IMG/VR virus record: IMGVR_UViG_3300037067_016086
Coordinates: 25,816-89,815 of that record
DNA length: 64,000 nt
Reading direction: 5' to 3' (one strand)
DNA from: a virus
Taxonomy: Duplodnaviria; Caudoviricetes
Under the pieces are notes generated by a model, which did not search any database, was not told where the DNA came from, and worked only from the letters and a program-made list of their open reading frames with translations. The translations under genes were made by a program, and so were the position numbers. Position 1 is the first letter of the stretch. Each line of letters starts with the position of its first letter. Shown here in pieces: positions 1 through 64,000 of this stretch.

Positions 1-314
1 TCCTTCTTCCAGGCCGTGGTCGCCACCTTCGCGCCCGGGAACGTCCGCTTGGCCTCGTGCGCCAGCTTCACCGCCCGCGGGTCCACCCCGATCAGCGCCG
101 CCAGCTCCCGCGCCCGATACGCGATCGGGTCGCCCGGCGCGGGCCGGTAGTTGTCGCACACGAACAGCACCTGCTCCCCGACCACCTCGGAGTCGACGAC
201 GAGCACGAGGTTCGATCGCGCGAAGTCCCGCAGCGGCATGCCCACCACCTCGTCCGCGGAGGCATTGATCAGCAACACCGTCTCCATGGGAACCACCTCG
301 CGAGCAGACGGCAT
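1..314 (-). CDS. hypothetical protein, 3' end runs off the window
   Basis: ATG at 314 with GGAGG 8 nt upstream; open high-GC3 frame (METVLLINASADEVVG...) to base 1. Confidence 0.6.
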   Translation of the reverse strand, partial: MPSAREVVPMETVLLINASADEVVGMPLRDFARSNLVLVVDSEVVGEQVLFVCDNYRPAPGDPIAYRARELAALIGVDPRAVKLAHEAKRTFPGAKVATTAWKK

Positions 315-349
315 CTCGCCGCCCTCCATTGCCCAGTCAGCCAGCGCCT

Positions 350-378
350 ACCTTACCAGCCTGCGGCGTGTTTGTCAA
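350..378 (-). promoter_or_regulatory. sigma70-type promoter
   Basis: TTGACA-N17-TAAGGT. Confidence 0.7.
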
Positions 379-847
379 CACACTCCACGCCTTCGATGTT
401 CGCCCCGGTCCTCGGGTCGCGGTTCCACCGGACCATGAGCGTCGCCAGCGGGATGAACTTGATGCAGACGCGCACCTCTCCATCCTCCCGCACCGGCTCC
501 AGTCGGTGGTAGGCGGCCAGGATCACGAGGCCGTCGTCCTTCACCTCGGGCGACCCGATCACGGTGATGCCCCAGAGGACCGTCACCTGCTTCGCGCGCT
601 CCTCGCTCGCCAGCACGTGCGTCACGCCGTCCAGGGCGTAGCGATCGAGCGACCACCCACGGATGCGCTCTACCTGGGAACGGATGAACTCCCGCGTCTC
701 GTAGGACACCACGTCCTCCGTGAAGGGAGCCAGGGCCGCACGGAACTTGGCGATCATGGTCAGCTCGGCCCGCTTCCCCTGCGCCACCTTCCTCCGCAAC
801 TCCGGATCGATCAGGTCATCCTCGCGGAACCGCGTCTTGCGCTTCAT
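353..847 (-). CDS. hypothetical protein
   Basis: high-GC3 ORF, start MKRKTRF. Confidence 0.65.
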   Translation of the reverse strand: MKRKTRFREDDLIDPELRRKVAQGKRAELTMIAKFRAALAPFTEDVVSYETREFIRSQVERIRGWSLDRYALDGVTHVLASEERAKQVTVLWGITVIGSPEVKDDGLVILAAYHRLEPVREDGEVRVCIKFIPLATLMVRWNRDPRTGANIEGVECVDKHAAGW

Positions 848-1457
848 GGGTGTCCCCCTTCGCGGACGCACTCAGCGCCGCGGCAGCGATCTCCTCGGTC
901 AGCTGCTCCATGTCCAGCTCGCAGCACCCCCAGGCGCCGCAGCGCGGGCAGATCGTCGTGCAGTAGTCCTCGCCGTCGTCGCTCTCGTCCGAAATCAGAT
1001 CCCCGTGCGGGAAGCGCTCCCCGCACTCGTCGCACTCCACCTCCACCGCCACGTGGTCGTAGCTATAGGGCGGGATCGGAAAGTGGCGATACGTGTGCAC
1101 TGGCCGATTGACGATAGCATTCAATTCGTCTACGCGACCACCGGCCGCCACGATGATGGCGCTCAAGCTGTTCGAGATCCGAGCCCAGTCGATGTCCTGG
1201 CCCGACAACATGACCGCGGAGATCTTGTACTCGCACGCCTTCCCCTCTTGGTAGAAATCAGACTTTACCACCTCGCCGTCGAAGAAGGCGATGAGCGTCA
1301 CGAGCCCCTCGTAGATGTCCCGAGCGATGCTCTTGTCGGGATGGAAGAACGCGACCATCAGCGTCACGGAAGGCATACCTGGAACGATCTCTTCGGTTTC
1401 GCCAGCTCTCGGGTTGCGCCGAATCGTCGCCCTGTCGATCGGAATGAAGTACAGCAT
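816..1457 (-). CDS. hypothetical protein with C-terminal CxxC...CxxC zinc ribbon
   Basis: MLYFIP start coupled to upstream stop; CDECG and CPRCG motifs. Confidence 0.6.
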   Translation of the reverse strand: MLYFIPIDRATIRRNPRAGETEEIVPGMPSVTLMVAFFHPDKSIARDIYEGLVTLIAFFDGEVVKSDFYQEGKACEYKISAVMLSGQDIDWARISNSLSAIIVAAGGRVDELNAIVNRPVHTYRHFPIPPYSYDHVAVEVECDECGERFPHGDLISDESDDGEDYCTTICPRCGAWGCCELDMEQLTEEIAAAALSASAKGDTHEAQDAVPRG

Positions 1458-1711
1458 CAGTCCAGTGCCTCCTCGATGCGCGCGATGTTGCGCCGCAGCG
1501 TCTGCATGTCCGCCGGTGTGGGCGCCTCCACCACCTCGCCGTTCTCGTAGCGGTAGGCGCGCAGAAGATCGGCCCGCAGGTTCTCCAGGCGCTTCTCCAG
1601 CTCCGCACCAGAAGCGGGCATGTAGTGGTTGTCGCCGTGTCCCGCCAGGCATCCGCCACCGAAGGACTTACAGAGTGCGCACGGTCCGTTGCATGCGCTG
1701 AACATCTCCAT
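1457..1711 (-). CDS. small Cys-rich hypothetical protein
   Basis: ORF, TGATG coupling to next gene. Confidence 0.6.
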   Translation of the reverse strand: MEMFSACNGPCALCKSFGGGCLAGHGDNHYMPASGAELEKRLENLRADLLRAYRYENGEVVEAPTPADMQTLRRNIARIEEALD

Positions 1712-1721
1712 CGACAGCCTC

Positions 1722-2486
1722 CTACTTGTTCGACGTCTCCCTCAGGAGAGCCGACGTGAGATCCTCGATCGACGCCTTCACGCGGGCGTGCTCCAGGTAG
1801 AAGTTCAGGTCCTTGTTGCAGACATCCTTGCCAGCGCGGACCAACTTCTCCAGGTTGTCCAAAACCTCCAGCGCGCCGTTCAGATCCCACAACGACTTCT
1901 TGGTCTGCCCGGGAACCTTGGAATCTGCGCGCTCGACGGGCTTCCAGGGCAGCACGGGCAGCTCCTGCTGCTTCGCGCAAGGATCGGCCGGAGTCGGCGC
2001 ACCCACCTTCCGAGGGTCCTTCCCGACCAGCTTCGTCACCGCATCCGCAACGTCATCCGACCAGGGCTCCGCACCCCAAAACTGGCGCTTCACCTGGCTG
2101 CACGAAATCTTCAGCTGCTGAGCGATGAGGCTGTATGCCTCCTCCATGCCCATCCCGGAGCTGCGGATCGCCGCCTTCATCTGATCCGCCTGGTCCACCT
2201 GCGCCTGCGCCTCCGGCGTCGAAGTCCGCAATGCCAGCAGGTGCCTCGAACGCCAGGTGGCCGGAGGAGCATCCCACATCTTCAACGCCTCGTGCTTGGC
2301 AGCCCAGTCCTTGAACTTCGGCCAGAAGTTCCGGTCCTTGATCGCCAGGCCGGTCATGCGCTGGAACTCCCGCACCGCGGCAAGCAGTTCCGGACCGTGA
2401 GTCTCGTTGTGAAATCGCACCGCCCGACATGCCTTCTTCTTCGCTGCGTTCATCGACTTCTCCTTCCCGGGCAACGCGCCCGGCAT
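1722..2486 (-). CDS. hypothetical, possible XRE-like HTH protein
   Basis: high-GC3 frame; helical segment AYSLIAQQLKISCSQVKRQFWG. Confidence 0.55.
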   Translation of the reverse strand: MPGALPGKEKSMNAAKKKACRAVRFHNETHGPELLAAVREFQRMTGLAIKDRNFWPKFKDWAAKHEALKMWDAPPATWRSRHLLALRTSTPEAQAQVDQADQMKAAIRSSGMGMEEAYSLIAQQLKISCSQVKRQFWGAEPWSDDVADAVTKLVGKDPRKVGAPTPADPCAKQQELPVLPWKPVERADSKVPGQTKKSLWDLNGALEVLDNLEKLVRAGKDVCNKDLNFYLEHARVKASIEDLTSALLRETSNK

Positions 2487-2488
2487 CG

Positions 2489-2815
2489 TTACGGCAACAT
2501 CACCCGCACTTCCATCCGAACTCCCAACGGCAGAAAGGACTCCGTCCTGTCTGCGACGAGATCCGCGATCCGCGCGTGCGTCTCCGGTCCGAACCACGTC
2601 CAGAGGCGTCGCATTCGCACCGTCACCAGCCCCGGTTGATTGGGCCATGTCTGCGGCGGCCCCACTAGCAAACGCAGCCACCCGAGGCGCTTCCACAGGT
2701 TGTTCAAAGTAGGCGGCTCGCCGCGGCTTCGCAGCGCCATTTGCGTTCGGACTCCCATCCCCGCCAGCACCAGCCGCACCGCCCGGCGGCGGCGCCACCA
2801 GCTGATGATTCCCAT
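2489..2815 (-). CDS. Arg/Trp-rich hypothetical protein
   Basis: GGAGGAGG RBS, high GC3 in this frame. Confidence 0.55.
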   Translation of the reverse strand: MGIISWWRRRRAVRLVLAGMGVRTQMALRSRGEPPTLNNLWKRLGWLRLLVGPPQTWPNQPGLVTVRMRRLWTWFGPETHARIADLVADRTESFLPLGVRMEVRVMLP

Positions 2816-3056
2816 TGTGCCCTCCTCCGGTGAAGAACTTGCTCGTGCAGTGGTTGAACTTGATCGGTGGCATGCGGTCGAACGCGCGACCGCTGAACGT
2901 CGTCATGCCACCCTTGTGGATGATGGCGCGGCAGCAGCGCTCCCCGATCTTCTCGCAGGCCAGGATGGTCGACACGCTGTAGGTCTTCCCGTTGTCGGCG
3001 ACCAGGTACTTCTCCCGGTCCCGGCTGCGTGGTCCACCCTTGTGACACTTGCCCAT
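2816..3056 (-). CDS. hypothetical protein (MGKCHK...) whose frame has no stop until 1722
   Basis: TGATG-coupled ATG at 3056, high GC3 over the first ~80 codons. Confidence 0.5.
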
Positions 3057-3322
3057 CAGTTCCCCCCCGCGCAAATGGCCATGTGCCCGGCCAGGGTCGA
3101 CCACTGGATGTCCACCTCGGTGCCCACGCGGATCGCCCGCTCCGTTCCGTTCACGCTCATGTCGGCCACACGCCCAGATGCAGTCACCGCGATGCTGACA
3201 GCAGCCTCCGGATAACGCTCCCCCAATGCCTTCGCGTCAGCGAGCACGTTCTGGATGGCGCGCCCCGTCTCCTGAAGGATCTCCTGGTAGGCCGCCTGCG
3301 CCTGTGTGGTCTTGAACTGCAT
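3056..3322 (-). CDS. hypothetical protein
   Basis: ORF coupled on both sides. Confidence 0.65.
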   Translation of the reverse strand: MQFKTTQAQAAYQEILQETGRAIQNVLADAKALGERYPEAAVSIAVTASGRVADMSVNGTERAIRVGTEVDIQWSTLAGHMAICAGGN

Positions 3323-4086
3323 CAGTGGCTCCCCCTCATCCGCAGCGTTTTACCGCGAGCCCCGCGCCAGTCCCTCGTCGTGAGGCACCGCTGGCAGATG
3401 TCCAGGTAGCGATCCCCATGGCTCAGCCGATCGTACACCGCCCGGATCTCTGGAGACTCCAGAACCTTGCGGAAACGGAAGATGTTCAGGTCGCCGAACG
3501 TGTGGCGCCGCTCCCAGTCGCGGCAGCACAGCCCCACGTGCCCGGTCCGGGTCACAATGAGATCCGTGAGCGGCGCGTAGCACGGCGTGGTCAGATGCAC
3601 CGGCGCCGCATCGTAGATGCCGAACACCTCCACCCAGTTGGAGTCGTAGATCGTCATAAAGTCGGGACGCGTGTCGAGAGAACGCAGCCGCTCCAACTCC
3701 TCCGCGCCGTACGCTGTCACAGCCAGGTGGTTCAGACCCACGCTGCGCAGGTCACGGATCAGATGCTCGTCCAGGGTCGTGCCGTTCGTCCAGATCAGCG
3801 TCTTGGCCCGAGGGACCGTTCGGTTCACGCGTTCCAGGAACCAGAGCAGCCGCGGGTCCATGAGCGGCTCCCCGTACTGGTGGAAGCTGATGCACCCAGC
3901 GAACCCTGCATCCCGGAGATCGTCGAGCACCTGGAACACCACGGCCGATGACAGGTTCTCGGGCGGACGCGCCGCCTCCAGATGCGCCGGGCAGCGCGGG
4001 TGCAAGTGCGACAGGTTGCAGCGGTTCGATAGCTCGAAGTTCACCCGGTCGAGTTTCTCGAAAGGATCTGCGCACCCGATGCTCAT
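3322..4086 (-). CDS. radical SAM/SPASM-domain protein with atypical Fe-S motif
   Basis: FELSNRCNLSHLHPRCP, YGEPL, TNGT, SPASM-like C...GHVGLCCRD...CQRC; ATGA start at 4086. Confidence 0.75.
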   Translation of the reverse strand: MSIGCADPFEKLDRVNFELSNRCNLSHLHPRCPAHLEAARPPENLSSAVVFQVLDDLRDAGFAGCISFHQYGEPLMDPRLLWFLERVNRTVPRAKTLIWTNGTTLDEHLIRDLRSVGLNHLAVTAYGAEELERLRSLDTRPDFMTIYDSNWVEVFGIYDAAPVHLTTPCYAPLTDLIVTRTGHVGLCCRDWERRHTFGDLNIFRFRKVLESPEIRAVYDRLSHGDRYLDICQRCLTTRDWRGARGKTLRMRGSH

Positions 4087-4136
4087 TCCGTCTCTCCGAT
4101 CAGCTTCTTCCAAACCCGGAGAGGGACCGCAACCCA
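4083..4136 (-). pseudogene. displaced original C-terminus of the resolvase
   Basis: WVAVPLRVWKKLIGETE* vs active WVCVPLRCWKKLMGESE* (13/17 identical). Confidence 0.9.
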
Positions 4137-4140
4137 GTAA

Positions 4141-4884
4141 TCAATCATGATTTTCTGGTTCATGCCCGTATCTCCGACGTTGTGCATCGCTCATCCTCTT
4201 GATCGTTTCCTTGGAAAATTTCCTTCCTTTGAAAATCTCACTCAACTTCTTCTTCTGGTCTTCCGATACGGGACGCCCACGTCGAGACTCTGACATCTTT
4301 CTCCTGGACTCATCGCTGTGATGCTTCCCAAGATTTGCAACCCTCAATTTCTCTCGGGTAGATTCGGCGATCTCCTTGCCCCTACATCTCTTCCCAAGTT
4401 CTCGAATTTGCTCACGCATCGCATCTGTCGCTATACCCTTGTGAGCAGCACTGTGATTCGCTCGCATCTCATCCGTCCAAACCCGCTTCCGATTAGCTTC
4501 CCCTACCGCCATCCGAACGTGATCTGGCTGCACCCATCCCGTCGTCCTGCCAGCCGTCGGGGACAGGTTGTATCCGCGTTCCACGGCCCCGGTATCGTCT
4601 ATGTGCCGTTGCTCCGCTTCCAGCAAAACATCCTCGGAAACGAGTTCTACGACCTCCACTGCGAACGAATCCTCCCCATATTTTGCCCACGCTGCCTGGA
4701 GGTAGTTATTGTGATGCTTTCCGCGCCGAAGCGCAGCACGGTGTTGATTCAGACGAAAACGAAGTCTCCCGGCACTCCCGATGTAGAACTTGCCGTTGAC
4801 CGTATTCTCGATCCGGTAGATCCCCGGCACGTTTGGGATGTGGTCGACGTTCACTCGGACTCTCCCATTAATTTTTTCCAGCAT
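4141..4884 (-). CDS. GIY-YIG homing endonuclease with NUMOD3-like repeats
   Basis: GIYRIEN...FYIGSA, R..QH, basic repeats KHHSDESRRKMS; AT-rich; start ATG 4884 or GTG 4854. Confidence 0.9.
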   Translation of the reverse strand: MLEKINGRVRVNVDHIPNVPGIYRIENTVNGKFYIGSAGRLRFRLNQHRAALRRGKHHNNYLQAAWAKYGEDSFAVEVVELVSEDVLLEAEQRHIDDTGAVERGYNLSPTAGRTTGWVQPDHVRMAVGEANRKRVWTDEMRANHSAAHKGIATDAMREQIRELGKRCRGKEIAESTREKLRVANLGKHHSDESRRKMSESRRGRPVSEDQKKKLSEIFKGRKFSKETIKRMSDAQRRRYGHEPENHD

Positions 4885-5207
4885 CGCAAGGGTACGCACA
4901 CCCAGTCCCTCTCTCCGTGTGCGCTGTTCGCCCCCCCCGCGATCTCGATGGCCAGCGCGGGCTCCTTGCCAGCCGCGGCAGCCTCCGCCGCGATTTTGTC
5001 CAGCCACGACTTCTTGATGCTCAGGCTCGCGTGCACGGTCCTCTTGCACTCGATGAGGAAGTGGTCGGCCAGCACGTCACCCTTCGCGAACTTGGACGCG
5101 CCACTCCCCGCCTGCCGGTGTCCTCGCACCTCGCGCGCCACGAGCCGCTCCTGCGCCTCCGGAGACTTCGCGTCGGGGAACAGGACGTGCGGACGATGAC
5201 GCGTCAC
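4851..5207 (-). CDS. Holliday junction resolvase, PD-(D/E)XK (Hjc-like)
   Basis: GSGA..KGDV...FLIECKRT motif. Confidence 0.8.
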   Translation of the reverse strand: MTRHRPHVLFPDAKSPEAQERLVAREVRGHRQAGSGASKFAKGDVLADHFLIECKRTVHASLSIKKSWLDKIAAEAAAAGKEPALAIEIAGGANSAHGERDWVCVPLRCWKKLMGESE

Positions 5208-5395
5208 AGGCCCTCCGTGGAGTGCAAGGATCGCAGCTCCACCGTCACCGGTGCGGAGTCCATGTCCGTTTTTACGAGCGGATCGACGATCGCCAGCCGA
5301 CGCGACGGAAACTTCACGATGCGGAAGTCACCAAGCCGCCCATCGACGGTCACCAGTTGCCCGACGGCCAGCTGCCCTACGTTCTTTCTCGCCAA
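5204..5395 (-). CDS. hypothetical protein
   Basis: ORF with GTGA coupling. Confidence 0.6.
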   Translation of the reverse strand: MARKNVGQLAVGQLVTVDGRLGDFRIVKFPSRRLAIVDPLVKTDMDSAPVTVELRSLHSTEGL

Positions 5396-5440
5396 CGCTT
5401 TCCTCCTCTGCCTTCCAGCGATCTTGCTGGCATCTCCAGG

Positions 5441-5469
5441 AGCTTAACTCAACCGAGTGCGTTTGTCAA
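5441..5469 (-). promoter_or_regulatory. sigma70-type promoter
   Basis: TTGACA-N17-TAAGCT. Confidence 0.75.
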
Positions 5470-5471
5470 CA

Positions 5472-5822
5472 TCAGAGCAGCCGGGCCTTCGCCAGCGAGG
5501 TCAGGTAGCCGCGGACGTGGACGTGCAACTCCCCGTTCGGCAGGGCGGCTCCCATCTCGAAGAGGCCGCGCGCCACCGTCTGCACGCGACTCAAAGGGAG
5601 CGTCGCCATGCGCGCCCATGCTCGGAAGTCCGCCCCCCCCTGCGCATCTCGCGGCACGCGCGGCCAGACAGACAGCATCCGAATCTGGTCCGGCGTCAAC
5701 GCGAGGATGGCGTACGGAGGCATATCCTGAAGAGGAACGGGTGGGGGAGCGACCGGGGCGACGGGAGCCGCTTCCGGTTCTGGAGATGGAGCAATCGCCA
5801 CCTGCTTCTTCGCCTTACTCAT
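5472..5822 (-). CDS. hypothetical protein
   Basis: ORF with GGAGG RBS. Confidence 0.65.
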   Translation of the reverse strand: MSKAKKQVAIAPSPEPEAAPVAPVAPPPVPLQDMPPYAILALTPDQIRMLSVWPRVPRDAQGGADFRAWARMATLPLSRVQTVARGLFEMGAALPNGELHVHVRGYLTSLAKARLL

Positions 5823-7107
5823 TGCCCTCCTCCAGCCGCACCGGCTTCACGCCCAGCGCCTCTTCGCAGCGCTCCAGGATCACCGCCACGTACCCGGGAG
5901 ACAGCTCGCACCCGTACCCAATCCGAGCCGATGCGTGCGCCGCCAGGATCGCGGTGCCGCTGCCGAGGAACGGATCGAGGACGAGATCTCCTCCGACCGA
6001 GCTGTTGCGGATCGCGCGCTCGAAGAGCGGGACCGGCTTCGTGGTCGGGTGGAATTCCGAGTGCGACGGCTTGTCGTACTGCCAGACGTCTCCCTGGTCG
6101 CGGGCTCCGCACCAGTACCGATCCTCGGCGCCCTCGCGCCACCCGTACAGGATGGGCTCGTACTGCCGCTGGTAGTCGGAGCGCCCCATCGTGAAGGTGT
6201 TCTTGGCCCAGATGATGAACGTGGACCAGTGGCCTCCCGCCTCGCGGAACGCGCTTTCCAGTGTGTCCAACTCCGACGAGGACATGCAGCAGTACACCGC
6301 GCCCTCGCACACGGGAAGCATGGCCTTGAACGCCGCCAGCAGGAACGGCCTGAAGTCCTCTCCGAGATCGTCGTTGGCGATCGTCCGGTTGGCGCCGCGC
6401 AGCTTGTCCTTCATGGTCGCGCCGTACGCCACGTTGTAGGGCGGGTCCGTGATGATCATGCGCGCTCGTTTCCCACCCATCAGGCGCTGCAAAACGGTGG
6501 GGTCCGTGGAGTCCCCGCAGATGACACGGTGCGGTCCGATCGCCCACAGATCCCCGGGCTTCGTTCCCCACTTGATCTGGAGCTGCACGCTCAGATCCTC
6601 GCGCGGAGGAGGTTCGTCTCCGCTCGATCCGGACCCTTCTCCCGCCAGCAGCCGAGTCAGCTCGTCGTCCTCGAAACCGAGAGACGCGATCAGGTCCTCG
6701 CGCTCGTCGTGCAGGTCGCGCAGCAGCGCCGTGAGGGCCGTCTCGTCCCAGGTCGCCACGATCTCGCCGTACCGGTTGTCCGCGATCATGAAGGCGCGCG
6801 CCGTGGCTCGGTCATCGTCGGCCCAGATCACAGGGATGTGCTGCGCCCCCAATCGCTTCAGGGCGTCCATGCGCTGATGCCCAGCCTCGATGATGCCCGT
6901 GCGCTCGTTCACCACGATCGGCCAGCGCATGCCGAACGTCTTGATGCCCTCCATGAGCCCTTCGATGTTCACCTGCGTTCGCGGGTTCGTAACGTCGGGA
7001 CGCAGCGCCGCGATCGGGACCAGCATTCGGTCCAGGCCCTTCAGCACCGAGATGCTGGTTCCGGGCAAGTAGGACACCCCGTCTCGCACCACGGGAGCCA
7101 CCGGCAT
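5815..7107 (-). CDS. ParB-like domain fused to N6A/N4C DNA methyltransferase
   Basis: NPRTQ...IIEAGHQR (ParB), ITDPPY and DPFLGSGT (MTase); start uncertain (7107-7266). Confidence 0.9.
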   Translation of the reverse strand: MPVAPVVRDGVSYLPGTSISVLKGLDRMLVPIAALRPDVTNPRTQVNIEGLMEGIKTFGMRWPIVVNERTGIIEAGHQRMDALKRLGAQHIPVIWADDDRATARAFMIADNRYGEIVATWDETALTALLRDLHDEREDLIASLGFEDDELTRLLAGEGSGSSGDEPPPREDLSVQLQIKWGTKPGDLWAIGPHRVICGDSTDPTVLQRLMGGKRARMIITDPPYNVAYGATMKDKLRGANRTIANDDLGEDFRPFLLAAFKAMLPVCEGAVYCCMSSSELDTLESAFREAGGHWSTFIIWAKNTFTMGRSDYQRQYEPILYGWREGAEDRYWCGARDQGDVWQYDKPSHSEFHPTTKPVPLFERAIRNSSVGGDLVLDPFLGSGTAILAAHASARIGYGCELSPGYVAVILERCEEALGVKPVRLEEGNE

Positions 7108-7133
7108 CGGAGGACCGGTGAAGTCGGGGATAG

Positions 7134-7149
7134 GCGAACTCGTGTTCGC
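7134..7149. promoter_or_regulatory. 16-bp palindrome copy (1 mismatch)
   Basis: GCGAACTCGTGTTCGC directly after recA stop. Confidence 0.7.
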
Positions 7150-8453
7150 TACGCCGCCAGCATCAGCTTCACCAGCTGCTCCCGCAGGGCTCTCCGCACC
7201 GCTGGCTCCATCATCCGCGCGACCATCTCCGTCTTGCTTCTGTACGTCTCGTTTCCGAGTAGCCACTTCGCGCCGTCCTTTCGCATCAGGCCGAACTTCT
7301 CGGCCTGCGCCAACGTGTAGTCGAGATCCAGAACCTGCCCACCGTCCTCACCGGACACGCCCATGAGGTACCCGCCGAATCCCTGGGATGGGGCGGTCTT
7401 GTTCTTGAGGATCTTGAAGTTCATACGGACACGGCTTCCCATTTTCATCTGGAATTCCTTCTTCATGTCCATATCGATCTCGTCCTTCTCCCACTTGCTC
7501 GCCCACATCTGCGCGATGACCGACGCGGTGAAGATCTGCCCCTTGCCACCGGGCATCACCGACTTGTCGCCGAACTTGATGGAGATGCTCTCGCGCTCCT
7601 GGTTGATCCAGATCTCCGTCACCGGACGACCGTAGTCAGACCTCACCGAATGGCGCGCCGCCGTGACCTTCCGCGCCATCTTGTTGAGCAGCCGCGCCTG
7701 GAGTCCTTGCTGCCAGTTCTCGGCGCTCTCCTCGATCTCCGTCGAAGGCGTCATGGCTGCAAGGCTGTCGATGATGACGAGATCCACGGCGCCCGATCGT
7801 ATCAATTCGTCGTGGATGTCGATCGCCCCCTCCGCGGAGTCGGGCTTCACGATCAGTAGGCGATCCGGGTCGCACCCCAGCCGCCGCGCCCACACGTTGT
7901 CGAACGTGCCCTCCACATCCTCGAAGGCGACGCGGAACTCCTCGTACGAGTTCTCCATCCAGCGCTCGACGCGCGCCTTGAACTCGTCCTTGCCCTCGTC
8001 GAAGTGCGGCTTCGGAACGTGGAGACCAGCCTTCACGCAGTCGCATTTGGCGTGTCCCATGAGAGCGACCTCTCCGGTCTTCTGGTCCACAGACTCCTTC
8101 ACCTCGATGCCACCCGGCGGGCGCCGGTAGCAGTTGGCGCACAGCTCCTGAGCCAGACCGGCGAGGCGCGTGGCAGCCGTTGTCTTCCCGCTGCTCTCGG
8201 CGCCGCGGAAGATGGTGACGTGACCTGCCGGGACGCCGCCCCCAAGGGCGTAGTCGAACGACAGGGAGCCAGTGGTCAGGCGCGCCACGGGAAGCGGCTG
8301 CATGCGCCCCGCCATCTCCATGGTGCCCACGCCGTACGACTTGTTGGCAGCTGCGCGCAGGGCGGCCAGGCGATCGGATCGGCTTCCAGTCAGCCGGACC
8401 TTCTCCTTCTTTTTCTTTTCGCCGCCCTCTTCCTCGTCCTTGTCCTTCGCCAT
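7149..8453 (-). CDS. recA: RecA recombinase (phage type, with Cys-containing insertion)
   Basis: TTGSLSFDYALGGG, GAESSGKTT, VIIDSLAAM, QLQARLLNKMARK-like, INQ, PGG. Confidence 0.95.
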   Translation of the reverse strand: MAKDKDEEEGGEKKKKEKVRLTGSRSDRLAALRAAANKSYGVGTMEMAGRMQPLPVARLTTGSLSFDYALGGGVPAGHVTIFRGAESSGKTTAATRLAGLAQELCANCYRRPPGGIEVKESVDQKTGEVALMGHAKCDCVKAGLHVPKPHFDEGKDEFKARVERWMENSYEEFRVAFEDVEGTFDNVWARRLGCDPDRLLIVKPDSAEGAIDIHDELIRSGAVDLVIIDSLAAMTPSTEIEESAENWQQGLQARLLNKMARKVTAARHSVRSDYGRPVTEIWINQERESISIKFGDKSVMPGGKGQIFTASVIAQMWASKWEKDEIDMDMKKEFQMKMGSRVRMNFKILKNKTAPSQGFGGYLMGVSGEDGGQVLDLDYTLAQAEKFGLMRKDGAKWLLGNETYRSKTEMVARMMEPAVRRALREQLVKLMLAA

Positions 8454-9001
8454 CAGGCAGCCCCCCGCAGCCGGTCGCGCTCCGCGGAGATGCGCTGCGC
8501 CAGGTAGGTCTCCAGAGCATCCACCGCCGCGGCCGCGTCCTCGTCATCGCCGATGGGGCGCGACAGGCCGATGTCGATCTTGTGGCTCTCCATCTTGACC
8601 GCCGCGTTGATCGTGAGGCCGTACTCGACCCAGACCACCCGGTTCGTGCCTTCGAGCGCGGGCAGCTCCTCGGGCTTGCGCTGGGACTTGCGGACCATGG
8701 CCTCCTCGCGCGCCAGGATCTCGGACACGAACGCCTTCAGCTTGTCGTACCCGGCGTCGTACTCCGCGTTCGGAACCGGCACGAAGCCGCTCCGCGCTCC
8801 GATCTGGATGCGCACGAACTCGTAGTTGCCCAGCGAGATCGTCCGTCCCGCCGAAAAGGTCAGATCCATGGTATCGCCTCCCTCTTGCACCGCACCCGGA
8901 CCGTACTCCCGAGCCGCATCCATGACGGGCTTCTCCGTCCCCTCGCGGCTGTTTTTGTACGTCTCCGTGTAGCGCTCGTTCCCCTGCGTCTTCGTCGGCA
9001 T
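8453..9001 (-). CDS. phage hypothetical with internally duplicated domain
   Basis: GRTISLGNYEFVRIQIG and GLTINAAVKMESHKIDIG. Confidence 0.7.
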   Translation of the reverse strand: MPTKTQGNERYTETYKNSREGTEKPVMDAAREYGPGAVQEGGDTMDLTFSAGRTISLGNYEFVRIQIGARSGFVPVPNAEYDAGYDKLKAFVSEILAREEAMVRKSQRKPEELPALEGTNRVVWVEYGLTINAAVKMESHKIDIGLSRPIGDDEDAAAAVDALETYLAQRISAERDRLRGAA

Positions 9002-9047
9002 TCAACACCTCGGTGCGGCATCGCGCCGCAGTTCAAAAAGCGTCCGA

Positions 9048-9076
9048 ACATTACGGTATCCGCGCGTGTTTGTCAA
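9048..9076 (-). promoter_or_regulatory. sigma70-type promoter for the recA block
   Basis: TTGACA-N17-TAATGT. Confidence 0.75.
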
Positions 9077-9618
9077 CGCGGGACAGTGACCCCGATGCCC
9101 TCCCAGCCACTCCGGATCTCGTGCGTGAACTCGCGATCGTCGGAGGCAACGCGGCTGCGCTTCCCGATGGCGACCTGCATCACCAGCACCATGCCCTCGG
9201 TGTACAGACGGTCCCCCCGCGGCGAGCGGAACGGCGTCTGTGGCAGCAGTCCGATCCGGGTCCAGTAGTTGATGACGTCCTTGGAGCGCCGGATCTCGAT
9301 GGCCACGCGACCAACGGTGTACGCGATCGTGCTGACCCCTCCGACCGTGACGCGCAGAGGGGCACGCGGTCCGCCGGGGTGTGCCGGTGCGATCTTGCCT
9401 TCCTTCCGCAGACGCTCCCGCTCCCTGCGCTTTTTGATCCGGTACGCCCTCACCTGCGCGAGCATGGTGTCGCGGTACTCCGGGTCCTCGCGGTAGCGCC
9501 GCTTGCGCTCCTCCGACAGCTTGTCCCGGTTCTTCTCGTAGTACGCCTTCTGGTACCCGCTGCGATCCCGGTCGGGCTTGTCCAATGGCGACGGTGTATG
9601 CTTCAAAATGCTAGGCAT
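9073..9618 (-). CDS. MerR-like HTH DNA-binding protein
   Basis: YTVGRVAIEIRRSKDVINYWTRIGLLP...RGDRLYT. Confidence 0.75.
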   Translation of the reverse strand: MPSILKHTPSPLDKPDRDRSGYQKAYYEKNRDKLSEERKRRYREDPEYRDTMLAQVRAYRIKKRRERERLRKEGKIAPAHPGGPRAPLRVTVGGVSTIAYTVGRVAIEIRRSKDVINYWTRIGLLPQTPFRSPRGDRLYTEGMVLVMQVAIGKRSRVASDDREFTHEIRSGWEGIGVTVPR

Positions 9619-9641
9619 GACAAACACCTCCTGCGTGCACA

Positions 9642-11177
9642 TTACATTGTGCAGCAGGTTTTGTAAAACCTTTCCCGCCGAGCAGCCATTCCGCGGAGGC
9701 GCGGGATGCGCTCATCGACGACATCCGTCACGATCGGTTCTGGCTTGCTGGTGCACCTCCCCGCCCTCCATGGGCAGTAGTGCACGCACTCCGACGACGG
9801 TACGCACTCGCGCTGCACGCGGCCCGTTCCCTGTTGGACATCGCTGATCGGCGTGGTGAACATGATCACGTCCAGCGCCGGGATGTCGAGCCCCTCCAGG
9901 ACCATCTGCTGTGTGGCGAAGATCGCGTTGGCGCTCTCCGCCCGGTCGAGGTCCTCCTCGGTCCGGTCCGCGAGCTTGGGATCGCCCTTCCGGTGCGACT
10001 TGGTCGTCGTGCTCCACACCTCGCCCGTGAACCACTGCCCGGTGTACGCGTCCAGGACGGGAACGAACGGCAGATCGAGGCTGCGCAGGATGCGACCAGT
10101 CTGGTCCATCATGTCCCGCAGGTGGTCCAGCCGCGAACTCACGACGATGATCTTGCGCTCATTTCGGACGGCCTCGACGATGTCGTCGACCAGTGACCGA
10201 GTCCGCGTCGCGTCCGCGCAGAGCTGGTTGATGATCTGCGCGCTGTTGAGGTTGTCCACCTTGACCTTGTACTCGCCGCGCGAGATAGCCCGGAGCATCG
10301 TGTCGGTGTAGAGGCGTCGCAGCCGCGGCCGCACCGACTCCGTCGTCGCCTCGTAGGTCACCTGAGAGATGTGGTAGAAGAACACGTTCTCCGCGCCATC
10401 CCGGCGCCGCGGCGTGGCCGTCAGGCCCAGACGGTAGGCCGACGAGAACTTGGGCATGAGGCCGCCCCACGTGGCCGCTCCAAGCCGGTGCGTCTCGTCG
10501 GAGATCACCAGGCCGAAGGTGTTTTGGTACATCTCCGCCGGATAGCGATCCCCATCGTCCCGCGTCAGCGACTGGAGCAGGGCGATCACGAAGTCGGGCT
10601 CCTCTCCGTCCTTCGTCAACTCGTACTCGCACTTGTCCTGCCGGATGATGCCGATCCGCGCGTCGGGCAGGAAGCGCCGGATGCGCTTGGTCCACTGCCG
10701 CACGAAGAAGTCCTGGTGCACGAGGATGAGGGTGCGCCGCCCCAGCCGCCGCGCCACCTCCAAGGCGACCACCGTCTTGCCGAACGCGGGCTGTGCCTGG
10801 AGCAACGCACCGCCCCAGTTGCCGTCTCCACCGTCGCCCAGCAGGTCGCGCAGGAGAGCGTCGATCGCCGTCGCTTGCTCGGCGAAGCGCCCAGTGAACG
10901 TCGCCGTGGACGTCAAAGGACGCATGGGGGCGCCGTATGAGACCAGCACTTCCTCGGTGTTGTTCCCGTTCGCCATGCTCTTGTAGAAGCCGCGTGGCAC
11001 GCCGATCTTGTTGCGCGCTTCGTCGAGGCGATAGAGCTGAATCGGCTGCGGCGTCTCGTCCGCCACATCGCTGGTCTGCTTCGGCTGGATTGTCAGCCGG
11101 TCCACGATGTTGGATACCTGGCGAGGGGTCAGCGCCGCGCGATCGAGCCACGCGTATCCGGAGATCTCAACCTGCAT
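9642..11177 (-). CDS. SF2 (DEAD/ResIII-like) helicase
   Basis: AQPAFGKT, VISDETH, GLTATPRR, EGLDIP, QGTGRVQR. Confidence 0.9.
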   Translation of the reverse strand: MQVEISGYAWLDRAALTPRQVSNIVDRLTIQPKQTSDVADETPQPIQLYRLDEARNKIGVPRGFYKSMANGNNTEEVLVSYGAPMRPLTSTATFTGRFAEQATAIDALLRDLLGDGGDGNWGGALLQAQPAFGKTVVALEVARRLGRRTLILVHQDFFVRQWTKRIRRFLPDARIGIIRQDKCEYELTKDGEEPDFVIALLQSLTRDDGDRYPAEMYQNTFGLVISDETHRLGAATWGGLMPKFSSAYRLGLTATPRRRDGAENVFFYHISQVTYEATTESVRPRLRRLYTDTMLRAISRGEYKVKVDNLNSAQIINQLCADATRTRSLVDDIVEAVRNERKIIVVSSRLDHLRDMMDQTGRILRSLDLPFVPVLDAYTGQWFTGEVWSTTTKSHRKGDPKLADRTEEDLDRAESANAIFATQQMVLEGLDIPALDVIMFTTPISDVQQGTGRVQRECVPSSECVHYCPWRAGRCTSKPEPIVTDVVDERIPRLRGMAARRERFYKTCCTM

Positions 11178-11180
11178 TCG

Positions 11181-12254
11181 CTACCAGTCTTTGGCAGAGC
11201 GGCCGCCACCACCACCGCCGCCGCCGCGGAAGTCCTCATCGCCACGGAACTGCCCCTCGTCTCCCGGAGACGGACGGTTGCCGCCTCGCGACCCACCCAT
11301 CGGGAGCTGGCCCTGACCCTGCGGCCTGCCCTGGGGCTGCCCCTGGCCGCCGTACCCGGCCCCCTCGGTGCGCGTGTTGCGCCCCTGGTTGCCACCGTTC
11401 GAACCGCCGCCCGAGTCCCGGTCGTCCCCGGAGCCCGCGATCCAGCGAGCCATCTCCGCGTTCTCGAACAGGAGGCCCTCCTCCATGTCGCGGATCGTGT
11501 AGCGCTGGAACAGGTTCTCCTTGTCCACCTGCTCCTGGGTCGCACCGTAGTGCATCAGGTACTCTTTCATGTCCTCGACCGTGGCAGGGACCACCTTGCC
11601 CACGCGCTCCACGAACTCCCAGTTCTCTCCGTTGGTCGGCGACTTCTTCCCCAGGCGCTGCGTGTCGTACACGCACCCGGTGAGATCCCCGCGCCGAGCG
11701 TGCTGGTCCTCGAAGATGGCCATCGTGCCCGGCTTGTCCTTGCCGCCCTTCTTGGCCACCATGAGGCGCCGCTGGAACTGCGACTCGCGCGCCTTGCCCT
11801 CCTTGTCGGTCCACGGTTCCGGGTAGAGGATCGGAGCCCCGCCGTCCTCGTACTCCACGTACCCCATGTCGATGACCGTGAAGTAGGCACCGTAGCTCGG
11901 GTACCACTTGACATCGCCTTTGCCTTCGCAGGGCGCGCAGCGATCCGCAATCCGGTTCTGCTTGAGGCAGATCGCGTTGAAGACGCCGCGCGGCACGTTG
12001 GGCATCTTGAACGTGCTGTGCTCCCACAGGTAGAACGGCACGCTGATGATCATCACGCGCTTGCGCGCGGGCTTGTTCTTCCGGAAGGGGTTCTTCTCCG
12101 GCTCCGGCAGCTTGAAGCGGTACGGGCCCCGGTTCCCACCGCCACCGCCGCCACCGCCGCCACCACCGCTGTCCCCCTTGAACTGGCCGTAGTCCTCCGG
12201 CGCATCCCACCCGTCGTGTCCGAAACCGCTCTGCACGTGATCCCCGATACCCAT
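11181..12254 (-). CDS. probable single-stranded DNA-binding protein (gp32-like) with Gly-rich acidic tail
   Basis: zinc-type C..C, YFTVID, Gly/Gln/Asp-rich C-terminus, position between dnaB and helicase. Confidence 0.6.
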   Translation of the reverse strand: MGIGDHVQSGFGHDGWDAPEDYGQFKGDSGGGGGGGGGGGNRGPYRFKLPEPEKNPFRKNKPARKRVMIISVPFYLWEHSTFKMPNVPRGVFNAICLKQNRIADRCAPCEGKGDVKWYPSYGAYFTVIDMGYVEYEDGGAPILYPEPWTDKEGKARESQFQRRLMVAKKGGKDKPGTMAIFEDQHARRGDLTGCVYDTQRLGKKSPTNGENWEFVERVGKVVPATVEDMKEYLMHYGATQEQVDKENLFQRYTIRDMEEGLLFENAEMARWIAGSGDDRDSGGGSNGGNQGRNTRTEGAGYGGQGQPQGRPQGQGQLPMGGSRGGNRPSPGDEGQFRGDEDFRGGGGGGGGRSAKDW

Positions 12255-12328
12255 GGCTGGCCTCCTATGTGCTACTCAGAGCACCAATGCGGATCGCGGC
12301 GGTTGCCGCGCATATCCATTCTGCTTAT

Positions 12329-12357
12329 CTTTTACCAGACGGAAGGAGTTTTGTCAA
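12329..12357 (-). promoter_or_regulatory. sigma70-type promoter
   Basis: TTGACA-N17-TAAAAG. Confidence 0.6.
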
Positions 12358-12369
12358 CACCCCATTCAA

Positions 12370-12385
12370 GCGAACACGTGTTCGC
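12370..12385. promoter_or_regulatory. 16-bp palindrome copy (perfect)
   Basis: GCGAACACGTGTTCGC, 12 nt upstream of the -35 box. Confidence 0.85.
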
Positions 12386-12386
12386 C

Positions 12387-13244
12387 TCAGAACGGTACTG
12401 GATCGTCGTGGAACTCCTCTCCATCCTCGGGCGGTTTCTCCGCGAACTCCATCTCGTCGACCCGATGCGATCGAAACCGATCCTGCTCCGGGCGCAACCA
12501 GATCCCGCTAAAACGTTGACCAGTGCCTGGAATCTCTTCGGCAGGGATCGTGTACGCACAGATGGGCATGTCCGAATCGTCGAGCAGAATGCAGCACAGC
12601 AGGTCGAAGCGTTCCTTCCTCTTGTAGCTGAACCTCCAGCGCCGGAATCGGTCGGTGCGGGCCATGCGCGACGCCTTCACCTCCACCCGTTGCCCGTTCC
12701 ACTCCCCATCGTGCTCGCTGTACCAGAACGGCGACGGTTCGAAGCCAGGAAGCAGGCGCGCCGCCATCGCAAGACCGATCTTTCCTCGTACAACACGCGG
12801 GTCCGAATCATTTCCACCGGTCGTGTCGTGCCGACGGGTAAGACTCATGTGGGCTCCGCGTGGAAGGCACTCCAGGTTCTCCAGTCGGTTGTCCTGTCGA
12901 TTTCCGTTCCGATGATGAACATCACACCCAAATGGAACTGCACCGTGCGCCGCCTCATACATGAGGAGATGCTCTTTGACGAAACCATTGTGCGCGCGAC
13001 GGTGGCCGGGACTTTTGACGCGAACATAGCCATTGGTGTCCACGTAACGGAAGCACGTGTTCCGCCTTCCGGTGGGACGCCTTGGGACATTGTGTCGGAT
13101 CAATAGATTTCTTACCGTGGCAGGATCACACCCAAAACGATCACCGAGACTGGTCAATGTTTCCCCTGCGTCGTACAGGGCTAAGCATTGCGCCGAGGAT
13201 GCTTCGCTAAAATGGGACATCGTCCTTGAAACCTTCCTCGTCAT
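12387..13244 (-). CDS. HNH homing endonuclease (HTH + HNH), fused in frame to the displaced DnaB C-terminus
   Basis: EHLLM...DVHHRNGNRQDNRLENLE; ends DEMEFAEKPPEDGEEFHDDPVPF. Confidence 0.85.
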   Translation of the reverse strand: MTRKVSRTMSHFSEASSAQCLALYDAGETLTSLGDRFGCDPATVRNLLIRHNVPRRPTGRRNTCFRYVDTNGYVRVKSPGHRRAHNGFVKEHLLMYEAAHGAVPFGCDVHHRNGNRQDNRLENLECLPRGAHMSLTRRHDTTGGNDSDPRVVRGKIGLAMAARLLPGFEPSPFWYSEHDGEWNGQRVEVKASRMARTDRFRRWRFSYKRKERFDLLCCILLDDSDMPICAYTIPAEEIPGTGQRFSGIWLRPEQDRFRSHRVDEMEFAEKPPEDGEEFHDDPVPF

Positions 13245-15804
13245 GGTCCTCCCGCTGCCCGAACTCCATTAGATCGAAGTCCCACCACACGTTCACGCTC
13301 TCCGTGGCGGACACGCCGCGGCGCAGCTTGAGCGGCTTGATCTTCAGCCAGTGGTCGGCCCGCATGTCCTTGTCCTGCTCCAGGGCGAACACGGCGTGCG
13401 AGTCCTGCCCGATCTCGTCGGCGAGGGCGATCGTGCCGAGCCGAACGCCGCCGCCCTTCTTCTCCGACACCTCGGCCGCGCGGTTGAGCTGCACGAAACC
13501 GCAGCCCGCGAGGTCGAAGCGCTTCACGGCGCTCTTGAACCAGTCCAGGGCGACCAGCAGCTTGTCCCGGCGCTCCCCCTTGATGCGGAGGTCGTACAGC
13601 GAGTCGATCGCCACCAGGCCCGGGCGGCACGCGCGGATCGCGGCCTCGATGCCCTTGGGCGTGATGTCGTCCTCGGCGTCCATGATCCACAGCCCCTCCG
13701 CCGCCTGGCAGATAGAGCTGGCCTCCTGGAGCCGCGGCATCTCGTACTCGCCCACGGTGCCCTTGATCATGTGCAGGTAGCTGACGGTGGAGTGGATGGA
13801 GAAGAAGCGCTCTGCGATCTCGATCTTGCTCATCTCGGGAGACACGATCAGCGTGCGCACGCCCTCCTGCCACGCGTGCCTTGCCGCAATCACAGCGACG
13901 AACGTGTTGTGCACCACGATGTCGTTCGCCACGAAGCTGTGCGTCCCATTGACCGTCAGGTCGTACACATCTTGCTCGCCGTCATCGGCCCAGTCCACAA
14001 CCTCGTCCCAGTGGTTCTCCAGCAGGTGCCGGAACTCCACACAATCGAATGCATCCAGGAAGGCGGCAAACGTGCGACGACCGACGGTGTCCCTCCGGTA
14101 CAAGTGACTCACTGAGAAGGCCGTCCGCATCCCCAACGCAGCCTCCATCGCACGGAAGCGGCGCGCCCGATCTGCTGGCGCGCATGCGGAGACGATCTCC
14201 CGCAGGCGCGCGGCGATGGAGGACGACATGGGCACGTTATCCACGTTCGGGTTCGACATCTTCGTCTCGTCCAGCGCCCGCTGCTTACGATGCACGATCG
14301 GATCAATACTGCTTCGGAACGCTTCCAGAGTTGACGAGTACACGCGCAGACGCCACGAGTCGAATACCTTCCCCTTGAGCTTGACCGGATTGTAGGCGAC
14401 GTTGGACAGCACCCCGAAGCGCAGCAGAAGCTGCTGGATCTGCCGAACCATCTTCTCGGAAGCAAGCGTTATGCCCGTGTCGTGGCGGTCCACATACCCA
14501 TCGCATCCCCAGAAGACGCCCAAGAACAGCGCCAGCTTCTCGTTGGACAACGAGAACACGCGATCGGGGATCATCTTCTCCTTGGCCAGCCTGTGCCCGC
14601 ACCCGTATTTGTCGAGCAACACGCGCGCCGGGTTTGGTCCAAGATCACGTCCCCTGCCAAGCGAACGCTTCCATCGCACTGTCCACTCGCAACGACGCAT
14701 TCCTTTCGTCTTTCGGAGTTCGATCCCGTACTTATCACAAGCGCCAGATACCAACGAAACCATCTCCGGATCTTGGTTCGAGAAGGAAACACTATCGGAC
14801 GTGTATCCTCCTTCGGCAAGCAGCCCGGCCAGCAGGATGACCTCTTCGTCAGGGGGAGTCTCTGGGAAAATTGGCTCCGGAACACGCCGCACCGTTTCCA
14901 CATGATGACCAATGGCAATCTCGTCCAGGCGACGCCACCCATCTACCGTCATCACCGGATGCTCTGGAGTTCCCGAGATGGTCCGACCGCTAGCCAGCCG
15001 GATCTGGATGCACCGCTTGCGTCCGGTGTACAAGAAGGCATCCGGCAAGACGGAGACGATGCGTCCATCGTTGCCACGCGACAGGACCATACGGCCATCG
15101 CGGACCACCTCCCGGATTGGGCGATAGATCCCATCGGTCGGGTCGAGGATGGGCGTGTCTGCGCGCACGCACTTGCCCACGCCCGGCCGCGCCACAAACA
15201 TCGTCATGGTCTTGGGCCACATACCGGACGTCATCGCGTTGATCGTGGGCCAGGGCAGCGGCACGCCCGTGTATCCGTGCGCCACCCGGTCGTACATCTC
15301 CAGCACCTGGGGACCCATGGCCAACAAGCTCGCGGGCATGCGCGTCCGCGAGAGCGCCATCACCGCTTCTTCCAAAGGCGCAAACGCCGCGGTCAGCCGC
15401 TCGTCGTCGTGATCTCCGTACCCCTCCGCGACCAGGGCCTGCGAGCAGTAGATGACGCGGCGCACCGCGCACTTTTTCTTCACGATGTTCGCGTAGTGCT
15501 CCACGTTGGCCGTGGTAGCGCACGCCTCGGTCAGACCATCTAGCGCGACCGGACCACCGATCTTTTCCATGTCGCCGCGGGTGATCAGCTCGTTGCCCAG
15601 CGTCACGTGGTCGATCGCGACGCCGCGCGAGTCCAGAACCTGCATGGCCGAGAAGATCCGACGGTGCGATTCGATATAGAAGTCGCTGGGCTCGATGATC
15701 GATGCGACGATGGGGAACGCCTTACCGCTCAGCAGGATCGCGCCGAGGACCGCCTCCTCTGCGCTTTTGTCATAAGGGGGCACGCGTCCCTCGGACTGAT
15801 ACAT
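13207..15804 (-). CDS. dnaB: replicative DnaB helicase containing an intein
   Basis: PPYDKSAEEAVLG N-domain, ARPGVGK|T Walker A, SPEM, AIDSLY, VQLNR. Confidence 0.95.
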   Translation of the reverse strand: MYQSEGRVPPYDKSAEEAVLGAILLSGKAFPIVASIIEPSDFYIESHRRIFSAMQVLDSRGVAIDHVTLGNELITRGDMEKIGGPVALDGLTEACATTANVEHYANIVKKKCAVRRVIYCSQALVAEGYGDHDDERLTAAFAPLEEAVMALSRTRMPASLLAMGPQVLEMYDRVAHGYTGVPLPWPTINAMTSGMWPKTMTMFVARPGVGKCVRADTPILDPTDGIYRPIREVVRDGRMVLSRGNDGRIVSVLPDAFLYTGRKRCIQIRLASGRTISGTPEHPVMTVDGWRRLDEIAIGHHVETVRRVPEPIFPETPPDEEVILLAGLLAEGGYTSDSVSFSNQDPEMVSLVSGACDKYGIELRKTKGMRRCEWTVRWKRSLGRGRDLGPNPARVLLDKYGCGHRLAKEKMIPDRVFSLSNEKLALFLGVFWGCDGYVDRHDTGITLASEKMVRQIQQLLLRFGVLSNVAYNPVKLKGKVFDSWRLRVYSSTLEAFRSSIDPIVHRKQRALDETKMSNPNVDNVPMSSSIAARLREIVSACAPADRARRFRAMEAALGMRTAFSVSHLYRRDTVGRRTFAAFLDAFDCVEFRHLLENHWDEVVDWADDGEQDVYDLTVNGTHSFVANDIVVHNTFVAVIAARHAWQEGVRTLIVSPEMSKIEIAERFFSIHSTVSYLHMIKGTVGEYEMPRLQEASSICQAAEGLWIMDAEDDITPKGIEAAIRACRPGLVAIDSLYDLRIKGERRDKLLVALDWFKSAVKRFDLAGCGFVQLNRAAEVSEKKGGGVRLGTIALADEIGQDSHAVFALEQDKDMRADHWLKIKPLKLRRGVSATESVNVWWDFDLMEFGQREDHDEEGFKDDVPF
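13906..15171 (-). mobile_element. intein (422 aa) with LAGLIDADG-type endonuclease in the DnaB P-loop
   Basis: GK|CVRADT...TPEHP, LAGLLAEGG, FLGVFWGCDG, VYDLTV...VVHN|T. Confidence 0.95.
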
Positions 15805-15819
15805 CCAGACCCCTCCTAC

Positions 15820-16467
15820 CTACTGAGCGGAAAACGCCGCCGCCATCTCACTCGCGACCGCATCCCTGCGATCGATCCCGCAAACGTGCACCGGCATCGC
15901 ATGTTCCTTGAGCGAAGCCATCGACGACAGCTTCAGTTCCTCACCGAGCTGCTCCATGTTCATGTTGGTCGTCAAGATCGTCACCAGCATATTCGCATTC
16001 CGGTGCCGGATCAACTCGTCCAGCAACCGAGCGCCCAGGCCGGTCGAGTCCTGGGTCCCCTTGCCCACGTCATCCAGCAGCAGCACGTCCACGTTGAGAG
16101 CCCGATCCCAGAACGTCTGCTCCTCGTCGAACATCTCGCGCTCGATGACCAGGCGCTTCAGGTCGGCCGCCTCCACGAACAGCACAGGGTGCCCGCGGCG
16201 CCGGTACTCCTTGCCGATGCAGATCGCCATGCAGCTCTTTCCCGTGCCGTTGGTCCCGTACAGGATGAGGCCCTGGCCGGTGCGTCGCTTCTCGACGATC
16301 TGGTCCATGTAGTTCTTCGTCGCCGTCCGCGCGCTGATGCCGCCGACCTTCCCCGGCTGATCCGAGATCTGATCTGGCTGAGCAGTCCAGTACCGCTTCG
16401 GAATCCGCATCCGAATCAGGTCCTCCTCGGTCAGCTTGCGCCGGTATGCTGTCGTCCCTTCCATCAT
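15820..16467 (-). CDS. DnaC/IstB-like AAA+ helicase loader
   Basis: GLILYGTNGTGKS, DVLLLDDVG, TILTTN. Confidence 0.85.
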   Translation of the reverse strand: MMEGTTAYRRKLTEEDLIRMRIPKRYWTAQPDQISDQPGKVGGISARTATKNYMDQIVEKRRTGQGLILYGTNGTGKSCMAICIGKEYRRRGHPVLFVEAADLKRLVIEREMFDEEQTFWDRALNVDVLLLDDVGKGTQDSTGLGARLLDELIRHRNANMLVTILTTNMNMEQLGEELKLSSMASLKEHAMPVHVCGIDRRDAVASEMAAAFSAQ

Positions 16468-17048
16468 CCCCACCCGACGTCCATCGGCTTCTTGGGCGGC
16501 CGATACTCGTCCGAGTTCTTGTCCTTCCGCTTCCGACCTTCCTTCGGTTTGACGGGCACCGAGGCCACTCCCTGCACCTCCGCGAACACCCGTTCCCGAA
16601 TCTTCCACAGAAGGCCCACGCCCGGAATCCCTCCCAGGCGTCCCTCCGCCGCCTCCACCCGTTGGTCCCAGGTTGAGCAGAAGTGAGCCACCGCCTTCTC
16701 GACCAGGGCTGGGTCGAACTGCTTCAGCAGCTTCTTCGCCAGGGCCATTTCGTGGACTGTCCACCACTCGTCCTCCGGCGGCATCGCGAACTTATCCCCA
16801 TACAATCTTCGCAGTCCCTCTCGGAACCACCGCCTTACATCCTTGCATGTTATCGGACGTTTCTTGGGTTGTCCATCGTTTGTCAACGCCAAGGAAAACG
16901 ACGGGACCTCGGGCTTGGGAACGGCCGCCTCCTGAACCTTGCGAATCAGGCGGCGCTCCGTGACCTCTTGCTTGGCCCCCTTCGTACGCGCCTTGGCTCG
17001 CTCCACGCGCGCTCGCAAGGCCAGCAGTCCTTCTCTACCCGATGCCAT
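16464..17048 (-). CDS. hypothetical, possible replication initiator partner of the loader
   Basis: ORF coupled (ATGA) to the DnaC-like gene. Confidence 0.55.
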   Translation of the reverse strand: MASGREGLLALRARVERAKARTKGAKQEVTERRLIRKVQEAAVPKPEVPSFSLALTNDGQPKKRPITCKDVRRWFREGLRRLYGDKFAMPPEDEWWTVHEMALAKKLLKQFDPALVEKAVAHFCSTWDQRVEAAEGRLGGIPGVGLLWKIRERVFAEVQGVASVPVKPKEGRKRKDKNSDEYRPPKKPMDVGWG

Positions 17049-17292
17049 CACGCCCCTCAATCACCGTAATCTGCGCCAGCGAATACCGCCGCGTCCGTTG
17101 TCCCACACGCACCGTCACGCGACCCCACTCCGTCTTGTACTCGGGGCCGCACTCCATGCGGCACTGCTCCGTGAACTCCTTGGCCTCCGCATCGATCATC
17201 TCCAAGATGCGATCACGCCAGGAGGTGAACTCCTCAACGTACCCCACCCCATCAGGTGTCTGAACCTTGTCGCCGACGTACAATGCGCTCAT
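17035..17292 (-). CDS. hypothetical protein
   Basis: ORF, high GC3. Confidence 0.65.
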   Translation of the reverse strand: MSALYVGDKVQTPDGVGYVEEFTSWRDRILEMIDAEAKEFTEQCRMECGPEYKTEWGRVTVRVGQRTRRYSLAQITVIEGRDGIG

Positions 17293-17686
17293 GCAGCTGC
17301 ACCACTTCCCCGCCAGCCCCGGTCACCTGGCGCCAGAGATCGTCGGCGTACACCTTCGCCCGAGCGCCTCCCAGCACCCAGTTGAGCAGCATCGTGAAGT
17401 ACTCCGGATCATCTCCGATTTCGTTCTCGAATCCCCAGTGATCCGTCACGTAGTCGACTTCCCAATGTCCGGTGCTTCCCGGGTTCACCGCATGCGACCG
17501 GAAGAGCCGATCGCACCCATTCCCGATCGACACCAGAACGGTTCCGCCAAGCAATGCTGCTATCTGGTCCGGTAGGAACGTCGACTGCATCACGTACCGG
17601 GTCGAGTTCCCGGGCTCCCAAACGATGAGACCCACCAGGCCGGAAATGTATGTGGTTGTCTTACCGCAGGGGGGTTTGGACAGCAT
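17252..17686 (-). CDS. hypothetical protein
   Basis: ORF; GAGGT RBS. Confidence 0.55.
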   Translation of the reverse strand: MLSKPPCGKTTTYISGLVGLIVWEPGNSTRYVMQSTFLPDQIAALLGGTVLVSIGNGCDRLFRSHAVNPGSTGHWEVDYVTDHWGFENEIGDDPEYFTMLLNWVLGGARAKVYADDLWRQVTGAGGEVVQLHERIVRRRQGSDT

Positions 17687-17758
17687 CGGCACCTCGCACC
17701 CGGATCGCTCGGGAGATCGTTCAACCGACGGAGATCATCGCTCTACTGCGGTCGGGAG

Positions 17759-18094
17759 TCAAGGAACAGCGACAGCGGGAGGTGAAACCCGCTCGCGCGC
17801 ATCCGCCGCGGCCCTGGCGTTCTCCTCCTCGGTCACGTAGTCGAAGTCGATCTTGATCCGGTTCTTGCCCGCCAGGGCCGCCAGGAACGATCGCAGCGAG
17901 CACGAGAGGTGCCCGCTGCGGCCCACCACCTGGCCCACGTCGCTGGGATCCGTGAACAGCTCCACCGCCAGCCGGTACGTGCCGGGCCGGGTGCGCACCT
18001 CCACCTTGTCGGGGTGATCCACGAAGTGGCGCACGATGCCCACGATCTCCTTCGCCGCCGCGATCACCTCCGGCGTCACCTTGGAATTTCCCAT
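17759..18094 (-). CDS. KH-domain RNA-binding protein (KhpA-like)
   Basis: VDHPDKVEV...DPSDVGQVVGRSG (GxxG loop). Confidence 0.8.
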   Translation of the reverse strand: MGNSKVTPEVIAAAKEIVGIVRHFVDHPDKVEVRTRPGTYRLAVELFTDPSDVGQVVGRSGHLSCSLRSFLAALAGKNRIKIDFDYVTEEENARAAADARERVSPPAVAVP

Positions 18095-18113
18095 GGGCAG
18101 TTTCCTTTCCCCG

Positions 18114-18308
18114 CTACGTCCGCTGCATCGCTTCCCGCGTACACTGCACCAGCTCGTCGAGCGCCGCATCCCCATGCAGGTCCACAAGATCGACGATCAC
18201 ATCCGTGTCCACCTGAACGTGCTTCGGCAACTCTGTCACACCGAGGCGCCGCAGAAACTCGGCACGCATCTCGCTCCGCCGCTTCTCGTACACGTTCTGC
18301 TGGTCCAT
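18114..18308 (-). CDS. hypothetical protein
   Basis: ORF with GAGG RBS. Confidence 0.6.
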   Translation of the reverse strand: MDQQNVYEKRRSEMRAEFLRRLGVTELPKHVQVDTDVIVDLVDLHGDAALDELVQCTREAMQRT

Positions 18309-18318
18309 GCGATCCTCC

Positions 18319-18624
18319 TTAAAACCCCAGATCGTTGCTCCGTGCCTGCTCCGCCGCCTGCCGGGCCTGCGCCCGCCGCTGCGCCTGCTCGCGCGTGAGG
18401 CCCAACCCCCGCAGCGCGTTGGTCTTCATCGCCCGCTCCCGAGCCTCGTGGAGCGCCTCCAGCTGATCGTGGTAGCGGCGGCACACGTCGTGCAACCAGC
18501 GCTCGTCCGCCGTCGGTACTGACCCGTGGGACTGGAACTGGACGCGGATCCGATCCACCCGCGCCCGCTCGGCGGGACGGACCTTCACGCTCCGAAGATC
18601 GCGCAGCATTTCATCAGCGGTCAA
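18319..18624 (-). CDS. hypothetical protein
   Basis: ORF downstream of promoter. Confidence 0.6.
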   Translation of the reverse strand: MTADEMLRDLRSVKVRPAERARVDRIRVQFQSHGSVPTADERWLHDVCRRYHDQLEALHEARERAMKTNALRGLGLTREQAQRRAQARQAAEQARSNDLGF

Positions 18625-18655
18625 CGTGCACCTCGATCGGCAACCGGTCCTCCCC

Positions 18656-18685
18656 CTTATAGCGGGAGGCCTCGTCGGTTGTCAA
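18656..18685 (-). promoter_or_regulatory. sigma70-type promoter
   Basis: TTGACA-N18-TATAAG. Confidence 0.65.
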
Positions 18686-18705
18686 ACGGCTTGCGCGGGG
18701 AAGGG

Positions 18706-18721
18706 GCGAACACGTGTTCGC
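18706..18721. promoter_or_regulatory. 16-bp palindrome copy (perfect)
   Basis: GCGAACACGTGTTCGC, intergenic, upstream of -35. Confidence 0.85.
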
Positions 18722-18732
18722 GAGGAGGAAGA

Positions 18733-19866
18733 CTAGGCGGCGGCCTGCGCCTCGACGTTGTCGAGCAGCGTGCCCGCGAGCTGCTGCAACTCCAGGGCGC
18801 GGTCCGCCGTCACGCTGGCGTCCTGCGCGAAGAGGCTGAGGGCGTTGGCGGCGCGCCAGATGTTGTTGCCCGGGGGCAGCATGACGACGTCCGGGGTGTT
18901 GTAGGTGTCGACCAGCGACTTCTCCTCGCCCTTGGTCAGCTTGCCGAGCTTGCGGAGGGCCTCGAAGGCCTTCTTGACGTCGATCTCGGTCTCGCTGGCG
19001 CGGCGCACCCGCCCCAGCTCGTCCTCGATGCGCGCCGGGTCGAACACGTTCTTGATGACGTCGGTCATCGCGCTGATCGTGGCCGCCGTGTCCAGCCGGT
19101 AGGTCTCCTCCGAAAACTCGAAGTCATCCGTGAGGCGCTTGCCGAGGTGCACCTGGCGGTAGAGGTCGTCGCGCATCATGCCGTTGAGGCAGACCAGGCG
19201 CAGCACCCCGAACCGCATCTCGACCTTGCCGTCGCCGTAGTCGCTGTTCTTGAGGGTGGCGGTGACGATGCAGAGGCCGCGGGGGTCGGTCGGGACCGGG
19301 TCGTAGACCGTGGGCAGCGCGACCGTGACCGCGTACTTCGTGTCGTAGGCGTGCCCCGAGGTCGGCACCGCGCCGAAGCCCTGGACCGTCTGCCGGATGA
19401 AGTTCTCGAAGATCGGGCCGGAGTCGAGGCGGCGGTACTTGTCGGTCAGGATGCCGCGGACCTCGCCGTGGACCGCGCGGACCAGCATGCGCTCGCGGTC
19501 CATGTGCTGGTAGATCGTGTTCAGGTTGAGGGCCATCAGGTCGGCCGCCCACTGCTCCTCCTGCTCCATCAGCTTGCGGTGGGTGGTCGCGCCGACGATG
19601 TTGGTCCGCTCGACGCCCTGCCCGAGCGCGTGCGGGTGCAGCGCCATCGTCTTCATGTCGCCGTTCTTGCCGATGTCGATCACGATCTTGTGGGGGTCGA
19701 CCGCGCGGAAGTGGAAGCTATCGATCGGGACGATGTAGTCCTGCGGCCGCTCGGCCTCGATCCGCGTCAGCGTCTCCACCGCCTGCGCGCGCCCGTTGTT
19801 CAGGATCGCCTCGTACTTGGCCCGAATGGCCGCCACCTTGTCCTGCGCCGCAACGAAATCTGTCAT
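18733..19866 (-). CDS. DUF932-family phage/plasmid protein
   Basis: VRGILTDKYRRLD, NSDYGDG, GVLRLVCLNGM, HLG motifs. Confidence 0.8.
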   Translation of the reverse strand: MTDFVAAQDKVAAIRAKYEAILNNGRAQAVETLTRIEAERPQDYIVPIDSFHFRAVDPHKIVIDIGKNGDMKTMALHPHALGQGVERTNIVGATTHRKLMEQEEQWAADLMALNLNTIYQHMDRERMLVRAVHGEVRGILTDKYRRLDSGPIFENFIRQTVQGFGAVPTSGHAYDTKYAVTVALPTVYDPVPTDPRGLCIVTATLKNSDYGDGKVEMRFGVLRLVCLNGMMRDDLYRQVHLGKRLTDDFEFSEETYRLDTAATISAMTDVIKNVFDPARIEDELGRVRRASETEIDVKKAFEALRKLGKLTKGEEKSLVDTYNTPDVVMLPPGNNIWRAANALSLFAQDASVTADRALELQQLAGTLLDNVEAQAAA

Positions 19867-19936
19867 GGGGAACCTCCTGGTTGGGGCCAGCAAACCGCTC
19901 GGGGTAATTCCCGATCCAGCGCCAGCCTGCAATCCC

Positions 19937-19964
19937 ATAATAAGCCCTGGCGTGCGTTTGTCAA
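19937..19964 (-). promoter_or_regulatory. sigma70-type promoter
   Basis: TTGACA-N16-TATTAT. Confidence 0.7.
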
Positions 19965-20015
19965 CCAGGGAAGTGACGGGGGCCGGTCGATTTTTGTGGG
20001 GCCGAGATTCGGGAC

Positions 20016-20621
20016 TCAGGCGATCGAGCTGAGGTCCGGGACCGCGGCGATGAGGAAGGCGCGGACGGCTTCCGGAGTGTCCAGGGAGATCGGGTACTCG
20101 CGCTCCCCGACGGTGAGGTAGAGGACGGGGCGATCGTTCATGGCCAGAACCCCGTGGCTTCCGACAAGGCCCACGAGCGGCTCCACCTCGCGATCGATGC
20201 GGTACTCCGCACCCTCTGCTATCCATTGAAGGGACGCCATGTCCTGGAACCACTCGACGATCTCCTCCGGATCGTCGCGTTCCTCTGAGTGGTACCCGCC
20301 GACCATGAGGCCAACCAGGTGGCGCATCACGCCAAAGGCGCAGGCATCGAAGGCGCGCACGGTCGTCCAGGACACGAACGCGTCGTTGAGGGGAACCTCC
20401 CCGGCGCTCTCCCAGACCGGACCCCATTGTGCCTTCGACGCAGGTACGTCATCCACTACGCTACCGTTCGCGTCCAGGGTCCTGATCCTCCCCGCATCCT
20501 GCCGGGTCCGGGACTGCCACTCCAGTCGGATCGCCTCCTCCGTCCGGACCGCCCGCACCCACATTCCGTTTGGGCTTCGAACGTAGTGCTCCAAGGGCAG
20601 CGCGCTCTTTCTCGCGGACAT
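20016..20621 (-). CDS. hypothetical protein
   Basis: ORF from MSARKSAL. Confidence 0.55.
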   Translation of the reverse strand: MSARKSALPLEHYVRSPNGMWVRAVRTEEAIRLEWQSRTRQDAGRIRTLDANGSVVDDVPASKAQWGPVWESAGEVPLNDAFVSWTTVRAFDACAFGVMRHLVGLMVGGYHSEERDDPEEIVEWFQDMASLQWIAEGAEYRIDREVEPLVGLVGSHGVLAMNDRPVLYLTVGEREYPISLDTPEAVRAFLIAAVPDLSSIA

Positions 20622-20913
20622 CGTCGTACTCCTTCTGCGACAGCAAGTGCGATCGGAGCACCTGCCGCCGCTTCCCCTCCAGGTCCACGAACGCCCAGAA
20701 GTCGCCGGGCTTGCATTGGTGCGCCTCGCTCCGCTCGACCCGATCCAGGTCGTCGCGCATGGCCTGCGTGTAGGCGGGCTTGCGGCACTTCGTGAAGCGG
20801 GGGAAGACGACGAACTGCCCCTTCCCAACGTGGAACGTCATCGGCTGCGACGTCCAGAGATCGAGGGCAGTCCGATCCGTCTCAGTTAGGTTTCCCTGGT
20901 TCCGTGGGGCCAT
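20461..20913 (-). CDS. hypothetical protein
   Basis: ORF; 3' end overlaps next gene by 161 nt. Confidence 0.5.
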   Translation of the reverse strand: MAPRNQGNLTETDRTALDLWTSQPMTFHVGKGQFVVFPRFTKCRKPAYTQAMRDDLDRVERSEAHQCKPGDFWAFVDLEGKRRQVLRSHLLSQKEYDDVREKERAALGALRSKPKRNVGAGGPDGGGDPTGVAVPDPAGCGEDQDPGRER

Positions 20914-21940
20914 CGATCTTGCCCGTCTGGACGAACCGCGCGCGCATCGCCGCCAGGTCGTCCTGTGCCTGCTTGTCCCCCGCAGCCTCCGCAGCCTTGA
21001 CCTCTTCCGAGATCACGACGTCGCGCTCCGTCGCGCGGCGCTGCATGCCCTGCTGCATCAGCTCGCCCAGGTTCGCAGCCTCCTCGGGCTCCAGAGGGCC
21101 GTCGCACAGGGGCTTCTCCCACGCTTCCCCGGCGTCCATCTCTTCCTCGATCCCAGCGTTTCCGTACGGCAGGCGGGCCTGGTCCTCGGCCTCCGACTGC
21201 TGCTGCGCCATGTGGGCACCGGCATCGGCGATGCGCTGGCTCAGGTCCTCGCGCCGGGACACGGCCGCGGGGCTCCACGCGGCGCCCTCCTCCTCCTCCG
21301 GGATCTGCCCGAACATCCGGATCGTGCCACCCTCGGGGAAGGCCACGTCGGTAGACTCGTAGCTCGCCTTGGCGTCCTCCTCGTCGGCGAAGACCTCGAT
21401 GATCGGAGGCTCCCCGTGCGGCTGCGGCGTCTCCATGACGTAGAACTGGAGGTCGGACCTCCGGATGTGCCCGGGAACGATCTCGTCGTCTGGCGACGTC
21501 GGCGCTGCGGACGGCGCGAGTCCCACCGGCATTTTGTACCCCGGAGGCATGCACCAGAGCATCGTCTGGGAGAGGTTAAGCTCCCTGTCGATCGACGGGT
21601 ACAGCTCCACGGCGTCCGCCTGCGGGTGCACCAGCTCGTTCTTGATGCGCTGGAGGTCCCGCCAGGGCGGCTGCTTCTTGTCGTGCCTGGAGATGATCAG
21701 GTGGACGATCGGAACCCCCTGCGGGCTCCCGTCGGGGCCCTGCATGAAGAACCCGTTGCTCACCGTCCTGGACACGCCGACCACGTAGAGGTTGTTGCGG
21801 AACGCCGCGAGGATGCCCCGCTTCTTGTCCTCGTCCGCGATCTCGATGGGCATGAGCGGCTGCCAGGGGCCCTTGCGCATGGCCGCCGCACGGTTTCGAT
21901 CGACGACCGGGTGGTGTTTGTTGTTGTGATCCTTCGCCAT
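20882..21940 (-). CDS. conserved phage protein (W..LQ.IKNE...AVE.YP family) with acidic tail
   Basis: PPWRDLQRIKNELVHPQADAVELYP. Confidence 0.7.
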   Translation of the reverse strand: MAKDHNNKHHPVVDRNRAAAMRKGPWQPLMPIEIADEDKKRGILAAFRNNLYVVGVSRTVSNGFFMQGPDGSPQGVPIVHLIISRHDKKQPPWRDLQRIKNELVHPQADAVELYPSIDRELNLSQTMLWCMPPGYKMPVGLAPSAAPTSPDDEIVPGHIRRSDLQFYVMETPQPHGEPPIIEVFADEEDAKASYESTDVAFPEGGTIRMFGQIPEEEEGAAWSPAAVSRREDLSQRIADAGAHMAQQQSEAEDQARLPYGNAGIEEEMDAGEAWEKPLCDGPLEPEEAANLGELMQQGMQRRATERDVVISEEVKAAEAAGDKQAQDDLAAMRARFVQTGKIDGPTEPGKPN

Positions 21941-21944
21941 CGCG

Positions 21945-22268
21945 TCACCCGATCCGAGCGCTCACGCGCATGTCGAACTTCACCGGGCGGCCGTTGCGCA
22001 GCACCGCCAGCACGTCGATGGAGCGGTAGTTCTTCTCCATCCACGTCCCCAGCGCCTCCTTGTCGGCGAACCCGAACACGGACGCCAGAACCAACGGCGT
22101 GGTCGGCACTCCCGCCTCTCTGTAGATCACGGACCACGGCTGCGTCATCGCGTCGCGGATCTCCGACTGCGGGCCCGACAGATCGAGCACGCTTCCGAGC
22201 AGGTCCGCCGGGATCTGCAACACCAGCTTCGAACGGTCATCGACCACAACTTCCACGCTCCGGCTCAT
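21945..22268 (-). CDS. hypothetical protein
   Basis: ORF, high GC3. Confidence 0.65.
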   Translation of the reverse strand: MSRSVEVVVDDRSKLVLQIPADLLGSVLDLSGPQSEIRDAMTQPWSVIYREAGVPTTPLVLASVFGFADKEALGTWMEKNYRSIDVLAVLRNGRPVKFDMRVSARIG

Positions 22269-22269
22269 C

Positions 22270-22455
22270 TCATGCCTCCTTCTGGCGCTCGGCTTCGAGC
22301 GCGTCCATCCTGTCCATCAACGCAGCGTTCAGCCGCGCCATCTCTACCGCATCCATCTGCCAGCGCCGCTCCTCGGCGATAGCCCAGAACCTACCGATCA
22401 GCCACCCCACCAGGAGCGTCCCCATCAGGACCAGCGTCCATCCCCACCACGGCAT
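22270..22455 (-). CDS. small membrane protein
   Basis: N-terminal hydrophobic helix WWGWTLVLMGTLLVGWLIG. Confidence 0.6.
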   Translation of the reverse strand: MPWWGWTLVLMGTLLVGWLIGRFWAIAEERRWQMDAVEMARLNAALMDRMDALEAERQKEA

Positions 22456-22969
22456 TTCTCGCCTCCAACATCCGCCGCCACGCCACGATGCGGGTGCGGA
22501 TCAGCTTGGCCGCCGCGTCCAGCGGCGACAGGGCCAGGCCAACCTCGGCCTCCATTTCCTCGCCTACGCGCATCGCCGGGTACCGGCACACGCCCGCGGG
22601 CTCGAACCTGGTAGCGCTCCAGGCCGCGATGAGATCCTCGTCCGCCCAGATCTCGCTCCCGAGCAGCGTGTTGACCTCTCGGAACAGCAACTCGATCATG
22701 GCCCGCGCGTTGTCGGTCTTGGTGACCTCCATCTGCGCGATCTTCTCCGTCGTCAGGATCTCGTCAGGACCCTGCTGGGCCGACAGCGTGATGTCGATGT
22801 GGACCAGCTTCCACACCGGAACGTCCTGCCGCAGCGCGTCCTTCTCGATCACCCTCAGGAACGCCACCTTGAGGTACACGTCCTGGCCACCGATGACCAG
22901 CTTGCAGGTGAACCCACGCAGGCCGTCCGTCGAGAACGCCGCCGCATCGATCTCGCGTCGTCGATCCAT
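22391..22969 (-). CDS. stand-alone TSCPD-like domain (class II RNR C-terminal domain-like)
   Basis: KLVIGGQDVYLKV...F.PAG...SPLDAAAKLI pattern; GGAGG RBS. Confidence 0.5.
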   Translation of the reverse strand: MDRRREIDAAAFSTDGLRGFTCKLVIGGQDVYLKVAFLRVIEKDALRQDVPVWKLVHIDITLSAQQGPDEILTTEKIAQMEVTKTDNARAMIELLFREVNTLLGSEIWADEDLIAAWSATRFEPAGVCRYPAMRVGEEMEAEVGLALSPLDAAAKLIRTRIVAWRRMLEARNAVVGMDAGPDGDAPGGVADR

Positions 22970-22980
22970 GGTCCTCCAGA

Positions 22981-23047
22981 AAAAAGCGGGGCCCCAAGGG
23001 AGACTGGATGTGGGGGGCATCTGGTGCCTCCCCGGGGCCCCATAAAA
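22981..23047 (-). terminator. long GC stem-loop followed by a T tract (intrinsic terminator or small structured RNA)
   Basis: GGGGCCCCGGGGAG...CTCCCTTGGGGCCCC-GC-TTTTT with inner GATG/CATC hairpin. Confidence 0.6.
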
Positions 23048-23048
23048 C

Positions 23049-23936
23049 CTACCAGACCGTCTGCTCGCGGATGTCGCCGCCCATCTCCTGTACGATCCGC
23101 GCGATCTTCATCTCGTAGCTCAGGCTGCGCACGTTGCCCGGCCAGAACGCCCAGGGCTCCAGGCTCCGGTACATGAAACGCCTGTAGACCATGCCCGTGA
23201 TCACAGCCTTCGCACCGTCCCGGTCGCTCAGGATCTCGTCCAGCGTCGGGACGCGGCAGTAGAACCCGATGCCACACTTCTTGTTCCCCATGGGATCGAT
23301 GATGCGCGCGTAGCGCTCCCAGACCTGCTGACCCAGCCCCAGGTCGGCGCCGATGTGAGCACGCGCCTTCTTCCACTTGGGGTCCTCCATCACGGCCTTC
23401 ACGTCGTCCGCCGTCCACCGGTTGAAGATCCGATCCGCCGGGACCAGACCCAGCCCGCGCGCTGCCTTGCGGCTGTTCGGTCCTATGGCGCAGGAATCGC
23501 CACGGCTCTCAGACCAGATGGTCCCCATCACCGCCCAGGCCGGAATCCAGTTGATGTTGTACTCCCGCATCCCAGCCAACACGTGCCGAGCTAGGAGGTC
23601 GGCCCGAGCGGGCTGCTCGTCCTCGGGCGTCGAGACGCCGCACTTCCACCACTGCTTGCTCTCCTTGCGGGTCTTCCGCAGGAACCCCTCAGCCATCCGG
23701 ACAACCAGCTTCTCGCCCGCGGCGCTGAACGTGGGCAGATCCTCCTGAACCGTAACCGTCGCAGATCCCATCCTCTCGGCCAACTCGACGTCCGCCGCCA
23801 GCTCCGCCGCCATCGCCTTGTCCTCGGCCGCTTCGACCTCCCACGCCGCGGCATCCGAAGGCCCCGCCTTCACCGCGACCGCACCCAGGAACATCACCAG
23901 GATGGCACCAGCCATCAAAAGCATCGCTACTCGCAT
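23049..23936 (-). CDS. signal-peptide-bearing lysozyme/lytic transglycosylase-like protein
   Basis: N-terminal hydrophobic signal; TIWSESRGD (catalytic Glu-Ser) and DLGLGQ motifs. Confidence 0.6.
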   Translation of the reverse strand: MRVAMLLMAGAILVMFLGAVAVKAGPSDAAAWEVEAAEDKAMAAELAADVELAERMGSATVTVQEDLPTFSAAGEKLVVRMAEGFLRKTRKESKQWWKCGVSTPEDEQPARADLLARHVLAGMREYNINWIPAWAVMGTIWSESRGDSCAIGPNSRKAARGLGLVPADRIFNRWTADDVKAVMEDPKWKKARAHIGADLGLGQQVWERYARIIDPMGNKKCGIGFYCRVPTLDEILSDRDGAKAVITGMVYRRFMYRSLEPWAFWPGNVRSLSYEMKIARIVQEMGGDIREQTVW

Positions 23937-23991
23937 GATTCACCTCCGCCCGCCACTATACCACAACCTGGGAACACGCCAGAAGGGGTCA

Positions 23992-24378
23992 TCAGGATCG
24001 CCCGTCCCGAGCCGGTGCCGGGACCCTCACGCCCTTGGCCCGCAGGGCCCCCTCGCTGTCGTCCTCCGCGGTGGTTGCCGTCCCTACCACCTCGATCGTG
24101 GCGCTGCCACAGCGAGGGCACACACCGCCCTCACGTTGCTCCCTGGTCTGCACCTCGGCATCCGGCGCCCCGGCCGTCCACCCGCACTTCTCCTCGTGGA
24201 GCTGCGTGTGGTGGCAGGTCCCTCGGAACCGATACCCCGGGCACGAGCAGGTGAGCGTGCCATGGAGCAGGGAAACCTCAATCGTATAGGACACATCCTC
24301 CGACTTGGAAGATGGCATCTCGAACTTGGCCAGGCGGCGCACGGCAGGGCACGCCTGGATCATCCGCAGCTGGCCCAT
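23992..24378 (-). CDS. SWIM zinc-finger protein
   Basis: YTI...TCSCPGYRFRGTCHH plus CPRCG. Confidence 0.75.
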   Translation of the reverse strand: MGQLRMIQACPAVRRLAKFEMPSSKSEDVSYTIEVSLLHGTLTCSCPGYRFRGTCHHTQLHEEKCGWTAGAPDAEVQTREQREGGVCPRCGSATIEVVGTATTAEDDSEGALRAKGVRVPAPARDGRS

Positions 24379-24381
24379 GGC

Positions 24382-24777
24382 CTACCTCCGAGGGTTCCCC
24401 ATGGCACGGTCGAAAACCTCGGACGCGTACGCCTCGTCGCCGAGGACCGCGTTGACGAAGGCCACGATCATGAGCAGCGTCTTCCGGTCCTTGGCAACGT
24501 GCGGCGGCAGCTTCTCCGCCACGTAGTGCTCCTCGAAGAAGGCCCCAGGTGTGAGCGGGAGCGTACACCAGCAGCCCATGGCGAACACGGAAACCATGAG
24601 GTCCCCCTCCGAGGACCCCAGGATGTCGGCCTCCAACGCTGTGATGGGTCGCGCGAACAGCAGCCAGCGGCGCCCGTCTCCGGGCTGCCACTCGACCGTG
24701 CCACCGCCGTCCAACCCGCTCGCCAGGCTGAGCTTGTCCTTTGTCCCCTTGTACTTTCCGATCGCCGGTATCCGCAT
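24382..24777 (-). CDS. hypothetical protein
   Basis: ORF with GGAG RBS. Confidence 0.65.
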   Translation of the reverse strand: MRIPAIGKYKGTKDKLSLASGLDGGGTVEWQPGDGRRWLLFARPITALEADILGSSEGDLMVSVFAMGCWCTLPLTPGAFFEEHYVAEKLPPHVAKDRKTLLMIVAFVNAVLGDEAYASEVFDRAMGNPRR

Positions 24778-24831
24778 CCTGTTCTCCTCCTGCCGCCGCA
24801 TCTTGCGGTCGATCCACTGGGGAGCTTGCTC

Positions 24832-25170
24832 TCAATCGTTTTGTTTGTCAACAGCCAAAGAGGATGGAGTCGGCTGGATCTCGTGATGAAGACCGCGCGC
24901 CAGGCGGCCGCGCTCTCGAACCACCTCGTTGGAGGGTTGGCTCCCGTCCGGCATCGGCGCCAGCGCCTGCGCGGTCACCACGATGTGGTCCCACTGGCGG
25001 CTCTCCAGGCGCGCCGTCTCCTCGCGCGCGCAGCCCGGGCAGTACCGCTGCCGGATCACTACCTTGTTGTTCTCCGCGCTGTACACGTTCGTGTTGATGC
25101 TCAGCATCTCGTCACGCGGCACCCACTCCTTGCACCCTGAACAGAACCCGAACAGCGTGTGCTCACCCAT
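24832..25170 (-). CDS. zinc-ribbon hypothetical protein
   Basis: CSGC and CPGC; GGAGG RBS. Confidence 0.6.
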   Translation of the reverse strand: MGEHTLFGFCSGCKEWVPRDEMLSINTNVYSAENNKVVIRQRYCPGCAREETARLESRQWDHIVVTAQALAPMPDGSQPSNEVVRERGRLARGLHHEIQPTPSSLAVDKQND

Positions 25171-25612
25171 TTTGACCCTCCTCCACATCCTCCCGCTTGC
25201 ACTCCGCGCACTCCCCCTTCTTCGAACCGAAGGGCAGGTAGTTCCCGCACGTGTCGCACGCCCAGTTGATCAGGCCGCCGTCGCGCGCCAACTTGAACTC
25301 CAGCTCATCGCAGCAGATGGTATCGTCCGGCTCGATGCACCGCGTCTGCACGGTCACCTCGACGTACCGCTGAAGCGTCTTCCAGACCAGGCGCTTGAGG
25401 TCGACCGCCATCTGCTCCGGAGACCAGCCCGAACCGATGCTGCCGTCTCCGTGCCCCCGCACCTCCAAGATGCCCCGCTTCCCGGGCTGCGCGAACCCTT
25501 CTTCGTGCTTGAGGTCGAAGGGCCAGAACTCCTCCAGCGCCTCCTCGACGGCCCACGCCTCGTCGAGTGTAGCGACCTGCACGTCCACCCAGACCCGGTA
25601 CTCCTTGCTCAT
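25163..25612 (-). CDS. hypothetical protein with C-terminal zinc ribbon
   Basis: CDTC...CAEC; GGAGG RBS. Confidence 0.65.
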   Translation of the reverse strand: MSKEYRVWVDVQVATLDEAWAVEEALEEFWPFDLKHEEGFAQPGKRGILEVRGHGDGSIGSGWSPEQMAVDLKRLVWKTLQRYVEVTVQTRCIEPDDTICCDELEFKLARDGGLINWACDTCGNYLPFGSKKGECAECKREDVEEGQNG

Positions 25613-25649
25613 CCCGCCTCCATCCCCGCATCCCACAGGGGATCTACAC

Positions 25650-25679
25650 GTAGTATCCACAATGCGTTGTGTTTGTCAA
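25650..25679 (-). promoter_or_regulatory. probable sigma70-type promoter
   Basis: GTTGACAAAC box, weaker -10 (TACTAC at N18). Confidence 0.5.
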
Positions 25680-25816
25680 CAGCCTGCACACCTGGCCACC
25701 GTGGCGCCCACGAGGAATGCGATCAGGAAGATCGCGGACCAGCGGTACGCCAGCTCGCGGCCGCGCTCCTCCTCGGCCTCGTACGGCAACTGAAGTGGCT
25801 CACGATCACGCAGCAT
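25676..25816 (-). CDS. small membrane protein
   Basis: 46 aa, helix WSAIFLIAFLVGATVA; stop lies in the TTGACA box. Confidence 0.55.
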   Translation of the reverse strand: MLRDREPLQLPYEAEEERGRELAYRWSAIFLIAFLVGATVARCAGC

Positions 25817-26102
25817 CCGACTCCTCCTTCTCCGCCTCCCGCACGCACGCCTCGCAGGCGCGCGCGGGCTCCGCGGCGTTGAACCGAGTATGCCGCACCT
25901 GCACGTCGGGGAAGATGCGAAGCTGTCCCAGGGGCAACACGGCGCCGCACACGAGGCAATCCGCCGCCCGCCGTCCAGTCGACCAGCGTCGCACGCGGAG
26001 CGCCAGCAGCTCTTGCCTTGCCTGGCAGCACGCCTTGTACTTCCGTCCGGAACGGCACGGGCAGGGATCGTTGCGGCCGATCTTACTGGATGCGGTTGCC
26101 AT
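25806..26102 (-). CDS. SEC-C motif zinc-binding protein
   Basis: KIGRNDPCPCRSGRKYKACC. Confidence 0.85.
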   Translation of the reverse strand: MATASSKIGRNDPCPCRSGRKYKACCQARQELLALRVRRWSTGRRAADCLVCGAVLPLGQLRIFPDVQVRHTRFNAAEPARACEACVREAEKEESDAA

Positions 26103-26388
26103 TGATGATCGGCAGCAGGTCCTCGGGCTCCATCCCCCGGGCCTTCTGCTCCTCTTCCTGGGCGTCCAGAACGTCCTGCCGGTTGCGCTGCGCCTCCAGG
26201 ATCTGGTGGCCCAGGTCGCAGTCCGCCTCACCGAAGTCGAGGAGCAGATCGGTGAGCGCCTTCACCTCGCCGCTCAGCACGGCGATGGCCGTCTGCGTGT
26301 CGCTCCCCATCGACCCCTCCAGCTTGGCGTTGAGGGCCGCGGTGCGCTCCAGCAGCCGATCCCGTGTGATTTTCCGATAGTCGATCAT
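26083..26388 (-). CDS. coiled-coil hypothetical protein
   Basis: ORF downstream of promoter. Confidence 0.65.
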   Translation of the reverse strand: MIDYRKITRDRLLERTAALNAKLEGSMGSDTQTAIAVLSGEVKALTDLLLDFGEADCDLGHQILEAQRNRQDVLDAQEEEQKARGMEPEDLLPIINGNRIQ

Positions 26389-26431
26389 GCCACAATCCTC
26401 CCTCCGGACATCGCGACCGGCATCTGTGGGG

Positions 26432-26460
26432 ATATTAACTCAGCGGTGTGCGTTTGTCAA
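26432..26460 (-). promoter_or_regulatory. sigma70-type promoter
   Basis: TTGACA-N17-TAATAT. Confidence 0.8.
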
Positions 26461-26464
26461 CAGG

Positions 26465-26746
26465 CTATCGCTCGATGCCGTAGACGTCGTCGATGTTGAC
26501 GACCACGGCGGGCTCCCCGTTGACCTGGACGTCGGACCCCGCGTACTTACCCACGAGGATGCGGTCGCCGATCTTGACCGGCTCCGTGCCGGGTCCGATG
26601 CCGATCACGTTGCCCCACGTCGGGCTCACGGAAGCCGAGGTGGGCTTGATGATCCCGCCCGGCGTCCTCTGCTCCACGGGCTTGTCGCGCTGCATCAGGA
26701 TGAACTTGCCCAGCATCTGCACGTTTTTCTTCGACTCGTCAGCCAT
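26465..26746 (-). CDS. groES: GroES-like co-chaperonin
   Basis: TPGGIIKP mobile loop, VIGIGPG, VKIGDRILVGKYAG. Confidence 0.85.
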   Translation of the reverse strand: MADESKKNVQMLGKFILMQRDKPVEQRTPGGIIKPTSASVSPTWGNVIGIGPGTEPVKIGDRILVGKYAGSDVQVNGEPAVVVNIDDVYGIER

Positions 26747-26955
26747 CAGCGTCCCTCCTTGTAGGCCAGGCACTTGCGGCCCAGCTCGATTACCTGTCGG
26801 ATCTCCTCATCGGTCAGCTTGCTCGCCATCAGCTTGCAGCCCTTGCGCTTGCGCGCGTCGGCCATGAACAGGACCTCGTCGACCGTCAGCGCCGCGGCGC
26901 CGACCTCCTCCGCCAGCCCGAACGCCTCCAGGGTGGAGTTGACCGTGTGCGCCAT
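26746..26955 (-). CDS. hypothetical protein
   Basis: ORF, coupled. Confidence 0.6.
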   Translation of the reverse strand: MAHTVNSTLEAFGLAEEVGAAALTVDEVLFMADARKRKGCKLMASKLTDEEIRQVIELGRKCLAYKEGR

Positions 26956-26960
26956 GGCCG

Positions 26961-27167
26961 CTACTCCTCGAACGCCCAGCTCTCCAGGTTGGCGCCCGCT
27001 TCCTGGTCCACCGTCACCGGCCCCGTCACGGTCCCGTGGTACTTGTCCGCGATCTGCTGCGCCCTCGTGGCGTCCGAGTAGGCGCCCCAGGTCCGCACGT
27101 GGAACCCGATGGCCTGCCCCGTGGATAGCTCTTCTCGTGCCTGCGTCGTCACGATCCAGATCTGCAT
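26961..27167 (-). CDS. hypothetical protein
   Basis: GGAGG RBS, MQIWIVTT. Confidence 0.65.
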   Translation of the reverse strand: MQIWIVTTQAREELSTGQAIGFHVRTWGAYSDATRAQQIADKYHGTVTGPVTVDQEAGANLESWAFEE

Positions 27168-27180
27168 GTGGACCTCCTTG

Positions 27181-27253
27181 TAGCGGGGGCGTGATTCGAA
27201 CACGCGACCTTCAGGTTATGAGCCTGACAAGCTACCATCTGCTCTACCCCGCC
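27181..27253 (-). tRNA. tRNA-Met(CAT), initiator-like, no encoded CCA
   Basis: cloverleaf GGCGGGG..TCAGG-CTCATAA-CCTGA..TTCGAAT..CCCCGCT-A, followed by CAA. Confidence 0.95.
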
Positions 27254-27259
27254 TTGTTT

Positions 27260-27333
27260 TCGGAACGGTTGGATTTGAACCAACGGCCCCAGCGCCCCAA
27301 ACGCCGTGCTCTACCAGACTGAGCCACGTCCCG
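27260..27333 (-). tRNA. tRNA-Pro(TGG), no encoded CCA
   Basis: cloverleaf CGGGACG..CGGCG-TTTGGGG-CGCTG..TTCAAAT..CGTTCCG-A, followed by AAA. Confidence 0.95.
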
Positions 27334-27343
27334 ATTCGCAAAA

Positions 27344-27359
27344 GCGAACACGAGTTCGC
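27344..27359. promoter_or_regulatory. 16-bp palindrome copy (1 mismatch) at the tRNA promoter start site
   Basis: GCGAACACGAGTTCGC between -10 box and tRNA-Pro. Confidence 0.75.
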
Positions 27360-27387
27360 ATACTACCCGTTTCGGATCGTTTGTCAA
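27360..27387 (-). promoter_or_regulatory. sigma70-type promoter of the tRNA pair
   Basis: TTGACA-N16-TAGTAT. Confidence 0.75.
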
Positions 27388-27761
27388 CTTGCCCGTCGCT
27401 TTTTCCCGCGCAGCAGGTTCAGGGCGCGCAGCCGCCGGTACTTGGCCGACATCACGCGGAGCACGGCCTCTGGGCGCCACGCGTGCCCCGTCCACTTGGC
27501 GTAGCCGTAGTGCCCCTTCATCTTGTCGTTGAGGTAGCGCCCGGCGCTGGGGGCCTTCTGAAAGCGCGTCCAGACCATGCGCGGCACCTTGACGTAGCGG
27601 TACAGCGCTCCCGGCTTCGGGCGGCGCCCTCCGTCACCCGCGCGGAAGCGAACGAACAGCATGCGCGCCTGGTCGTCGTAGCCGATCTCGTAGATCGTGC
27701 TGCTCTCGACCTTCGTCATCGCGGGCATGCCCTCGGGATCATCTGGGAAGCGCTGTGGCAT
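27384..27761 (-). CDS. KTSC-domain protein
   Basis: VESSTIYEIGYD...LFVRF...YRYVKVP...F.KAPSAGRYLN. Confidence 0.85.
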   Translation of the reverse strand: MPQRFPDDPEGMPAMTKVESSTIYEIGYDDQARMLFVRFRAGDGGRRPKPGALYRYVKVPRMVWTRFQKAPSAGRYLNDKMKGHYGYAKWTGHAWRPEAVLRVMSAKYRRLRALNLLRGKKRRAS

Positions 27762-27835
27762 GGTTCCATCCTACTACGGGGCGAGCCCCGATCTCAATCT
27801 CCGAAGTGGGCAAAAGCGACATGAGAATTGACGGG

Positions 27836-28771
27836 TCAGGAAACATTAACCAGCTCCTCGATTATTCGCTCAACCTTGTGGATGTCTCGGTAGGCTATTC
27901 GCGTCAGAGTAAACCCGTTTGTCAATGCGAAGTGATCCTTGATCTTGTCGTTCTCAACGGTTGCCCGGTAGGCTGCGACACCACCCCATGAGGCAACGGG
28001 CGTTACGTGCTGCTCTCCATCAAACTCTACTAAGTGATGAATGCTCCCGACTGAAAATGCAAAATCAAACGGCAGCATGTTGCCTTTCTTTGAGCGACAT
28101 TTTGTGATCCTAAACTGTCGCTGGTATGGAAGTCCCAATCGCTCCAGTGTTCGGCAAATACGCTCCTCTCCTTTTGATAGCGCACACCGAAGGCATCCTC
28201 CGTTCTGGAGATGCGCACGGGCGACCTGAGTGAACGCCCCGTGCTTTTTGCAAATTATCACAACTGGATCAAGTCCTCCCGTGTACTTAACCAGCGAGTA
28301 GTCGAACCTGCTTCCCCACAGCCTACTGGCTTTAGCGACCCACGCGGATTGCGACATTGTATTTGCTTTGGAAAGAACTGCCGCCATGCACCTGGGGCAC
28401 CCTCTTCCTGCTATGTGATGGTACGCCTTTTGCCTGAATGCTCCATGATCTGGGCATGTGATGGTCACGAGCCCGGACATTTTTACGTAGTCTGAATACG
28501 TGTACTTCCCGTGGTGTGCAATAGACGCCCTCCGCGTGAACTCACGCTCGGGTGTTGACTTCGCCTTGGAGAAGGAACACGCGGAGCACGCCTTGCATCC
28601 TCCGCGTTTTTGTAGGTGAACCCGAGCCTCAACCGTAAATGGCCCGTGTATCCTACACCGGACGGTTACGGGACTAGATGCTCCAGCATATTCCGTGCTG
28701 TCGTAGTCGAACCTATCGCCGTGCTTGAGTTTGGCCCGTGCGACCCAATCAGCCGTGGTTAGTTTTGCCAT
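27836..28771 (-). CDS. homing endonuclease with repeated CPxHG zinc-binding units and C-terminal PD-(D/E)XK/Vsr-like nuclease
   Basis: repeats HGDRFDY..V.C..HG.F; LPFDF...VEFDGEQH; AT-rich. Confidence 0.85.
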   Translation of the reverse strand: MAKLTTADWVARAKLKHGDRFDYDSTEYAGASSPVTVRCRIHGPFTVEARVHLQKRGGCKACSACSFSKAKSTPEREFTRRASIAHHGKYTYSDYVKMSGLVTITCPDHGAFRQKAYHHIAGRGCPRCMAAVLSKANTMSQSAWVAKASRLWGSRFDYSLVKYTGGLDPVVIICKKHGAFTQVARAHLQNGGCLRCALSKGEERICRTLERLGLPYQRQFRITKCRSKKGNMLPFDFAFSVGSIHHLVEFDGEQHVTPVASWGGVAAYRATVENDKIKDHFALTNGFTLTRIAYRDIHKVERIIEELVNVS

Positions 28772-28802
28772 ACCACTACACTGCCACATATCCACCGCAA
28801 TG

Positions 28803-28958
28803 TCAAACTGGGAGCGGCTTCGGGATGTTGGGGTGCGTGAGGATCTTCGGGTCCGCCACGAACGCAGGAGCTGGCACCGGCGCCGGAGGAGGAACCGGAC
28901 GGGGCTCCGGTCGGACGGCCTCGGGCTTCGAGTCGTTCTGGATGAACTTTCCGATCAT
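28803..28958 (-). CDS. Pro-rich 51-aa ORF, possibly truncated by the endonuclease cassette
   Basis: high GC3; TGA stop lies inside the cassette TTGACA. Confidence 0.45.
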   Translation of the reverse strand: MIGKFIQNDSKPEAVRPEPRPVPPPAPVPAPAFVADPKILTHPNIPKPLPV

Positions 28959-29408
28959 CTACGGCAACCTCTCCAGGTTCCACTTCTCCACGCCAGCCTC
29001 CTCGGCGCTCGCGTACTGCATGGACCACTGGTTGCCGAAGCGCCGGAACATCTCCTGCCGAGCCGAGTCGCACGTCCCGGAGATCACGGCGTAGTGGCCA
29101 GCGTGCGCCTGCCCGCAGCCGAACGTGAAGTACCAGTCCTGATTCTCCGTCTTCTCGACGAATTCCACGAACTGCTCCTTCGACACCTGGATCTTGCTGC
29201 CGTCCGTGGCCGGGATCAGATGCAGCATCGGCTTGTCGTCAACACCGTGATGCTTCAGCATGCACGTCTCGCAGCGCAGCGGACCTCCGTCCTTGCCGTA
29301 GAAGTCGAACTGCGGAGTGCAGACCCGCGTGATGCCGCAGTCGCAGCACTTGCAGACCTTGTGCGCCCTGTTCGGACCGTCGTGCGTGATCGTTTCCTCT
29401 TCGTTCAT
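28959..29408 (-). CDS. two-domain hypothetical protein with zinc ribbon
   Basis: CCDC, CETC; WYFTFGCG. Confidence 0.65.
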   Translation of the reverse strand: MNEEETITHDGPNRAHKVCKCCDCGITRVCTPQFDFYGKDGGPLRCETCMLKHHGVDDKPMLHLIPATDGSKIQVSKEQFVEFVEKTENQDWYFTFGCGQAHAGHYAVISGTCDSARQEMFRRFGNQWSMQYASAEEAGVEKWNLERLP

Positions 29409-29917
29409 CTCTCCGACTCCTGTCCCTGCGCCAGGTCCTCTTCCCCGCGCAGAATGGTCAGCGCGTCCTGGTAGCGCCGCGCGATCGTCTGCTCCTCGGG
29501 CGGCAGCTCGTGGAGCCGTCCCAGGTTGTCGAATATGTCCTGGACCTTCACGGCGAATGCGATCGTGTTCCCGCTGTCCTTGATGCGCCGGATGAACTCC
29601 TTGTAGGTCGGCCGGTTCGGCGCCCCCTGCGACGGCCGCGAGAGCAGCTGCACCGCCTCGACCACGGACGCGGAGAACCCCTCGCGCAGCAGCTCGTCCG
29701 CCGTCCAGGGCGTGTCCTCGATCACGTCATGGAGCACCGCGGCCGCCATGGTCTCGTCGCCGTGAACCGACACGCCGACCATGACCCGAAGGGGATGCAG
29801 GACGTACGCCCGACCGATCTTGTCGACCTGTCCCGCGTGCGCCATCACCGCGAACTGGATCGCGTGCTCCAGCGATCCGCGCTCCGCCTTCAGCCACATC
29901 ATCCTCTCCGGTTCCAT
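29405..29917 (-). CDS. HD-domain RelA/SpoT-type hydrolase (small alarmone hydrolase/MESH1-like)
   Basis: AH.GQ...G..Y..HP..V, LHDVIEDT, VK..D..DN. Confidence 0.85.
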   Translation of the reverse strand: MEPERMMWLKAERGSLEHAIQFAVMAHAGQVDKIGRAYVLHPLRVMVGVSVHGDETMAAAVLHDVIEDTPWTADELLREGFSASVVEAVQLLSRPSQGAPNRPTYKEFIRRIKDSGNTIAFAVKVQDIFDNLGRLHELPPEEQTIARRYQDALTILRGEEDLAQGQESER

Positions 29918-29974
29918 CGTTGCTTCCCTCCGTTGGCAGGCCAGCATCGCGCTGGAAATCCATCTCACCCGAAC

Positions 29975-30003
29975 ACTTTACCGCGATCCCGTGCGTTTGT
30001 CAA
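29975..30003 (-). promoter_or_regulatory. sigma70-type promoter
   Basis: TTGACA-N17-TAAAGT. Confidence 0.8.
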
Positions 30004-30004
30004 C

Positions 30005-30020
30005 GCGAACACGTGTTCGC
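30005..30020. promoter_or_regulatory. 16-bp palindrome copy (perfect) abutting the -35 box
   Basis: GCGAACACGTGTTCGC-G-TTGACA. Confidence 0.85.
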
Positions 30021-30021
30021 C

Positions 30022-30492
30022 CTACGCTGCGTCCCATCTCTCCCAGCATGCGCGGCACAGCTGGTTCCGCTCACCGCCGACCATGTGCAGGATATGCGCC
30101 ACCAGCCGTGATTTTCCCGGAGGAGTGAGGCTGGTCACAACGCGCGCGCTGAGCACGCACTCCACCTGCTCCCCACAGCTCGGGCACTTCCAACCGATCG
30201 CGACCCCGCCGTTCGGGAGGCTGCTGGTCTCGTGCTCGACGGGGCCACGCGGCTTCGTCCACCCGAACGGCCACTTCTCCGGGATCGCCTTGTCGTTCTT
30301 GGGCCTCGCGCGCAGCACGCGCAGTCGATCCCCACAGATCTGCGCCCGCGGCTGATCTGCTGGCCGCTTCGGAACGGGATTCGGCCGCGTCATCTCCCGG
30401 ATACGCAACCGTGCGCTCTCCCGCTCGTGCTCCGGCGTGGCCGGGTGATCAGCGAGTGCCCGGAGCTTCTGGAGTAGGTCCTTGCGCTCCAT
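30022..30492 (-). CDS. DUF2786-like N-terminal domain protein
   Basis: KLRALADHPATPEHERESA. Confidence 0.6.
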   Translation of the reverse strand: MERKDLLQKLRALADHPATPEHERESARLRIREMTRPNPVPKRPADQPRAQICGDRLRVLRARPKNDKAIPEKWPFGWTKPRGPVEHETSSLPNGGVAIGWKCPSCGEQVECVLSARVVTSLTPPGKSRLVAHILHMVGGERNQLCRACWERWDAA

Positions 30493-30769
30493 CGGCCGCC
30501 TCCAACTGGCGATCCACCTCGCGGCGGGCGCCGCGCAGGCTGTTCAACTCTGCCCGCAACGTGTTCAGCTCGGCATCGCGCGCCGCCTTCACCTCGGAAA
30601 GAGAGCGCTCCATGTACGCCATCGCCAGGCAGACGCGCTCCAGGACTTCGTCCCGCGCGATCTCCCCCGCCGTCGGTCCGTACGGATCTGGTGTCTTCGC
30701 CAGCTCCCTCTCGCGCTCCGCAACCATGGCGCGAACCTCGTCCATCGTGTACACCCGCGCGTCCAACAT
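30449..30769 (-). CDS. coiled-coil hypothetical protein
   Basis: ORF. Confidence 0.55.
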   Translation of the reverse strand: MLDARVYTMDEVRAMVAERERELAKTPDPYGPTAGEIARDEVLERVCLAMAYMERSLSEVKAARDAELNTLRAELNSLRGARREVDRQLEAADGAQGPTPEAPGTR

Positions 30770-30784
30770 CTACATCCTCCTGTT

Positions 30785-31504
30785 CTACTCCGCCAAGAGC
30801 GGGATCTTCAGGATCTCCGTCCTCTCGTACTTCAGCGCGTCCGCGGCCCAGAACTCCGTCTGCGCCTCCGATTCCGGCAGCCCGCTCGGGAACCACGTGT
30901 GCCGGTACTTGTGCTCGTGCCCCATCAACACGATGTCGGCGCGGCCCAGGACCACGTCGAAGAACTGCTTCGCGTCGTTGAGGCGGCAGAACCAGTCCGT
31001 GTAGAACGGGTTGTGGTGGAGGGCCACCACGCTGATCGCCCGCGCCTTCTTCATCGCGTCCAGCTTGCGCTTCAGCTTCCAGAGGTTCCAGCGTCCGATC
31101 TGCCCCTGCGCGAAGTCCACGATGCTGCCCGTCCGCATGCAGGAGTCCAGCACGATGATCTCGCCGACCGCGATGCCGTCTATCCTGAACATCCACGGCG
31201 TGTCCGCACAGAGCGCATGCCGCAGCTTCGCGAACCGCCGCTGGCACTCCCGGTCGTAGAAGTTCCCGAGCAGCCCAAAGGAATGATTACCGGGAACGAC
31301 AACGATCCGTCCTTTGAAGGGGGAAAGAAGGCGCAACGCATGCGCGTACTGGTTCTCCTTCCCATCATCGACGATGTCCCCGGTAACAACCAGGACATCA
31401 CCGTCGCCCATCATCTCTTGAACCTGACGCAGCTTCCCCTCCACCACGCGGTTGTGCTTCATGTCCCCGCGCAGGTGCAGATCCGAAATGTGCAGAATCC
31501 TCAT
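30785..31504 (-). CDS. calcineurin-like metallophosphoesterase
   Basis: HISDLH, TGDIVD, PGNH, LHH, GHEH. Confidence 0.9.
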   Translation of the reverse strand: MRILHISDLHLRGDMKHNRVVEGKLRQVQEMMGDGDVLVVTGDIVDDGKENQYAHALRLLSPFKGRIVVVPGNHSFGLLGNFYDRECQRRFAKLRHALCADTPWMFRIDGIAVGEIIVLDSCMRTGSIVDFAQGQIGRWNLWKLKRKLDAMKKARAISVVALHHNPFYTDWFCRLNDAKQFFDVVLGRADIVLMGHEHKYRHTWFPSGLPESEAQTEFWAADALKYERTEILKIPLLAE

Positions 31505-32010
31505 GGCATCCACCTCTTTCCCGTGACGACTCGGCTAATCTGTGCCCTTGAAATTCTGAACTCCTCCGCAAGATCCTTCTGCAACTCGCCACGTCCAACG
31601 CGCAGACGAATCTCCTCCACCATGGTTTCCGTCAGCTTCACCGATGCCGGGTTAGAACGGATTCTGTTCTCGCGAGCCGTCCTTCCAATGGGCATCCGCC
31701 CACGATCCCGGCAATCACGCGCGTTCTGCTTTGCATCCCCAGCGTACAGGTGGTCTGGGTTCACGCACCAGGGCCGGTCGCACCGATGCAAAACCATCGG
31801 CGCGCCAATGGCAGGCTCCGTGGGCCACGGCAAAGACTCCACCCCGCCCCACAGCAGCAGACTTGCCACGTGCGCACGGTAATTGTGTCCGTGCTCGCGA
31901 AATATTCCATATCCATCACTGCCCAGAGCACCGGTCCATTCCCAGCAATCATCAATCTGGCGCACCTGAACCTGGCGCATGAACCGAGTCCGCATGCCAG
32001 ACTTCCGCAT
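31501..32010 (-). CDS. HNH endonuclease with C-terminal HTH
   Basis: CWEWTG..GYG..AH...VLHRCDRPWCVNPDHL...N; HTH QKDLAEEFRISRAQIS. Confidence 0.9.
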   Translation of the reverse strand: MRKSGMRTRFMRQVQVRQIDDCWEWTGALGSDGYGIFREHGHNYRAHVASLLLWGGVESLPWPTEPAIGAPMVLHRCDRPWCVNPDHLYAGDAKQNARDCRDRGRMPIGRTARENRIRSNPASVKLTETMVEEIRLRVGRGELQKDLAEEFRISRAQISRVVTGKRWMP

Positions 32011-32012
32011 GG

Positions 32013-32261
32013 CTACCTCCCCACCCACTGGTCACGCGGGACCTCCGCGCCACCCTTGTCCACAGCCACACGGTTTTCCGCGCTGCTGCTCACCCGATGC
32101 CCGTTCTCGCACTGGCGCCCGTGCCCCTTGCGCAGATCCTCCAGATTGTGCGGCCCCGGACACCGGCAGGAACCAACGAACTTCCCGCCGCACACGGGGC
32201 ACGGCTCACCGTACGGCCACTCCTTCTTCGCCCCCTCCAACTCCTCGAACAACTTCCGCAT
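32013..32261 (-). CDS. small Cys-rich hypothetical protein
   Basis: GGAGG RBS; CPVCG, CRC. Confidence 0.65.
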   Translation of the reverse strand: MRKLFEELEGAKKEWPYGEPCPVCGGKFVGSCRCPGPHNLEDLRKGHGRQCENGHRVSSSAENRVAVDKGGAEVPRDQWVGR

Positions 32262-32270
32262 GGTATCCTC

Positions 32271-32353
32271 CTACAGAACCAGCTCCTGCTGGCCCATCTC
32301 GCGCAGGACTTCCCGGATGTCCCGTCCATCGATCCCGTCTCCAACGGTCACCC
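32271..32353 (-). pseudogene. displaced original C-terminus of the MT-A70 methyltransferase
   Basis: VTVGDGIDGRDIREVLREMGQQELVL* vs active TTIGLGVTGNDIRVDIENLTDQKSLHV*. Confidence 0.8.
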
Positions 32354-32953
32354 CTACCAGACGGTCCGCATCCAATCCACGACACGCTGCAATTCGTCAG
32401 GATTCGAATCTCTTTTCAAATTGTTACAACGCCAACAGACAAGGGCGATGTTTCCCACTACATATCCTTTTTCCAAATGTATCCTATCCAAGCTCGGAGA
32501 ATCATTTCGCTTCCTGCCGTCATGTTTATATGCAACATCAAATTCACGACCACAACACGCGCAATTCCTCTGTGACATCAGCCAGTCTGTCAAATATGCA
32601 ATCGTGAACACGTCTGCATCGAACTGAATTCCGTGCTCCGAACTCCGGATTTGCATGCCACCCCTCATCACAGTGGCGCGAGCATGGAAAGGATCTCTAT
32701 CCTGCTTGATGCGTGCTTGTTCTCGTCTCTTGGGAAGTTCCAATTCTCGACGCTCTGCCCACAAGGCCCTACGTCTTTCCTTGTATGGTTCCCCCTTCTT
32801 CGCCTTCCACTCCCGATGATATTTTCGCCTGCAAACGCGACAAACCCCACTTATTCCATTTCTACAGTCGGGGCTAGGAGTAAAAAAATCCAACGTCTCC
32901 GGTTTCGCTTCCCCGCACTTGCTACACCTTCGCATTCCCTGTTCGCCCGGCAT
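32354..32953 (-). CDS. HNH-like homing endonuclease
   Basis: CSKC..C zinc finger; CACC, SPSLDRI...GYVVGNIALVCWRCNNLK; AT-rich. Confidence 0.85.
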   Translation of the reverse strand: MPGEQGMRRCSKCGEAKPETLDFFTPSPDCRNGISGVCRVCRRKYHREWKAKKGEPYKERRRALWAERRELELPKRREQARIKQDRDPFHARATVMRGGMQIRSSEHGIQFDADVFTIAYLTDWLMSQRNCACCGREFDVAYKHDGRKRNDSPSLDRIHLEKGYVVGNIALVCWRCNNLKRDSNPDELQRVVDWMRTVW

Positions 32954-32989
32954 GCCTAACATCATGGTCCTGTAAATCCGATCGGTCAA

Positions 32990-33532
32990 CTAGACATGCA
33001 GGGATTTCTGATCGGTCAAATTCTCAATATCCACACGAATATCATTCCCGGTAACGCCCAATCCTATGGTCGTCCATCCCGGACGCGTGGCGCGCGCGAA
33101 CAGCTCCAGGCGCCGCGTGCCAGCCATCAGATCCTCGATCTCGCGGTACACCTCGTCCGGCTTCTGCGAGTGCTCGCGCACTTTGGCCTGCACGATCTGG
33201 TGCACACCCGCGCTCGCTCGCTTCGGGCTGCCGCGCACTCCCAGCAGGACCAGCTCCGCGTTGGCCCGCGTGTAGCTGCCCATGCCCCAGTGCAGCTTGC
33301 CGTTGGTCGTGCGCTTTTCCCAAACGAACGCGACCGTTTTGTACTTGAACCCGTACGCCGCCATGACGCGCAGCGCCACGTCGATCTGCGGACACGTGGC
33401 CCACAGGAAGAGCGCGCAGTCCGGAGCGGCCAGCTTGCCCACCGGCAATGCCGCGATGTCGTCCGCGGTCATGGTCTTGTAGTGGAACCCTGCTCCGCGC
33501 TCTCCAGCCTGCTGCTTGTCCGAATAGGCCAT
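32990..33532 (-). CDS. MT-A70-family adenine methyltransferase core lacking the DPPW motif in frame
   Basis: HYKTM..DIAALPV, LFLWAT, W.K, G.YTR.N.E..L.G..G, HSQKP, LELFAR. Confidence 0.9.
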   Translation of the reverse strand: MAYSDKQQAGERGAGFHYKTMTADDIAALPVGKLAAPDCALFLWATCPQIDVALRVMAAYGFKYKTVAFVWEKRTTNGKLHWGMGSYTRANAELVLLGVRGSPKRASAGVHQIVQAKVREHSQKPDEVYREIEDLMAGTRRLELFARATRPGWTTIGLGVTGNDIRVDIENLTDQKSLHV

Positions 33533-33576
33533 CAGGACCACGGTGGGTCGGCGCAAATCACGTCGTATCTACCCAC
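33532..33576 (-). CDS. 14-codon replacement MTase N-terminus carrying DPPW
   Basis: GAGGA RBS, GTG GGT AGA TAC GAC GTG ATT TGC GCC GAC CCA CCG TGG TCC TGA; TGATG overlap with the core ORF. Confidence 0.75.
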   Translation of the reverse strand: MGRYDVICADPPWS

Positions 33577-34243
33577 CGTGGTACCATCCTCGCTTTGTCG
33601 CATATCCCTGAACCAACCTTTCGAAATCCTCTTCACCCAGGGAACTTTTCGCCCAGTTGTACCAATTGCAAACCACATGAACATTCGAACGGACGTATCC
33701 GCGCGTAGAGTCGATCCGATCAAGGCTTGCAGTAAAAGGCTCCCGATACGGTTGCCCCGTATGAAGCCGACGAAGCGCAATGCCCGTCGAGTCACAACAA
33801 AAATCATTCTTTTCCATGAGGGAAAAAACAAACACTTTGTCGATGTCGAATTCCATTCCAGACTTCCTAGCACGATACCGAGATCTACGAACCATATCGG
33901 CTGCGATGCCACGCCAAGAATTCCGGTAAACATCAACACCACTCTGTTCGCATGGACGACAAACACTCCCCAGATAATTCTCGGATTTGTTTTCGATGAG
34001 CTTGTGCCGCATTCGAAATTGGGATCGATCCTTGATCGCCCCACACACTAAGCACTTTTTCAGTCTATCAACTCCGAGTTTCTCCCGCATGGCACGCAGC
34101 CCACCCATGGACTGCTGCATCACGCCCAGCATCCCTATCAGGTTCCTCTTTCGGAAGATGCTCACCGGCGGAATCAGCCCAAACTCATCGATAAGTTTGC
34201 GCAATTCCAATTCCACCGACTCCGATGTCCACTTCTTTTTCAT
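33569..34243 (-). CDS. HNH-like homing endonuclease
   Basis: CLVC..CRPC; SLDRIDSTRGYVRSNVHVVCNWYNWAK; AT-rich. Confidence 0.85.
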   Translation of the reverse strand: MKKKWTSESVELELRKLIDEFGLIPPVSIFRKRNLIGMLGVMQQSMGGLRAMREKLGVDRLKKCLVCGAIKDRSQFRMRHKLIENKSENYLGSVCRPCEQSGVDVYRNSWRGIAADMVRRSRYRARKSGMEFDIDKVFVFSLMEKNDFCCDSTGIALRRLHTGQPYREPFTASLDRIDSTRGYVRSNVHVVCNWYNWAKSSLGEEDFERLVQGYATKRGWYHGG

Positions 34244-34250
34244 GATCCCA

Positions 34251-34319
34251 TCATACCAGAATTCCATTTGTCGTCAAGGTCCACGGAGGGTCCATCGCGA
34301 TGACGTCGAATCCGCTCAT
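34251..34319 (-). pseudogene. displaced original N-terminus of the MT-A70 methyltransferase
   Basis: ATGA-coupled MSGFDVIAMDPPW then TLTTNGILV* read through the cassette promoter. Confidence 0.9.
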
Positions 34320-34561
34320 CGATCCACCCCCTGGACCACCAGGGTCACCTGGAGCCGGTAGTCGTTGTCGGGATGCTTCTCGTAGAAGTCCATCTCGCGG
34401 ATGCTGTTGGAGCTGGCACCGTGCGGGCCCGCCTCGTCCTGCGAAACCATGATGTCGGAGAGCCGAACCAGACGCTGATCATAGAGCGCCTTGGAGGCGT
34501 CCAGAATCTGCTTGACCAGAGCGTCCCGCGTAGCACGCTGCGCCACCGACATCTTCGCCAT
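34316..34561 (-). CDS. hypothetical protein
   Basis: ORF MAKMSVAQ. Confidence 0.6.
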   Translation of the reverse strand: MAKMSVAQRATRDALVKQILDASKALYDQRLVRLSDIMVSQDEAGPHGASSNSIREMDFYEKHPDNDYRLQVTLVVQGVDR

Positions 34562-34588
34562 CTGATAGCCGCCTCTGCCTGCCATGCC

Positions 34589-36439
34589 TCACTCCTCGTC
34601 TAGCCCGTCTTGAACAACACCAGCTACCAAGTCCAGGTTCGCTTTATCGCTCCACGCTGGAGCATTCTCCGGCAGCAGAGCGCCACCGGAAAGGCGCTCG
34701 ATGAGCGTCAGGATGCGGCGCGCCACCGCCTCTGCCTGATCCTTCCGCTCCTCCGCCGTTTCTGGTTCATCCCCTACAATCCCATGAAACTGCGCCGACT
34801 TCAACCCGAGCACGTCCATCATGACCTGATCGTACCCCGTGTTCGACACGCAGTAGTAGCTCTGCACCTCGGTCATATCATCGGGAGCGCCCACGCGCGC
34901 GATGCGCGTTTCGCACTGTCCATGCACGGCCGGGGCCCAGTCCAGCTCCGCCATCACCGAGCAGGTTGCCCGTGTCTGAAGTCCGTCGAGTCCAGCCGCG
35001 GTGCGCAGAGAGAGATCGGCGACCAGGGCATCTCCGTCGATGAACCGATCCAGCGCGGCGTCCTTCTGCTTCTCCGTCTCGCGACCCGTGAGAACCGAGA
35101 TCTTGAAGTCCGCGAGCTTGTCGATGAGGATGTCGTGCACGTCGTGATGCCAGGCGAACACCAGCGGTCTCTCCCCGGCCGCGATCAGTGACGCCACGAA
35201 AGCAGCCACAGCGGGCGCCTTGCACACCCCCGCAGCATGACGCGATCTCCGGTCGATGTCCCGCGCCACCCTCCCGCGGTTGAACCACTCCAAACCCTTG
35301 TACCCGCGAGCCTGCTCTACCGCCGCCTCCATCATCTTGGCGTGGAGCCCCTCGTCGTGCTCCAAGTCCTGCACGTGTCGGACCACGCGCGGCATCTGCG
35401 GCCGCACCTCGGTCCAACGCCGCCGCAGCAGCAGGCCCTCCCGCCGCAGGTAGTCGCCGAGCACGTCCGGTTGCGCTACCACCTTGTTCCCGTACCCCGT
35501 ACACCACTCCCGAGAGAAGGCCTCCGCGGAGCCCAAGCAGTTGAAGTCGAGGGCGTTCGTCACCGACCAGATCTCCGTGCCGTACCCGTAGATCGGCGTC
35601 CCGGACAGACCCCACACGCTCGTCGAATCGGAGGACAGCAAGGATGCTGCCGAGTACTTGCCCGTTCCTGTGTGCCGTAGCTCCTGCACCTCGTCGAAGA
35701 TCGTCACCGGGAACCCGTGCTTCAGCAGCGCGTTCTTCCACGGCGCCAGCAGCCCGTAGTGGATGATCGCGAAGGGAGTCTTGGGGATCTCGTACGGCGT
35801 GGTCGTCCGCAGGATCGGCGCGAGGACCGCCCCGCGGCGCTTCGCGAACTTCCAGTCGGACTCCCCCTCGCGCTGCGGCTCCGTACCTGGCATGTCGAAC
35901 AGCGCGCCGATCATGCGCTGCCACTGCCGCTGCACCTGCGTCTGCACGACCACCAGCACCGGGTACTTGCCCAGCGCCGCCGCGGCAGCCAGCGCCGTCC
36001 AGGTCTTGCCCAGCCCCATGCCATCCGCAAGGATCGTGCGCTCGTTGGCGAGCAGGAAACCGACGCCCTCCTCCTGGTAGGGGAACAGCTTGCCCACGAA
36101 CTCTGAGGGAGGCCGCACCGCCGAGATGTCGGCGTTCGTCGATCGCCGCACCGCGTGCTCGATCGCGACCGCCCGGGCTGTTGCCAGAGCGTCGTCGCAC
36201 TGCACGTCCAGCGGGTAGCGCAGCAGAAACCAGTTCAGGTCCTCGGCCACGCGCCGCGTGTTGTGGAACGCCAGGTACTTGCGGTTGACGTTGGCCCCCG
36301 GGAACAGGCGCCGGGCCGCCTCCATCATCGCGGGCTCCCCGGCGATGCAGAACCGGCGGTTGTCCTCGTCGTAGACCAGGGTGCCGTACCGGTGTCCGGC
36401 CAGCGAAGGTACTACCAGGTGGTCCGGGGTATAGCTCAC
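34589..36439 (-). CDS. SNF2-family helicase
   Basis: ILADGMGLGKT, IFDEVQ, LSGTP, LVFAWH, GLDGLQ, Q...R..R. Confidence 0.92.
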   Translation of the reverse strand: MSYTPDHLVVPSLAGHRYGTLVYDEDNRRFCIAGEPAMMEAARRLFPGANVNRKYLAFHNTRRVAEDLNWFLLRYPLDVQCDDALATARAVAIEHAVRRSTNADISAVRPPSEFVGKLFPYQEEGVGFLLANERTILADGMGLGKTWTALAAAAALGKYPVLVVVQTQVQRQWQRMIGALFDMPGTEPQREGESDWKFAKRRGAVLAPILRTTTPYEIPKTPFAIIHYGLLAPWKNALLKHGFPVTIFDEVQELRHTGTGKYSAASLLSSDSTSVWGLSGTPIYGYGTEIWSVTNALDFNCLGSAEAFSREWCTGYGNKVVAQPDVLGDYLRREGLLLRRRWTEVRPQMPRVVRHVQDLEHDEGLHAKMMEAAVEQARGYKGLEWFNRGRVARDIDRRSRHAAGVCKAPAVAAFVASLIAAGERPLVFAWHHDVHDILIDKLADFKISVLTGRETEKQKDAALDRFIDGDALVADLSLRTAAGLDGLQTRATCSVMAELDWAPAVHGQCETRIARVGAPDDMTEVQSYYCVSNTGYDQVMMDVLGLKSAQFHGIVGDEPETAEERKDQAEAVARRILTLIERLSGGALLPENAPAWSDKANLDLVAGVVQDGLDEE

Positions 36440-36451
36440 GTCACGATCCCC
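36440..36451 (-). repeat. 12-bp direct repeat, right of TnpB cassette
   Basis: GGGGATCGTGAC, identical to 37884-37895. Confidence 0.85.
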
Positions 36452-36600
36452 GTTCTCCAAAACTTACCCACCTATCCACGACTGGCATCGATGGAGTTTG
36501 GTTCCTGCCCAATCGGGAGTTTCGTCCGCCTCTTTCGAGACGAGCCAGCGCTCCCAAGGCGACAGGCTGTCGCGGCCGAACTGGCCGCCCAATTCTCTAG
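36450..36600 (-). ncRNA. probable omegaRNA (reRNA) scaffold overlapping the tnpB 3' end
   Basis: position typical for TnpB guides; hairpins GGCCAGTTCGGCC and GACAGCCTGTC; boundaries approximate. Confidence 0.55.
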
Positions 36601-37659
36601 AACCTTCGCTGCGTTCTCGTCCCGGTCATGGACCACCCCGCAAGAAGGGCAGTCCCACTCTCTGACGGACAGCGGCAGATCCTCCATCACGTACCCGCAA
36701 TCGCTACATTCCTTCGAGGATGGTTTGAACCGCGGGTAGACCACGACATCGGAACCACACATCAGCGCCTTGTACGTGAGCTGCCTCCGAAACTCAAAGA
36801 ATCCCATGTCTGCAATTGCCCGAGATAGACGCTGGTTCTTCGCCATCCCGCGCACATTCAGATCCTCGATGACGATCACATCGAACCGCTGCACTAGATT
36901 CGTCGTCAACTTGTGCAAGGCGTCCGTGCGAATGTCCGCAATCTTCTCGTGCACTCGCGCCAACCTCACCTTCGCCTTGGCCCGGTTCTTCGATCCATTC
37001 CGCTTCCTGCTCACCGCCTTGTTCAGCATGCGCAACCGCTCCAACGCCGCTCGCAACGGCCTCGGTCCATCGATGTGCTCACCTGTAGACAGAGTAGCCA
37101 GATGTGTAATGCCGAGATCCACCCCGACCGTGCCGTGGTTCTTGTGCACGATCGGAACGTCCTCGACCTCCACCAACACACTCACGTACCACCGTTGAGC
37201 ACGTCGCGATACCGTCGCCGAAAGAAGACGACCCTCAAACCGTAACTCCTCCCGCATCCGGACCCACCCGATGCGGGGAAGGCGAATCCTCCTGCCCTCT
37301 ATTCGGAACAATCCAGGAGTATTGTCAGACGCCAAAAACGAGTCATGGATACCTTTTTTCTTGAATCGTGGGTATCGAGTCCGCTTCTTGAAAAATGCTC
37401 CGAACGCATCCCCCAAATTCTGGATTGCACACTGCGGAACCGTCTTGCTAACCTCACACAGCCACGGGAACTGTTCCCGCTTGATAGCATTCAATTTCCG
37501 ACGCAACATGCTTTCATTCGGTTTCTCGCCCGCCACATACAACTGCTTCCAATTTTCCAATGCCCAGTTATAGGCGAACCGAGCACATCCCGCTGCCTTT
37601 GAGAATTCCATCTTCTGCCGATTCGTAGGGTCCAGCGCGATTTTATGAGCGCGAATCAC
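36472..37659 (-). CDS. tnpB: TnpB RNA-guided endonuclease
   Basis: AHKIALDP..GCARFAYN, VGVDLG, IEDLNV, PSSK.CS.CG..CP.CG, DRDENAA (RuvC D-E-D intact). Confidence 0.95.
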   Translation of the reverse strand: MIRAHKIALDPTNRQKMEFSKAAGCARFAYNWALENWKQLYVAGEKPNESMLRRKLNAIKREQFPWLCEVSKTVPQCAIQNLGDAFGAFFKKRTRYPRFKKKGIHDSFLASDNTPGLFRIEGRRIRLPRIGWVRMREELRFEGRLLSATVSRRAQRWYVSVLVEVEDVPIVHKNHGTVGVDLGITHLATLSTGEHIDGPRPLRAALERLRMLNKAVSRKRNGSKNRAKAKVRLARVHEKIADIRTDALHKLTTNLVQRFDVIVIEDLNVRGMAKNQRLSRAIADMGFFEFRRQLTYKALMCGSDVVVYPRFKPSSKECSDCGYVMEDLPLSVREWDCPSCGVVHDRDENAAKVLENWAASSAATACRLGSAGSSRKRRTKLPIGQEPNSIDASRG

Positions 37660-37820
37660 GAAACGCCCGCCTCCCGCATGACCAGATCCACCGCATCCCG
37701 CAGCACCTGCGACATGGACGCGCCTCGTCGTTCGGACTCCCCCCGCAACCACGCCATCTGCCGCTCCGTCAGGATGAACCGCGTCGGGACCTTGGGTTGC
37801 TTTTTCTTATTGTCCTTCAT
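37656..37820 (-). CDS. ribbon-helix-helix (CopG-like) regulator
   Basis: TRFILT...L...SERRGASMSQVLRDAVD; GTGA-coupled to tnpB. Confidence 0.7.
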   Translation of the reverse strand: MKDNKKKQPKVPTRFILTERQMAWLRGESERRGASMSQVLRDAVDLVMREAGVS

Positions 37821-37827
37821 CGTGCCT

Positions 37828-37856
37828 ACTGTATGCCAATTCTTGGCAAATTTCAA
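37828..37856 (-). promoter_or_regulatory. cassette promoter with internal inverted repeat (leaderless geometry)
   Basis: TTGAAA-N17-TACAGT-N7-ATG; TGCCAA-GAA-TTGGCA in the spacer. Confidence 0.7.
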
Positions 37857-37879
37857 CACCAAAATACTCAATCGAAAAA

Positions 37880-38254
37880 TTAAGTCACGATCCCCCAGTT
37901 GGTCGCCAGCGATACCACCCGCACCGGCTTTCCGTGGGCCCCGGCGGGCGTGTGGATGAGGTTGCGCTCCAGGACCAGTACCACGGCGGACACCTTGGGC
38001 GAGGCGGCGTAGCGGGCCACCTGGGCCTCCACGCGACCGGTGTGCTGCTTCCCGCGCTTCACCTCGATCGCCACACCGCCGTCGCACAGGAAGTCCACCC
38101 GGCACCGCGGACGGAGCTTGACCTCGTGCTCGTGCTTGATGCCCGCGCGATCGAGAGCCTCTCCGATGTCCCGGTGGATGTGTTGCTCGGACACCGTGGC
38201 GTGCAGCCGCAGGTTGCCGAGAGCGGCCACGATCCTGTCCAGAAGTTCCTGCAC
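37880..38254 (-). CDS. PD-(D/E)XK nuclease-fold protein
   Basis: SE..I...I..AL..., RVDFL...AIEVK, Q..RY. Confidence 0.7.
   Translation of the reverse strand: MQELLDRIVAALGNLRLHATVSEQHIHRDIGEALDRAGIKHEHEVKLRPRCRVDFLCDGGVAIEVKRGKQHTGRVEAQVARYAASPKVSAVVLVLERNLIHTPAGAHGKPVRVVSLATNWGIVT
37884..37895 (-). repeat. 12-bp direct repeat, left of TnpB cassette
   Basis: GGGGATCGTGAC. Confidence 0.85.
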
Positions 38255-38256
38255 CG

Positions 38257-39216
38257 CTACCTCAGAGACCGATCCTGCCAGGCGCGGACGCGCGACATCA
38301 CGAGCGCCTCGATCTCCTCGATGCGGGGGTGCGCCGGGAGCGTCGTCTGCTCGAACGCCCGACGCGCTTCCTCCACCAGCCGGTCCGCCCACTCCTGGAT
38401 CTGCTCCAGCTCGTACCTGCCCTGCTTGATGTCCACGATCTCCTGCGCGTACGGCAGCGGGAACACCAGGCGCCCGTACCGCATGAGGTCGATGCCCTCC
38501 TTGAGCAGGTGGATCACGTTGCTCGCGAACTTCGTGTCGTAGCCGTACTTCGTGAACAGCGCCGACCGGTGCGTGGCCTTGCTGAGCCGCTCCTCGATCA
38601 TCTTGCACGCCTTCTTGGCGTACACGCCCGGCTCGAAGTAGAGGTCGCCCACCCGCAGGTGCTTGCCCTTCTCGGGCTCCCCGACGAACAGCCGGTTGTC
38701 CCGGAACTCTCCCAGCACCGCGTGCGGGTCCTGAACCTTCAAGAACTCCAGCGCCCCCTGGAGCGCCGCGTAGTTCTCTGGCTTGATCCGCATCTTGTGG
38801 CGCTGCCCGTCCGCGTACTTCACGAAGCGGTGATGGCCGCCCTTGTGCGGGAACAGGTGCGCGTGGTTCAGCAGGTCGCGCCCGAAGTTCTTGGGCTCGT
38901 CGAGCAGCACGTTTTCGTCGTTGGCGAACAGCAGGTGCATGATGTTCGGGTTGTTCTCCATCGCGAGCTTGATGAAGAAGCGGTACTCGTAGTACGTGCA
39001 GTCCACCGCATCAGCCGTGTTGCGCCCGCTCTCGTCCTTGGCGGCCACGTCCTCTTTCAGCGTCTCGCACTTGGCAAACCCGTAGACCATCTGCGGCGCG
39101 GGCATGAAGATACCCGTGAGGTCCAGGTCGCTCTCCGGCGTGTTCGTGCCGAACAGGTGCGACCCGCACCGGATCTTCAGGACCAGGTTGTCCTTCACGA
39201 TCTTCTCGTAGTTCAT
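38257..39216 (-). CDS. DNA polymerase beta-superfamily nucleotidyltransferase (RlaP-like)
   Basis: GSHLFGTNTPESDLD.TGI, NPNI...LF, YDTK. Confidence 0.8.
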   Translation of the reverse strand: MNYEKIVKDNLVLKIRCGSHLFGTNTPESDLDLTGIFMPAPQMVYGFAKCETLKEDVAAKDESGRNTADAVDCTYYEYRFFIKLAMENNPNIMHLLFANDENVLLDEPKNFGRDLLNHAHLFPHKGGHHRFVKYADGQRHKMRIKPENYAALQGALEFLKVQDPHAVLGEFRDNRLFVGEPEKGKHLRVGDLYFEPGVYAKKACKMIEERLSKATHRSALFTKYGYDTKFASNVIHLLKEGIDLMRYGRLVFPLPYAQEIVDIKQGRYELEQIQEWADRLVEEARRAFEQTTLPAHPRIEEIEALVMSRVRAWQDRSLR

Positions 39217-40046
39217 GCGTCCCTCCCCGTGATCGGCGGGAATTCCCGCGGCCACACATGCTGCGACATCACCTTGATCACGCTGTCCTTGACGAACAGC
39301 GGCACGCCATGGTCCGCACACCACTCCCTGATGCGATGGGCCGTGTGGATGGGATAGAGCGGACGCGTGCCAGCCCCCGTCTGGAAGCCCATCACCACCC
39401 AGTCCAATCCCGCCAGGCAGGCCGGGTCGAACGCCGGGTCCAGCAGCGGCTCCACGCTCGCCCAGAGCTTCCCAGGCCGGGTCCCCCACCGCAGCATCGC
39501 GTCATCGCGCACGCGGGCCAGCAGCGCCCCAGCGCGCCAGCTCGACGCGTTGTCCGTCAAGCTCACGCCGAGGTGCATGCTCTGCGGCCACATGATCCCG
39601 GCCGCCAGCAGGTCCGGACGCTTCGTCAGCGCCAGCACCGTGTGCCCCCGATCCGCGATCTCGGCCGCGAAGTGCGCCGTCTGCGCCTGCACCTGATCGG
39701 ACAAGATCCGGGCTCCGCCGGACCAGTCGAGGGCCAACGCCTCTCCCTCGAAGCACATGTCGCCCATGCTTCCCACGAAGATCCGCTTCGGCTTCCGCGA
39801 CCACGTGAAGCGCATCATCTCGCGCTCGTACACGCTGGCGTGGAAGGCAGGCGCAAAGGGATCGCCCCCGCTGGTTGGGATGTGCGGGTTGCCGCCCGTC
39901 AGCGCCGCCACCACGTTGTACGCCGTTCCATCCACGTGGCCGAGCCGCCACGCCATGCGCCGGGCATAGCAAAACTCGCACCCCTGACGGCATCCCGTGA
40001 AGAAGTTGATCGTCTCATCACACCAGTCGATGCGGGTCCGCGCCAT
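39213..40046 (-). CDS. DUF5131 (Gp37/Gp68-like) radical-SAM-related protein
   Basis: T.IDWCD.T.N..TGC..GC..CYA, IFVGSMGD, LTKRP, SVEPL, LFVK. Confidence 0.85.
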   Translation of the reverse strand: MARTRIDWCDETINFFTGCRQGCEFCYARRMAWRLGHVDGTAYNVVAALTGGNPHIPTSGGDPFAPAFHASVYEREMMRFTWSRKPKRIFVGSMGDMCFEGEALALDWSGGARILSDQVQAQTAHFAAEIADRGHTVLALTKRPDLLAAGIMWPQSMHLGVSLTDNASSWRAGALLARVRDDAMLRWGTRPGKLWASVEPLLDPAFDPACLAGLDWVVMGFQTGAGTRPLYPIHTAHRIREWCADHGVPLFVKDSVIKVMSQHVWPREFPPITGRDA

Positions 40047-40050
40047 CCTG

Positions 40051-40266
40051 TCACCCGTTCAGCGGCGCATCCGTCTTCAGGATGCACTTCCCGTTCTTCG
40101 GATCGCGGCCGCGGATCTCGCACTCCAGCAGCCACAGCATCTTCGTGTACTTCGCCGTCTCGCCCGTGTTGCTCCAGCAGCACATCAGCGCGATGAACGG
40201 CATGATCGCGATCAGCACGCCCACCAGGAAAACGATGATCCCGAATCCCAAACCGATGCCTTCCAT
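40051..40266 (-). CDS. small membrane protein
   Basis: long hydrophobic helix. Confidence 0.6.
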   Translation of the reverse strand: MEGIGLGFGIIVFLVGVLIAIMPFIALMCCWSNTGETAKYTKMLWLLECEIRGRDPKNGKCILKTDAPLNG

Positions 40267-40296
40267 AACCCACTCCCTCTCGCGCTATGCGCGTGT

Positions 40297-40863
40297 TTAC
40301 AGCCGAGCTGCCAGCCACTTGATCGCGACCTGCGACTCCGGCGTGACGATGCCGCCCTTGCGCACGATCGCGGCAGCCTTCGTCAGCCACTCTCCCGCGA
40401 ATGCCAGGTCGTCTTCGGTCAGGTTGTACGATCCCAGCTTCTTGACGATCGACGACGGCGTCGGGCACTTCCCGGTGAACCAGTACACCATCTCCATGGA
40501 CGCCCGGTAGCACTCGCACTCCGACAGCGTGCGCTTCGAGCTGTCCAGGCAGTAGTCCCACGCGAAGTCCGCGCTGTGGAACTGCCGCACGTGGGCGTGC
40601 TCGTGCACACACACGATCGCCTGCGAGGCCAGCGGCACCCAGGACGGATCGCCCACCGAGAAGTTCGGGTAGATGCCGTGCCCCAGCGTGATCGTGAAGT
40701 CGCGCAGGAACTTCTTCCGGTCCATGATGCCCATGGCCGCCAGAACGACGCCGATGATCTGCATCTCGGGCGCCGTCTTGTCCTTCACGGTGGTCCCGTA
40801 CTTCCGGCACATGTACCGCCAGAATGCGTTCGTCTGATCGCCAGTGATCGTGTGCGTCGTCAT
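40297..40863 (-). CDS. putative zinc metallopeptidase
   Basis: VHEHAHV.Q (HExxH) and downstream E.E.Y. Confidence 0.6.
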   Translation of the reverse strand: MTTHTITGDQTNAFWRYMCRKYGTTVKDKTAPEMQIIGVVLAAMGIMDRKKFLRDFTITLGHGIYPNFSVGDPSWVPLASQAIVCVHEHAHVRQFHSADFAWDYCLDSSKRTLSECECYRASMEMVYWFTGKCPTPSSIVKKLGSYNLTEDDLAFAGEWLTKAAAIVRKGGIVTPESQVAIKWLAARL

Positions 40864-41255
40864 CTCGTTCCTCCCTGGTACTCCGCCCCCTTGGGGTAGC
40901 TCTTTCGGCAGGCCAGGCGTCCCCGCTGCACCTCGTCCTGCGCCCGGCTGACCGAAGCCTCCGCCTTCGCCTCGAACGGCTCGCCCTCCACCACGTCGAG
41001 CCACTCGAACGCCCAGAACCCGCCGCAGGCCTCCGCCAGCTTCGCGTCGCAGGCTCCCATGCTCTGCACCTGAAGATCCAGAGCGGATTGAAGCAACTGC
41101 GCCTCGACCCGCGCCTCATCCCGATCGACCTCCGCGTTCAGCCACATCACCGTCGTCGCGATGAACCCGACGAGCATGACGATCACGGACACCGCCGTCA
41201 TGATCCGCTGCGTCCAGGTTAACCGGCGCTGCTCTTTGGCGTGATCGTACATCAT
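40860..41255 (-). CDS. membrane-anchored coiled-coil protein
   Basis: TM helix then coiled coil; ATGA-coupled to the ligase remnant. Confidence 0.6.
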   Translation of the reverse strand: MMYDHAKEQRRLTWTQRIMTAVSVIVMLVGFIATTVMWLNAEVDRDEARVEAQLLQSALDLQVQSMGACDAKLAEACGGFWAFEWLDVVEGEPFEAKAEASVSRAQDEVQRGRLACRKSYPKGAEYQGGTR

Positions 41256-41398
41256 ACGCTCTCCGTGTTCTTGGCGCAGTTGGCCTGCTTTCCCTTCTTC
41301 TTGCGCTCCAGGTAGTCCACGCTGACCAGCTTGAGGATCACCCGCCCGCACTCCGGATCGCGCCGCGGCGTCAGCGGCTTCACGACGCAGCCCTCGCG
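41252..41398 (-). pseudogene. displaced original C-terminus of the RNA ligase
   Basis: REGCVVKPLTPRRDPECGRVILKLVSVDYL... 28/30 identical to the active end at 43922-44023. Confidence 0.95.
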
Positions 41399-41400
41399 TT

Positions 41401-41964
41401 TCAAGATTTCCTCTTGTGGTCTGCAACCAGCGTACACCATTCCACAAACTCCTCTTCCGTGTAGTCCTGCTTCATGTTGTTCACGATCTTGTGGACCCAC
41501 TGCACATTCGACAGGACATAGGGCAAATTGCTATCCTTGCGATCCAGGGATGCCGTCTGCATTGCTTTTCTATCCCGATACGCACGCACGAATCTCAACG
41601 GAATCCCAGTCAGCGCACACTTCCTGTCTTGTTGCAAAAACAGGTTCCACGCCTCTTCCATCGTGAGATCGAAAACGAGATCCCGCACCACAGCATTGTA
41701 CCGAAGTCCGTACCAATAAGAACCACTGATCTCGCCGAATCCAGAAAATTGCTTATTGGGTAGACGCTTACGACATCCACACGACTGCGTCTGCCCAAAT
41801 CGCAAACTTGCCCCTCTCACCTCTGTAAGGTTCCCACACTCGCACAGACATTTCCAGACGCACTGTTTGCCCTTCCGATCCGGACACAACTCCAAAACGG
41901 TCAGGGACCCGAACACCTGCCCCTTCAGGTCTATGCGATTGTGTGCTGGATGTCGGCACTTCAT
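41401..41964 (-). CDS. HNH-like homing endonuclease
   Basis: FG.LTV..W.C.CECG..SCGC; CALTG; SLDRKDSN.PY...NVQWVHK.VN.MK; AT-rich. Confidence 0.85.
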   Translation of the reverse strand: MKCRHPAHNRIDLKGQVFGSLTVLELCPDRKGKQCVWKCLCECGNLTEVRGASLRFGQTQSCGCRKRLPNKQFSGFGEISGSYWYGLRYNAVVRDLVFDLTMEEAWNLFLQQDRKCALTGIPLRFVRAYRDRKAMQTASLDRKDSNLPYVLSNVQWVHKIVNNMKQDYTEEEFVEWCTLVADHKRKS

Positions 41965-41978
41965 GGGAACGACACTTC

Positions 41979-42353
41979 CTACTTGGACAACTTGATCTTC
42001 GGCGATTTCCTATTCTTGATGAACGTCTTGACTATGGGACGCTCCCGCTGCTGCGCATCCAACTGCGCCTCCCCGACATCCGCGATCTGCTGCGCCAGGA
42101 CCAGCGCCCCGCAGGTCGACAACTCCAACCGGTGCATCACTTCGTTCGCGTCCTCGTACGACAGATGGACCGTGTTGACCCCCGCCGCCTCGACGAACAT
42201 CTTTCCTTCGACCGGCTCGCATATCAGGATGCCCACGGCCCGGCGCTCGGAGATCGCCTCCCCCAGCTTCTTCATCACCTCGTCCAACTCCGCCTTCGCC
42301 TCCGGATGCACCCGGACCGCCTTCTTCCCCGTAGCCATCATCAACCTCCTCAT
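41979..42353 (-). CDS. hypothetical cargo protein
   Basis: ORF inside the ligase cassette. Confidence 0.6.
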   Translation of the reverse strand: MRRLMMATGKKAVRVHPEAKAELDEVMKKLGEAISERRAVGILICEPVEGKMFVEAAGVNTVHLSYEDANEVMHRLELSTCGALVLAQQIADVGEAQLDAQQRERPIVKTFIKNRKSPKIKLSK

Positions 42354-43708
42354 GTTCTCAGAAGCGCCACGGCATCCTCCGATGACGCCTCGTACCCTGC
42401 CTTGTACCCCGCCGCGTACCCCGCATCGGCCGCGGCATCCTCCTTGGCGTCACCGCTGGCCGTGTCGAGGGTCCACAGCCTCGCCCGATTCCGCGTCTCC
42501 AGCGCGAACTCCTGCGACTGAATCCGCTGGCGCAGGTGCGCCTTCACCGCCTCGTCGCGCTTGACTTGGACCTTCGCATCGTCGAGCTGCATCGCGTATT
42601 CTCCGGCCCGACGTTCCAAACCATCGGAGCGCCCACGTTCATCAAACAAAAGTCTCTCATGTATCCCTACAAGCTCCCGCGCCACTGCGAGTTCAACTTC
42701 GAGTCGCTTGTTCTCTGCTACAAGTCTTGACCGATCAGCATTTGCCTTCGTCGTCGCTTCTGCGGCTTCGGCTACGCTAATCGAGAACAGCGGCTGTCCG
42801 ACATTAGCTATCTCGTCGCGTATCGCTGCTCGCCATGACTCCTTCGAGACGTCATCGAGAACGTCCCAGTGCATCCTCGGATCGGACGCGGCCACGAACA
42901 GCGCGGATGCCGCCTGTTCCACTCGTTTCGCGTAGTCGGCAAGCTGTTCCTGAATCACCGCGTCCGTGTGCTCCCCCAACCGTTCCGCCGCTGCGGCCAT
43001 GGCCTCTGGTTTGTCGAGTCCGTAGAACGCCAGGGCAGTAGCCTGGTCGGCATCGTCGTTCGGCTCGTTGCACTCGCATACGGCATGGTTATGACCGTTC
43101 TCATGTCCTACCGGAAGAGTACATCTGTCGCCATGTGGGCAGGTGGATTTGCAACGTCCACTGAATGGGTCTTCCCAACCACGTCGAATAGCATAATTGG
43201 AAGGGTCAAATGATATATCTTGCGTGTCGCTCACGGGGAAAGAAAAACCGTGCCTCGCGACGGTTTCACATATCTCCCTTCTCGCTTCCGAAAGTCGCAT
43301 CGAGTATCCGTGGGATTTTCGCTCCATGACATCGAACCGTTCCTGCTCGTCCAGAATCCTCTTCTCGTAGATCTTTTCACGCTTCCGTGCCGCCGCGAGC
43401 CTGCTCGCTATGGCTGCCCGCTCTTTGCGCGCGCAAGGAAGGCACATCCTCTCGTCGTTGCCCGCATCGTAGGTCCTGGATTCCAGCCCGCAACGGCAGC
43501 AAGTTCCGATGGGCAGGAGCAGATCGAACACGCGCAGGCTGCTCTGGTCGGAATCGCACGCCGGGAATCGCCTCCGGTACTCCTCGACGGTCATGTCCAA
43601 CTTCGCCGCTCTGTTCTTCTCCGTGTTGCAATCGGGGCACAGGCCGGGGAATGCCTCCGGATCGTCGGCATCGAAATGATGGCTGCAAATTGTGCATTCG
43701 TCGCTCAT
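42350..43708 (-). CDS. 452-aa Cys-rich/coiled-coil cargo protein
   Basis: several CxxC pairs, C-x5-C-x-LP-x-GH motif, coiled coil; mosaic GC. Confidence 0.6.
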   Translation of the reverse strand: MSDECTICSHHFDADDPEAFPGLCPDCNTEKNRAAKLDMTVEEYRRRFPACDSDQSSLRVFDLLLPIGTCCRCGLESRTYDAGNDERMCLPCARKERAAIASRLAAARKREKIYEKRILDEQERFDVMERKSHGYSMRLSEARREICETVARHGFSFPVSDTQDISFDPSNYAIRRGWEDPFSGRCKSTCPHGDRCTLPVGHENGHNHAVCECNEPNDDADQATALAFYGLDKPEAMAAAAERLGEHTDAVIQEQLADYAKRVEQAASALFVAASDPRMHWDVLDDVSKESWRAAIRDEIANVGQPLFSISVAEAAEATTKANADRSRLVAENKRLEVELAVARELVGIHERLLFDERGRSDGLERRAGEYAMQLDDAKVQVKRDEAVKAHLRQRIQSQEFALETRNRARLWTLDTASGDAKEDAAADAGYAAGYKAGYEASSEDAVALLRT

Positions 43709-43878
43709 TGCGCACTCTCATCCTTCGACCTTGTCGCGATCTCGCTTTTCTTCTTCTTCCGGCGGTCCTTATCCCAGTACGGGGACTTGCAATGTGGGCA
43801 GATCCGCACCTCCTCCTGCTTCGGTATCCAGACATGCCCGCACCGCTTGCACTCCAACCTCGTGATCTCTACCTTCAT
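43705..43878 (-). CDS. small zinc-ribbon protein
   Basis: CKRCGHVW...CPHCKS.YW. Confidence 0.7.
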   Translation of the reverse strand: MKVEITRLECKRCGHVWIPKQEEVRICPHCKSPYWDKDRRKKKKSEIATRSKDESAQ

Positions 43879-43885
43879 ACCTGTA

Positions 43886-43914
43886 GGTATACCCTTGACG
43901 GTGTTACTCGTCAA
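43886..43914 (-). promoter_or_regulatory. cassette promoter (leaderless geometry) with inverted repeat
   Basis: TTGACG-N17-TATACC-N7-ATG; TTGACG-N8-CGTCAA. Confidence 0.7.
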
Positions 43915-43921
43915 GCGGAAA

Positions 43922-44893
43922 TTACCGCCTCTTCAGGTAGTCCACCGAAACCAATTTCAACTTGACTCGCCCACATTCCGGGTCCCTTCGAGGGGTGAGC
44001 GGGGAGACGACGCAGCCCTCACGGATGTTGTCCGCCCCCGGGATCGTGGAGTTGCCATCCGCCAGCATGGCCAGCTCGGGCGACCAGGCTCCGACGAACA
44101 GGAGCGGCGCCGTCGGCAGACCCAGGTCCGCGAAGATCGCGCGGGCCGTCACGGGAGGCAGCCACTCGCCGCCGTGCCGGATGTCGTAGAAGGCCAGCCG
44201 CAGCCCGAACTTGCTCCGGTCGATGCCGTAGTGGTAGCCCTTCACGGAGCCGTACAGCTCGCCGTAGAACACGTGGTCCGGGTAGCGCGCCAGCTTCTCC
44301 TCCAGTCCGAGATCGTCCGCGGCCCGCCACCAGGCCACTCGTGGGTCCCGGATCTTCCACCGCGTGTGCGACCCCGCGTGCAGCGCGCCGTCCACGAACA
44401 CGAACCGGGAGTTCTCCCCGTTGATCTTCTCGGAGATCTCCACCGGCTCGCCCGGCTTGATGATCTCGCTGAAGCGCCGCATCGACTCCACGTCGTAGTG
44501 CACCGCGTCGACCTTGGGCGCCGGAGCATCCAGGCCGTCGCCGCTCGGCGGCGGCTCCCAGTGCGTGCATCCCAGCTCCACCATCACGTCGTCGCCCTCT
44601 TTCCAGCCGGGACGCGCCTTGATGAGCAGTCCGAACGACTGCACGCCGCGCAGCCGCTTCGCCGAGATCCGCTTCATGCCGTCCTTGGCCTGGTCCGCCA
44701 GGAACGCGAACTCGGGCTGCGCCACCGGGACCATCGTATCGGGCTCGACGAACGCCGCGAGATCGCCGACGTGGAAGTCGCCGATGCGCGCGCACGAGGT
44801 GTAACCCCACACGTGAACCACTTCCAAAGAATCCGCGTCGGGATGTTTGTCGATCTGACCGATTCGAACCACCTTCACCGCGTGCTGGCTCAT
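43922..44893 (-). CDS. ATP-dependent RNA ligase (Rnl2/DRB0094-like, with N-terminal OB-like domain)
   Basis: HPDADSLE, EKINGEN (KxxG), YGE, FYD, REGCVV, K.K. Confidence 0.9.
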   Translation of the reverse strand: MSQHAVKVVRIGQIDKHPDADSLEVVHVWGYTSCARIGDFHVGDLAAFVEPDTMVPVAQPEFAFLADQAKDGMKRISAKRLRGVQSFGLLIKARPGWKEGDDVMVELGCTHWEPPPSGDGLDAPAPKVDAVHYDVESMRRFSEIIKPGEPVEISEKINGENSRFVFVDGALHAGSHTRWKIRDPRVAWWRAADDLGLEEKLARYPDHVFYGELYGSVKGYHYGIDRSKFGLRLAFYDIRHGGEWLPPVTARAIFADLGLPTAPLLFVGAWSPELAMLADGNSTIPGADNIREGCVVSPLTPRRDPECGRVKLKLVSVDYLKRR

Positions 44894-45153
44894 GGCTCCT
44901 CCTCCATATCGTTGTCCTCCGACTCGGGATCGCCCTCGGCCTCGGTGAGCAGCTTGGTGTCTCCGCCGGGAACGCGGGCCCGCCACACGTCCAGGACATG
45001 CTGCGCCGCGCGGTCCGCCAGCTTCCTGGCCGCCGCGAGCTGCCCACCGCCGGACACCACCGCACGGGCGTACGTCGCCACCCACGTGTCCGCCGCGAAC
45101 TCCTCGGGCGTCTGCAACGACGCCAGACGCTTCATGGCCGTATCCGACTTCAT
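44890..45153 (-). CDS. hypothetical protein
   Basis: GGAGG RBS. Confidence 0.6.
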   Translation of the reverse strand: MKSDTAMKRLASLQTPEEFAADTWVATYARAVVSGGGQLAAARKLADRAAQHVLDVWRARVPGGDTKLLTEAEGDPESEDNDMEEEP

Positions 45154-45401
45154 GGCGCACCTCCTTCCGTCCCGGAATCGGGCGGCGCGCACTCCGTGGT
45201 CAGCATGCAGTTGTAGCCGCCTGCCGGGTCCGCGCAGCACGCGAACGCCGCGCCCTCGATCTCGGAGCAGTCCGCGATCAGCTCCCACTCGCCGCCCGAG
45301 CTGCACATCTCGGCGCGATCCCCGCTGCACCGCGTCTCGTTCTGCGCGCACTCCTCGCAGGCGCCCAGCAGGAACGCCAACACCACCAGTACCTTGATCA
45401 T
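45150..45401 (-). CDS. Cys-rich lipoprotein
   Basis: lipobox LLGAC; C...ETRCSG....C...G.W....C. Confidence 0.7.
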   Translation of the reverse strand: MIKVLVVLAFLLGACEECAQNETRCSGDRAEMCSSGGEWELIADCSEIEGAAFACCADPAGGYNCMLTTECAPPDSGTEGGAP

Positions 45402-45958
45402 GGGTTCTCCTCTCCGTCCGGCCCCACGAGCAGCCTCAGCTCCTCGCGGCGCTCCGACTCGGTCATCTGATGCGGCGGCCCATCCGCCTCCTCGGCGAGA
45501 TTGTCCGCGGCGTCGCCGTCCAGGTACGACTGCTCGCACTCATCTAGCGACCCGGCGGGCAACTCCGGCCCCGGCTGCAACTGGCACGCGTCCCGCGCGC
45601 ACACCCCGAGCCGATCGGAGAGCTGGTTCATCACCTCGTGGTACGCCTGCGCATCGCTCGCCCACTCGCTGCACCGCGTCCCCCTGTACCAGGCCACACC
45701 GAATGCGTGCGCCTGCTCGGTGGGAGACAGCCACCCACCCTCGATCCGCGACCCCTTGTGGCACACCAGAGCCCGCGCGTACTCCTGGCACTTCGACACC
45801 TCGCGCTCTGACAGCGTCGAGTTGTCCATGCAGTCCTTCCAGATGCGGTGATACGCATCCTCGCGCTCCAGGCATTCGGGCGGCAGCTGGTTCTCGGACT
45901 CGTCGTCACCGCAGCCCACGAGCATCAGCGCCACCAGGATCATCATCCCAACCCTCAT
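45398..45958 (-). CDS. lipoprotein
   Basis: lipobox LVGC followed by GDD; GGAGG RBS. Confidence 0.75.
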   Translation of the reverse strand: MRVGMMILVALMLVGCGDDESENQLPPECLEREDAYHRIWKDCMDNSTLSEREVSKCQEYARALVCHKGSRIEGGWLSPTEQAHAFGVAWYRGTRCSEWASDAQAYHEVMNQLSDRLGVCARDACQLQPGPELPAGSLDECEQSYLDGDAADNLAEEADGPPHQMTESERREELRLLVGPDGEENP

Positions 45959-45980
45959 CGCTATCCTCCTCGTCTCGAAG

Positions 45981-45996
45981 GCGAACACGTGTTCGC
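45981..45996. promoter_or_regulatory. 16-bp palindrome copy (perfect)
   Basis: GCGAACACGTGTTCGC, 9 nt downstream of tRNA-Val. Confidence 0.85.
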
Positions 45997-46005
45997 TCTC
46001 CCCTG

Positions 46006-46079
46006 TGTGCCCGACTGGACTCGAACCAATGACCTCAACCTTGTCACGGTTGCGCTCTAACCAACTGAGCTACGGGCAC
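46006..46079 (-). tRNA. tRNA-Val(GAC), no encoded CCA
   Basis: cloverleaf GTGCCCG..CAACC-GTGACAA-GGTTG..TTCGAGT..CGGGCAC-A, followed by CAG. Confidence 0.95.
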
Positions 46080-46086
46080 AACACCT

Positions 46087-46284
46087 TCATTCCATCTCCC
46101 TGACCATCCCGCAGCGTCTGCACCGCGGTTCGCCGTCGATCTCAACCCACACGTGATGCCCCTCGACCGCCGCCGACGCGCCGCCGATCACGACCACCTC
46201 GCGTCGGCAGGACCGGTCCAACCGGCTCAGAGCCGCGTGCAGCGTGCACGCGTACCACAACCTGAACTCGTCGAGAGCACTCAT
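46087..46284 (-). CDS. hypothetical protein
   Basis: ORF between promoter and tRNA; CRRCG. Confidence 0.5.
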   Translation of the reverse strand: MSALDEFRLWYACTLHAALSRLDRSCRREVVVIGGASAAVEGHHVWVEIDGEPRCRRCGMVREME

Positions 46285-46333
46285 CGCGAAACCCTTTTCA
46301 TCTCCGGTATCGCACCGGGAACCAAGCTCTCGG

Positions 46334-46362
46334 ACCCTACCTCATTGCGTCGCGTTTGTCAA
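46334..46362 (-). promoter_or_regulatory. sigma70-type promoter
   Basis: TTGACA-N17-TAGGGT; the -35 contains the remnant stop codon. Confidence 0.7.
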
Positions 46363-46418
46363 CACCCGTCTCGAATCTGCGCGCAGGCTTCGATCGCACG
46401 CTCGCACGTCTCCTCGTC
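46359..46418 (-). pseudogene. displaced original C-terminus of the DUF3268 protein
   Basis: DEETCERAIEACAQIRDGC* vs active SEERCDEVVKICKEII... Confidence 0.7.
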
Positions 46419-46459
46419 GACAATTTTGCATTTCCGCCGATATGTCATATGATGTGTCA

Positions 46460-46918
46460 ATGATTAAACCTACTGAAAAAACATGCACAAAATGTGGTTC
46501 CAAGGGACCGTTCTACTTCAACAAGTCGATGGGCTGCTACCGTAGCCGGTGCATCAAATGCCACAATGAAAGTAGCCGCGATTGGGCGAAAAAGAATCCG
46601 GAACGGAGGCGCCAAATTGGAAAGAAACACGACAACAAAAGACATAAGTTCAAGAGAATTTTCGAAAAGTACAAACTCACAGAATCCGAATTTGACAAGA
46701 TGATGGAACGACAAGGATTCAAGTGCTGCATTTGCAAACGCACACTCGATCGCAAAAGCCGACACACTGTCGTGGATCACTGCCACAAAACGAACCGTGT
46801 TCGCGGCATCCTTTGTCGAAACTGCAACACTGGGATCGGGCAATTTCAAGACAATCCAGTTCTGCTACTTCGAGCCATAGAGTACCTCACGGAATCAGCT
46901 TCCGATCCTTTGAAATAA
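46460..46918 (+). CDS. recombination endonuclease VII-like homing endonuclease
   Basis: Q...CCIC....VVDHCHKTNRVRGILCRNCNTGIG; AT-rich; opposite strand. Confidence 0.9.
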   Translation: MIKPTEKTCTKCGSKGPFYFNKSMGCYRSRCIKCHNESSRDWAKKNPERRRQIGKKHDNKRHKFKRIFEKYKLTESEFDKMMERQGFKCCICKRTLDRKSRHTVVDHCHKTNRVRGILCRNCNTGIGQFQDNPVLLLRAIEYLTESASDPLK

Positions 46919-47918
46919 TTTCCTTGCATATCTTAACAACCTCATCGCACCGCTCTTCCGAGAACTGCCCGATGTGGCACTGGGTCTTTGGGATTCCCAG
47001 TATCTGCGCCAGCTCCATGTACGCCTGCGTGCGCGTCATACGACCCTCTCGCCAGATCGAGTCGAAGGCGTCGTGCGCCCGGATGCGTGCGCGCCGCATG
47101 CCCTCGGTCGCCAGCACGCCCAGCGGGGTCTGTGTGCCCGCGTGGCACCCCACGTACGCGCATCCCTGGGGGCACCGCCAGAACATCTTCGCGTGCAGGT
47201 CCGGCCGGTACGGGTAGACGGCCGCACCGGTCACCAGCTCGGGCTTCTGCCCGCACACGGGACACGCGGTCGGGGGTGGAAGGCACGCGTCGTTGTCCCG
47301 CAACCGTTGGACGTTCTTGTTGCGCGCAGCCTCCGCTCCCCGGCGCCGCGGGCACACGGCCTTGTGCGCGACCATGGCAGCTCGGTTCGGCAGGACAGCC
47401 TTGCAGCGCGGGCACGTCACGCGTTGCGACGCCCTCCACATCTCGGTCTCAATCCGCGTCAGCATCGGTGTCGGGTCGAGCAGTTGCGGCGGCCGCGGTC
47501 CGTCGAGAGGCCACACCGAGCCGACCGCCCGGTAGCCCATCTCGTACAGCTCCAGGTGCAGCATGCTGAGGGGCTTGCCCTTGTCGTTCCGTAGAACGCG
47601 CATCACACGGCCGATCACGCTGCCCTCCTCGATGAACTCCCACTGCTCGCACTTCGTCTCGATCTCACCGTAGATGATCACGCCGCTGTCGCCCTCGACC
47701 ATGACGCATTCCGTGGGCAGCCACCAGGGACAGCCCGCCAGCGGACCCGTGAATGGCTCCACCCCCACCACGATGCCGTCCTCGATCGCCAGGACCGGCG
47801 TGCCCACCGATGCCACCAGGTCGACGCCCGTGTGCACGTCGAACTTGCGCCGGTTCCCGAAGGCCCCGTAGGCAGGCGGGCTGGGCACGAGCACAGGGTC
47901 GTACAGAGGGAAGCGCAT
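46887..47918 (-). CDS. M23 peptidase fused to zinc finger and DUF3268-like domain
   Basis: HTGVD...HLE (M23); CPRC..H..C; CPVCG..YVGCH..PLG.LA..R..AH..FD..W..CHIG.F. Confidence 0.75.
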   Translation of the reverse strand: MRFPLYDPVLVPSPPAYGAFGNRRKFDVHTGVDLVASVGTPVLAIEDGIVVGVEPFTGPLAGCPWWLPTECVMVEGDSGVIIYGEIETKCEQWEFIEEGSVIGRVMRVLRNDKGKPLSMLHLELYEMGYRAVGSVWPLDGPRPPQLLDPTPMLTRIETEMWRASQRVTCPRCKAVLPNRAAMVAHKAVCPRRRGAEAARNKNVQRLRDNDACLPPPTACPVCGQKPELVTGAAVYPYRPDLHAKMFWRCPQGCAYVGCHAGTQTPLGVLATEGMRRARIRAHDAFDSIWREGRMTRTQAYMELAQILGIPKTQCHIGQFSEERCDEVVKICKEIISKDRKLIP

Positions 47919-48187
47919 CACCCATCCTGCGGCTTCGTGGGCATGTGGAATGCGCGGAACTCTATCATCTGGATCTCGCGATCCATGAGGAGGTCGTACA
48001 CCTCCATGACCTTCTGCATGTCCCGGCCGTCGTGCGCCTGGAACTGCACCCACGCCTCCCAGGCCGTCTTGGCGTACACCGGGTAGTCGTTGTGATCGTA
48101 GGTGTCGGTGCACACGATCATGAAGATCGCGCCCTTCTCCACGCCTTCATCGAACCACTTTCGGAGATCTTCCTTCTTAGTGCTCAT
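47918..48187 (-). CDS. conserved phage hypothetical protein
   Basis: IVCTDTYDHNDYPVY...QKVMEVYDL. Confidence 0.65.
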   Translation of the reverse strand: MSTKKEDLRKWFDEGVEKGAIFMIVCTDTYDHNDYPVYAKTAWEAWVQFQAHDGRDMQKVMEVYDLLMDREIQMIEFRAFHMPTKPQDG

Positions 48188-48348
48188 CGCTTCATCCTTG
48201 TCTCTGAACGCACCCTCCGCGCCTGGCAGTGGGGGCAATCGAACGTGACCACGTCCTCTCCCTCTGGGCCCTCCGAGATGTTGTACGGGCTCGCTTCGCG
48301 TGCGTTGAACTCGCGGCCGCACTTCGGGCATCGGATCAGCAGGATCAC
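48184..48348 (-). CDS. small zinc-ribbon protein
   Basis: CPKCG...CPHC; coupled both sides. Confidence 0.6.
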   Translation of the reverse strand: MILLIRCPKCGREFNAREASPYNISEGPEGEDVVTFDCPHCQARRVRSETRMKR

Positions 48349-48719
48349 ACGGGCACCGATTCGCTCTCGTGCTTCTCGGCAAGCGCGACCTCCGTGGCCG
48401 CCTCCATCGATGCGATCTCCTCCACCGTCTGGTCCCAGCGCTCGACCTCCTGGAACGTCAGCCCCCGGCAGGAAGCGTACGCGATCTCGCTGTCCATCGC
48501 GTAGTCCGCCGACGCCTCCTCGGGATTGCAGCCCACGGTGCTCTCGCATCCCGCGCACGCTCGCCCGCCACACGGGTCCCCCTCTATCACGTCCTCCAGG
48601 GCGGACCGCGCGCCGTCCAGGGCCGTCGACAGCGACCGCAGCGCTTCCACGACGTCCTTGCTCGGCTTGCCAACGATCCTCGCCTGCCAGGTCCCGTTCT
48701 TCTTTTCGATCCTCAGCAT
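48345..48719 (-). CDS. hypothetical protein
   Basis: GGAGG RBS downstream of promoter. Confidence 0.6.
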   Translation of the reverse strand: MLRIEKKNGTWQARIVGKPSKDVVEALRSLSTALDGARSALEDVIEGDPCGGRACAGCESTVGCNPEEASADYAMDSEIAYASCRGLTFQEVERWDQTVEEIASMEAATEVALAEKHESESVPV

Positions 48720-48760
48720 CTCGCACCTCCCGTCACGCATCGCGCGTGGCATCTGACCAG

Positions 48761-48789
48761 AGCTTAACCGATCCGATGGCGTTTGTCAA
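48761..48789 (-). promoter_or_regulatory. sigma70-type promoter
   Basis: TTGACA-N17-TAAGCT. Confidence 0.75.
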
Positions 48790-49121
48790 CACCCTCGGCA
48801 GTCGCAGCCATCCGCGTGTCCGCGCTCGGGAGCGTCCGCGTGGAAGCTCTGCCCGCAGCCGCCGCAGCGCCGGACCTCGGTCAGCCCCTTGAGGAACTCG
48901 CGCCGCATCTCCGCGATCCGCTTCTCGCGCGGCATGAACTCGGGCAGGCGCGGGTTGAACATCACGTCCGCCGCGTGCCGCTCCTCCTGCTCCTGGGCCC
49001 ACGTCTCGAAGTTCGGGCGCATCTCGTTTGCGAGGAAGTGGCAGGCCAGGCGGAACGTCGGCGCGTCCACATCGAACGGACCGCAGTCGCCGAAGTTCGG
49101 GTTGTTGTTGTAGATCATCAT
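48786..49121 (-). CDS. hypothetical protein
   Basis: ATGA-coupled to cca; C-terminal CGGC...CDC..C. Confidence 0.6.
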   Translation of the reverse strand: MMIYNNNPNFGDCGPFDVDAPTFRLACHFLANEMRPNFETWAQEQEERHAADVMFNPRLPEFMPREKRIAEMRREFLKGLTEVRRCGGCGQSFHADAPERGHADGCDCRGC

Positions 49122-50566
49122 GCCTCGTCCCTCCTTTGAAGTTTCACGGTGGCCCACCCGATCGCGTCGTCCAGGTCGTCGAACTCGCCGTCCATCTGCG
49201 CCTCCAGAGCTTCCCGGAGGAGCGCCCCCATGTCCCTGCCGGGCTTCATGCCCAGAGCTACCAGGTGGCGTCCCAGGAGGAGACCCGGCTGCGGCTTGTC
49301 CTGCACCGCCAGGTCCCGCGCCAGCGCGACGTGCAGAGCCATCGGGTCCCCGCCGCCCACCGGCGGCCGTGCCCAGGCGTCCGCGCGCGCGAGCTGTCCC
49401 AGCGTCACGATGCTCGCCGGGGCCAGCCGGGCCGCCAGGCGCCGCACGAACCGCTTGGACGGCGTGGGGCAGCTCAGGTGCGCCATGTGCTCGCGCACGA
49501 GCGGCACGATCCGATCCCGGAACTCCGCGGGCATCCCGATCGCGTCGCAGAAACCCGGGCACAGATCCGCGCTGGCGTCCTCGTGGCCCTTGGCCGTGAT
49601 GCGCCCCTCGGCGTCGGCCACCGTCGTGCTCGCCTTGCCGACGTCGTGGAGGAGCGCCGCGAAGACCAGCGAGATCCGCTCGCCGTCGTCCAGGTGGTCC
49701 GCCGTCGCGATCCGCGCGGCCGCGTCCACCGCCAGGATCGTGTGCCGCCAAACCGAGCCCTCGGGGTGATGCTTCGGATCTTGCGGCAACCCCACGATGC
49801 CCCAGAGCGAATCGAAGAGGATGTGCCACCCGATGTCAGCCAGGGCTTCCAGGCCCATGCCCGGGTGAGCCGAGAGCGCCCACTTCCGCCACTCGCCCCA
49901 GAGCCGCGAGGAGGGCAGAGTCGCCGCCGCGCTCCGCATGCCCTTGCACACGTCCGCCGTCTCCGGCGCCACCCGCATCTCGAACCGCGCCGCGAACTGC
50001 ATGGCCCGCAGGGGGCGCAGCGGGTCCTCGGCGAAGCGATCCGACACGTGCCGGATCACCTTCTTCTCCAGGTCCGCGATGCCGCCGAAGTGGTCGATCA
50101 CCTCGCCGGTCGCGCAGTCCAGCATCAGCGCGTTCCAGGTGAAGTCGCGCCGCTTGCACGCCTCGCTGGGGTCCAGCGTGGGGTCCACCGTCACGGCGAA
50201 GTCCCGGTGCCCGCGCCCCGTCGCGACCTCGCTCCGCGGCAGCGCGAAGTCCACCTCGTGGCCGTCCGGCGTCCAGAGCTTCGTGATCCCGAAGCTCGCG
50301 CCAACCGTCTCCACCCGCCCGCACGTGCTGAGCACAGACTCCAGGTCCGCGGCGCCGATCCCGTACACCTCGAAGTCGAAGTCCTTCACCGGCGTGCCCA
50401 GCAGCAGGTCGCGCACCGCGCCGCCAACCAGGTAGGGGAGCGCTCCGAAACCGCGAAGGCGCAGAACCGCCTCTTCCACCGCGCGCGGCAACTGGAATCC
50501 CTCTATCCGCCTCCACCGCATGTCGTCCTCCGGGCTCCCGCGGCGCATCGCGCCCCGCATCTCCAC
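49118..50566 (-). CDS. cca: class II tRNA nucleotidyltransferase (CCA-adding) with HD domain
   Basis: LVGGAVRDLL, DFDFE, RRDFT.NA, EDPLR.LR..F..RF, HHPEG..H, LLHDVGK; start 50521-50566. Confidence 0.92.
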   Translation of the reverse strand: MEMRGAMRRGSPEDDMRWRRIEGFQLPRAVEEAVLRLRGFGALPYLVGGAVRDLLLGTPVKDFDFEVYGIGAADLESVLSTCGRVETVGASFGITKLWTPDGHEVDFALPRSEVATGRGHRDFAVTVDPTLDPSEACKRRDFTWNALMLDCATGEVIDHFGGIADLEKKVIRHVSDRFAEDPLRPLRAMQFAARFEMRVAPETADVCKGMRSAAATLPSSRLWGEWRKWALSAHPGMGLEALADIGWHILFDSLWGIVGLPQDPKHHPEGSVWRHTILAVDAAARIATADHLDDGERISLVFAALLHDVGKASTTVADAEGRITAKGHEDASADLCPGFCDAIGMPAEFRDRIVPLVREHMAHLSCPTPSKRFVRRLAARLAPASIVTLGQLARADAWARPPVGGGDPMALHVALARDLAVQDKPQPGLLLGRHLVALGMKPGRDMGALLREALEAQMDGEFDDLDDAIGWATVKLQRRDEA

Positions 50567-50569
50567 CTC

Positions 50570-50597
50570 ATAATGCGCCCTTGTTGCCGTTTGTCAA
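50570..50597 (-). promoter_or_regulatory. sigma70-type promoter
   Basis: TTGACA-N16-CATTAT. Confidence 0.65.
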
Positions 50598-50599
50598 CA

Positions 50600-50815
50600 C
50601 CCCGGAGGTCGATTTCCGGGCAAGATCGTGTGCGTCCACCCGGAACAAGATTAGATCTCTGCTTACCGGTGATCCCCCCGGCGCTCGGAGCGCTGCCCCC
50701 CTCTGGGGGGATTCGTCTGTGCCGGGGATCTTCGAGGGACATCGGAAGCCAGGAGGGAACCGATCAGGGGCAGCGGTCTGGGGCCTTGGCCCCCCGCCGT
50801 AGAACGGCTCCCCCC
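50600..50815 (-). ncRNA. candidate structured non-coding RNA
   Basis: ORF-poor interval with nested stems (see findings); TTGACA at 50839-50844. Confidence 0.4.
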
Positions 50816-50910
50816 ATGTGCCGGATCGTGAGATCGCGTGTCAAGCGGTATCTTTTAGAGCCCCGTATCGATGCCGAACCTTGTGGGTATTCGGAGAGGG
50901 GGAAGTCGCA

Positions 50911-50932
50911 TGTTTCAATCGATCTTGAAACA
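50911..50932. repeat. 8-bp inverted repeat, possible operator
   Basis: TGTTTCAA-TCGATC-TTGAAACA. Confidence 0.5.
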
Positions 50933-50960
50933 AGTGTCGGTTCGGACGGGTTCTGTTGCT

Positions 50961-50976
50961 GCGCACACGTGTTCGT
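50961..50976. promoter_or_regulatory. 16-bp palindrome copy (2 mismatches)
   Basis: GCGCACACGTGTTCGT, intergenic. Confidence 0.55.
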
Positions 50977-50993
50977 CCTCGGAGATCGCGGGA

Positions 50994-51614
50994 CTAGATC
51001 ACGCGCTCGAAGGAGATCACGAACACCTCAGGATCGTCGGCCCATCGCGCCCCACCCTTGCGCTTCCCGTTCAGGTCGTCCCAGAGGGCCGCGAACCAGC
51101 GCACGTAGCTCTGCACGCCGTAGGTGTAGAAGATCGGCTGCCCGCTCATCTCGGGCGCGCCCTCCCGTAGCGCATCGTCCGGCGTGATCTCCCGGAGACG
51201 CTCCCGGCGGATCGCCGTGATCCGGACGCGGTCCCGGATGAAGGGGTCGGGCAGGAAGCGGCCGGACCGGCGCCGCGGTGGTTTCTGCGACGCCATGCCC
51301 TCTCCCTGCCGCATCAACCCCACCGTCACCTTGGAGAGATAGTCTACCTCCTCATCCTTTGACAGCGGACGCTCGTGGATCACGCCGTCTTGGTACTGGC
51401 AGCGGAGCATCGCGATCCCGGCGTACTCCAGCTCACCGTGACCCTTCCCCAGCGAATGGAAGTACGGGCGTTTCTCCACCCACAACCGGTGCGGCTCCCC
51501 GATCCCGAGCACATCCCCGACCTTGTACGGGCACTTCCCCAACCTGCGCGTCATGGTCTTCCGGTCGGCCCGGATCGCCTCCCGCATCTCCTCCACAAAC
51601 GAGATCCGCTTCAT
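50994..51614 (-). CDS. ASCH-domain protein
   Basis: I.F...M..AI...RKT.TRR, CPYKVGD, ITAIRRERL..IT..DA..EG, W...W..P.V.VI.F. Confidence 0.8.
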   Translation of the reverse strand: MKRISFVEEMREAIRADRKTMTRRLGKCPYKVGDVLGIGEPHRLWVEKRPYFHSLGKGHGELEYAGIAMLRCQYQDGVIHERPLSKDEEVDYLSKVTVGLMRQGEGMASQKPPRRRSGRFLPDPFIRDRVRITAIRRERLREITPDDALREGAPEMSGQPIFYTYGVQSYVRWFAALWDDLNGKRKGGARWADDPEVFVISFERVI

Positions 51615-51868
51615 GAAACACGCTCCCTGCTCCAGGTGCGAGCCATCCCCAGACCGGACTTCTTGAGCGCTCGCCCGTTGGGGCACACGCACGGACCCTC
51701 GTACCCGATCCGATGCGTGCGCGCCGGGTTGAGCGACTCCGTGTGGATGATTCCGTTGTTTCCGCACAGCGCGCACAGGCCCGTCTCGATGTCGATGAAC
51801 TCGTACCAGTCCACCTTCTTCGTGCGCGCGGATCGTGCCGCGTAGACCATCTCCTCCAGCTTGCTCAT
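51611..51868 (-). CDS. zinc-binding hypothetical protein
   Basis: CALCGN...CVCPNG. Confidence 0.6.
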   Translation of the reverse strand: MSKLEEMVYAARSARTKKVDWYEFIDIETGLCALCGNNGIIHTESLNPARTHRIGYEGPCVCPNGRALKKSGLGMARTWSRERVS

Positions 51869-52062
51869 GTCGTCTCCTCCGTGCAGCCACAGACGGACGC
51901 GTACCCGCACCCCGTGGCATCGCAGGCCCGACAGATCCAGTCCTCGTAGCCGTCGCTCACGCGCCCGCTGCCGTGGCACAGCGAGCAGTCGTAGTGCTCG
52001 TTGCACGGGAACCGGGACCTGTCCCCATCGCACCGATCCCGCTCATCATCGCGCAGAGCCAT
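51865..52062 (-). CDS. small DnaJ-type zinc-finger-like protein
   Basis: CSLCHGSG...CRACDATG. Confidence 0.6.
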   Translation of the reverse strand: MALRDDERDRCDGDRSRFPCNEHYDCSLCHGSGRVSDGYEDWICRACDATGCGYASVCGCTEETT

Positions 52063-52335
52063 CTACCCCGCCTTCAACTGCTGGTTCAGCACATAGGCAG
52101 CCTGGAGTCCCTCGTGCTTCAGCGGCTCCGCCACCCACTCCAGCGTCCAGTTCCCGGCCCCGAAGTGCGCGTCGTAGCGGTCGTGCTTCCAGTCCGATCC
52201 GATACCCAGATCGTGCGGCACGAAGCCGATGTCGGAGCAGCAATGCTGCGCCAACAAGTGCCCGTCGTCGCCGATGGCCATGGCGCTCAGCCACCCGGGC
52301 GAGCCACCGTTGCAGAAGCAGTAGATCGTGTGCAT
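52063..52335 (-). CDS. hypothetical protein
   Basis: AGGAGG RBS right after the rtcB remnant stop. Confidence 0.7.
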   Translation of the reverse strand: MHTIYCFCNGGSPGWLSAMAIGDDGHLLAQHCCSDIGFVPHDLGIGSDWKHDRYDAHFGAGNWTLEWVAEPLKHEGLQAAYVLNQQLKAG

Positions 52336-52346
52336 CTCGTCCTCCT

Positions 52347-52457
52347 TTACTCCGCCTTCAAATTGAGGATCGGCCGGATCTCCTCGACCACCTCGACCGT
52401 CGGCCCGATGGCCGTCCGGATCGCGTTCGCGTCCTTGTAGGCCGCGGGTCCGGACTC
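52347..52457 (-). pseudogene. displaced original C-terminus of RtcB
   Basis: ESGPAAYKDANAIRTAIGPTVEVVEEIRPILNLKAE* vs active EAPSAYKNADDIRAAIKPTVEVIEEIKPILNCKAI*. Confidence 0.95.
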
Positions 52458-52461
52458 GTTG

Positions 52462-52490
52462 TTGACATGATCCTTGTAAGCATCTACAGT
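52462..52490 (+). promoter_or_regulatory. cassette promoter for the double-HNH gene
   Basis: TTGACA-N17-TACAGT. Confidence 0.75.
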
Positions 52491-52520
52491 GTTCATGCCA
52501 AATGCAAAAAGGACATCATC

Positions 52521-53210
52521 ATGATCTGTGGTAAGTGCAAAATGGACAAGAACACAAATGATTTCCACCAGGGCCAACTTCACGGCGGGTATTGCAAAGA
52601 CTGCATGCGCATCTACGGTCAGCAATACTACCGCAACAACAAGAACCACCACTTGCAGATCACGAACCAAATTCGCCGAGAACGAAGCGCCCGGCGGCGT
52701 GAATTTGTCCAGAAGATGAAGACCATCCCATGCGCCGACTGCGGACACGTTTTCCACTCCTTCGTCATGGATCTTGACCATCGCAACCCTGCGTCCAAAT
52801 TGGCGAGCATTCAATATCTGCTGTATTCCGCATCGGAAAAGATATTCCACGAAGAGCTGCTGAAATGCGATGTTGTTTGCGTCAACTGCCACAGAGATCG
52901 GGAACAGAAACGGTACTTGATCAAGCATCCAATCCCGACCCACTTGTCCCCTCGGCAAACATGGAACAAGGCAATAAAAGATCTCGCCAAGTCCAATCCA
53001 TGCACCGATTGTGGAGGTACATTCCACTCGTGGCAGATGGATCTGGATCATGTTCGGGGTGACAAAGTTGGCCGCGTTGGAAGCCTCTCCCACAAAGTGT
53101 CCACCGATGTTTTGGAGCGAGAGATCGAAAAATGCGAACCTGTCTGCGCAAACTGTCACAGAGTTCGCACCTTTACACGCAATCCTCCCCGGAAACATCT
53201 TACCTCCTAG
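52521..53210 (+). CDS. endonuclease with two tandem HNH domains
   Basis: C.DCG..FH...MDLDH...KC..VC.NCHR twice; AAGGA RBS. Confidence 0.85.
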   Translation: MICGKCKMDKNTNDFHQGQLHGGYCKDCMRIYGQQYYRNNKNHHLQITNQIRRERSARRREFVQKMKTIPCADCGHVFHSFVMDLDHRNPASKLASIQYLLYSASEKIFHEELLKCDVVCVNCHRDREQKRYLIKHPIPTHLSPRQTWNKAIKDLAKSNPCTDCGGTFHSWQMDLDHVRGDKVGRVGSLSHKVSTDVLEREIEKCEPVCANCHRVRTFTRNPPRKHLTS

Positions 53211-54517
53211 ATCGCCTTGCAATTGAGAATCGGCTTAATTTCTTCGATAACTTCCACCGTTGGTTTGATGGCAGCCCTAATATCGTCTGCATTTTTGTAA
53301 GCGGAAGGCGCCTCGTCCAGCGGGATGCAGCTCGTGTAGATCCCTTCCATGCTGGCCCGCGCCGCCACCGGGTCCAGCTCCCTCTTGGCCTGAGACCGGC
53401 TCATGAGGCGGCCCGCCCCGTGCGGCGCCGACTCGTTCCAGTCCTTGTTCCCAAGGCCGCGGCAGATCCAGCTGCCGTCCCGCATGTTGAACGGGATGAT
53501 CAGCCGGTCTCCGAGCGCCGCGCGCACCGCCCCCTTGCGGATGACCAGGTCCCTCGGGTCGATGTAGTTGTGGACCGTCTCGATCAGATCCTGGCTGCCG
53601 ACGTCCAGAACCCCGAGCACCTCGGCCAGGATGGATCGGCGGTTCTGAGCCGCGTAGATCTGCGCGAAGACCATGTCCTCCACGTAGGCGAACAGGTCCT
53701 CGCCGCGCAGCGACTCCAGACCGCTGGGCACCGCCACCAGGGCCCGCTGCGTCTCCTTGTACCGCTTGATGCGCTTGTCGATCTCGTGGTTCGGCGACGA
53801 CCTCCGGATCACCTCGATCTCGGACTGGTACTCGCCGGTCTTGAAATCCAGCAGCTGCTTGGCGGCCAGTCCCTGGTGGTACTTGCAGATCTTCTCGCCC
53901 AGCTGCCGCGACCCGCTGTGGATCAGCACCCAGGCCGTCCCGGGTTCGGCGCCGAGGGCCACCTCGATGAAGTGGTTGCCGCCCCCCAACGATCCGATCG
54001 ATCGCTGCGCGCGCCCGTACTTCATCCCCACCCGCTTGCAGAGGTCCTTGAAGACACCCTGCGAGGCGCCCCAGTCCAGCGCGCGGAACCCTCCGCCCGC
54101 GAACCGGTCGTTCAGCTTGCGGCGTACCACGGTCATCAGCGCGTGCGTCCCGTCGTAGAAGGGATCGTCGTCCAGCAGCTCGTGGCAGTCGTCGGTCCGC
54201 ACCTCGTGCGCGAACGGAACCCGGTCTCGGATCTCGCGATCGAGACGCTCCAGGCTGATGCCAGCGCGCCAGGGAACCCGCGCCGCCAGCACGCCGCAGC
54301 CAATGTCGACGCCCACTATTCCAGGAACTACGGCATCCCCGAGTGGCATTGTAAACCCTATCGGAGCGCCAGCCCCGGCATGGACGTCCGGCATCATCAC
54401 GATGCGCCCAGTGAAAGCCGGGGAATTCACGATCTGCGTCAGCTGCGCCATCGTGGCACTGTCGACCGTTTCAGCAGTCACGGTCACTGTCGTGTATTTC
54501 CCTTGAATATCGAACAT
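53207..54517 (-). CDS. rtcB: RtcB RNA 3'-phosphate/5'-OH ligase with both termini replaced
   Basis: MPDVH, VGVDIGCG, GSLGGGNHFIE, IHSGSR, HNY, HGAGR.MSR, DEAP.AYK. Confidence 0.95.
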   Translation of the reverse strand: MFDIQGKYTTVTVTAETVDSATMAQLTQIVNSPAFTGRIVMMPDVHAGAGAPIGFTMPLGDAVVPGIVGVDIGCGVLAARVPWRAGISLERLDREIRDRVPFAHEVRTDDCHELLDDDPFYDGTHALMTVVRRKLNDRFAGGGFRALDWGASQGVFKDLCKRVGMKYGRAQRSIGSLGGGNHFIEVALGAEPGTAWVLIHSGSRQLGEKICKYHQGLAAKQLLDFKTGEYQSEIEVIRRSSPNHEIDKRIKRYKETQRALVAVPSGLESLRGEDLFAYVEDMVFAQIYAAQNRRSILAEVLGVLDVGSQDLIETVHNYIDPRDLVIRKGAVRAALGDRLIIPFNMRDGSWICRGLGNKDWNESAPHGAGRLMSRSQAKRELDPVAARASMEGIYTSCIPLDEAPSAYKNADDIRAAIKPTVEVIEEIKPILNCKAI

Positions 54518-54529
54518 CGCCACCCCTCC

Positions 54530-55006
54530 TTACCATCCTCCAAAATGCTCAACGCGGTGACAACAAGAGCAGACCAGATCGCACTTCTCTGCCTCCACCA
54601 CGATGGCCTTCCACGCACGGTTCACGAGCTGTGGAATGTTCAGCGCGAAAACCTTCACGGCAGGATCTCGATGATGGAAGTCGAACGCTGCACCGTTCTT
54701 CCCATCGTATTTCATGCCACACAGCACGCAGAAACCTCCCAGGAGAAGGATCAATTTGACCTTCCGACTTCGGCCATACTCCAACTTGTAGCCAATCCGA
54801 ACCTCCCGATTTCGATGGTTCCACTCGCGCTTGTACTGCGTTGGGTTCTCGTACTTTCTGTTGTTGTGCCCAGAAACGTACCGCTTCTGCCTCCCGTACG
54901 GGTCCATCGACTTGATGAGTTCCCCGCATCCACAGGCACATGCGATCGTGGGAGCCGCTTCGAAAAGTCGCTCATTGCGTCGGTCCTTGCACTCTTTCCT
55001 CGTCAT
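54530..55006 (-). CDS. HNH homing endonuclease
   Basis: CACGCG; C..CG...FDFHHRDP..K...EAEKCDLVCSCCHR.EH; own TTGAGA-N16-TATACT promoter and GGAGG RBS. Confidence 0.85.
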   Translation of the reverse strand: MTRKECKDRRNERLFEAAPTIACACGCGELIKSMDPYGRQKRYVSGHNNRKYENPTQYKREWNHRNREVRIGYKLEYGRSRKVKLILLLGGFCVLCGMKYDGKNGAAFDFHHRDPAVKVFALNIPQLVNRAWKAIVVEAEKCDLVCSCCHRVEHFGGW

Positions 55007-55076
55007 GGGTACCTCCAGATCGGAGTATACCACATCCGTTGTCTATCTCAAAAAAAATGGACGATATTGGTTGTTC

Positions 55077-55277
55077 GATGTTCGGGATGATCGCCTCGCC
55101 CAGCGGCATCGTGAACCCGATCACCGATCCCGCGCCCGCGTGCGTGTCCGGCATGATGGCCACCGGCCCCGTGAAGGCCGGGTGGTTGACCATGCCCGTG
55201 ATCTGCGCGATGCAGCTGGCCTCAACCTGGTCCGCGTAGACCGTCGCCGTCGTGTACTTGCCCTCGATCGTAAACAT
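55077..55277 (-). pseudogene. displaced original N-terminus of RtcB (67 codons; frame runs on to 54972)
   Basis: MFTIEGKYTT...MPDTHAGAGSVIGFTMPLGEAIIPNI, 41/67 identical to the active start. Confidence 0.95.
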
Positions 55278-55597
55278 CAGGCACCTCCGAAATCGTTCCA
55301 GTCGCCGCGCTCCAGCGCGAAGTGATCCACCGCGATGTGCACGTAGTTTTTCCCCGGCGGGCTGTTCTCCTCGCTCGCCCGGAACTCGAAGCGATCCGTC
55401 CCGTCCAGGATGACCTCGTAGGCGTGCCGGTCGACGCGCTCCACCCCTAACTCGCGCGCCAGACGTTCGAACTCGTCCGCTATGAAGCTCGCGTGCTCCC
55501 ACGAGGCCCCGTAGATCAGGATCGGCAACTGCTCCGCGTTGTCCCGCATGGACAGCACATGCTCCAGCATCGCTCGCGTCTTTCCGGTCCCGCGCAT
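55277..55597 (-). CDS. small P-loop-like protein
   Basis: RGTGKT at the N-terminus; GGAGG RBS. Confidence 0.55.
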   Translation of the reverse strand: MRGTGKTRAMLEHVLSMRDNAEQLPILIYGASWEHASFIADEFERLARELGVERVDRHAYEVILDGTDRFEFRASEENSPPGKNYVHIAVDHFALERGDWNDFGGA

Positions 55598-55639
55598 CTA
55601 CACCTCCTCGGCCGCGCATCGCACACGGTATCCTCGGGA

Positions 55640-55668
55640 AGTTTAACCGGTGCTGTTGCGTTTGTCAA
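55640..55668 (-). promoter_or_regulatory. sigma70-type promoter for the rtcB block
   Basis: TTGACA-N17-TAAACT. Confidence 0.8.
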
Positions 55669-57363
55669 CTACCGTGTGGAGAGGCGGAACACGTTGCCGC
55701 CGCGCCAGGCCACCACCTCGTCGCCGCGCGCCGCCAGCCGCAGGTCCGACACGGCCGGGTCGCTGATCCGCTTCCCCTGCTGCGTGCCGCGCGCCGGGAA
55801 CAGCGCGAGGTCGCCAGCTTCGTCGATCATGGCCACCACGCCCTTGGGCAGCGCCACGAAGTTGAGATCGCCGTGCCCCACGTTGCGATCCACCCAGCGC
55901 AGCTTGGCCGCGCTGCCGCCCACCTCGTACACGTAGCGATCCACGGTGCCCGCGCGTTCCGCCGCCACGATCAGCGCCGGTCCCTCGCAGCGCGCGCCGA
56001 CCACACGAGCCCCGTCGAGGTCCGCCAGCCGCACCTGGTCGCTGCGCCCCGACGCCGGGAACAGGTTGGCGTACCAGGCCCCCAGGACGCTCTGCATCGC
56101 CACGCCCGGGTACAGCTGCGTCGCCAGCGGGGCCACGTTGGCCACCACCCGCGGAGCGCCTAGCAGTTTGCCGCCCGCCTCGAAGAACTCGATCTCGACC
56201 ACGCTCTCCCCGCTGTGCACGTACACGCGCCCGTCAGTGATCGCCAGAGCCCGGCCTCGCAGCGTCAGCGCCACCTCCGCGCCCCCCTGCCGCAGGTCTC
56301 GCACGTGCACGTCCCCGCGATCCAGCCAGGCGTACAGGGGCACCCCGGCCGCCGTATGGGCCAGGTGTCCGCCCGCCTCCACCGGCACCTCGCGGTTGCG
56401 TCCCCCGTCCAGAACCCAGACCACGCGCCCGGTCGACCGGGAGATGATCGCGGCCTCCTCGCCGCCCCAGGCCACGTACTCCAGGATGTCGCCGGTGTGG
56501 GCCACGCGGAGCAGCGTCAGCGTCACCGCCGTCGCGCTGGCCACCGGCCGCGCCGTGCCCAGGGCCGTGCTGATCTGCGCATCCGCCGGGGGCACGCCTC
56601 TGAATCCGTCCTCGAACATGGCCTTGTACCAGGCCCGGTACGCGCCCGGGATCACGTCGAACGGCGGGACCATCTGCGGCACCGACACCGCGCGGTTGAA
56701 CACCGACAGGTTGCCCCGCATGCGCTCCGGCAGGCCCCGCACGATCGGGTGCTTCCCCTTGTAGGGGTGGATGCCCACGAAGAGCTGGAAGGTCACGATG
56801 CCCCACGAGTACCAGTCCGATCCCACCGTCCAGTGCCCGCCCGCGCTCCAGTCCCGGACGCCCTCCATGAGCGCCGTGGCCGGGAAGTGCGGCGTCTGGT
56901 AGGAGTCCACGTCGATGAAGAACACCTCGCCGAAGTCGGGCGCCACCAGGAAGTTCATCTCGTTGGCGTCGACCACCAGGACGCCCGCCGCGTGCACCGC
57001 GCCCATGCTGCGCTGCATGCCCTGCACGATCCGCAGCACCGTGGCGCCATCCACGCCCTCGCGATCCCGGAACGCCCGCGTGAAGAGCTGGCAGAGCGGG
57101 TGCGCGTCCGCCACGCGCCGCATGCTGTAGCCCACCGCGTTCCCCTTGCCGTCGAGCAGGACCCGCCGGGGTCGCACGACGCTCTCGTCCGCGATGCCCG
57201 CCAGCTCCGCGATCTTGGCCTCCGGGATCATGCGCTCCGGCTTGAGGTACACCTTGAACGCCTCGTCTCCGTGCCCGAAAACTTGCCCTTCACCCCCCGC
57301 CGCGATGAAGTTGGCCTGCGTGAGGTTGACCTGGCCGCCGCCCCGGATCGCGTACTTCGTCAT
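55669..57363 (-). CDS. Hanks-type Ser/Thr protein kinase-like protein with C-terminal beta-rich domain
   Basis: GGEGQV, AFKVY, DANEMNFLV, IDVDS, DWYSWG..F. Confidence 0.8.
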   Translation of the reverse strand: MTKYAIRGGGQVNLTQANFIAAGGEGQVFGHGDEAFKVYLKPERMIPEAKIAELAGIADESVVRPRRVLLDGKGNAVGYSMRRVADAHPLCQLFTRAFRDREGVDGATVLRIVQGMQRSMGAVHAAGVLVVDANEMNFLVAPDFGEVFFIDVDSYQTPHFPATALMEGVRDWSAGGHWTVGSDWYSWGIVTFQLFVGIHPYKGKHPIVRGLPERMRGNLSVFNRAVSVPQMVPPFDVIPGAYRAWYKAMFEDGFRGVPPADAQISTALGTARPVASATAVTLTLLRVAHTGDILEYVAWGGEEAAIISRSTGRVVWVLDGGRNREVPVEAGGHLAHTAAGVPLYAWLDRGDVHVRDLRQGGAEVALTLRGRALAITDGRVYVHSGESVVEIEFFEAGGKLLGAPRVVANVAPLATQLYPGVAMQSVLGAWYANLFPASGRSDQVRLADLDGARVVGARCEGPALIVAAERAGTVDRYVYEVGGSAAKLRWVDRNVGHGDLNFVALPKGVVAMIDEAGDLALFPARGTQQGKRISDPAVSDLRLAARGDEVVAWRGGNVFRLSTR

Positions 57364-57365
57364 GT

Positions 57366-57758
57366 TCAATCCTCTCCGGGTTCCGGATCGGTCCAGCGTT
57401 CGCCTGTCCGAAATCTCTCCGCCTGTCTCTCGTTGAACGTGCGGATCAATCCAGGTCCCGGTTTACATTTCGGGCAGACGTCATCCTCTTGCGCGGGCCA
57501 CTCCCCGCCGCACCCATTGCAGTGATCGATGATTTCGTCCTCCCCCTCCGACGCACACGTGTTCGCTTTCCGATCCACGAGTTGCCGCTGCAACCGCTCC
57601 TTCGCCGAACGCGTGGATGCCTCCGCCTTACGCCAGGCAATCGCCCACGCCAACCGGCTATCCCGCGCTCGAAGCGGACACGCATCCACGGACACTCCGG
57701 CGTAGAATGCCCTGCGTCCGGATTGGATCGCGTTCTCCCGTCTCTCTCGTTCGCTCAT
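57366..57758 (-). CDS. hypothetical protein with RMF-like N-terminus and zinc ribbon
   Basis: G..AF..G.....CP...R.AW...W; CNGC...CPKC. Confidence 0.6.
   Translation of the reverse strand: MSERERRENAIQSGRRAFYAGVSVDACPLRARDSRLAWAIAWRKAEASTRSAKERLQRQLVDRKANTCASEGEDEIIDHCNGCGGEWPAQEDDVCPKCKPGPGLIRTFNERQAERFRTGERWTDPEPGED
57551..57566. promoter_or_regulatory. 16-bp palindrome copy (2 mismatches, intragenic)
   Basis: ACGCACACGTGTTCGC. Confidence 0.4.
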
Positions 57759-58285
57759 GACTTCTTCTCTGCCAACACGAGCATCCGGATGTCCACCAGC
57801 CGCCCCTTGACCGCCTCGTACAGGGCCGCGTCGAACTTTGGGACGTAGCAGCCCTCCGGCACGATCGGGTGCTTCTCCCCGCACGCCTTGTACCGGCAGG
57901 TGGACGCGCCCCGCTTCTTGAACGGATCGTAGCCTGGCCGCGGCACGTGGAACTCCTCGCCGTCGTAGGCGTCCACGAAGCCGTGCGCCCACAGGCACCC
58001 CTCCTCGACGCGCTCGAACTCGACCCCCACGAGGGGCAGCTTGAACGCGAACGGGCTGTCGTGCTCGGGGTCCGTGGCGCCCCGCCCCAGCCGCGCCGCC
58101 AGGACCCAGAGGCCCGGCCTGTGGTGGTTGTTCACGTCATACAGGCTGCCGCGCCCGACTCCGAACACCTCCAGGATCTCGAACCGCTTCGGGTCCGGGT
58201 TCCCGTACGGAGACGCGGGGGCCGAGACGGGCACCGGCGCCGATCGGACGCAGCCGCAGGACGAGTGGAAGAAGTTGAGGCCCAT
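57755..58285 (-). CDS. hypothetical protein
   Basis: ORF, coupled. Confidence 0.65.
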   Translation of the reverse strand: MGLNFFHSSCGCVRSAPVPVSAPASPYGNPDPKRFEILEVFGVGRGSLYDVNNHHRPGLWVLAARLGRGATDPEHDSPFAFKLPLVGVEFERVEEGCLWAHGFVDAYDGEEFHVPRPGYDPFKKRGASTCRYKACGEKHPIVPEGCYVPKFDAALYEAVKGRLVDIRMLVLAEKKS

Positions 58286-58479
58286 CAGTCGACCCGCATG
58301 GCGGATTCCAGCTCGCGCCGCTCCCGCGCCTCGTCGTCGCGCTCGTAGTCCCGCTCCTCCGGCTCATCGAAGAAGTGGCGCATCTCGCCGCCGCACGACG
58401 GGCAGCACCCGGGAGAGCGCGTCTTGTTGTTGAAGTCCTCGTACCCGCAACTCCGGCACGTGTGTGTCATGCACGCCAT
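58285..58479 (-). CDS. zinc-ribbon (FmdB-like) protein
   Basis: CRSCG...CPSCGG. Confidence 0.6.
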   Translation of the reverse strand: MACMTHTCRSCGYEDFNNKTRSPGCCPSCGGEMRHFFDEPEERDYERDDEARERRELESAMRVD

Positions 58480-58790
58480 CAGATCCTCCTATCCGTTTGC
58501 TCCAGAGGCGGAGCTTCCCATGTGTCCTTCCAGGTCAAGGACCGAAGGTTCACATCGCAGTGGGAGCACCCGCCATCCAGGTGCTCCAGCATGACCGCGT
58601 CGTGCGGGCTCACGCCCGGGTTCTCCTTGTCGCAGCGCCCGCAAAGGAGGGAGCCGTTGTTCTCGCGCACGATCCGGGAGTGCCCGACCAGTCCGCAGAT
58701 GATGCGGCGTCGCGTGGCGTCGTCGCTGATGAACAGAGCGGCCACCTTGATCTTCGCTTCCGCCTCGTTCAAGTCCTTTTTCGACATCAC
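58479..58790 (-). CDS. zinc-binding hypothetical protein
   Basis: CGLVGH, CGRC, CSHC. Confidence 0.6.
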   Translation of the reverse strand: MMSKKDLNEAEAKIKVAALFISDDATRRRIICGLVGHSRIVRENNGSLLCGRCDKENPGVSPHDAVMLEHLDGGCSHCDVNLRSLTWKDTWEAPPLEQTDRRI

Positions 58791-58796
58791 AATTCC

Positions 58797-59414
58797 CTAC
58801 TGCGCGTGCAGCCGCGCCGCGCTCAGCACCCGCGTCAGCTCCACCACCAGCTCGCGATCGTTCCGCGGCGCTCCCTTGTCCCTGCGATCCTTTGCCCAGA
58901 TCAGCTCCAGGGCCGCGTTGAGCGCCTCCACCCGGGCCTGCTCTCCTGCCCGCACCCGGTCCAGCTCGGCCAGCGCGGGGGCAACCTCGGCGCGCACCGC
59001 CGCGATCCTGGTCTCGGTCTCCAGGTCCCGCGACTTCAGCTGCGCCGCGAAGCGCTCGTCCGCCCTGGAGTCCACGGCCGCCAGGTTCTTCTTCATGGCC
59101 AGGACCTTTGCGCGCAGGGCCTCGACGTCCACCCGCTGCGCCCGCAGGGCCTCGTCCTTGACCCGCATGTCCCGCTCGACGATGGCCACGAGCAGGTCCG
59201 CGTTCGCCTTGTCCACCAGCTCCAGCGCCTGATCGCGGGCTGCCAGGTACTTCAGGCTGACGCCCTCCGCGTCGTGCCGCAGCTGCACCTCGCGCAGCAG
59301 CGCCCTCTCGTGCGCCGCCAGGCAGTCCGTGCACCCCGTTCCCGGGGAGTCCGCATCCGCCAGCGCCTTCGCGGTCGGCTCCGCCGCCGCGCTCGCCTGC
59401 TTCTGCTCGTCCAT
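58797..59414 (-). CDS. coiled-coil hypothetical protein
   Basis: GGAG RBS; heptad-rich. Confidence 0.65.
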   Translation of the reverse strand: MDEQKQASAAAEPTAKALADADSPGTGCTDCLAAHERALLREVQLRHDAEGVSLKYLAARDQALELVDKANADLLVAIVERDMRVKDEALRAQRVDVEALRAKVLAMKKNLAAVDSRADERFAAQLKSRDLETETRIAAVRAEVAPALAELDRVRAGEQARVEALNAALELIWAKDRRDKGAPRNDRELVVELTRVLSAARLHAQ

Positions 59415-59665
59415 CAGAACTCCACCTCCTCGGGCATCCAGGCCCGTTCCGGCGCTGGCGACCAGGTGGCCGACTCCAGCGCGAACACCACGTCGTCGCG
59501 GCAGCTCATCATCTCCACCGCCAGCTTGTCCCATGCCCAGAGCAGCTCGTAGGCGCGCTCCACAGCTCCTTCGAGATTGGACCGCACCGCGGCCACCCCG
59601 CCCTCCGCACACACCGCCCGCGCCACCGCCGCGATCTGCCCATGGACCTGTCTCCACGTCCGCAT
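59414..59665 (-). CDS. hypothetical protein
   Basis: ORF, coupled. Confidence 0.6.
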   Translation of the reverse strand: MRTWRQVHGQIAAVARAVCAEGGVAAVRSNLEGAVERAYELLWAWDKLAVEMMSCRDDVVFALESATWSPAPERAWMPEEVEF

Positions 59666-59666
59666 G

Positions 59667-60428
59667 TCAGACCCCTCCGCGCAGATCTTTGGCCACCGCC
59701 CCCGCCATGTCCGCGACCTTCCCGAGCATGTCGCCCTTGATGAGCGCCATCTCGTTGTTCATGGCGCTGGAGCTGCACCGCCGGAAGCTGCCCGCCACCA
59801 GGAAGGCCACGCAGCGGTCGCGCAGCCGCGTGAGGATCGCCTCAACCGCCAGGTCGTCGGACCGAGTCGCAGCTTCTGCCAGCGCATCCGCGATCCCCCG
59901 CGCCTCGACCAGGACGACCCCGGCCCGCGCCAGCTGCTCGAACTTGTCGCCCTCGTCGAAGGTCAAAGCGCGCAGCCCGTCAGGACCCGCGTAGCTCGCC
60001 AGATCCTTCGCAGCTCGATCGAAGCGCTGCTGGTACCCGTCCACCCAGCGCCCCCAGGCGCCCACCGCATCCGCTGCCGCTTCGCCCCTGCGCCACCGGA
60101 GACCGTCCTCGTCCACCGCGACCTCGTAGCCAACGGCGGCCCCTATCTGCGCTGCCACATGGTCCGCGGCAGGCACGTAGACCTCGCACGGCCACGTGTA
60201 GCCCTCGTTGGTCGGACCCAGCGAGATCCGCAAGTTCGCCCGAATCACGCTGCCTCGGATCGCCCCGCGCAGGACAACCAGAGCCGCCGTCAAGGCCAGC
60301 AGCACCGGCTCCGGAGGAGCGCCCTCGTAGCCGATCGCGTTGATCAGGTCCTTGCGCGCCGCCAGCAGTTCATCCTGCCGCGCCGCCCGACGCTCCTCGT
60401 ACAACTCCTTCTTGGTCTTCCGCGCCAT
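59667..60428 (-). CDS. hypothetical protein
   Basis: GGAGGG RBS downstream of promoter. Confidence 0.7.
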   Translation of the reverse strand: MARKTKKELYEERRAARQDELLAARKDLINAIGYEGAPPEPVLLALTAALVVLRGAIRGSVIRANLRISLGPTNEGYTWPCEVYVPAADHVAAQIGAAVGYEVAVDEDGLRWRRGEAAADAVGAWGRWVDGYQQRFDRAAKDLASYAGPDGLRALTFDEGDKFEQLARAGVVLVEARGIADALAEAATRSDDLAVEAILTRLRDRCVAFLVAGSFRRCSSSAMNNEMALIKGDMLGKVADMAGAVAKDLRGGV

Positions 60429-60468
60429 GCTTCCCTCCTCCCGACATCACATCGGGGATCTGCTCAGG

Positions 60469-60496
60469 AGCTTAACCCTTTCGGTTCGTTTGTCAA
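60469..60496 (-). promoter_or_regulatory. sigma70-type promoter
   Basis: TTGACA-N16-TAAGCT. Confidence 0.7.
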
Positions 60497-60508
60497 CCGC
60501 CGAATCGC

Positions 60509-60928
60509 CTAGCTGGCGCGCTTCACCTTCTTCGGGTCCTTCTTCTCCCTCCGGTGCTCCTTGGCCGTGAGGCGCGTCCACATGTACTCCGCGGCCTTCG
60601 TGTACTCGTCGCAGTGGAAGCAGTGCGCGTGCTTGTAGGCCTCGTCGGTCAGGGTCTCGTGCAGCCCCTGGACTTCGTAGACCATGATCCCGTCGTGGTT
60701 GCGCCCCTCCGAGAAGAGCATGGTCACCTGGCCGGTGACGTCGGCGTCGAAGCCCTCCCAGCCGTCGATCGCCTCGTTGTACTCCTCCCAGTGGAAGATC
60801 GTGAGCGCGAAGCCCTGCTCGCGGCCGTTGCTGTAGCAGCCCACGTGCGCCTCGCACTGCTCGCTGTACTTGTCCTCGAACGCCGCCAGGACCGCCGCCG
60901 CCTTCCGGAACGCCTTGCTGATAGCCAT
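60509..60928 (-). CDS. hypothetical protein
   Basis: GGAGG RBS, MAISKAF. Confidence 0.7.
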   Translation of the reverse strand: MAISKAFRKAAAVLAAFEDKYSEQCEAHVGCYSNGREQGFALTIFHWEEYNEAIDGWEGFDADVTGQVTMLFSEGRNHDGIMVYEVQGLHETLTDEAYKHAHCFHCDEYTKAAEYMWTRLTAKEHRREKKDPKKVKRAS

Positions 60929-60971
60929 CGCACGCCTCCTCCCAGCATCCTGCCGGGCATCTTGTACCCCA

Positions 60972-60999
60972 ATCATAAGCCCTGCTGTGCGTGTGTCAA
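60972..60999 (-). promoter_or_regulatory. sigma70-type promoter
   Basis: TTGACA-N16-TATGAT. Confidence 0.75.
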
Positions 61000-61025
61000 C
61001 CAGAAATCGACCAGCCCCGGACGGG

Positions 61026-61041
61026 GCGAACACGTGTGCGC
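61026..61041. promoter_or_regulatory. 16-bp palindrome copy (1 mismatch)
   Basis: GCGAACACGTGTGCGC upstream of -35. Confidence 0.7.
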
Positions 61042-61487
61042 TACCAGCCCATCTCGGCCACGGTGTTGGCGAGGATCTGGGCCAGCTGCGGGTCGATCCC
61101 GTAGCGCTTGACGTTGATCTCCAGGCTCTTGGCCATGGTCCCCGTGTCGTGGCGCTCACCCGCGGCGCGCCAGTCGGCGATCATCTCGACCAGGTCCAGG
61201 AGCGTCATGCCCGCGATCCCGTTCGGCCAATGCTCCGCGTGATGCCTGTTGTTCGCGTAGTGGTGGGCCAGCGCGGGCCCCAGATCCTTCAGCGCGTCCC
61301 GGTACGCCTGCGACCCGTACTCCAGGCCGTGCAGCTGGTCCGTGACGGCGTTGAACGCCTCGACCTCGGGGGACTGCGTCTTGGAGAGATCGTGCTCCGC
61401 GGCCCGCGCGTCGAGCAGCCAGGTCAGCTCGCCCATCAGGGCCTGCACGCGCGCGCGATGCCGAACCGTGTCGGGATGCGGGTCCAT
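61041..61487 (-). CDS. HD-like phage protein (DUF5662-like)
   Basis: H...V, HDLSK...E, HHY..NRHH.E, D..E...DW.A. Confidence 0.75.
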   Translation of the reverse strand: MDPHPDTVRHRARVQALMGELTWLLDARAAEHDLSKTQSPEVEAFNAVTDQLHGLEYGSQAYRDALKDLGPALAHHYANNRHHAEHWPNGIAGMTLLDLVEMIADWRAAGERHDTGTMAKSLEINVKRYGIDPQLAQILANTVAEMGW

Positions 61488-61489
61488 GA

Positions 61490-61795
61490 TCAGATGAGCG
61501 AGGCCAGGATGCCCCGCCAAGCGGCGTCGAGGGCCTCGTACTCGTTGCCCCCGAACTCCTTGGGCGGCATCACCCCGCGGTCCCCGTACATGCCCATCAG
61601 CTCCGCCTTCACAGCCGCCTTCAGCTGCTTGAGCAGGGGGTCCAGCTGCGCCGCGTGGCGCTCCCCGAAGTCCTCACCGACGCCGCCGAGTTTCGACAAC
61701 TCCTGCGCGGTCAGGTTGCTCTTCACCCCCTCCACCACCACCGCAGACGTCCCCGGCGCCATCACGTCTCCGATCCGCTCGATCAGGTGTCGCAT
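61490..61795 (-). CDS. hypothetical protein
   Basis: GGAG RBS; MRHLIERI. Confidence 0.65.
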   Translation of the reverse strand: MRHLIERIGDVMAPGTSAVVVEGVKSNLTAQELSKLGGVGEDFGERHAAQLDPLLKQLKAAVKAELMGMYGDRGVMPPKEFGGNEYEALDAAWRGILASLI

Positions 61796-62133
61796 CACTT
61801 CCCCTCCCGTATCTTCAGCACTTCCCGGATGTTCTTGGACCACCGAGTGTGGTCGGTCGCGATCTGGACCATGAGCGGGCCGATGCCCGCGTCGTTGATC
61901 TTGCCTTGCGTCTCCGCGAAGGTCTCCGCACCCGTCTTCTGCGAGGCCTTCAGCACGACCTTGGCCATGGCCTCCACCGCGTGCAGAACGGTCCGCGCAG
62001 CGGCTGCCACGTCGTCGTGCAGGTCGGCGTTCACGCCCTGCTGCGCGTCGAAGGACTGCGGCATGTAGGGCTTCTTGGCCTCCGCCGTCACGCTCCCCAT
62101 CGCCCGATCCAGCCGCTCGTTCAGGTGTCCCAT
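61795..62133 (-). CDS. hypothetical protein
   Basis: GAGGAG RBS; MGHLNERL. Confidence 0.65.
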   Translation of the reverse strand: MGHLNERLDRAMGSVTAEAKKPYMPQSFDAQQGVNADLHDDVAAAARTVLHAVEAMAKVVLKASQKTGAETFAETQGKINDAGIGPLMVQIATDHTRWSKNIREVLKIREGK

Positions 62134-62143
62134 GATCTTCTCC

Positions 62144-62431
62144 TCACTTCGCCGTCAGGCCGTGCCCCAACATGGGCGGCAGGGCCTTTGCGAAGGCGCG
62201 CCGAAACGCGATGTACGCCCGATCCATCTCCCGCTCGAACGCAATGCCGGTGATGTCGGAGTGCGCCTGCTCCATCACCGCATCCTCGAACTCTTCCTGG
62301 ATGGCTTCCCACGCCGCATCGGTCGCCTGCGCCAGACGCGCCGCGAACGGTTCTGCGATCTTCATCATCTCGCGCGCCGCACCGCCGCTGATCGGGACGC
62401 CCTCCTCCAGCCGCTCCAAGGTCTCCCGCAT
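62144..62431 (-). CDS. hypothetical protein
   Basis: MRETLERLEEGVP. Confidence 0.65.
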   Translation of the reverse strand: MRETLERLEEGVPISGGAAREMMKIAEPFAARLAQATDAAWEAIQEEFEDAVMEQAHSDITGIAFEREMDRAYIAFRRAFAKALPPMLGHGLTAK

Positions 62432-62448
62432 GACGATCCTCCCGCGCC

Positions 62449-63228
62449 TCAGCGCAGCATCTCCGCCTTCTCGCGGATGGCCTCGAAGTCCCGCCGCAGG
62501 TCGTCGGCCGCCTGCAACATGTGGGACCCGCCGCCGTCCCCGGCGTCGTCCTCCTCGGCCCAGCGATCTTCGATGTAGGCGTGCACCCCCGACATGAGGT
62601 CCCGCATCGCCGCCAGCTCGTCCTCGGTGCGGCGCTCGTCGGTGTGCAACGTCCGGTTGAGGATCGACGCCACCCTGCGGCGCAGCGTGGTGAAGGCGCC
62701 CTCGTCGGGCGACCGGCGCGGGATCGCCTCTTCAAGACTCCGCAACGTCTCGCGCATACCCACGCTCTCCTTGCGCAGCATCGGGGAGATGTCGCCCTGC
62801 GCCTTGCGCACCTGGTCCTTCTGCTCGGCCGCGTTCTTCGGTAGCTCGAAGAACCCCACGCTGTCGACCATGTGCCCGGCCCCGTTCGGCAGCACGATGA
62901 TGTCGCCCACGCTCATGGAGCTGTGATGCAGACCGTTGGCCCGCACCAGCGCGTTGCCTGCTCCGTCGGGAGACCAGGACTCGCCCTGCATGATCCCGAA
63001 GATGCCGCCGAGGTTGGTCGCCTGGATCTTGCCCAGCAGGCGGTGCGTGCGGCTCTGCTCCACGACATGACCGATCGGCAGCGGGTGCCCCGTCTTGAGG
63101 GCGAGCGCCGGGCCGCGGGAGAAGATCTCCCAGCCCTTGTCGTTCATGTACCAGATCTCGGTCTTGCCCGGACGCAGGCCGTTGATGCCCGTGACCTCCG
63201 CCGCGTCGTTCAGGCTCTCGTAGCTCAT
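62449..63228 (-). CDS. YodL-like domain protein with C-terminal helical domain
   Basis: HSSMSVGDII......VDSVGF..L; internal MRETLRSLEEAIP. Confidence 0.65.
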   Translation of the reverse strand: MSYESLNDAAEVTGINGLRPGKTEIWYMNDKGWEIFSRGPALALKTGHPLPIGHVVEQSRTHRLLGKIQATNLGGIFGIMQGESWSPDGAGNALVRANGLHHSSMSVGDIIVLPNGAGHMVDSVGFFELPKNAAEQKDQVRKAQGDISPMLRKESVGMRETLRSLEEAIPRRSPDEGAFTTLRRRVASILNRTLHTDERRTEDELAAMRDLMSGVHAYIEDRWAEEDDAGDGGGSHMLQAADDLRRDFEAIREKAEMLR

Positions 63229-63590
63229 GACGCCACCAGCCACACCGGCACCGCCACCGCAGGCGCTGTGCTCCCCGCCGTGCCCGGGCTGGTCACGCAC
63301 GCGAACGAGAGGTTCGTGAACGCCCACCCCAGCGGCAGCGCGAACGTCTGGCGCTGGCTCGGCTTGGCCTGGATGATCAGGTCCGGGGCCGTGGTCCCGA
63401 CGGCGGGCGCCGCGGCGTTGTAGATCTTCAGGTACGCCGACGTGCCCGCGTTCCCCGTGTTGTCCACCTCGCCGGTGTACAGCGTTCCGGCCGCCCCGGT
63501 GACGTCCGTGTCCGGCGTCGCGCCCGCGGCGGTCTCCTTGATCAGCTTGGTCCCGACGGGGGACACCTGGGTCGATACGCTCAGACTCAT
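63225..63590 (-). CDS. Ala/Thr/Gly-rich beta-strand protein, possibly a virion structural protein
   Basis: YLKIYN...G.T.PD pattern; GAGGAG RBS. Confidence 0.6.
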   Translation of the reverse strand: MSLSVSTQVSPVGTKLIKETAAGATPDTDVTGAAGTLYTGEVDNTGNAGTSAYLKIYNAAAPAVGTTAPDLIIQAKPSQRQTFALPLGWAFTNLSFACVTSPGTAGSTAPAVAVPVWLVAS

Positions 63591-63616
63591 GACGCTCTCC
63601 TCTGTCTCCAGGCATC

Positions 63617-63644
63617 ATGTTAATGCCTGCGTTACGTTTGTCAA
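63617..63644 (-). promoter_or_regulatory. sigma70-type promoter
   Basis: TTGACA-N16-TAACAT. Confidence 0.7.
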
Positions 63645-63645
63645 C

Positions 63646-64000
63646 CTACCGCCGCCGCATGGTCGCGATGACGTCCAGCGTCACCGGCACCCAGATCTCC
63701 CAGTGCTTGGCCAGCCAGTTCTCGCCGCGGTTCTCCTCCACCCACGCGTCCCCGAACGCGATCCGGTCGATGTCCACGTTCTCCACGATCCAGGCCCCGC
63801 GCTGCGTCCACCCCACGAGGCGCCAGACCAGCTCGTCGGGCACCAGGAGCCCCGCGAACGCCTGCTGGATGGCGCTGGTCCGCTCGTCGCACTCGGCACG
63901 CAGGGCCGCCGCCAGGGCGATCTTGCCCGTGTCGTCGTCGCACGGAATCTTCTCTGACATCGCCATGAAGAACTCGGTGATGGCGCCGTCGATGCTCAGA
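63646..64000 (-). CDS. hypothetical protein, 5' end beyond the window
   Basis: frame is open to base 64000 (LSIDGAITEFFMAMSEK...). Confidence 0.6.
   Translation of the reverse strand, partial: LSIDGAITEFFMAMSEKIPCDDDTGKIALAAALRAECDERTSAIQQAFAGLLVPDELVWRLVGWTQRGAWIVENVDIDRIAFGDAWVEENRGENWLAKHWEIWVPVTLDVIATMRRR

What the first reader, a model, noticed from the sequence alone, without database searches (positions are those of the whole stretch)
41252..44023. 2.6-kb cargo-carrying cassette inserted at RNA ligase motif REGxV
Seen: the ligase C-terminus is present twice, 28/30 aa identical, but 17 of the 28 identical residues use different codons. Between the copies lie a promoter with inverted repeat, a 57-aa zinc-ribbon gene, a 452-aa Cys-rich/coiled-coil gene, a 124-aa gene and an HNH-like gene whose stop lies 2 nt from the stranded copy. 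Inference: terminal-swap homing can mobilise passenger genes, making it a transposase-free, integrase-free gene delivery unit.
Basis: partly seen in the sequence, partly recalled or inferred. Interest (0 to 1): 0.8.

Follow-up and report, generated by a model that had tools for sequence, protein, structure and literature searches.

The report
Endonuclease cassette replacing RNA-ligase gene end
A 2.6-kb block of foreign DNA sits in the end of a phage RNA-ligase gene: it brings a substitute gene end, three passenger genes and a DNA-cutting enzyme, and leaves the original end stranded downstream. The layout is known from fungal mitochondria, and here I could not show that the block still moves.

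Summary
A 2,625-nt insert (window 44023-41399, minus strand) lies in the RNA-ligase gene at the REGCVV motif.

- **Duplicated end:** the two ligase ends are 28/30 residues identical, with 17 of the 28 in different codons (64/90 nt).
- **Which copy is native:** the downstream copy matches relatives at 87/90 nt, has host-like GC3 (0.94), and its stop overlaps the next gene's start. The in-frame copy has lower GC3 (0.77) and no close DNA relative.
- **Empty sites:** six related phage contigs carry the uninterrupted ligase. Filled and empty phages co-occur in two samples.
- **The nuclease:** the last cassette gene folds as an HNH nuclease (PacI, Z 8.3).

Best reading: a homing-endonuclease "gene hybrid" cassette like the mobile endonuclease ORFs of fungal mitochondria. 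Three passenger ORFs lie between the substitute end and the nuclease, in one tightly packed operon.

The passenger-delivery inference is only partly supported.
- Among 143 ligase loci this is the only duplicated end, and no second backbone or alternative cargo was found.
- The four genes differ strongly in GC3 (0.63-0.90).
- A deletion variant of the 452-aa passenger lies on a relative's contig whose ligase site is empty.

This scan has noted similar terminus-replacing cassettes in other phages and archaea. I rate it a new variant of a known kind, of moderate interest.

The parts
43922..44893 (-). RNA ligase gene as now read (323 aa plus stop). The body 44893-44024 is native. The last 33 codons are cassette-borne.
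   Evidence: Pfam PF21189 OB domain plus PF09414 RNA_ligase. NCBIfam TIGR02306 scores 103.6 bits, below its 151-bit cut-off. The body is 83-89% nt identical to relatives L004, L006, L158 and L159. Body GC3 is 0.91.
43925..44023 (-). Copy A: the substitute ligase C-terminus (REGCVVSPL...DYLKRR) carried by the cassette, in frame with the native body.
   Evidence: GC3 is 0.77 against 0.91 for the body. It is only 64/90 nt identical to any native-type end, and no closer DNA relative exists among 132 ligase ends. It keeps all family-invariant residues: R284, E285, G286, V288, G301, R302, L305, K306, Y312.
41399..44023 (-). The whole insert, 2,625 nt. Its boundaries are ambiguous within the 14-17 nt shared at both junctions.
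   Evidence: Direct-repeat spacing is 2,625 nt. The block is absent from L004, L006, L007, L008, L158 and L159, which align continuously across the site.
44007..44020 (-). Left copy of the 14-nt identical junction word GAGGGCTGCGTCGT (codons E-G-C-V-V of the REGCVV motif).
   Evidence: Alignments.
41382..41395 (-). Right copy of the same 14-nt junction word. Native sequence resumes here.
   Evidence: Alignments.
43886..43915 (-). Promoter-like element TTGACG-17-TATACC with the ATG 7 nt downstream and no Shine-Dalgarno. A 7-bp inverted repeat CTTGACG/CGTCAAG overlaps the -35 box and spacer.
   Evidence: Read from the sequence. Five other cassette genes of the window share the same geometry. The stricter consensus scan does not find it. 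Function is not tested.
43705..43878 (-). 57-aa zinc-ribbon ORF with a basic tail, the first gene of the cassette operon. Its stop overlaps the next start (ATGA).
   Evidence: ORF list. Only weak, sub-threshold zinc-ribbon Pfam and NCBIfam hits. GC3 is 0.81.
42350..43708 (-). 452-aa passenger ORF: two N-terminal Cys4 knuckles, a CPHGDRC...GHNH...CNEPN mini-domain (about residues 180-220) and long coiled coils. It is a mosaic of modules that also occur as separate small proteins.
   Evidence: No Pfam, PHROG, NCBIfam or PADLOC family. 43 partial homologues, each matching only a different segment of the protein. AlphaFold model pLDDT 72, pTM 0.33, mostly long helices. GC3 is 0.67.
41979..42353 (-). 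124-aa passenger ORF, or about 120 aa if it starts at the ATG after GGAGG. It is an orphan.
   Evidence: It finds only itself among 5.8 billion clusters. GC3 of 0.90 resembles resident genes.
41401..41964 (-). 187-aa HNH-fold nuclease gene, the last gene of the cassette. It has an N-terminal Cys-rich small beta-barrel and a C-terminal beta-beta-alpha-metal domain.
   Evidence: PHROG 374 HNH endonuclease, E 1.7e-20. 470 homologues, none with a Pfam family. Model pLDDT 91.6. Best structural match is PacI, Z 8.3, rmsd 3.7 A, 102 residues aligned, followed by Cas9 HNH domains, Gme HNH, McrA and T4 endonuclease VII. GC3 of 0.63 is the lowest in the region.
41252..41398 (-). Copy B: the native ligase C-terminus, stranded (REGCVVKPL...DYLERKKKGKQANCAKNTESV, then stop).
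   Evidence: 87/90 nt and 30/30 aa identical to L004, L006 and L158. GC3 is 0.94. Its stop overlaps the ATG of the next gene, as at the empty site of L004. A TTG at 41404-41402 overlaps the HNH stop and opens a 50-aa frame through it, which one gene caller called in L155.
40860..41255 (-). Downstream resident gene (131 aa). Its start overlaps the stop of the stranded end.
   Evidence: Homologues sit at the same place in L006, L008 and L158. GC3 is 0.87.

Best explanation
This is a homing-endonuclease cassette of the gene-hybrid (terminus-replacing) type, sitting in the 3' end of a phage RNA-ligase gene.

**Shown.**
- Relatives have an uninterrupted ligase.
- This phage has 2,625 extra nucleotides, starting at the conserved REGCVV-coding sequence.
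- The extra DNA begins with a foreign but protein-conserving copy of the last 33 ligase codons, so the ligase stays whole.
- It ends 2 nt after the stop of an HNH-fold nuclease gene, after which the native ligase end resumes, unread by the ligase frame.

**Inferred origin.** In a donor phage of the same broad ligase clade, the nuclease gene lay downstream of the ligase gene and cut ligase genes that lacked it, near the REGCVV codons. One side of the break was repaired by homology within the ligase gene, copying the donor's gene end, whatever followed it, and the nuclease gene. That kept the recipient's own gene end from the break onward.

**Inferred consequences.**
- Insertion splits the presumed recognition sequence, so both junctions would be immune to cutting.
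- Among close relatives the block could then be copied by ordinary two-sided double-strand-break repair, with the ligase body and the stranded end plus downstream genes as homology arms.
- Anything lying between the arms is copied too, which includes the three passenger ORFs.

**Unresolved.** Whether the passengers came with the donor segment or were added later. The uneven base composition favours a composite history.
For: 1. **Empty sites.** L004/L005, L006, L007, L008, L158 and L159 align continuously across the site, and about 90 nt of each aligns to both copies.
2. **Polarity.** Copy B is 87/90 nt identical to relatives with GC3 0.94, and it keeps the ATGA overlap with the next gene. Copy A is 64/90 nt identical with GC3 0.77 and lacks the lysine-rich tail that all close relatives have.
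3. **Selection on copy A.** 28/30 residues are kept despite 26 nt changes, and none of 200,000 random trials reached more than 22. All family-invariant residues are kept.
4. **The nuclease.** PHROG HNH families match. A confident model matches PacI at Z 8.3, followed by many HNH domains.
5. **Recurrent association with ligase genes.** Family members directly abut ligase genes in unrelated phages without any duplication: L104 downstream, L054/L057 upstream.
6. **Same pattern elsewhere in this phage.** Against L158, six further nuclease-linked insertions of 0.54-1.4 kb occur in the window, several with overlapping duplicated host sequence.
7. **One packed unit.** The four cassette genes have ATGA overlaps and a 14-nt gap, behind a promoter-like element whose geometry matches that in front of the nuclease genes of the other cassettes.
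8. **No splicing element.** No ribozyme was found.
9. **Published parallel.** The same architecture is described for fungal mitochondrial mORFs. There the inserted C-terminus is 64-81% nt identical to the relative's, while the native one is 91-98% identical (PMC3630166).
Against: - No cleavage or mobility data exist.
- The family lacks an obvious first catalytic histidine. Its invariant motif is S-L-D-R ... Y ... N ... W, with a near-invariant H-K, so nuclease activity is inferred from fold only.
- Only one cassette-bearing lineage was found. Every run or contig that holds cassette sequence at 99% or more also holds the same backbone.
- Relatives with a nearly identical site differ at one synonymous base of the 14-nt junction word (L158 and L006 have GGG where the window has GGC). 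They co-occur with the cassette phage in sample ERZ27247363, and a comparable empty-site relative co-occurs in run X3, yet they are uninvaded.
- GC3 of 0.81/0.67/0.90/0.63 across the four genes argues against a single homogeneous donor segment.
- The donor of copy A was not found.
Confidence: 0.65

Rival explanations
1. The cassette is composite. A minimal swap cassette (substitute end plus HNH, like the 0.5-0.8-kb cassettes elsewhere in this phage) came first, and the three ORFs were inserted later between the substitute stop codon and the nuclease gene. They are then ordinary accessory genes that landed in a tolerant spot, not cargo that the element delivers. This rival concerns only the history of the passengers and is compatible with the nuclease-driven origin.
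For: - GC3 differs strongly between the genes. The 124-aa ORF at 0.90 looks resident-like, while the 452-aa ORF (0.67) and the HNH gene (0.63) look foreign.
- All other terminus-replacing cassettes in the window are 0.54-0.78 kb and carry only the nuclease.
- A 216-aa deletion variant of the 452-aa protein (86-89% identical) lies on the same 22.8-kb contig as an uninterrupted ligase.
- In run X3 a minor contig of that variant has a different downstream neighbour.
- The 452-aa protein is itself a patchwork of modules.
Against: - No intermediate form (HNH plus substitute end without passengers) was found at this site in 143 ligase loci.
- The four genes are packed with overlapping stops and starts behind one promoter-like element. 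That is easier to explain if they were selected as a unit.
- No flanking repeats or second nuclease mark a nested insertion.
Confidence: 0.4
2. The block is a recombination scar with no nuclease involvement. It entered by homology-facilitated illegitimate recombination, anchored in the conserved ligase motif, as in C-terminal displacement at Rhs and CdiA toxin loci. The HNH gene is then just another passenger.
For: - The junctions share only 14-17 nt, and one side must have been joined without homology.
- No activity data exist for the HNH protein.
- Its catalytic motif is non-canonical.
Against: - A nuclease gene sits at the edge of this insertion and of six other insertions in the same phage.
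- Homologous HNH genes abut ligase genes in three other phage lineages.
- The insertion point is a catalytic-motif-coding sequence, the typical choice of homing endonucleases. That generalisation is from my own knowledge.
Confidence: 0.1
3. The two gene ends are kept for a programmed purpose. For example, deletion between the 14-nt repeats could restore the native ligase. Alternatively the stranded end could be translated as a 50-aa peptide, to keep the downstream gene translationally coupled.
For: - Copy B is intact over all 48 codons, and its stop still overlaps the next gene's ATG.
- A TTG overlapping the HNH stop opens its frame, and a gene caller predicted that 50-aa ORF in L155.
Against: - Intactness is equally expected after a recent insertion.
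- This 90-nt stretch is highly conserved among all relatives in any case: 87/90 nt to L004, L006 and L158.
- I found no evidence of expression or of excision products. The only skipping contig in run X3 belongs to a diverged relative.
Confidence: 0.05

Closest known systems
Mobile endonuclease ORFs (mORFs) that create gene hybrids in fungal mitochondria: Allomyces macrogynus atp6; Glomus atp6, atp9, cox2, nad3 (PMC3630166, which cites Paquin et al. 1994)
   Same: The order of parts is the same: native gene body, inserted foreign C-terminus in frame, endonuclease ORF, then the native C-terminus stranded downstream. The inserted end is far more diverged at the DNA level than at the protein level. 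The native end is nearly identical to close relatives. The close relative shows the empty site (compared).
   Different: The host is a bacteriophage and not a mitochondrion. The nuclease is HNH and not LAGLIDADG or GIY-YIG. Three additional ORFs (about 1.9 kb) lie between the inserted end and the nuclease. The block has its own promoter-like element.
Intronless homing by free-standing phage endonucleases (T4 SegA-G, MobA-E; PMC2988022)
   Same: A free-standing nuclease gene lies next to its target gene. The cut site is at a distance from the insertion site. Spread is by double-strand-break repair with co-conversion of flanking DNA. HNH enzymes are among them.
   Different: In the T4 cases the flanks are homologous on both sides, so donor sequence replaces recipient sequence and no duplicated gene end is left. 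The review does not contain the word 'duplicat' at all. The mobA and mobE insertions split genes instead of supplying a spare end.
HEG-islands (Barth et al. 2023, PMC10448857)
   Same: The idea is the same: genes lying next to homing endonuclease genes are carried along as cargo by recombinational repair.
   Different: HEG-islands are bracketed by two or more nuclease genes, carry essential core genes, have no discrete boundaries, and are recognised by over 90% nt identity between otherwise distant phages. Here there is one nuclease, orphan accessory ORFs, sharp boundaries and no second host backbone.
C-terminal displacement at Rhs, CdiA and T6SS effector loci
   Same: A new C-terminal coding piece plus accompanying genes displaces the old C-terminal piece, which remains downstream as an orphan.
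   Different: Those loci exchange toxin tips and immunity genes, and no site-specific nuclease is implicated. Here the protein sequence of the replaced end is conserved, not diversified.

Membership tests
Free-standing HNH homing endonuclease | Beta-beta-alpha-metal (HNH) nuclease fold | tested here: met
   Model pLDDT 91.6. PacI Z 8.3, rmsd 3.7 A, 102 residues aligned. Further matches at Z 5-6.9 are mostly HNH domains: Cas9 HNH, Gme HNH, McrA, ZRANB3. The Foldseek top hits are all HNH, but with E of only 0.015 or weaker.
Free-standing HNH homing endonuclease | Canonical catalytic His...Asn...His/Asn residues | tested here: inconclusive
   The alignment of 31 family members has invariant S139, L140, D141, R142, Y149, N153 and W156, and near-invariant H158 and K159. 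No histidine stands at the usual first position. PacI, the best structural match, is itself an atypical HNH enzyme by its entry title.
Free-standing HNH homing endonuclease | Presence/absence polymorphism with a precise empty site in related genomes | tested here: met
   L004/L005, L006, L007, L008, L158 and L159. A skipping contig of a co-occurring relative in run X3.
Free-standing HNH homing endonuclease | Site-specific cleavage of the nuclease-less allele and over-representation in progeny of mixed infections | not testable with these tools
   The phage is uncultured and no biochemical data exist.
mORF-type gene hybrid (terminus replacement) | Foreign C-terminal coding piece fused in frame to the native gene body, keeping conserved residues | tested here: met
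mORF-type gene hybrid (terminus replacement) | Native C-terminal piece retained downstream of the endonuclease ORF and closer to relatives than the inserted piece | tested here: met
   87/90 nt against 64/90 nt identity to L004, L006 and L158.
mORF-type gene hybrid (terminus replacement) | LAGLIDADG or GIY-YIG endonuclease in an organellar genome, as the family was described | tested here: not met
   This is an HNH-fold protein in a viral contig. It works like a mORF hybrid but does not belong to that set.
HEG-island | Cargo bracketed by two or more nuclease genes, with over 90% nt identity between otherwise distant phages | tested here: not met
   There is a single nuclease gene at one edge. 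Cassette sequence was found only together with the same backbone.
Group I intron or intein carrying the nuclease | Self-splicing ribozyme, or an in-frame protein-splicing domain | tested here: not met
   No Rfam match at E up to 1 in 40800-45300. The ligase frame ends at a stop codon before the cassette genes.
DraRnl-type (TIGR02306) RNA ligase | N-terminal OB domain plus nucleotidyltransferase domain | tested here: met
   PF21189 (E 2.6e-12) and PF09414 (E 5.1e-17), both above their cut-offs. TIGR02306 scores 103.6 bits, below its 151-bit equivalog cut-off.

The most novel reading that the evidence does not exclude
The block is an active, self-contained vehicle. It would be a promoter-bearing HNH swap cassette that homes into the catalytic-motif codons of RNA-ligase genes and repairs its target with its own gene end. 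It would deliver a whole accessory operon (zinc-ribbon, coiled-coil and orphan proteins) from phage to phage as one unit. The passengers would either help the homing reaction or give the recipient phage an advantage that keeps the cassette in place.
Probability: 0.2. Interest if true: 0.65.

Novelty: new variant of a known kind. Interest (0 to 1): 0.45.

Why it matters
Terminus-replacing endonuclease cassettes are documented for fungal mitochondria. In three full-text searches I found no published description for bacteriophages.

This phage carries several such cassettes, and this is the only one in the window that has grown to hold extra genes. If the whole block is copied during homing, a homing endonuclease plus a spare gene end would be enough to move unrelated genes between phages without any integrase or transposase. 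That bears on how phage accessory genes spread and on why gene fragments persist next to nuclease genes.

The case also offers a clean test system. The presumed target is a known 20-30-nt conserved sequence, natural empty sites differ from it by one or two bases, and filled and empty phages co-occur in the same samples.

Tried and rejected
**Searches that found nothing**
- Megablast of 40800-45400 against 50,697 GenBank phage records: no match.
- Viral-contig scans with the single ligase, the 452-aa protein and the HNH protein: no relatives.
- Pfam, PHROGs, NCBIfam and PADLOC on the three passenger proteins: nothing above threshold.
- Pfam on ten partial homologues of the 452-aa protein: nothing informative.
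- ESM Atlas for the 452-aa protein: no hit at 0.9 or above and no model held.
- Rfam on the region: no match, so an intron reading was dropped.
- A second ligase locus with a duplicated end: none among 142 other loci.
- A DNA donor for copy A among 132 ligase ends: none closer than 64/90 nt.

**Results too weak to use**
- AlphaFold model of the 452-aa protein: pTM 0.33, mostly long helices. I did not fold-search it, because the matches would be meaningless.

**Cargo homologue that could not be placed**
- The contig holding both the uninterrupted ligase P0003 and the cargo variant P0241 could not be fetched. Exact-protein look-ups found no record, and record handles are not held.
- P0241 is not in the fetched flanks of L158, L159, L006 or L163. 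Its position in the relative stays unknown.
- The loose end next to the P0241-like contig in run X3 matches nothing I hold.

**Other**
- The nearest HNH relative with DNA (L160, 55% identical) is followed by an unrelated gene, not a ligase.
- No RNA holder is listed among the public runs.

Full report
**Setting.** The window is part of an 89.8-kb IMG/VR viral contig, estimated to be half of a genome. All genes discussed lie on the minus strand. The region encodes RNA-repair functions: a DraRnl-type RNA ligase here, with RtcB, a CCA-adding enzyme and a Thg1-like gene nearby in the syntenic relative L158.

**Observation.** The ligase ORF (44893-43922) ends with REGCVVSPL...DYLKRR. A second copy, REGCVVKPL...DYLERKKKGKQANCAKNTESV, lies at 41398-41255.
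- Random placement of 26 substitutions never preserved more than 22 residues in 200,000 trials.
- The start-to-start spacing of the two copies is 2,625 nt.
- Between them lie four ORFs of 57, 452, 124 and 187 aa. The first three are linked by ATGA stop/start overlaps and the last follows after 14 nt.
- The last stop codon is 2 nt from the second copy.

**Which copy is native.**
- Relatives with 70-89% identical ligases all end like the downstream copy, including the lysine-rich tail.
- At the DNA level the downstream copy is 87/90 identical to L004, L006 and L158. The in-frame copy is only 64/90 identical.
- GC3 is 0.94 for the downstream copy, 0.91 for the ligase body and 0.77 for the in-frame copy.
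- The stop of the downstream copy overlaps the start codon of the next gene, as the ligase stop does at the empty site of L004.
- The in-frame copy is therefore foreign and the downstream copy is the stranded original.
- No sampled ligase is a close DNA relative of the foreign copy.
- The 30-residue peptide is conserved even in ligases only 60% identical overall. L009 shares 28/30 residues at 59/90 nt with GC3 of 0.3. The "recoding" is thus what a distant donor of the same clade would give and need not be deliberate.

**Empty sites.**
- L004/L005, L006, L007, L008, L158 and L159 align continuously through the site. About 90 nt of each aligns to both copies.
- The junctions share a 14-nt word, GAGGGCTGCGTCGT.
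- L161, a contig 100% identical to the window over 12.4 kb, and the empty-site relative L158 come from the same sample.
- In run X3 the cassette phage has depth of about 90, and a diverged relative at depth of about 10 skips the block.
- Among 143 ligase loci with a detectable C-terminal motif, only this phage has two copies.

**The nuclease.**
- The 187-aa protein matches PHROG HNH families. It has 470 homologues, none with a Pfam family.
- Its model (pLDDT 91.6) matches PacI at Z 8.3, followed by many HNH domains.
- The invariant motif S-L-D-R ... Y ... N ... W-x-H-K lacks an obvious first catalytic histidine, so activity is inferred.
- Homologues abut ligase genes in other phages without any duplication: directly downstream in L104 and directly upstream in L054/L057. 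This fits a family that repeatedly associates with this gene.

**Context in the same phage.** Against L158, the window has six further nuclease-linked insertions:
- 627 and 775 nt at the two ends of rtcB;
- 542 nt at the DUF3268 gene;
- 1,433 nt (TnpB);
- 753 and 738 nt at two methyltransferase genes.

Several show overlapping duplicated host sequence. The ligase block is by far the largest. Six cassette genes share the geometry TTGAC-like box, 16-17 nt, -10-like box, 6-7 nt, ATG. In the others this element sits directly in front of the first cassette gene, the nuclease in most of them by earlier notes. Here it sits in front of the zinc-ribbon ORF, with the nuclease last in the row.

**The passengers.**
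- None has a family assignment.
- The 124-aa ORF is an orphan.
- The 452-aa protein is a patchwork. Separate small proteins match its residues 1-62, 59-116, 112-184, 173-220 (a Cys/His mini-domain that also occurs as a 60-aa stand-alone protein) and 257-332. Its model is mostly long helices.
- GC3 differs sharply between the four genes, at 0.81, 0.67, 0.90 and 0.63.
- A 216-aa variant (P0241) keeps the N- and C-terminal parts at 86-89% identity. It is recorded on a 22,797-bp contig, the same length and source as the contig of the uninterrupted ligase P0003.
- A matching deletion-variant contig with a different downstream neighbour is present at low depth in X3.
- This passenger family therefore also exists in a relative whose ligase site is empty. 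I could not fetch that contig to see where.

**Mechanism.** The simplest account is one-sided homologous repair after a nuclease cut near the REGCVV codons.
- The broken recipient copies from a donor in which the nuclease gene lay downstream of the ligase gene.
- Copying runs through the donor's gene end and the nuclease gene.
- The far side, lacking homology, is joined illegitimately, so the recipient's own end survives from the break onward.
- After that, the ligase body and the stranded end with its downstream genes can act as two homology arms. Whatever lies between them is copied.
- The steps from "cuts near REGCVV" onward are inferred.
- That relatives with an almost identical site co-occur uninvaded counts mildly against current activity. 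Divergence of about 16%, different hosts or the single base change could also explain it.

**Comparison with what is known.**
- The architecture equals that of fungal mitochondrial mORF gene hybrids (PMC3630166).
- Cargo carried by homing is known from co-conversion in T4 (PMC2988022) and from HEG-islands (PMC10448857).
- I found no phage paper describing a duplicated, replaced gene end.
- Earlier notes of this scan report similar cassettes in other phages and archaea, two of them with a passenger gene.

**Verdict.** This is a phage HNH version of a known architecture, unusual for carrying a three-gene operon. Mobility of the whole block is not shown.

Noticed in passing
window 41404-41252 (minus strand): A TTG overlapping the HNH stop codon opens a 50-aa frame (MK plus the stranded ligase end), and its stop overlaps the ATG of the next gene. 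A gene caller predicted this ORF in the identical contig L155. It might keep the downstream 131-aa gene translationally coupled.
   Followed up: partly
window 28771, 32953, 34243, 37820, 43878 (minus strand) and 46460 (plus strand): Six cassette genes share the geometry TTGAC-like box, 16-17 nt, -10-like box, 6-7 nt, ATG, with no Shine-Dalgarno. That suggests leaderless transcripts. Only at 43878 is the first gene not a nuclease or cassette core gene.
   Followed up: partly
window 31762-56118 compared with L158: Against the relative L158 the window has seven insertions: rtcB N-end 627 nt, rtcB C-end 775 nt, DUF3268 gene 542 nt, ligase 2,532 nt plus 93 nt of overlap, TnpB 1,433 nt, and two methyltransferase genes 753 and 738 nt. 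Otherwise the two are syntenic at 74-97% identity.
   Followed up: partly
window 43168-43049 (residues about 180-220 of the 452-aa ORF): A Cys/His mini-domain (C-x-S-T-C-P-H-G-D-R-C ... G-H-x-x-G-H-N-H ... C-x-C-N-E-P-N) recurs in about 35 metagenomic proteins. It occurs as a 60-aa stand-alone protein and is also appended to unrelated proteins. It has no Pfam family.
   Followed up: partly
window 40860-41255: The 131-aa gene after the ligase is present in L006, L008 and L158 (55% identical) but absent in L004 and L159. There the ligase stop overlaps the start of the next gene instead.
   Followed up: no
window 41401-41964 and homologues P0122-P0240: The nuclease belongs to a family of at least 470 metagenomic proteins with an invariant S-L-D-R...Y...N...W motif and an N-terminal C-x-C-x-C...C-G-C module. 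None carries a Pfam family. The N-terminal module models as a small SH3/Tudor/KOW-like barrel.
   Followed up: partly
run X3, laid on window 39500-45500: At least three ligase variants co-occur in one groundwater sample. The major one is the cassette phage, one relative has the empty site, and a third has a different sequence just before the G-R-V-I codons.
   Followed up: no

Follow-up and report, generated by a model that had tools for sequence, protein, structure and literature searches.

Two HNH endonuclease cassettes bracket the rtcB gene of an uncultured GC-rich phage

Two endonuclease cassettes bracket rtcB in the stretch of phage DNA that we have analyzed (64,000 nucleotides, referred to as the window), so that along the minus strand the native start of the gene is followed by cassette 1, the native core, cassette 2 and finally the native C-terminus. 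Because each cassette brought with it a substitute for the gene end that it displaced, the reading frame is whole without splicing, and because the substitute ends join the native core on both sides the translated RtcB is a three-part chimera whose catalytic core is native. We consider it very probable that the gene, which belongs to an uncultured and GC-rich phage, has on two occasions been invaded by homing-endonuclease cassettes that use neither an intron nor an intein, although cleavage, homing and ligase-activity data are all lacking. An initial annotation, made from the DNA letters alone, had inferred that two independent invasions produced the chimeric gene. This inference is supported, in the absence of ligase-activity data, by segment trees, by empty-site alleles and by four points that argue for separate events, namely that the two endonucleases (HNH1 and HNH2) are only distantly related, that they are oppositely oriented, that 1 kb of native core separates the cassettes, and that, elsewhere, each enzyme has its own relatives linked to the corresponding end of rtcB.

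Layout of the rtcB locus

The in-frame gene runs on the minus strand from an ATG at 54517 to a stop at 53207 and encodes 436 amino acids that match Pfam RtcB (PF01139) with 213 bits (E 8e-63, model positions 1-425 of 426). Upstream of it lies the stranded native N-terminus (55077..55277, minus strand), 67 codons reading MFTIEGKY...IIPNI, whose open reading frame continues into cassette 1 as far as a stop at 54972, giving 101 amino acids in all. Translation of this stranded peptide is plausible, given that its ATG and the stop of the preceding gene overlap (TGATG) and that GGAGG is located 6 nt ahead of this ATG, but there are no expression data and the suggestion is based on sequence only.

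Cassette 1 (54317..55076, minus strand, 760 bp) is inserted between ATC (I67) and GTG (V68) of the native gene. It contains a promoter-like site located by consensus scan (55024..55051, minus strand; TTGAGA-16-TATACT with TG ahead), a gene for a 158-residue HNH-type homing endonuclease, HNH1 (54530..55006, minus strand), the ribosome-binding site AAGGAGG between the HNH1 stop and the rtcB ATG, and the substitute N-terminus that supplies codons 1-67 (54317..54517, minus strand). The native core, codons 68-404, occupies 53307..54316 on the minus strand. Cassette 2 (52449..53306, minus strand, ~858 bp with a 2-nt CC ambiguity) follows GAC GAG GCG CC (DEAP) and contributes a substitute C-terminus of 32 codons (SAYKNADD...NCKAI plus stop; 53207..53306, minus strand), the convergent HNH2 gene (52521..53210, plus strand, 229 amino acids) and a promoter-like site for the latter, again from the consensus scan (52462..52490, plus strand; TTGACA-17-TACAGT). 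The stops of the substitute C-terminus and of HNH2 overlap in the palindrome CTAG (53207-53210). Beyond cassette 2 is the stranded native C-terminus (52347..52448, minus strand), consisting of AAYKDANAIRTAIGPTVEVVEEIRPILNLKAE plus stop, 32 codons.

The cassette junctions were fixed by codon-level comparison with two related contigs, L004 and L030, in which rtcB is uninterrupted, syntenic and equipped with ends of the remnant type, and at this level both junctions are exact. The parts and their order had been described in the initial annotation and all were found where it placed them, including the promoter, HNH gene and new ribosome-binding site ahead of a recoded N-terminus that joins at VGVDIGCG, and the convergent double-HNH gene with its own promoter. 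One boundary needs correction: the recoded C-terminus is present, but it had been taken to start at DE|AP and the junction lies after DEAP (GAC GAG GCG CC|).

The contrast in composition between native and cassette-borne parts far exceeds chance. Values of GC3 are 0.955, 0.94 and 0.92 for the N remnant, C remnant and core, respectively, as against 0.63 and 0.52 for the in-frame N- and C-terminal ends and 0.67 and 0.62 for the HNH1 and HNH2 genes, and codons ending in A or T make up 25/67 of the substitute N-terminus vs 18/303 of the core (Fisher p = 2e-10). The N remnant and the in-frame N-terminus share 41/67 amino acids and 122/201 nucleotides, with the same codon used at only 14 of the 41 identical residues; for the substitute C-terminus and the C remnant the corresponding numbers are 22/31 amino acids counted from AYK (22/32 over 32 codons) and 9 identical codons out of 22. 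Both amino acid counts, the first for a remnant of 67 codons ending in IPNI, reproduce exactly those given previously.

All of the catalytic motifs (VDIGC, GGGNHF, HSGSR, HNY and PHGAGR) reside in the core, and residues D71, C74, N181, H182, H200, H316 and H366, which include the metal ligands as well as the nucleophilic His, do not vary among the related RtcBs of the clade, chimera included. The initial annotation had pointed to VDIGC as a metal-binding centre and to DEAP-x-AYK as a conserved motif, and this is borne out by comparison with RtcB of Pyrococcus horikoshii, where VGVDIGCG aligns with IGYDINCGV and DEAPSAYKNAD with EEAPGAYKNVD; an alignment to PDB 1UC2/4DWQ takes in VDIGC and PHGAGR, and the conservation of the two target motifs thus reaches archaeal RtcB.

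Empty-site alleles and a possible route of invasion

Alleles lacking the cassettes co-occur with the filled allele, as established by contigs from the same runs that join exactly across each insertion. The data are from two metagenome runs of two studies, X2 and X3. In the case of cassette 1 an X3 contig joins 54317 to 55078, skipping 760 bases (depth 64.6), while for cassette 2 an X3 contig skips 883 bases (depth 53.2) and an X2 contig 885 (depth 10.8), with the letters between the joins reading AAYKDAA on the gene strand. Since the run data consist of Logan contigs and not of raw reads, strain phasing and allele frequencies are rough. An allele with only one of the cassettes was not recovered, and a search of metagenome contigs with generic RtcB motifs returned only relatives of at most 43% identity and no further alleles of the clade. 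The presence/absence polymorphism does not by itself give a direction, gain or loss; we take the empty state to be ancestral because the 12 related RtcBs are uninterrupted. Cassette-free sister alleles share the same landfill and groundwater samples with the filled one, so that natural recipients are at hand.

In the mechanism that we propose each endonuclease would cut the uninterrupted allele at or near its own insertion point and the break would be repaired from a cassette-bearing genome, with the remnant and the core on either side serving as homology, so that the whole package would be copied in. The difference of the substitute end next to the junction would guard the filled allele against re-cutting, and its divergence would in addition guard against loss by recombination between the two copies. 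First capture would probably have been from a phage in which an endonuclease gene stood free next to rtcB, through a repair event homologous on the gene-internal side only. Without cleavage data the cut sites are inferred solely from the insertion junctions and from the position of an intron described below. The native DNA encoding VGVDIGCG is intact in the filled allele and 15 bases are changed upstream of the junction, so that immunity to HNH1 has to rest on these 15 bases, something that remains unproven.

It is possible, though in our view unlikely, that the two structures are one-off repair accidents and not mobile units. Here phages with a free-standing HNH gene next to rtcB, upstream as in contigs L008, L027 and L029 or downstream as in L111, would have cut the rtcB of this phage. 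Homology would have guided the repair at the gene-internal side alone, with illegitimate joining at the other side, the native ends would have been left by accident and the resulting structures would not home. Genes of the required kind do exist: HNH1 relatives lie directly upstream of intact rtcB in L008, L009, L027 and L029, with no N-terminal remnant upstream of them in L008, L027 or L029, and the closest relatives of HNH2 adjoin rtcB directly downstream in other contigs (e.g. L111); the free-standing relatives next to rtcB are without a remnant. Further, the exactness of both junctions would follow if the native DNA stopped where it was broken, and a modest enrichment of A/T-ending codons in codons 68-100 of the core (7/33, p = 0.006) could be a co-conversion tract. 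Nothing in such a history, however, prevents further homing into the co-occurring empty alleles, because remnant and core now provide homology on two sides, and the same cassette layout recurs at other genes in the window. The recurrence emerges from a self-tblastx comparison of the window in which most matches are low-complexity noise from GC-rich sequence and few pairs are real. An accident of repair concerns the origin of the locus only and is compatible with invasion by homing cassettes.

Ancestry of the gene ends and of the endonucleases

The segment-wise phylogeny suggested in the initial annotation was run and the parts separate. The N remnant, C remnant and core have short branches (0.016, 0.041 and 0.078, respectively) within the clade formed by 12 related RtcBs, in keeping with the native status that the core had been assigned, whereas the branches of the in-frame ends are 0.73 (N) and 0.59 (C) long. 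A single phylogeny for all segments together with a lack of empty-site alleles would have refuted the proposed history; neither holds. Ends of the remnant type are present in 12/12 of the related RtcBs. Whether measured by identity, trees or dS, the displaced native ends are nearer to these relatives than are the in-frame copies. Thus, the N remnant is identical to L004 at 174/201 nucleotides and to L030 at 97%, and to proteins P0002-P0011 and P0012-P0013 at 58-65 and 45-51 of 67 amino acids, respectively, while the C remnant matches P0008 at 32/32 amino acids and L004 at 87/99 nucleotides; for the in-frame ends the identities to relatives are 37-42/67 (N) and 20-24 of ~30 aligned residues (C). 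The core shows 79-80% amino acid identity to P0002 and is nested in a 3-row clade with support of 98. In P0011, one of the related RtcBs, the gene call ends with DEAP followed by a stop, 36 nt from the end of the contig.

In the trees the substitute ends nevertheless join the RtcB clade to which the remnants belong (support 97 for N); they are deep or fast-evolving copies and not imports from a distant RtcB lineage. This attachment is what a local origin predicts, with an in-place duplication followed by drift of one copy, HNH genes landing later and no foreign import at all. We regard such an origin as very improbable all the same: synonymous sites are saturated between substitute ends and remnants as compared with a dS of 0.088 between the N remnant and L030, the GC3 of the substitute ends is low like that of the HNH genes and unlike the host's, and neither duplicate nor HNH gene is present in the empty alleles, each of which has a single exact junction. 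In searches for a donor the similarity of phage records to the DNA of the locus was confined to short conserved rtcB stretches, isolated phages yielded nothing above 50% identity to the substitute N-terminus, and neither viral contigs nor the protein collection contained a near-identical cassette.

HNH1 is assigned through PHROG HNH families (E 2e-17), and in an alignment of 35 members of its family H111, H112, C146, C149, H150 and C93/C96 are invariant and N148 nearly so, the cysteines forming CxxC pairs of the zinc-binding type. Its best relative is 67% identical, the closest being P0122. Residues 73-158 of the predicted model (pLDDT 90.9) align to HNH domains with Z scores of 4-5.4, consistent hits yet of middling strength, including those of Cap5, Cas9-HNH, the Gme nicking HNH and T4 endonuclease VII (Z 4.4-5.4, rmsd 3.3-4.2, 60-69 residues). 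A Foldseek search with this model gave no match at E 0.001 or better, with E-values above 0.1, and sequence searches of the PDB with HNH1 and HNH2 gave nothing at E up to 1; Pfam HNH matches none of the window's own HNH proteins and is reached by 4/35 family members. HNH2 matches PHROG HNH families over two stretches (E 9e-43) and combines a zinc-ribbon-like start, an internal repeat and two tandem HNH motifs; its best relative is 51% identical and the closest with gene context is P0204. An HNH1 relative in contig L112 with a start resembling an RtcB N-terminus was rejected as a lead, as no rtcB is nearby.

Relatives of HNH1 are also found in a group I intron at GTT|GAY ATH GGN TGY of rtcB in Bacillus phages Goe27 and CM1 (phage Goe3 is intronless), 9 nt from the cassette 1 junction, and L007 carries one there too, in an insertion that resembles an intron. 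An intron-borne endonuclease at almost the same position, in Goe27 surrounded by weak Rfam group I matches (29-30 bits; a second intron, RF00028, scores 67 bits), raises the question of whether the cassettes are degenerate introns or inteins that are spliced out of RNA or protein to leave a fully native RtcB. There is little to recommend this, and we rank it below even duplication in place, since no RNA family of Rfam is matched in 52000-55800 of the window at E up to 1, group I splice sites should show U and G, which are absent from the cassette boundaries, HNH2 is encoded on the strand opposite to rtcB, and there is no need for splicing when each cassette holds an entire in-frame substitute end along with its start or stop. 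Least credible of all is an assembly artefact that fuses two co-occurring strains or phages, for while two strains do co-occur in run X3, single contigs from X2 and X3 bridge both junctions of each cassette with zero differences at depths of ~88-117 and a 1187-nt contig from a third run, X4, extends across cassette 1. This DNA may itself have come from the sample behind X2.

A target-like element, GACAACGGATGTGGTATA, at 55043..55026 overlaps the promoter-like site of cassette 1 and is conserved upstream of HNH1-family genes in L007, L027, L024 and L025 and more weakly in L029. It agrees with the window's own target at only 11/18 positions (shuffle p = 0.10), and a 14-mer search allowing 3 mismatches gave no enrichment for the target-like element; it is conservation across loci that supports this putative element, the window by itself being insufficient. 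The spacer of the HNH2 promoter-like site contains GCTTACAAGGAT (minus strand, 52481..52470), similar to the native target GCCTACAAGGAC; a pattern search for targets of this type returned 13 matches in 64 kb, from which the chance of one falling in a 72-nt stretch is ~1-2%. We offer only as a tentative conjecture, more doubtful than not, that the cassettes are active, self-contained 'spliceless' homing units used at many genes of the phage lineage, whose substitute ends stay divergent because selection acts on the cassette to avoid cutting itself or being lost by recombination, that a target-like operator allows each endonuclease to control the promoter from which it is expressed (GACAACGGATGTGGTATA over the -10 of HNH1, GCTTACAAGGAT in the HNH2 promoter spacer), and that the HNH1 lineage switches between intron-borne, free-standing and gene-end-replacing forms at the same rtcB site.

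Relation to known systems

Homing endonucleases in essential genes are usually said to hide in self-splicing introns or inteins, or between genes. The rtcB locus presents a third solution in phage, in which a spare copy of the gene end is brought along. Chimeric enzymes, orphan peptide ORFs and sudden switches in codon usage result from such cassettes, and gene callers and phylogenies will misread the loci unless the layout is recognized. The cassettes also allow phages of different base composition to exchange pieces of conserved RNA-repair genes.

End-replacing elements are known from fungal mORF hybrids and yeast WHO elements; what is new is that both ends of one gene are affected. In fungal mitochondria mORFs form 'gene hybrids' at atp6 of Allomyces macrogynus and at atp6, atp9, cox2 and nad3 of Glomus sp., where the stranded native C-terminus is 91-98% identical in nucleotides to relatives vs 64-81% for the inserted copy (Beaudet et al. 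2013, PMC3630166). As with the rtcB cassettes, an endonuclease ORF travels with a foreign in-frame gene end, the native end (in mORFs the C-terminus) is stranded and a close relative shows the empty site (PMC3630166). The mORFs, however, encode LAGLIDADG or GIY-YIG enzymes, reside in organelle genomes and replace C-termini only, whereas the rtcB cassettes are of HNH type, belong to a phage and replace an N-terminus too, for which reason cassette 1 has to come with a start codon and a ribosome-binding site as well as a promoter-like site. In the yeasts Torulaspora and Lachancea, WHO elements home into the housekeeping gene FBA1 (Coughlan et al. 2020, PMC7282813), likewise a conserved gene targeted without protein or RNA splicing, but these are nuclear, eukaryotic elements with intein-related endonucleases that build clusters by repeated homing at the 3' end only. 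Both of the rtcB enzymes are of HNH type and show no homology to LAGLIDADG, GIY-YIG or WHO/intein enzymes; the resemblance lies in the mode of action, not in descent.

Closer in enzyme type is MobA at gene 60 of T4, an HNH-type cassette in a conserved gene (bioRxiv 10.1101/2022.08.31.505936). It too carries a homologous region, which replaces that part of the gene in which its own nicking site lies. In that case, though, the topoisomerase gene is split into two ORFs, 55-75 nt are deleted and translational bypass is needed, whereas rtcB is in one piece, with nothing deleted and the displaced native end kept. Bonocora and Shub reportedly described, in 2009, homologous endonucleases associated with the same gene that differ in lifestyle, I-TslI of phage PhiI being intron-borne and T3 gene 5.3 free-standing beside the gene. 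The HNH1 family is similar in that its members are intron-borne (Goe27, CM1), in an intron-like insertion (L007) or free-standing upstream of rtcB, all linked to one site of this gene, and HNH1 of the window differs from both I-TslI and T3 gene 5.3 in occupying a third state, inside the gene, without an intron and with a substitute start. Transitions between the three lifestyles are directly comparable because one endonuclease family holds all of them at one rtcB site.

Organization of the rtcB locus

The record that contains the window is 89.8 kb long in IMG/VR and is estimated to be about half complete; the window has a GC content of 64%, with RNA-repair genes, a tRNA nucleotidyltransferase among them, near rtcB. 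Reading along the minus strand, an upstream gene of 106 amino acids is followed by a stranded rtcB N-terminus (ATG at 55277, 67 codons, ending in IIPNI), the stop of the former overlapping the start of the latter in TGATG. Between this fragment and the HNH1 gene (55006..54530, 158 amino acids) a consensus scan places a promoter-like TTGAGA-16-TATACT with an upstream TG, and AAGGAGG lies between HNH1 and the ATG of a complete rtcB (54517..53207, 436 amino acids; Pfam RtcB, 213 bits). The HNH2 gene, which is convergent with rtcB on the plus strand (52521..53210, 229 amino acids, two HNH motifs), is preceded by a promoter-like TTGACA-17-TACAGT found by consensus scan, also on the plus strand, and beyond this promoter lies a stranded rtcB C-terminus of 32 codons and a stop, again on the minus strand (52445..52347). 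This is, part for part, the layout that the initial annotation had proposed, and the identities that it reported between the two copies of each gene end, 41/67 (N) and 22/31 (C), are exact.

Both HNH proteins match PHROG HNH families, with E values of 2e-17 for HNH1 and 9e-43 for HNH2. In an alignment of 35 members of the HNH1 family the HH, N and H residues and two Cys pairs are invariant or nearly so, and residues 73-158 of an AlphaFold model of HNH1 (pLDDT 90.9) align to HNH domains with Z scores of 4.4-5.4, a match that is consistent though of middling strength. The chimeric RtcB retains D71, C74, N181, H182, H200, H316 and H366. Its VGVDIGCG, whose Asp and Cys are established metal ligands, aligns to IGYDINCGV of Pyrococcus horikoshii RtcB, and its DEAPSAYKNAD to EEAPGAYKNVD of the same protein.

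The stop codons of rtcB and HNH2 overlap in the palindrome CTAG (53207-53210) with neither an intergenic spacer nor a terminator, so that transcripts of HNH2 would continue into rtcB in antisense orientation. Antisense to HNH2 a frame of 291 codons is open (52347-53222, minus strand), sharing the reading frame of the stranded native C-terminus and with GGAGG and an ATG at 53197 just past the rtcB stop; no family match was found for it, and its openness is probably a side effect of the absence of TTA, CTA and TCA codons from HNH2. The stranded N-terminal ORF (101 amino acids) has a GGAGG and a coupled ATG, and its translation is plausible, in the absence of expression data.

Native and substitute ends of rtcB

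The outer fragments are the native ends of rtcB, and the translated ends are divergent substitutes. GC3 is 0.955 in the outer N fragment, 0.94 in the outer C fragment and 0.92 in the core of the translated gene (codons 68-404); the values for the translated N and C ends are 0.63 and 0.52, and those for HNH1 and HNH2 are 0.67 and 0.62. N- and C-termini of the outer-fragment type are found in all 12 related RtcBs considered (57-76% identical), and the outer N and C fragments are identical to the related proteins P0002 and P0008 at 65/67 and 32/32 positions, respectively. Uninterrupted rtcB genes occur on two related contigs, L004 (205 kb) and L030 (49 kb), the latter showing 97% nucleotide identity to the window over the outer N fragment and 90% over a kinase-like neighbor. 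The segment-wise phylogeny called for in the initial annotation supports a chimeric gene, with short end branches for outer N (0.016), outer C (0.041) and core (0.078) and long ones for the translated ends (0.73 for N and 0.59 for C). Comparison of the two copies of each end shows saturation at synonymous sites, and the same codon is used at just 14 of the 41 identical residues (N) and 9 of the 22 (C). The translated ends nonetheless attach within the same RtcB clade as the outer fragments, with a support of 97 for N, indicating that the cassette copies derive from a member of that clade that is deep or fast-evolving, and not from a distant RtcB.

Within the core, codons 68-100 (54019-54316) contain 7/33 A/T-ending codons as compared with 18/303 in the remainder (p = 0.006), and their identity to L030 is lower than elsewhere in the core. 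This excess may reflect a short co-conversion tract from cassette 1 into the otherwise 'native' core.

Exact insertions and co-occurring empty alleles

Comparison with L004 and L030 establishes two exact insertions, each comprising an HNH gene and a substitute gene end. Cassette 1 (54317..55076) adds 760 bp cleanly between ATC (I67) and GTG (V68), while cassette 2 (52449..53306) is a clean insertion of ∼858 bp following GAC GAG GCG CC, with a 2-nt ambiguity. The C-side junction had been predicted to lie within DEAP; it is indeed near this motif but falls after it.

Empty and filled alleles were checked using Logan contigs from four metagenome runs, placed on the region. An assembly artefact can be ruled out: in X2 and X3, runs from two different studies, each of the four junctions is spanned by contigs without a single difference from the window. 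X2 may be the sample from which the window itself derives. A second X3 contig joins 54317 to 55078, skipping 760 bases (depth 64.6), a further one joins 52423 to 53307, skipping 883 (depth 53.2), and a contig from X2 joins 52430 to 53316, skipping 885 (depth 10.8); between the cassette-2 sides the empty-site contigs encode AAYKDAA on the gene strand. The X3 contigs that skip the cassettes show that a sister strain with an uninterrupted rtcB shares this landfill sample with the filled strain, and the condition set for refuting the two invasions, one phylogeny for all three segments and no empty-site alleles, does not hold.

The 106-residue gene upstream (55281-55668), which has a P-loop-like GTGKT at its start, shows presence/absence polymorphism of its own, together with its promoter-like site. 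An X3 contig skips these 388 bases (depth 57.9), and in L030 the kinase-like gene is followed directly by rtcB without it.

Endonuclease lineages, proposed mechanism and related systems

Each endonuclease lineage is linked to the matching end of rtcB. Among relatives of HNH1 (45-67% identical), Bacillus phages Goe27 (L024, OM728304; 2012-5178) and CM1 (L025, LC785692; 2016-4028) carry an HNH-bearing insertion in rtcB between GGN GTT and GAY ATH GGN TGY, that is at V|D of VGVDIGCG and 9 nt from the cassette-1 junction, and this insertion is found at the identical position in viral contig L007. Rfam matches to group I introns are weak around the HNH gene of Goe27, and no intron core was found with Rfam in the L007 insertion; rtcB is uninterrupted in the sister phage Goe3. 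CM1 has one insertion and Goe27 two, the second a 67-bit group I match, and the rtcB pieces of both phages are annotated as separate hypothetical proteins. In four further contigs (L008, L009, L027 and L029) an intact rtcB is immediately preceded by a free-standing HNH1-type gene, and no rtcB remnant is present at these loci. Given intron-type and free-standing relatives elsewhere, the arrangement in the window is a third one for this endonuclease family at a single site of the gene. The closest relatives of HNH2 (48-51% identical) follow rtcB immediately, on the same strand and with an added N-terminal part, and belong to a large group of tandem-HNH proteins, 1376 of which match HNH2 at E ≤ 1e-8. 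Other endonucleases probably use the DEAP site as well, as judged at the protein level alone from P0184, an HNH1-family ORF that continues in frame as an RtcB C-terminus from EELDEAPGAYKD onward (beginning at the DEAP motif), and from the RtcB relative P0011, whose gene call ends directly after DEAP.

We infer that each HNH enzyme would cut uninterrupted rtcB near its own junction and that repair would copy the cassette, with remnant and core providing homology. Bases beside the junctions are changed (8/15 nt upstream of V68 and 10/22 nt downstream of DEAP), and these changes may protect the filled allele. The first capture was probably from a free-standing arrangement, via repair with homology on just one side, an inference that fits both the free-standing relatives and the mild A/T-codon excess in codons 68-100.

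The closest described systems are the mORF gene hybrids of fungal mitochondria (PMC3630166) and the WHO elements of yeast (PMC7282813), in which the 3' end of a gene is replaced without splicing. The T4 MobA element, like the cassettes described here, brings a homologous sequence that replaces its target region; unlike them, it splits its gene (bioRxiv 10.1101/2022.08.31.505936). No description of a gene-end-replacing layout for phage genes was found in the literature searched, coverage of which was incomplete, so that absence is not proven. New here are the replacement of both ends of one gene, an N-terminal replacement, which must supply expression signals, direct evidence for empty alleles co-occurring with filled ones, and one endonuclease family in three lifestyles at a single site. 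Two more duplicated gene ends in the window, each pair on one strand, fit a recurrence of this cassette layout in other genes of the phage: 41300-41398 and 43925-44023 (88% amino acid identity, 2.5 kb apart), and 4044-4136 and 4812-4904 (61%, 0.7 kb apart).

Both cassette promoters hold sequence that resembles the rtcB target of their own endonuclease (55026-55043 and 52470-52481, minus strand). Upstream of HNH1-family genes, intron-borne and free-standing alike, lies a conserved GAyAyAGGnTGTGkTATA that overlaps the -10 box; it is similar to the rtcB target GAYATHGGNTGYGG. The element matches the target of its own locus at 14/18 positions in L007 (about 1255-1272) and L027 (560-583; shuffle p < 0.001 for both) and at only 11/18 in the window, and in L027 it encodes GVDIGCGI, the target peptide of that locus. 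The spacer of the HNH2 promoter carries GCTTACAAGGAT as compared with native GCCTACAAGGAC, a likeness with a chance probability of ∼1-2%. An autoregulatory operator is known for I-TevI, and by analogy the target-like element could be such an operator, or it could be what remains of an ancestral flanking exon that now serves as a promoter; both are leads and not results. Finally, duplication of the HNH domain in tandem is a recurrent feature of both endonuclease groups, as shown by protein P0123 and the protein at locus L022 (2974-3744).
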